From a virus: a stretch of DNA of 5,821 nucleotides. Below, in pieces: positions 1-5,821 of this stretch. A program made the translations under genes and the position numbers. The notes beneath the pieces were generated by a model. It ran no database searches, was not told the DNA's origin, and worked only from the letters and a program-made list of their open reading frames with translations. Every line of letters starts with the position of its first letter. Position 1 is the first letter of the stretch. The DNA is taken from positions 1 through 5,821 of the IMG/VR virus record IMGVR_UViG_3300045988_014126; one strand, written 5' to 3'.

Positions 1-55
1 AGGACGTGAAGTAGTCGTGGAACTTACCCGCTTTTGCGGGCTTCATTCCGTATAA
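1..55. repeat. Terminal direct repeat (circular-genome assembly overlap), identical to 5767..5821
   Basis: The 55 nt aggacgtgaagtagtcgtggaacttacccgcttttgcgggcttcattccgtataa occur at both window ends. The capsid reading frame runs through the junction without interruption. Confidence 0.95.
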
Positions 56-625
56 CGTTCCTTCGTTTGTGTTGGTTGTTAGGTTCGGTTCGTTTGCATA
101 GTTTGCTATGTCAACTTCTCCGTCAGCAGCCTCTCCGCCATCATCGGTTTTTTTGTATCCCAGCATTAACGGTGCTTCCGTATTTTCGTCTCTGAACCAT
201 TCATTGTAGATCATGGCATATGCGCGTGCTGGTAGTGCGTTGACTTTGATTTTTTTGTTTACTTTTGTAGGCAGTCCGAAGTAGTCTCCAATGCTTCCGC
301 TTTGGATGCCTTTTTCTGTTCCGAAACTGCATTTAGGTGTGCTGTATTCGGTCTTTTCTGCCCAGTAGTTTGTGTCGTTTTCTCCGAACATGTTTTCCCA
401 GTGTTCCCACAGCAGACGACAGGGAACGAAGAAGAAATAGGTGTCCATGTAGCAGTTATCCATGATAGGATAGATGGGTGTGCTCATGCGAATGAGCCCA
501 TTCAGTTGCACTTTTGCGGTATCGCCCGGTAGCACTTCATCACAGTAGATGGGTACAAGTTCACCTTCGTTGATGGTCGTCAACAGCTGGTGACTTCGGT
601 CAAATTTGCTGCGTGGTCGTTCCAT
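1..625 (-). CDS. VP1: Major capsid protein VP1/F, N-terminal part (about aa 1-208); continues across the circular junction into 4724..5821
   Basis: Hand translation of the - strand from ATG (625..623) stays open to the window edge: MERPRSKFDRSHQLLTTINEGELVPIYCDEVLPGDTAKV...GSIGDYFGLP...ALPARAYAMIYNEWFRDEN. These are hallmark N-terminal motifs of Microviridae capsid proteins. The ORF is missing from the ORF track because it runs off the edge. Met at 46 equals Met at 5812, so the two pieces join in frame to give 555 aa. The start codon is uncertain: no SD precedes it, and an in-frame GTG lies at 634. Confidence 0.9.
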   Translation of the reverse strand, partial: MERPRSKFDRSHQLLTTINEGELVPIYCDEVLPGDTAKVQLNGLIRMSTPIYPIMDNCYMDTYFFFVPCRLLWEHWENMFGENDTNYWAEKTEYSTPKCSFGTEKGIQSGSIGDYFGLPTKVNKKIKVNALPARAYAMIYNEWFRDENTEAPLMLGYKKTDDGGEAADGEVDIANYANEPNLTTNTNEGTLYGMKPAKAGKFHDYFTS

Positions 626-650
626 TCGCGGCACTTGTGCGAAATGGTTT

Positions 651-1076
651 TCACTGTTTCGGTTCGTTTTCCTTCACCTCTTCCTTCTTTTCTTCCTCTT
701 TCGGCTTCGGCTGTTCGGTCTGCTGTACCTTTTTCAGCTGTTCCAGCGTTTTGGCTGCTGCTTCCGCCTTTTCGTGCATCTTCATGATATCCTTCGGCAG
801 ATTTTCGAGGTCAGTCCCTTCGGTGTATACCATGCTCTTTGCCTTGATGCTGGTATCCCCCGCTTCCAGTCGTGCGATTGCGCTTGCGAGGTCGTAGCCC
901 TCGCCGGCTCGCTGGATTTTTTCGTATGTGTCCTCATCCGGCTGCTGGACATAGTCGGTAGTGCCGTTCGGTCGCTTGATTGCTTTCCACGTTGGTGCGG
1001 TCTTGCTGCCCGGATTGTTTGCCACTCTCTCGGTCGGTGCGCCGTAGTACCGCACCATTACATCAGGATTTAACAT
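651..1076 (-). CDS. VP3: Internal scaffolding protein, VP3-like (141 aa)
   Basis: The ORF lies immediately upstream of VP1, as in gokushoviruses. An SD (GAAGGAG) sits 7-8 nt before the ATG at 1076, and the ORF overlaps the preceding gene by 14 nt. It has a charged K/E-rich C-terminal tail, and a central segment (GYDLASAIARLEAGD...YTEGTDLENLPKD) resembles remembered VP3 scaffolds. The assignment rests on size, synteny and loose resemblance only. Confidence 0.6.
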   Translation of the reverse strand: MLNPDVMVRYYGAPTERVANNPGSKTAPTWKAIKRPNGTTDYVQQPDEDTYEKIQRAGEGYDLASAIARLEAGDTSIKAKSMVYTEGTDLENLPKDIMKMHEKAEAAAKTLEQLKKVQQTEQPKPKEEEKKEEVKENEPKQ

Positions 1077-1317
1077 TGGCCGTCTCCTTCAGGTCGATGA
1101 GCCGTGCGATGTGTTCAGGCATTGCTTCGCTCATGTAGCCCGTTTCGGTGTCGAATTCGCCTAGTTCTACGAGTGAAATATCTTCGATTTCACTCGGCTT
1201 GCTTTCGTTTGCTTTCCAGCGTGCCGTTCGCACTGCCTGTGCCCTGTTGTTCTGTAGGAACGGCTGTGAGTAGCCATTGGTGAGTGCATCGTGGAATGAA
1301 TAGAATTTCAGTTTCAT
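1063..1317 (-). CDS. VP5: VP5-like small nonstructural protein (84 aa; gokushovirus ORF5 family, proposed role in ssDNA synthesis/packaging)
   Basis: The SD AAAGGAG lies 7 nt upstream of the ATG at 1317. The pattern MKLKFYSFHD....YSQPF...N...A.R ... ELGEFDTETG matches the remembered VP5 signature (F.V.D.....PF......A.R.F ... L.E.G.FD.ETG). Its position upstream of VP3 fits gokushovirus synteny. Confidence 0.6.
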   Translation of the reverse strand: MKLKFYSFHDALTNGYSQPFLQNNRAQAVRTARWKANESKPSEIEDISLVELGEFDTETGYMSEAMPEHIARLIDLKETANVKS

Positions 1318-1329
1318 GTTTTTTCTCCT

Positions 1330-1446
1330 TTACTCTTTGTCTTTATTCGCGTCTTTCAGTGCGTGGTAGATTTCATCGAGCTTTTCAAGGATGTTCATCA
1401 TCAGTGCAATTGCTTCCTTAACGTCCTTGACCTTGATTAATGCCAT
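1330..1446 (-). CDS. Hypothetical small protein, 38 aa (below the ORF-track cutoff)
   Basis: Hand translation gives MALIKVKDVKEAIALMMNILEKLDEIYHALKDANKDKE*. A G-rich SD (AAAGGGGG) lies 6 nt upstream of the ATG at 1446. The TAA stop is embedded in the SD of the next gene (TAAAGGAG). The ORF fills an otherwise empty gap in a tightly packed operon and looks like an amphipathic helix without a TM segment. Confidence 0.45.
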   Translation of the reverse strand: MALIKVKDVKEAIALMMNILEKLDEIYHALKDANKDKE

Positions 1447-1475
1447 TTTATGCCCCCTTTCTTTGTTTGTATTGT

Positions 1476-1592
1476 TTACAATCTGATTCCGCCTCTTGAT
1501 ACTTTCGGGCGAACGTTGATGTTTTTTACCCGCTTTGCAGTCTGGGTAAAACGTTTCTGATCGCCTCGACCTGCTCCGCTTCTGTGTGCCAT
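1476..1592 (-). CDS. Small highly basic DNA-binding/packaging protein, J-like (VP8-like), 38 aa
   Basis: The ATG at 1592 is preceded by a strong SD (AAAGGAGTGAACAAATG). The product MAHRSGAGRGDQKRFTQTAKRVKNINVRPKVSRGGIRL is R/K rich and ends in the RGGIRL-type C-terminus remembered from microvirus J-like proteins. phiX174 J is also 38 aa. The ORF track extends this frame to 1664 (62 aa), but that upstream start has a poorer SD. Confidence 0.65.
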   Translation of the reverse strand: MAHRSGAGRGDQKRFTQTAKRVKNINVRPKVSRGGIRL

Positions 1593-1737
1593 TTGTTCAC
1601 TCCTTTTTTGTTTTTTCTGTTTCGTCCTCAATTTGCTTTTTTGGTCTGGTCTCGTGCATTCCATGATTTCATTGCTTATCCTTCTTTCCAGGTTATGGTG
1701 TCATTTGATTATCGCTTGATCCTGATACGTTTCATTG

Positions 1738-2130
1738 TCACACCCCCTTTCTGTATTTTTTTCCGGTTCTCACATCAAAGTGCACCCAACTTTTGTACAC
1801 GATAATGCCGCATTCATTCGGGATTAATTCATTCAGTTTGTTGGCAACTTCTTTTGGATTCATTCCATCCACCCGGAAGTCTGCGGCCATGCCGCGCATG
1901 TGATATGAGTATTTTGCTCCACCACATTTTGCGTTCCACTCTGGTGTTCTGTATCCGCTGGTGATTATTACTGGTTTTCCCAGTTTATGTCGGAGGATGT
2001 CCAGAACGTTGTATAAGTAGTCGTCTATGAATACTACCGGACTGCCGTCTTTACACGCAAATTCTTTTACTTTGAAGTGTCTAGCAAGCTGTACATTTCC
2101 GTCTGTGTTCAGTATATAGCTTTTAATCAT
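1738..2130 (-). CDS. Peptidase M15 family (LAS-fold zinc D-Ala-D-Ala carboxypeptidase / endolysin-like cell-wall hydrolase), about 130 aa
   Basis: Zinc-ligand motifs are readable directly: SGYR...SYHMRGMAAD fits S-x-H-x-x-G-x-A-x-D, and a second His lies in WVHFDV. The N-terminal FKVKEFACKDG is typical of Peptidase_M15_3-like proteins. The preferred start is the ATG at 2130, with GGAGG (2140..2144) 9 nt upstream and an ATGATTAA overlap with the stop of the previous ORF. The track start at 2160 is a TTG. Confidence 0.85.
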   Translation of the reverse strand: MIKSYILNTDGNVQLARHFKVKEFACKDGSPVVFIDDYLYNVLDILRHKLGKPVIITSGYRTPEWNAKCGGAKYSYHMRGMAADFRVDGMNPKEVANKLNELIPNECGIIVYKSWVHFDVRTGKKYRKGV

Positions 2131-2314
2131 CTTCGTCAACCTCCGTGAAGTATATTTCAACCGTTTCGATTCTTTTCAGTGAATACAATCCCGGGTTTTC
2201 TTTTGCGTATGCTTCTGCACGTTTTTTCGCGTCCCTTGGCTCTTCTGTCATTCTGAGTACTGTTGTTGTGATTCCATTGCTGTTTAAATCTCTGAGTTCG
2301 TATTGGTGTTTCAT
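2123..2314 (-). CDS. Hypothetical protein, 63 aa, hydrophilic with an acidic C-terminal tail (EVDEDD)
   Basis: The ATG at 2314 follows AAGGAG (2323..2328) with an 8-nt spacer. The stop overlaps the start of the M15 peptidase gene, suggesting translational coupling. No motif recognised and no TM segment. Confidence 0.6.
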   Translation of the reverse strand: MKHQYELRDLNSNGITTTVLRMTEEPRDAKKRAEAYAKENPGLYSLKRIETVEIYFTEVDEDD

Positions 2315-2341
2315 TTTAATTTCTCCTTTCTTTCTGATTCT

Positions 2342-2370
2342 ATTATATCATATGTCAATAGGGCTTTAAA
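2342..2370 (-). promoter_or_regulatory. Candidate sigma70-type extended -10 promoter for the orf63/peptidase module
   Basis: The - strand reads TTTAAA (2370..2365), a 17-nt spacer, then TGATATAAT (TGn + TATAAT, 2350..2342). This lies about 28 nt upstream of the orf63 ATG and just upstream of its SD. The -10 is perfect and the -35 matches 4 of 6. A perfect TTGACA (2358..2353) also occurs but only 5 nt from the -10, so it is not used in this model. Confidence 0.4.
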
Positions 2371-2499
2371 TGATTTTGGTGTTTTGTAATATATTTGTAA
2401 CCTGGTTTTGCTCCTTTGTTTTGAAAGCGCTTTAGCGCCTTGCCGTGCGGAGCGCATGCGGAGCTCGGCTAAATCCATTCCTTTTTAGCGCTGTGCGCG

Positions 2500-3504
2500 T
2501 CATACTTTCGGTTCACGCCATTTTTGCTTTAGCTTGTCTTTTTCTTTCTGAATGTTGAGATAGGTTTCATAATCCACGCTTGTGTTCTGTTCGAGATTGA
2601 CTAAACTTTGTATTGCGTTGCGTCTCCGTTTGGCTCTAACCTCTCTCAGCTCGTCAGAATGTGCCCTAAAATAGCTTTCTGTGTCTTGGCTGGTATTTTT
2701 ATCTAGAATCTTATCAAAATAGCGTGGTGGCCTTTTCTCGCGTCCTCCTGCGCATATGATGCTATCTGTTTTCAAGATTTCATCTTTGTGTTCGTTTAGA
2801 TACTTTTCGCCGATTCCTTTCGACATGATTCTAAACTCTGGTTCTCTGCCTTGCATCCAGTATTTTGCCTCTTGCTCTGCACCTATGGCTTTTTTGTTGA
2901 CGTACTGTGCTACATATGCGTAGCTGCCCGGCTGTGCTGGTGAAAAGTCTATCATGCCTTTGCCCCATATTTTTTGTAACCACTCGCTTTTAAAATAGCT
3001 GTTGCCTTTTTGGTTTTTGTACCATTGTGCATCCGGTGGCTTTAGCCCAAATATTATCGCATGGTAGTGTGGTCTTTTTGTTCTGTCGCCGTATTCGGCT
3101 GCTAGGAAGTATTTTATTGGCTTTTTGTACGCTTTCCTTAGCCGTTTTAGAAATAGCTGCACGTCTCGTTTGCTTACTGTCTGACTTTGAATGCTTTTGT
3201 AGCCTTTGATGATCTCGCCGTAAGGTATGTGTTCATCGTCATACGTCAGTGTTAGAAAAATTACATCGTCCCATTCTTTGGCTTCTAGTTCTATTCTGGT
3301 TGCCCATTGGTCAGCCATCTGTTTGCGGCAATATTCGCACTTACCGCATGGTAACAATGCGAATTTTCCTTTTTTGATTCCGTCCATGATGTCCGCTTGT
3401 AGTCCTTGTTTTGATAGGCTTTCCAGACTTCCCCACAGTTGTGGTTTTTTCGTATCCATTTGAAATACTAATGGTTTTGTACATGGCATTTTTGTTACCG
3501 GCAC
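2500..3504 (-). CDS. VP4: Replication initiation protein VP4 (HUH rolling-circle endonuclease, phiX174 gpA family)
   Basis: Three rolling-circle Rep motifs are present: FLTLTYDDEH (motif 1), RPHYHAIIFG (HUH, motif 2) and YAYVAQYVNKK (two-tyrosine motif 3, nearly identical to phiX174 gpA YVAKYVNK). There is also a CGKCEYCR Cys cluster. The track start at 3504 is a GTG. The ATG at 3489 (MPCTKPL...) resembles typical VP4 N-termini and is an equally plausible start. Confidence 0.92.
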   Translation of the reverse strand: MPVTKMPCTKPLVFQMDTKKPQLWGSLESLSKQGLQADIMDGIKKGKFALLPCGKCEYCRKQMADQWATRIELEAKEWDDVIFLTLTYDDEHIPYGEIIKGYKSIQSQTVSKRDVQLFLKRLRKAYKKPIKYFLAAEYGDRTKRPHYHAIIFGLKPPDAQWYKNQKGNSYFKSEWLQKIWGKGMIDFSPAQPGSYAYVAQYVNKKAIGAEQEAKYWMQGREPEFRIMSKGIGEKYLNEHKDEILKTDSIICAGGREKRPPRYFDKILDKNTSQDTESYFRAHSDELREVRAKRRRNAIQSLVNLEQNTSVDYETYLNIQKEKDKLKQKWREPKV

Positions 3505-3531
3505 AAGCTTCCTTGTCTATCTTGTGCCGGT
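3497..3531 (-). promoter_or_regulatory. Stem-loop covering the rep translation-initiation region
   Basis: An inverted repeat pairs ccggcacaag (3498..3507) with cttgtgccgg (3521..3530), plus an A:T pair at 3497/3531, giving an 11-bp stem and a 13-nt loop. On the coding strand the loop displays AAGGAAG (SD-like), and the 3' arm of the stem contains the GTG at 3504..3502. The ATG at 3489 lies 8 nt past the stem. Confidence 0.55.
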
Positions 3532-3564
3532 TGACACCTCGCTTTCTTTATATATTAACTTGTT

Positions 3565-3585
3565 GTAGTCGTAGTAGTAGTAGTG
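3565..3585. repeat. Trinucleotide microsatellite (GTN)7 including perfect (GTA)4
   Basis: The sequence gta gtc gta gta gta gta gtg runs directly into the first TGTTGAA iteron. (GTA)4 occupies 3571..3582. Confidence 0.85.
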
Positions 3586-3752
3586 TTGAAAGTGTTGAAA
3601 ACTCGTTTTTTTAACGTTAATACGTTTATTTATTGCCTTTTTCCCTGTTGAAAACTTTGTTGAAAACTTGTTGAATTGTTGAATGTTCGTCATTTTGACG
3701 AATTTCTTTGTGCAACTTGTTGTTGAAAACCTGTTGAAAGTGTTGAAAACTC
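3584..3752. repeat. Iteron-like array: nine copies of TGTTGAA(A/T) in three clusters, bounded by a 21-nt perfect direct repeat
   Basis: TGTTGAA cores start at 3584, 3593 | 3646, 3658, 3669, 3677 | 3721, 3732, 3741, with intra-cluster spacing of 8-12 nt. The 21-mer tgttgaaagtgttgaaaactc occurs at 3584..3604 and again at 3732..3752. The whole array lies in the only long noncoding region, between the VP2 stop and the rep start. Confidence 0.85.
3686..3702. repeat. Perfect 7-bp inverted repeat (ttcgtca ttt tgacgaa) between iteron clusters B and C
   Basis: This was read directly: arms 3686..3692 and 3696..3702 with a 3-nt loop. A 10-bp palindrome ttaacgttaa (3611..3620) lies between clusters A and B, and gaaaac tcaa gttttc (3745..3760) follows cluster C. 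Confidence 0.7.
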
Positions 3753-3796
3753 AAGTTTTCCACATTCTCTATTTTTTGGATTATTGTTGTTTAAAA

Positions 3797-3818
3797 GGGG
3801 GATGTTTTACCATCCCCC
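3797..3818 (-). terminator. Candidate rho-independent terminator after VP2
   Basis: On the - strand, GGGGGATG gtaaaa CATCCCCC forms an 8-bp stem that is mostly G:C. It is followed by TTTT and starts 9 nt after the VP2 TAA stop (3830..3828). The T-tract is only 4 nt long. Confidence 0.5.
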
Positions 3819-3827
3819 CTTCCTTTC

Positions 3828-4685
3828 TTAGTTTCCTCTGTATGCGTTGAATGTGTCCATGTTTGGCATGATCGGTACTCTTTGGTTGTATTTTTTGTAT
3901 TTTCCCGCTGTGTCTTTGGCTGCTTCACCAGCTTTTTTTGCCGCGTCTTTGGCCGCCTTACCAGCTCCTGCAAGGCCTGCGCCTAACTTGTTTGCCGCAT
4001 AGCTGTACTGTTGTGCCTGTTTTGCACTTGAGCTTGCTAGTTCGCTTGCCGATTGTTCCCAGCTTTTTGCCGCTTTGATCTGTTTTGCGCTGGTGGCCTG
4101 TTTTGCTAGCTGTAAGTATTTGTCTGCTAGCTCTGCTGTGTTGTTGCCGTATTCATACATTGCTGATACGCTTGCGGCCTGTGCGCTTTGCTGGTTATAA
4201 TGCTGGCTTCCAATGCTTGCTGATGCTCCTGCTGGTGCGCTTGTTGCGCCGTTGGTCGCTGCCAGAATAGGATTGATGCCCGCTGCGATCATGTCCTTTA
4301 CGGTGTCCTGATAGGCTGTCCCGCGCATCTCCTTTTGAAATGCTCGTTCCGCTGCTGCTTCTGCGCTGTTGTACTTCTTGGCGCTTGCTTGGCTTCCAGC
4401 GTTCGCGAGGTTGCTCAGCAGTCCGCTCATCATTTGCAGTGCGTTTGCTGTGTTTACGCTGCTCTGATTGCCGAATGTGGCAATACCTGTAGGTGTGCTG
4501 ATTTGTGTTGCGCCTATCTGCTGCGGTGCTGTTATACTGCCGGTTGTGGTTTCGTTGCCTGTGCTGCTCTCGCTGCCTGTCCCTTGGCTGTTTTTGGCGC
4601 TGCTCTGGTTACTGCTTGTTATGATGCCTGTTAGCATGCTTAATCCTTGCATGAGGTACGGCATGAAGCTTAACAATGTTTCCAT
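3828..4685 (-). CDS. VP2: Minor capsid / DNA pilot protein VP2 (H-like), 285 aa
   Basis: The motif AERAFQKEMRGTAYQDTVKDMIAAGINPILA matches the conserved pilot-protein core (ER..NTAYQR.V.DM..AG.NP). The N-terminus is hydrophobic (METLLSFMPYLMQGLSMLTGII), and the rest is low-complexity S/T/G/Q/A-rich sequence with an A/K-rich tail. The position directly after VP1 fits. Confidence 0.85.
   Translation of the reverse strand: METLLSFMPYLMQGLSMLTGIITSSNQSSAKNSQGTGSESSTGNETTTGSITAPQQIGATQISTPTGIATFGNQSSVNTANALQMMSGLLSNLANAGSQASAKKYNSAEAAAERAFQKEMRGTAYQDTVKDMIAAGINPILAATNGATSAPAGASASIGSQHYNQQSAQAASVSAMYEYGNNTAELADKYLQLAKQATSAKQIKAAKSWEQSASELASSSAKQAQQYSYAANKLGAGLAGAGKAAKDAAKKAGEAAKDTAGKYKKYNQRVPIMPNMDTFNAYRGN
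3912..3966 (-). repeat. In-frame 33-nt tandem duplication inside the VP2 C-terminal tail
   Basis: gtctttggctgcttcaccagct (3912..3933) and gtctttggccgccttaccagct (3945..3966) match at 19 of 22 positions with a 33-nt period (11 codons). They encode AGKAAKDAAKK / AGEAAKDTAGK. Confidence 0.6.
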
Positions 4686-4693
4686 TCAAAAAT

Positions 4694-4713
4694 AGCCCCG
4701 CTTTTGCGGGGCT
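4694..4713 (-). terminator. GC-rich hairpin with U-tract between VP1 stop and VP2 start (partial terminator/attenuator; also bridges SD to ATG)
   Basis: The - strand reads AAAAAAGGAGGA AGCCCCGC AAAA GCGGGGCT ATTTTTGA ATG: an 8-bp stem, a 4-nt loop and a run of 5 T. The hairpin lies in the 38-nt gap between the VP1 TAA (4726..4724) and the VP2 ATG (4685). Confidence 0.55.
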
Positions 4714-4723
4714 TCCTCCTTTT

Positions 4724-5821
4724 TTAAATTCTTTCAATTCCGGGAATGCTGTAAATAGGCATCTCCCTGAACCAGTTTTCTGTGAAATAGAAGTCGCACA
4801 AGAACTGGTGCGATACGTTGCTTGTCACTGCAATCGTTCGGTCAATGTTCTGTGTTCCCTCTTGAATCCACTCCGCCGAGAGGCGCGGAAGTGCTTCATA
4901 ATCGTCTGCATAGTGCCATGCGTCCAAACTTGCCTGATAGTTCGATCGCATTTCTCCGGTTACGTAAGATGGCTTGTAGCGGTAATCCGCCCAAGCCTCC
5001 TGGTAGCCGAAGATTTCTTCGTCTTCATGAGTGCCTTGTGCATAGATTTCACGGTTATACACTGGCTGTTCGCCCAGTGCTGCCAATCGCGGATCGTAGT
5101 ATGTGAACCGCCCGCCACGCGTCCACTTGGTCGCAAGTCCTTGCTGGTAGCTGTGCTCTACTCGTACCACTGCCAGACCAATGATATAGCCGTATTCGGT
5201 CGCCGCATAGTCCACCATCTGCTTGCTACATGTGGTCAGACTGTATGCAGCCGTATTGCCCAGCGCCTGTCCGGTTGTCGTGTCTGTCTGGCTCGTCTGC
5301 ACAACCTGATTGACATTGATGGCGATGCGCTGACCGCCGATGTATTCAGGAATCTGTAGCCGGCTGTCCGGGCTTGTTACGCCCCATGTACCAGACAGGA
5401 ATTCACGGTATCTCGTGCCGTTTCTGGCGTCTGCTTCAAAGATGTGCTGCAAGGCAATTGCCATGCGCAAGTCTTGTATGCTGATTGCGCTTACGTTGCT
5501 AAGGTTTGCGCCTAGATATGCAACATCAAGTACTTGTTCTGTTGAGCTTGCGCTGCCTGTAACAAGTGAAGTTCTTGCTCCTTCTACATTGCTGTTGCCG
5601 ATGTTTGGCGCTAAAGCGCTTCCTGTTAACGTTTGGTTAAGGAAGATTTGATTTTTTCCTGCTACTGTCCCGAATTCTGTGAGATCTTGGTTTTTGTACA
5701 GTCCTACTGGTGCATTGCCCGTCAGGTTGATTTCCACAGGGTCAGATTTCAACGGACTTGGCAGACAGGACGTGAAGTAGTCGTGGAACTTACCCGCTTT
5801 TGCGGGCTTCATTCCGTATAA
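4724..5821 (-). CDS. VP1: Major capsid protein VP1/F, C-terminal part (aa 191-555); N-terminus is at 625..56 across the circular junction
   Basis: The 362-aa track ORF stays open upstream to the window edge. It contains conserved capsid motifs: FHDYFTSCLP, SIQDLRMAIALQHIFEADARNGTRYREFL and RLQIPEYIGG. An N/S/T/G-rich segment (about 5494..5749) sits where gokushovirus capsids carry their variable surface insertion. Confidence 0.92.
   Translation of the reverse strand, partial: LYGMKPAKAGKFHDYFTSCLPSPLKSDPVEINLTGNAPVGLYKNQDLTEFGTVAGKNQIFLNQTLTGSALAPNIGNSNVEGARTSLVTGSASSTEQVLDVAYLGANLSNVSAISIQDLRMAIALQHIFEADARNGTRYREFLSGTWGVTSPDSRLQIPEYIGGQRIAINVNQVVQTSQTDTTTGQALGNTAAYSLTTCSKQMVDYAATEYGYIIGLAVVRVEHSYQQGLATKWTRGGRFTYYDPRLAALGEQPVYNREIYAQGTHEDEEIFGYQEAWADYRYKPSYVTGEMRSNYQASLDAWHYADDYEALPRLSAEWIQEGTQNIDRTIAVTSNVSHQFLCDFYFTENWFREMPIYSIPGIERI
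5767..5821. repeat. Terminal direct repeat, second copy of 1..55
   Basis: Exact 55-nt identity with the window start. Confidence 0.95.

Follow-up and report, generated by a model that had tools for sequence, protein, structure and literature searches.

A conserved peptidase M15 gene of gut gokushoviruses and the search for a possible membrane partner

Gokushoviruses are among the most abundant phages of the human gut, and to our knowledge a mechanism of host lysis has been shown for none of them. The window, by which we mean the whole stretch of 5,821 nucleotides analysed here (IMG/VR record IMGVR_UViG_3300045988_014126), carries on its minus strand a gene for a small peptidase of the M15 type (1738..2130). 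A preliminary description of this DNA, made from the sequence alone, asked how such an enzyme, lacking a secretion signal and a visible holin, could reach the host wall. This question proved to be a real one, and it concerns not a single genome but a whole clade.

The peptidase and its genomic setting

The first 55 nt of the window recur at its end, which gives a closed circle of 5,766 nt with all recognisable genes on the minus strand. The genes present on this one strand are those of the gokushovirus-type Microviridae, for which a circle of about 4.5-6 kb is typical, and the genome is complete, with VP1, the VP2 pilot protein, the VP4 Rep protein, VP5/ORF5, a weakly recognised VP3 and a J-like protein. 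Transcription order begins with the major capsid protein VP1, whose gene wraps the circle (N-terminal part 1..625 with the ATG at 625, C-terminal part 4724..5766; match to Pfam Phage_F with 3.5e-98), and with the DNA pilot protein VP2 (3828..4685). After 320 non-coding nt follow the replication initiator VP4 (2500..3504), assigned by profile matches, and two accessory ORFs, the basic orf55 (2311..2478), which was found in 24 of 53 relatives, and the acidic orf63 (2123..2314). Next come the peptidase, a J/ORF8-like basic DNA-binding protein of 38 aa (1476..1592), the 38-aa mini-protein orf38 (1330..1446), the VP5/Phage_ORF5 protein (1063..1317), again assigned by profile matches, and a VP3-like internal scaffolding protein (651..1076), whose match to Chlamy_scaf is weak (22.3 bits, under the cut-off of 25). 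The J gene was placed at an internal ATG with a Shine-Dalgarno site, and the longer 62-aa ORF (to 1664) probably does not represent its true start. The closest public genomes are those of two human-gut gokushoviruses, MT121961 and KX513876, the latter with 85% nucleotide identity across 98% of the genome.

The peptidase gene likely starts with the ATG at 2130, resulting in a product of 130 aa, and a Shine-Dalgarno sequence GGAGG (2140..2144, minus strand) is located 9 nt upstream of this codon. If begun at an in-frame TTG at 2160, the ORF would span 1738..2160 and the protein would be extended by 10 non-hydrophobic residues. The product of 14.9 kDa is basic (pI 9.4) and comprises a single domain, which matches Pfam Peptidase_M15_3 (PF08291; MEROPS family M15, clan Peptidase_MD) from profile position 2 to 108 of 108 with 81.1 bits (E=7.7e-23; gathering score 23.2). 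The Peptidase_M15_2 profile likewise scored above its cut-off, and PHROG 894, designated 'endolysin', matched with 7.2e-44, while the NCBIfam profile for the L,D-endopeptidase MepK stayed far under its cut-off (44 bits versus 185). A sequence search of the PDB yielded the Streptomyces albus G Zn D-Ala-D-Ala carboxypeptidase 1lbu (E=2e-4) in an alignment that spans S-x-H-x-x-G-x-A-A-D; a PDB profile search with an alignment of 31 M15 sequences gave nothing further than 1lbu.

From reading of the sequence, the zinc ligands are H77 and D84 within the motif S-Y-H-M-R-G-M-A-A-D (aa 75-84; 1879..1908, minus strand), and H117 within W-V-H-F-D (aa 115-119; 1774..1788, minus strand), which also contains the conserved D119. 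H77, D84 and H117 are invariant in two M15 alignments, one of 31 sequences and one of 10 that includes tailed-phage enzymes. Invariance between microviruses and tailed phages further covers H18, F19, E23, S58, G59, R61, N66, K73, S75, G80, A82, A83, D119 and R121.

The AF2 model of the protein is of moderate confidence (pLDDT 71.7). Its matches in the PDB include ShhN, 1lbu, VanXYg/VanXYc, LysECD7, ChiX and the T5 endolysin, and the best of them, ShhN and 1lbu, reach a probability of 1.00, yet an E-value of only ~5e-3 and a TM of ~0.5. These weak E-values are due to the moderate confidence of the model. In BFVD 37 viral M15 peptidases were matched at E<=1e-3 (best 1e-11), including those of Microvirus mar50/52/54. 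The model is therefore best read as pointing to a LAS/Hedgehog-DD-peptidase fold, as supportive rather than strong evidence on its own. With 1lbu and the other LAS-fold enzymes (ShhN, VanXY, T5 endolysin, ChiX, LysECD7) the protein shares the H-x6-D...H zinc site as well as the fold; identity over the core is only ~26%, and the bond cleaved by the enzyme of the window cannot be inferred. By sequence and model, the product is a genuine peptidase of the M15/LAS fold, for which hydrolysis of peptidoglycan is predicted. In this respect the preliminary description, which had called the two zinc-ligand motifs unambiguous and the protein a true M15 peptidase, was correct: the motifs and their three ligands are borne out by the alignments, the assignment by the M15_3 and PHROG matches and by 1lbu, and both the Pfam search and the structure prediction, either of which could have failed to find the fold, place the protein in the M15/LAS group.

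Distribution and relatives of the gene

The same description had regarded M15 peptidases as noted only sporadically in microviruses, which does not stand. Roux et al. (2012; PMC3394797) reported M15_3 peptidases in five human-gut Gokushovirinae and six Alpavirinae, inferred that the genes were horizontally acquired, and proposed a role as endolysin. The relatives KX513876, KX513868 and KX513877 are annotated in GenBank with 'peptidase M15' and MG945xxx with 'similar to peptidase', and for other microvirus lineages an M15 peptidase or 'lys' gene has been described as part of the usual gene set. By tblastn the gene was detected in 888 phage records, among them well over a hundred microviruses, and at E≤1e-5 a protein collection yielded 1,243 clusters formed at 90% identity. 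Identity is at least 78% for each of the best 120 of these 1,243 clusters, and the near-complete contigs there have a length of ~5-6 kb. All 62 IMG/VR contigs with a VP1 68-92% identical to that of the window carry the gene, among them 53 of 53 near-complete genomes; 43 of the 62 ORFs extracted from these relatives have exactly 130 aa, and a median dN/dS of 0.18 (883 pairs) reveals purifying selection. The M15 gene is a fixed and selected core gene of the gut gokushovirus clade; it is known, widespread and already annotated there, and not unusual. Human-gut Gokushovirinae have this gene at an identical place, between VP4 and VP5, with a protein identity of 64-85%, and show essentially no difference to the window, except that the window is of the sub-lineage in which the order is M15-J-orf38 and not M15-orf38-J.

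Two alleles of the gene exist in the clade, one 62-89% identical to the enzyme of the window and the other ~45%. As alleles of ~45% identity are found on VP4 backgrounds that are otherwise 95% identical, they appear to be exchanged by recombination. Single-domain endolysins encoded by phages of Faecalibacterium and Vibrio are 44-50% identical to the allele of the window, whereas the second one shows 55% identity to the endolysin of the Citrobacter podophage CrRp3.

The tailed-phage M15 endolysins used for comparison (FP_oengus, Toutatis, Aster and Lelie from Faecalibacterium, Vibrio phage 1.256.O, and CrRp3 / SP6-like) resemble the microviral enzyme in whole-domain identity (44-50%), size, basic pI, motifs and a C-terminal K-x-R-W/K-G tail. 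They differ in their neighbourhood: the tailed-phage genes adjoin a holin or TM protein, whereas the microviral ones have orf38 before or after them instead. In FP_oengus and in CrRp3 the gene order is endolysin-hyp-holin, and in the Vibrio phage M15 is followed by a TM protein. Among the 55 tailed-phage contigs with M15, i.e. those retrieved with the M15 profile, 50 possess a TM ORF at a distance of at most 1.5 kb on the same strand, which frequently begins only a few bases away from the M15 stop. Similarly, holins adjoin the bacterial and prophage homologues of M15_3 (Roux et al. 2012; PMC3394797). Clustered at 50% identity, the M15 family counts 12,356 members (E≤1e-3). The nearest of them with more than one domain are lysins of modular build (GH25+M15_3, M15_3+SH3_3, PG_binding_1+M15_3, NAGPA+M15_3) and thus support a wall-directed activity of M15, which in the microviruses is present as the bare catalytic domain.

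These relationships are compatible with a scenario in which horizontal transfer brought in the gene from lysis cassettes of tailed phages, with the catalytic domain alone and no accompanying holin. The gene would since have settled in the core genome of a large gokushovirus clade from mammalian guts and may have been swapped between lineages in the form of the two alleles.

We consider it probable, on the basis of these sequence comparisons, that M15 is a phage endolysin which attacks the wall of the host as infection comes to its end and whose membrane step is non-canonical. The enzyme would be produced in the cytoplasm and then cut the host peptidoglycan in its peptide stems or its cross-links, and this cleavage, presumably late in infection, would free the progeny; the bond that is cleaved is as presumptive as the timing. 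A free-standing enzyme of this kind has a counterpart in Ebor, a Rhodobacter microvirus of the 'Tainavirinae', whose Gp7 is a peptidoglycan hydrolase of ~146 aa with muralytic activity in a zymogram. Ebor belongs to another subfamily, and Gp7 is compared here by its description, not as the same enzyme family.

The membrane step and the neighbouring orf38

A Kyte-Doolittle 19-residue scan was applied to the circularised genome and covered every ORF with 20 aa or more in the three frames of the coding strand, overlapping ORFs included. The peak value of 1.42 was found at the N-terminus of VP2, where a hydrophobic helix (aa 4-22; nt 4620-4676, minus strand) forms the sole membrane-like segment of the genome, and no ORF on this strand reached 1.6. 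This three-frame scan rules out a TM holin hidden in overlap with other genes of the coding strand, one form of the second of the three routes that the preliminary description had named (host secretion, an undetected overlapping holin, an entry enzyme in the virion). The same holds for a lysis protein as in phiX174, since no small embedded TM ORF of the E type, an amurin, occurs in the three coding-strand frames. Protein E of phiX174, a TM peptide whose reading frame lies inside another gene, is not an enzyme but an inhibitor of MraY; with M15 it would share a role in microvirus lysis.

The enzyme itself contains neither a signal peptide nor a SAR segment, and its N-terminus, MIKSYILNTDGNVQLARHFK, is hydrophilic; among the M15 ORFs of 62 relatives none scores 1.6 or more. 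We also considered N-terminal extensions of M15 as a hidden signal, either from the TTG at 2160 or in calls of 155-200 aa in relatives, and rejected them, as they consist of hydrophilic read-through from upstream ORFs that resemble orf55/orf63. With these data, three statements of the preliminary description are confirmed, namely the absence of a signal or TM segment from M15, the absence of TM helices from the small minus-strand ORFs, and the VP2 N-terminus as the only hydrophobic stretch.

The situation is the same throughout the clade. ORFs scoring at least 1.6 are absent from 50 of 53 near-complete IMG/VR relatives, TM-grade ORFs on the coding strand are lacking in 9 of 12 GenBank relatives, and none of 20 further M15-positive microvirus contigs contains a TM ORF. 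Of the canonical holin-endolysin cassette, the muralytic enzyme is represented by the M15 match, and a TM partner is missing from the coding strand. The clade as a whole robustly lacks a holin, and this is not an oversight in the reading of one genome. To the published picture our analysis adds that M15 is fixed clade-wide and that the clade is devoid of a holin, a signal peptide or an E-like peptide. Ebor differs in this point, since it has a predicted membrane protein of 45 aa (Gp1), and the clade of the window is without any. An endolysin that is located in the cytoplasm needs a membrane lesion or an export route, and as neither is identifiable, the membrane step must be non-canonical.

One conceivable solution is that surplus VP2 serves as a holin equivalent, with its N-terminal helix inserted into the membrane late in infection, or that a TM mini-gene which we discounted, e.g. 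on the complementary strand, takes this role. The N-terminus of VP2 is indeed the only membrane-like segment and is kept across relatives with scores of 1.36-1.62, and the phiX174 protein H, the functional analogue of VP2, reportedly forms a membrane-spanning tube. However, a bore of the H type would be expected to collapse the membrane potential and to be too narrow for a folded enzyme of 15 kDa, and the VP2 score is under the usual TM threshold in most genomes. For an overlooked TM gene speak stray TM ORFs in a few relatives (L007, L062, L064), a 35-aa ORF in Dulem virus 195, and one complementary-strand ORF beside a microviral peptidase (Roux et al. 2012; PMC3394797). The hydrophobic ORFs on the plus strand of the window (2145-2369, 4468-4695, and 227 aa at 4676-5359) were rejected as artefacts of composition and codon bias, because the coding strand is A-rich and T-poor (37% A, 17% T) and avoids TTA, CTA and TCA (11 of 558 VP1 codons); antisense ORFs of 124-319 aa are found in every relative. 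Moreover, as far as is known, microviruses have transcription from a single strand. Taken together, we judge a contribution of VP2 or of a discounted mini-gene to be unlikely.

The lack of a holin, a signal and a SAR segment in the whole clade would also be accounted for if M15 never left the cytoplasm and cleaved the stem peptides of precursors there (UDP-MurNAc-pentapeptide, lipid I/II), so that growing cells with a starved wall would burst. Such a mode of action, attractive in itself, would be an enzymatic counterpart to the 'protein antibiotic' lysis that phiX174 achieves with its single gene E. VanXYg and VanXYc are among the structural matches of M15, and the M15 relatives VanX/VanXY act on cytoplasmic D-Ala-D-Ala and UDP-MurNAc-pentapeptide. 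To block the supply of precursors is, in addition, a known strategy of microviruses, as stated by Roux et al. (2012; PMC3394797). Against this explanation, the nearest relatives of M15 are wall-acting lysins tied to holins and to cell-wall-binding domains, and the comparison of M15 with the tailed-phage enzymes uncovered no sequence change specific to microviruses. Furthermore, cytoplasmic endolysins of other classes, namely T7 lysozyme, lambda R and the T5 M15 endolysin, are tolerated in the cytoplasm of E. coli without lysis. Purely cytoplasmic action is thus most improbable, and an endolysin that acts on the wall remains the reading which we prefer.

If M15 is such an endolysin, its neighbours deserve attention. 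The stop of orf63 overlaps the M15 start by 8 nt, which made orf63 a possible obligatory partner through translational overlap; only 12 of 53 relatives have orf63, and we rejected it. The 38-aa product of orf38, which is preceded by a strong Shine-Dalgarno site, is an amphipathic coiled-coil mini-protein. AF2 predicts a single α-helix from residue 6 to 37 (pLDDT 87), a heptad pattern is formed by V6, V9, I13, M16, L20, L23, Y27 and L30, and the protein has a broad hydrophobic face, an acidic tail and a slightly acidic pI of 5.7. Its core I-L-x-x-L-D-x-I-Y-H is nearly invariant, and its hydrophobicity score of 1.07 is too low for a TM helix. A homologue search identified an orf38 family of 1,540 clusters. 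The best 120 of these have no Pfam match, carry the name 'hypothetical protein' or none, and are mostly located on contigs no longer than a microvirus genome.

The gene orf38 belongs to the core genes of the clade and is strictly conserved, and its distribution follows that of the peptidase. Among the microvirus contigs examined, 95 possess both genes, one possesses M15 without orf38, four possess neither, and in no case was orf38 present when M15 was absent. The exception with M15 only, Dulem virus 195, has the annotated hydrophobic ORF of 35 aa instead. In most lineages orf38 begins 1-5 nt past the M15 stop, in genomes with the second allele it ends just ahead of the M15 start, and in the sub-lineage of the window the 38-aa J gene lies between M15 and orf38; the very basic J gene is always near. 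As it usually abuts M15, orf38 holds the slot where tailed phages put their holin. Descent from the TM protein of ~80 aa that is encoded downstream of M15 in Faecalibacterium phages, of which orf38 could be a shortened version, was rejected, as hhalign gave a probability of 0.07%. The co-occurrence of M15 and orf38 is confounded, because common descent and the compactness of the genomes could give the same pattern.

We propose orf38 as a new candidate partner of the M15 endolysin. A functional link between the two, whether orf38 acts on the membrane itself or accompanies or regulates the enzyme, is the candidate for the membrane step that we prefer, albeit with low confidence. The mini-protein might oligomerise into a lesion of the membrane, it might escort M15 through a host export route, as Gp1 of mycobacteriophage Ms6 does for LysA, or it might set the timing of M15 release. 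That M15 and orf38 together make up a lysis module of two genes, without holin and confined to gut gokushoviruses, is likewise of low probability. The lysis question for gokushoviruses is nevertheless a sharp one now, as it comes down to one small enzyme and one candidate partner of 38 residues, both easily synthesised. If the module were true, orf38 would stand for a novel type of endolysin partner, one that lacks a transmembrane domain, and if a TM-free route exists, it would widen the lysis repertoire of phages and possibly allow compact lysis modules or enzybiotics against Clostridiales. If the membrane step proves trivial, M15 would simply be an ordinary, well annotated gene; what retains interest is the clade-wide lack of a holin-like partner together with the lead given by orf38.

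Host and a possible role in entry

The hosts of the clade are probably Clostridiales. CRISPR spacers predict Clostridiales hosts for gut Gokushoviridae (Shah et al. 2023), and Gram-positive hosts had been speculated for some gokushoviruses before (Roux et al. 2012; PMC3394797). A distant gokushovirus-like prophage, whose VP1 is 41% identical to that of the window and which is without M15, was found as an integrated element in a Clostridia MAG, on a contig of 132 kb. In the window, GGAGG Shine-Dalgarno sites are located ahead of M15, orf38, orf63, VP5 and the 38-aa J gene. Strong GGAGG sites are not expected in Bacteroidetes hosts, and their presence ahead of most genes therefore argues against a host from this group. 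The one close match in a search for prophages, a free 5.7-kb contig, had been binned into a 'Bacteroides' MAG, to which we gave no weight as host evidence. Similarity of M15 was likewise discarded as a guide to the host, since the first allele is about equally near to the enzymes of Faecalibacterium and Vibrio phages and the second is nearest to that of a Citrobacter podophage.

A Clostridiales host would have a thick wall, and this is one point in favour of M15 as an entry enzyme; a few copies carried by the virion, inside it or on its surface, would then locally breach the thick wall of a monoderm host so that the DNA can be delivered. In tailed phages, M15 domains do occur within large proteins of the tail or baseplate (BFVD proteins of 1020 and 1191 aa; Gp5-OB-fold fusions), and Gp7 of Ebor was detected in virions. 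However, Gp7 was found there in trace amounts only, a T=1 capsid leaves little spare volume, and the closest homologues of M15 are free-standing endolysins of 115-140 aa beside holins and not structural fusions. Moreover, the gene sits among non-structural genes, with VP4 on one side and VP5 on the other, and in ~96 genomes no fusion with VP2 or VP1 occurs. We regard a function in entry as very unlikely, and wall cleavage at the end of infection as the probable role of the enzyme. The basic C-terminal tail, which we had considered as a microvirus-specific adaptation to the membrane or to packaging and then rejected as such, is common to the endolysins of tailed phages.

The orf38 mini-protein and the M15 gene

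Near the M15 gene, which encodes a putative endolysin of the Peptidase_M15_3 zinc peptidases, the - strand of the window carries orf38 (1330-1446), a conserved mini-protein that we regard as a candidate partner of M15. Members of the orf38 family are 34-42 aa long and strictly conserved, forming a single helix with a heptad pattern and an acidic tail around the near-invariant core I-L-x-x-L-D-x-I-Y-H. The family comprises 1,540 clusters at 90% identity. Among the best 120 of these 1,540 clusters none matched Pfam, all were either named 'hypothetical protein' or carried no name, and most came from contigs that do not exceed a microvirus genome in length. orf38 was found in 95 of the 96 M15-positive microvirus contigs examined, where the M15 gene usually adjoins it directly.

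The 62 IMG/VR relatives (L015-L076) carry two M15 alleles that share ∼45% identity, and both alleles occur on nearly identical VP4/VP2/VP5 backgrounds (e.g. L028 4521-4910, L051, and L062). Allele 2 is 55% identical to the endolysin of the Citrobacter podophage CrRp3 and thus closer to it than to allele 1, the allele of the window. Three gene orders are present in these relatives, M15-J-orf38, M15-orf38-J, and J-orf38-M15, J being the basic J/ORF8-like protein, and the orf38 types have reassorted partly independently of the M15 alleles.

Upstream of M15, the stop of the accessory ORF orf63 overlaps the start codon region of M15 by 8 nt (2123-2130), an arrangement that suggests translational coupling; however, only 12 of 53 relatives carry orf63. 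Some relatives instead have an ORF similar to the accessory orf55 that runs in frame into M15, resulting in gene calls of 171-200 aa.

Hydrophobic ORFs and the membrane step

Long, very hydrophobic ORFs are present on the + strand of the window, for example at 4676-5359 (227 aa), 606-1073, 2145-2369, and 4468-4695, and an antisense ORF of 124-319 aa exists in every relative. We rejected these antisense ORFs as genes, since the coding strand contains 37% A and 17% T and the codons TTA, CTA, and TCA are rare, which accounts for such reading frames. They are a trap in searches for transmembrane (TM) proteins or holins.

Small, strongly hydrophobic ORFs of 35-49 aa occur in a few M15-carrying microviruses (L010 2593-2700, L007 5057-5176, L062 3999-4142, and L064 111-260). 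The first of them is annotated in Dulem virus 195 (PP511409), directly after VP2, in a genome that has no orf38. These ORFs hint at different solutions to the membrane step in different lineages.

Relatives in MAG contigs and in an oversized contig

A 132-kb contig of an uncultured Clostridia MAG (CALWEH010000003.1) harbors an integrated gokushovirus-like prophage (6333-11188) with VP5-like, VP3-like, VP1 (41% identical), VP2, and VP4 genes, flanked by host genes and located near serS, lexA, and a tyrosine-recombinase (XerC/D-like) gene. Both M15 and orf38 are absent from this prophage. Its first ORF (6333-6548) encodes 71 aa with an N-terminal TM helix and is a possible lysis peptide.

A complete microvirus genome of the window's clade (CAVKUS010000079.1, 5,739 nt), with M15, orf38, and a VP1 81% identical, was binned as a contig into the MAG 'Bacteroides sp. 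CAG:545', which is probably a binning artefact and no evidence for the host. Another relative, IMGVR_UViG_3300045988_004182, has 10,711 nt, about twice a microvirus genome, and a VP1 80% identical to that of the window; its length could reflect a concatemer or an artefact of assembly.

The non-coding region and hairpins

The only sizeable non-coding region of the window (3505-3827) contains at least eight copies of TGTTGAAA(A/G)(C/T) as direct and inverted repeats, and a perfect 11-bp hairpin (3497-3531) overlaps the VP4 start. Positions 3548-3748 are 81% identical to the pig-faeces microvirus MG945447, a genome with which the window otherwise has little DNA in common. The region may serve as an origin, iteron, or promoter region. 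On the - strand, VP1 and VP2 are each followed directly by a GC-rich hairpin with a T-run behind it, at 4694-4713 (between VP1 and VP2) and at 3797-3818. Both structures resemble the attenuating terminators that lie between genes of phiX174.

Follow-up and report, generated by a model that had tools for sequence, protein, structure and literature searches.

The repeat field in the VP2-VP4 spacer of this gokushovirus is best explained as a module, carried by the phage, that copies or mimics the unwinding end of the host chromosomal replication origin, a reading to which we assign a probability of about 0.68. The field lies in a DNA stretch of 5,821 nt, which was analyzed whole and is called the window here. 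Judged from its sequence, the field is made up of nine co-oriented boxes, (T)TTTCAACA, of a putative host variant of the DnaA box, together with a single consensus box in the opposite orientation; the boxes form three clusters in helical phase. The sequence-only reading of this DNA had named a host factor among the possible ligands, and a host factor is now the probable one; what that reading had missed is that the nine repeats are presumptive DnaA boxes of a host-specific variant. The sequences show the anatomy of the module, its match to natural oriC, its conservation, and its mobile, accessory character; DnaA binding, unwinding, and all later steps we infer.

The minus strand encodes all genes of the window. 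The major capsid gene (Phage_F, E = 3.5e-98) wraps around the window ends, and a gene for an M15 peptidase is located at 2160-1738. Upstream of the element is a VP2-like ORF (3828..4685), the counterpart of which is annotated as VP2 in KX513876 and KT264784, and downstream is the gene for the VP4 replication initiator, an HUH Rep (2500..3504; Pfam PF23343 REP_ORF2-G2P, E = 6e-21). The spacer between them (3505-3827, 323 nt) had been described as the sole noncoding region; no other gap between minus-strand ORFs is as large, although smaller ones are present. A terminator-like GC hairpin (3797..3818, minus strand) comes right after the VP2 stop codon, outside the element; the hairpin is symmetric, and a T-run follows it on the coding strand. 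An Rfam scan of the whole window yielded no family, the only match being a chance snoRNA (E = 0.26), and a sigma-70 promoter scan of 3400-3900 found none. A hairpin ahead of VP4 (3497-3531) was considered as a universal origin and rejected because the same position is coding sequence in distant clades.

The heptamer TGTTGAA was present nine times in the window, with every copy on the plus strand between 3584 and 3747. The chance expectation was 1.09 copies, and nine copies were reached in 0 of 200 dinucleotide-preserving shuffles, so the claim that the repeats are far beyond chance stands. Start-to-start spacings within the three clusters were 9 nt; 12, 11, and 8 nt; and 11 and 9 nt, which confirms the proposed spacing of about one helical turn (8-12 nt). 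The 21-nt perfect repeat TGTTGAAAGTGTTGAAAACTC (3584-3604 and 3732-3752) and the palindromes at 3611-3620 and 3686-3702 were likewise found where they had been placed. Read on the minus (coding) strand, the repeat is (T)TTTCAACA, which has a single mismatch to the DnaA-box consensus TTWTNCACA.

The whole element spans approximately 3546-3764 of the window, or about 220 nt. At one end, an AT-rich tail (3546..3565) takes the position of an origin DNA-unwinding element and comes after the trios, as it does in host dnaA-dnaN spacers; with the addition of 3566-3568, this stretch makes up the phage-specific conserved tail CTACAACAAGTTAATATATAAAG (viral strand). Next to it on the plus (non-coding) strand is a run of six trios, 5'-TAG TCG TAG TAG TAG TAG-3' (3566..3583), corresponding to DnaA-trios of the consensus 3'-GAT-5'. 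This run had been taken for a (GTA)4 microsatellite; a triplet run is indeed there, but its register is that of DnaA-trios, and no spacer separates it from the first repeat. Cluster C (3584..3601, minus strand) contains two co-oriented, directly adjacent DnaA boxes that abut the trios (TTTTCAACA at 3601-3593 and CTTTCAACA at 3592-3584), and is the putative trio-proximal box pair of a basal unwinding system (BUS). The window has a single occurrence of the pattern box-box-(CTA)n, which none of 2000 shuffles reproduced.

Beyond cluster C is the A/T-rich B-C spacer (3602..3645), with the small palindrome TTAACGTTAA at 3611-3620; its columns are 50-90% conserved, and pairing of the palindrome is kept in just 36-81%. 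Cluster B (3646..3685, minus strand) has four co-oriented DnaA boxes, which read TTTTCAACA at both 3654-3646 and 3666-3658, AATTCAACA at 3677-3669, and CATTCAACA at 3685-3677. The A-B spacer (3686..3720) holds a 7-bp hairpin, TTCGTCA/TGACGAA (3686-3702), and the conserved sequence GTGCAACTT; its columns are also 50-90% conserved, and 47-94% of elements retain the pairs of the stem, in which some CG/TA exchange is seen. Cluster A (3721..3749, minus strand) consists of three co-oriented DnaA boxes, TTTTCAACA at 3729-3721, CTTTCAACA at 3740-3732, and TTTTCAACA at 3749-3741. The element closes with the single inverted DnaA box TTTTCCACA (3756..3764, plus strand), which had been called a relaxed DnaA-box-like sequence and is in fact a perfect match to TTWTNCACA. 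This inverted box is able to pair with the neighboring repeat. The suggested pairing of the GAAAAC end of the 21-nt repeat, as GAAAAC/GTTTTC with the inverted box, was kept in just about one-third of related elements. Folded as ssDNA, the field was unremarkable, with z = -1.8 and -1.6 for the two strands, and we therefore regard the palindromes as minor features. Covariation of the small hairpins was weak.

Comparisons among phages upheld the field. The closest GenBank relative, Human gut gokushovirus KX513876, is 84.7% identical genome-wide, compared to 96% identity over the spacer, and blastn with the spacer alone matched 49 GenBank phage records, compared to 11 for the whole genome. Nearly all of 54 close IMG/VR relatives had 7-9 repeats upstream of VP4, and pattern scans added more than 119 further contigs, mostly microvirus genomes of 5-6 kb. 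The element was found in more than 140 distinct gokushovirus genomes. An average of 8.7 boxes was present per element in a set of 143 unique elements, and box positions relative to the tail were constant to within 1-2 nt across the set. The boxes of cluster C were at -31 and -22, those of cluster B at -116, -108, -97, and -85 (plus or minus 1 nt), and those of cluster A at about -189 to -159; the gaps between clusters were 54 and 43-44 nt, or approximately 5 and 4 helical turns. The tail columns were 90-99% conserved in these 143 elements, a set partly selected with the tail motif; tail variants were present among elements recovered with a different pattern. Single copies of the repeat were replaced in relatives by the perfect box TTTTCCACA, often one copy in cluster A. 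The inverted box, as TGTGGAAAA, was found in 53 of the 143 unique elements, and the rest had a forward box at that position.

Placement of the element varied. Within the clade of the window, where VP4 identity is at least 80%, the coding strand carries the element in the VP2-VP4 spacer. Clades with a VP4 identity of just 33-42% usually have it inverted and 100-400 nt downstream of VP4. Overall, 83 elements were inverted relative to the coding strand and 71 had the same orientation, with exceptions both ways; MG945447 and MG945233 have common flanks, and an element of approximately 210 nt is cleanly inverted between them. The repeats and their spacing were alike across genomes whose VP4 identity ranges from 33 to 96%. 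Direct and inverted genomes had the same AT and GC3 skews on the coding strand, and the idea that the cassette decides which strand is packaged thus had no support. Both the array and the tail motif were absent from 28 genomes of a sister clade (VP1 54-62% identical), in which no box cluster was found; the VP1 of this clade is closer to that of the window than is the VP1 of distant carriers, and the gene set is the same. A detectable copy was present in just 49 of 2926 GenBank records with a VP1 homologue, and blastn against PLSDB plasmids gave no match. The element has conserved boxes, may lie before or after VP4 and point either way, and is lacking in a sister clade; it is therefore an accessory cassette, conserved but tied to neither position nor orientation.

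In Firmicutes, the spacer between dnaA and dnaN is the position of oriC. A host scan for three adjacent repeats was run on one genome per bacterial species, and the taxonomic range of the box variant was only sampled by it. Among the matches listed, arrays of TTTTCAACA and TTTTCCACA were present in Oscillospiraceae, Ruminococcus, and Clostridiales genomes, and in at least four of these (L090, L107, L112, and L139) the array fills the dnaA-dnaN spacer, with DnaA and DnaN identified by Pfam. The dominant host box was TTTTCAACA, which accounted for 15 of 15 boxes in L139 and 16 in L107, compared to 6 of TTTTCCACA and 1 of TTATCCACA. No phage genes were found at the bacterial loci when these were checked for prophages. 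Many other matches with three repeats were unrelated and set aside, being TTCAACA/TTAAACA satellites of Bacteroidota and coding tandem repeats in Microcystis, Stappiaceae, and giant-virus contigs.

All four host origins end in the same way: a pair of adjoining boxes in one orientation, then a frequently C-rich gap of 0-5 nt, (CTA)4-5, and AT-rich DNA; the end in L090 reads agttTTCAACAgtTTCAACAccccCTACTACTACTACTAaacatatata and that of the phage reads gagttTTCAACActTTCAACACTACTACTACTACGACTACaacaagttaatatata. The trio run was at the equivalent place in all four. Host origins also have a short inverted repeat and an A-tract ahead of the last box pair, analogous to the B-C spacer. Alignments between phage and host origins were short only (30-64 nt), a length compatible with either ancient capture or convergent mimicry. 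Box orientation was mixed in the host origins, whereas the phage boxes share one direction with a single exception, and the tail CTACAACAAGTTA is conserved in phages but its CAACAAGTT part is absent from host origins. The first trio abuts the box pair with no GC-rich spacer in the window, compared to 3-5 nt in relatives and hosts. The recognition helix of the four host DnaA proteins reads DHSTIVY, compared to DHTTV(L/I)H in E. coli, B. subtilis, and Aquifex, and the conserved proline is missing. Of the 6 base-contact residues of DnaA listed in PMC7561715, 3 differ from those of E. coli and B. subtilis (P423 to V, N, or A; T435S; and H439Y), a result consistent with an altered box variant.

By the published definition, a BUS joins a DnaA-box pair to 3 or more DnaA-trios across a short spacer, with the trios given as (NAN)≥3 and the consensus as 3'-GAT-5' (PMC8287927); the trio of C. 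difficile oriC2 is CACCTACTACTATTACTACTATGA (PMC7561715). A first box was accepted with at most 2 mismatches to TTATCCACA or as a match to a species-specific box. TTTTCAACA differs from TTATCCACA at 2 positions and from TTWTNCACA at 1, and is the dominant oriC box of the candidate hosts. The second box had to be co-oriented, within 3 bp, and with at most 4 mismatches; CTTTCAACA has 3 mismatches, zero gap, and the same orientation. For the trios, at least 3 were required at 0-16 bp from the box, on the same strand as in natural origins. The run TAG TCG TAG TAG TAG TAG follows at a spacer of 0, and its polarity was identical to that of the dnaA-dnaN spacers of the four host genomes, against which the strand rule was checked. 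The AT-rich sequence AACAAGTTAATATATAAAG lies beyond the trios, as in host loci. A chromosomal origin is beside dnaA/dnaN, whereas this element is in a phage genome between VP2 and VP4, and we therefore regard it as a BUS-like unit rather than a chromosomal oriC.

The element thus resembles known oriC BUS regions (B. subtilis incC boxes 6/7 with trios and C. difficile oriC2) in its box pair beside 3'-GAT-5' trios, in its AT-rich stretch, and in its additional distal box clusters, and its layout is a near motif-for-motif match to the dnaA-dnaN spacers of at least four Oscillospiraceae, Ruminococcus, and Clostridiales genomes. It differs from them in being compact (approximately 220 nt), without dnaA/dnaN flanks, on a 5.8-kb ssDNA rolling-circle phage; its boxes nearly all have one orientation, its tail sequence CAACAAGTT is phage-specific, and it behaves as a mobile, invertible, dispensable cassette.

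Because neither the orientation of the element nor its side of VP4 is fixed, its action would be on the duplex replicative form. Host DnaA-ATP would fill the boxes on this double-stranded form, and the proximal box pair would direct a DnaA filament onto the trio (TAG) strand. The two distal clusters, approximately 5 and 4 helical turns off, may raise the local DnaA concentration; distal boxes of B. subtilis have been reported to act in a phasing-dependent manner, and the cluster gaps agree with such action. The AT-rich tail would then melt, and the host helicase and primosome or primase could be loaded. The phage could then replicate, prime, or maintain its replicative form in a DnaA-dependent manner, next to the rolling-circle replication driven by VP4. 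Hundreds of array copies would also soak up DnaA, either as a side effect or as the main purpose. In B. subtilis, oriC functions autonomously only when a further box region is present upstream of dnaA, so the phage cassette may open DNA without firing.

A broader proposal is that the cassette hops between lineages and, through takeover of the origin-unwinding module of the host chromosome, turns the replicative form of some ssDNA gokushoviruses into a DnaA-dependent mini-chromosome; we hold this tentatively, with the odds somewhat against it. It is improbable, but conceivable as a sub-variant, that melting of the AT-rich tail by DnaA exposes the conserved sequence CAACAAGTTATATA for nicking by VP4. 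A role for the tail CTACAACAAGTTA as the nick site itself is unlikely because skews ignore the orientation of the cassette and the sister clade does without the tail.

Alternatively, the array could be mainly a sponge that titrates host DnaA, thereby reprogramming or shutting down host initiation and DnaA-regulated genes, with no origin role. This account, which we consider possible but unlikely, fits a multicopy replicative form with nine to ten boxes in each genome as well as an accessory element that is free in orientation and position, and all of the DnaA-box evidence applies to it equally. The dense cluster is like E. coli datA, the DnaA-box clusters of B. subtilis, and the inc regions of multicopy plasmids, which are dense boxes outside oriC that could sequester DnaA, and the phage array may do the same. 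However, titration needs neither a co-oriented box pair abutting trios nor an AT-rich tail, and it leaves the trio and AT-rich parts unexplained, yet box pair, trios, and tail are the most conserved columns and have constant spacing. Clusters of the datA type have no such unwinding unit of box pair, trios, and AT-rich DNA.

A further alternative is a single-strand initiation signal, in which a hairpin-formed DnaA box of the ABC-primosome type, or the trio strand, primes the complementary strand on packaged ssDNA. The inverted box can pair with the neighboring repeat, the coding strand carries the trio strand in inverted genomes, and a DnaA-box hairpin was reportedly described by Masai and Arai in 1990 as a priming signal; as in that signal, a DnaA box may be placed within an ssDNA hairpin. 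In contrast to the ABC-primosome signal, the phage element lacks a conserved hairpin and is present in both polarities. Taking the coding strand to be the packaged strand, as in known Microviridae, no polarity is fixed (83 inverted versus 71 same, with unchanged skew), just 53 of 143 elements have the inverted box needed for the hairpin, and the folding scores are ordinary with hairpin pairs partly kept. We consider this signal very unlikely, and the earlier suggestions of a complementary-strand origin or a packaging role are likewise disfavored, since neither orientation relative to the coding strand is exclusive.

Just as doubtful, or slightly more so, is that the repeats are iterons for the phage HUH initiator, binding VP4 beside its nick site, or are part of the core rolling-circle origin. 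The element always adjoins VP4, iterons next to a nick site are typical of HUH replicons, and the phage-specific tail CAACAAG/TTATATAATA is loosely like CAACTTG/ATATTAATAAC of the origin and nick region of phiX174. Short direct repeats about one helical turn apart beside rep are also a feature of the HUH iterons of geminiviruses, circoviruses, and pT181-type replicons. Unlike those iterons, however, the phage repeats do not co-vary with Rep, being identical across VP4 proteins that are just 33-40% identical, and the same repeats fill bacterial dnaA-dnaN spacers. Furthermore, the sister clade must have a Rep origin but has neither array nor tail, and the cassette is inverted in most of the distant genomes with no change in coding-strand skew. 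An element that is free in orientation and location, missing from a sister clade, unchanged across divergent VP4, and matched in host oriC is thus unlikely to be a set of Rep iterons or a core origin. The resemblance to iteron-type origins that the sequence-only reading had noted is borne out for the origin-like architecture but not for Rep or HUH iterons, given the VP4 divergence and the occurrence in host oriC.

Least likely is an operator array for another host regulator, either Spo0A, whose 0A box TGTCGAA has 1 mismatch to TGTTGAA, or an OmpR/PhoB-type response regulator, which would bind direct repeats such as these at 8-12 nt spacing; phage phi29 uses 0A boxes and the orders of the candidate hosts include spore formers, but no copy has the CG core of the 0A box, copies swap with TTCCACA and not with TTCGACA, and the trio and the dnaA-dnaN link are specific to DnaA.

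DnaA boxes are well known in plasmid and phage origins. The P1 oriR, pSC101, F, R6K, and RK2 origins are alike in that a mobile replicon recruits host DnaA through origin boxes. In those origins the boxes flank iterons for the replicon's own Rep, which does the opening, whereas the phage element is without separate Rep iterons and additionally has the chromosome-type trio and unwinding part. Microviruses are textbook rolling-circle phages, and their replication is thought to depend on their own Rep and host elongation factors. Full-text literature searches found no paper tying Microviridae or gokushoviruses to iterons, DnaA, or DnaA boxes, in agreement with the earlier statement that the field is not a described feature of microviruses, and no paper that places DnaA-trios in a phage genome. 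What is new is a complete, putatively host-type unit of box pair, trios, and AT-rich DNA as a mobile accessory cassette of a rolling-circle ssDNA phage.

The pairing of TTTTCAACA boxes with DnaA proteins altered at P423V/N/A, T435S, and H439Y exposes a natural specificity variant of DnaA, and the compact element of approximately 220 nt offers a naturally minimized origin for studies of box-trio unwinding. The match between phage boxes and a host-specific DnaA box would allow host assignment from sequence only; the module predicts Oscillospiraceae/Ruminococcaceae hosts, a prediction of use for abundant gut gokushoviruses without a cultured host. If the mini-chromosome proposal is true, the cassette would be the first virus-borne origin with DnaA boxes and DnaA-trios, and these phages would have theta-type amplification or plasmid-like persistence without an integrase, alongside rolling-circle replication. 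A host-type DnaA module would mean either a second, initiator-hijacking layer of replication control or a take-over of the host by DnaA titration, and it may be a route to episomal persistence of these phages in the gut.

L018 (IMGVR_UViG_3300045988_015275) is a near relative of the window, with a VP4 that is 95% identical. In this genome the cassette is inverted and lies downstream of VP4 instead of in the VP2-VP4 spacer, which is short and no longer contains it. The L018 layout compared to that of the window is evidence of a recent move of the cassette. Two other contigs had unusual structures. The 4740-nt contig L306 carries a truncated array fused to the 3' part of VP4, which suggests that the genome is rearranged or defective or that the contig was misassembled. 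The other contig, L017 (10.7 kb), has approximately twice unit length.

A strong excess of A over T was found on the coding strand of the whole window and approximately 120 related genomes (AT skew +0.33 to +0.37), and this skew was unchanged between cassette orientations. The A-rich coding strand is the reverse of the T-rich phiX174. L058-L060, L002, L057, L302, L305, and L312, and 47 of 118 related genomes, have a GC-rich tract in which purines and pyrimidines alternate over at least 18 nt, for example GCGCGCGCACGTGCGCGCGC...TGCGCGCGTGCGCGCGCG; the window lacks it. The tract is prone to form cruciforms or Z-DNA, and its position is invariably on the same side of the cassette, 11-86 nt past the AT-rich tail.

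Directly 3' of the VP2 stop codon in the window is a GC hairpin (3797-3818) that resembles a terminator and has a run of T on the coding strand. The cassette is therefore downstream of a likely transcription stop. Ahead of VP4, the minus strand has a perfect 11-bp hairpin, ACCGGCACAAG/CTTGTGCCGGT, with a 13-nt loop (3497-3531), flanked by an SD-like GAGGTG on one side and the VP4 ATG (3489) on the other. This hairpin was found only in the clade of the window, and covariation of its stem was seen in KT264784 and KX513864. The hairpin may bring the ribosome-binding site near the start codon, or it may regulate translation of VP4. The main noncoding region of the sister clade (28 genomes, L415-L442) was searched for DnaA-box clusters and none were found; what the region does have is a GCGTTTTTTTTTTTTTGGTAAAAT tract that is conserved and precedes a promoter-like sequence.

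Long satellite arrays of TTCAACA/TTAAACA/TTCAACG were found in Bacteroidota MAGs (L079, L116, L144, L169, and L069), where they frequently adjoin other short satellites; these were rejected as having no relation to DnaA-box arrays. L081, from a MAG labelled Anaerolineae, has at its contig end (~7100-7660) the same box/trio/AT-rich module as the cassette and host oriC. This module has no dnaA or dnaN neighbors, and the ORFs upstream resemble cdaA and ybbR by sequence. Misbinning or a chimeric contig could explain this arrangement; alternatively, the contig could represent a different replicon bearing the module.

In four Oscillospiraceae/Ruminococcus/Clostridiales genomes with a cassette-like box array in the dnaA-dnaN spacer (L139, L090, L112, and L107), the predominant oriC box is TTTTCAACA and not TTATCCACA. 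In the DnaA of these bacteria, the recognition helix is DHSTIVY in place of DHTTV(L/I)H, and a different residue occupies the position of the conserved Pro423. Judged from these residues and boxes, this DnaA looks like a natural specificity variant in Oscillospiraceae/Ruminococcaceae.
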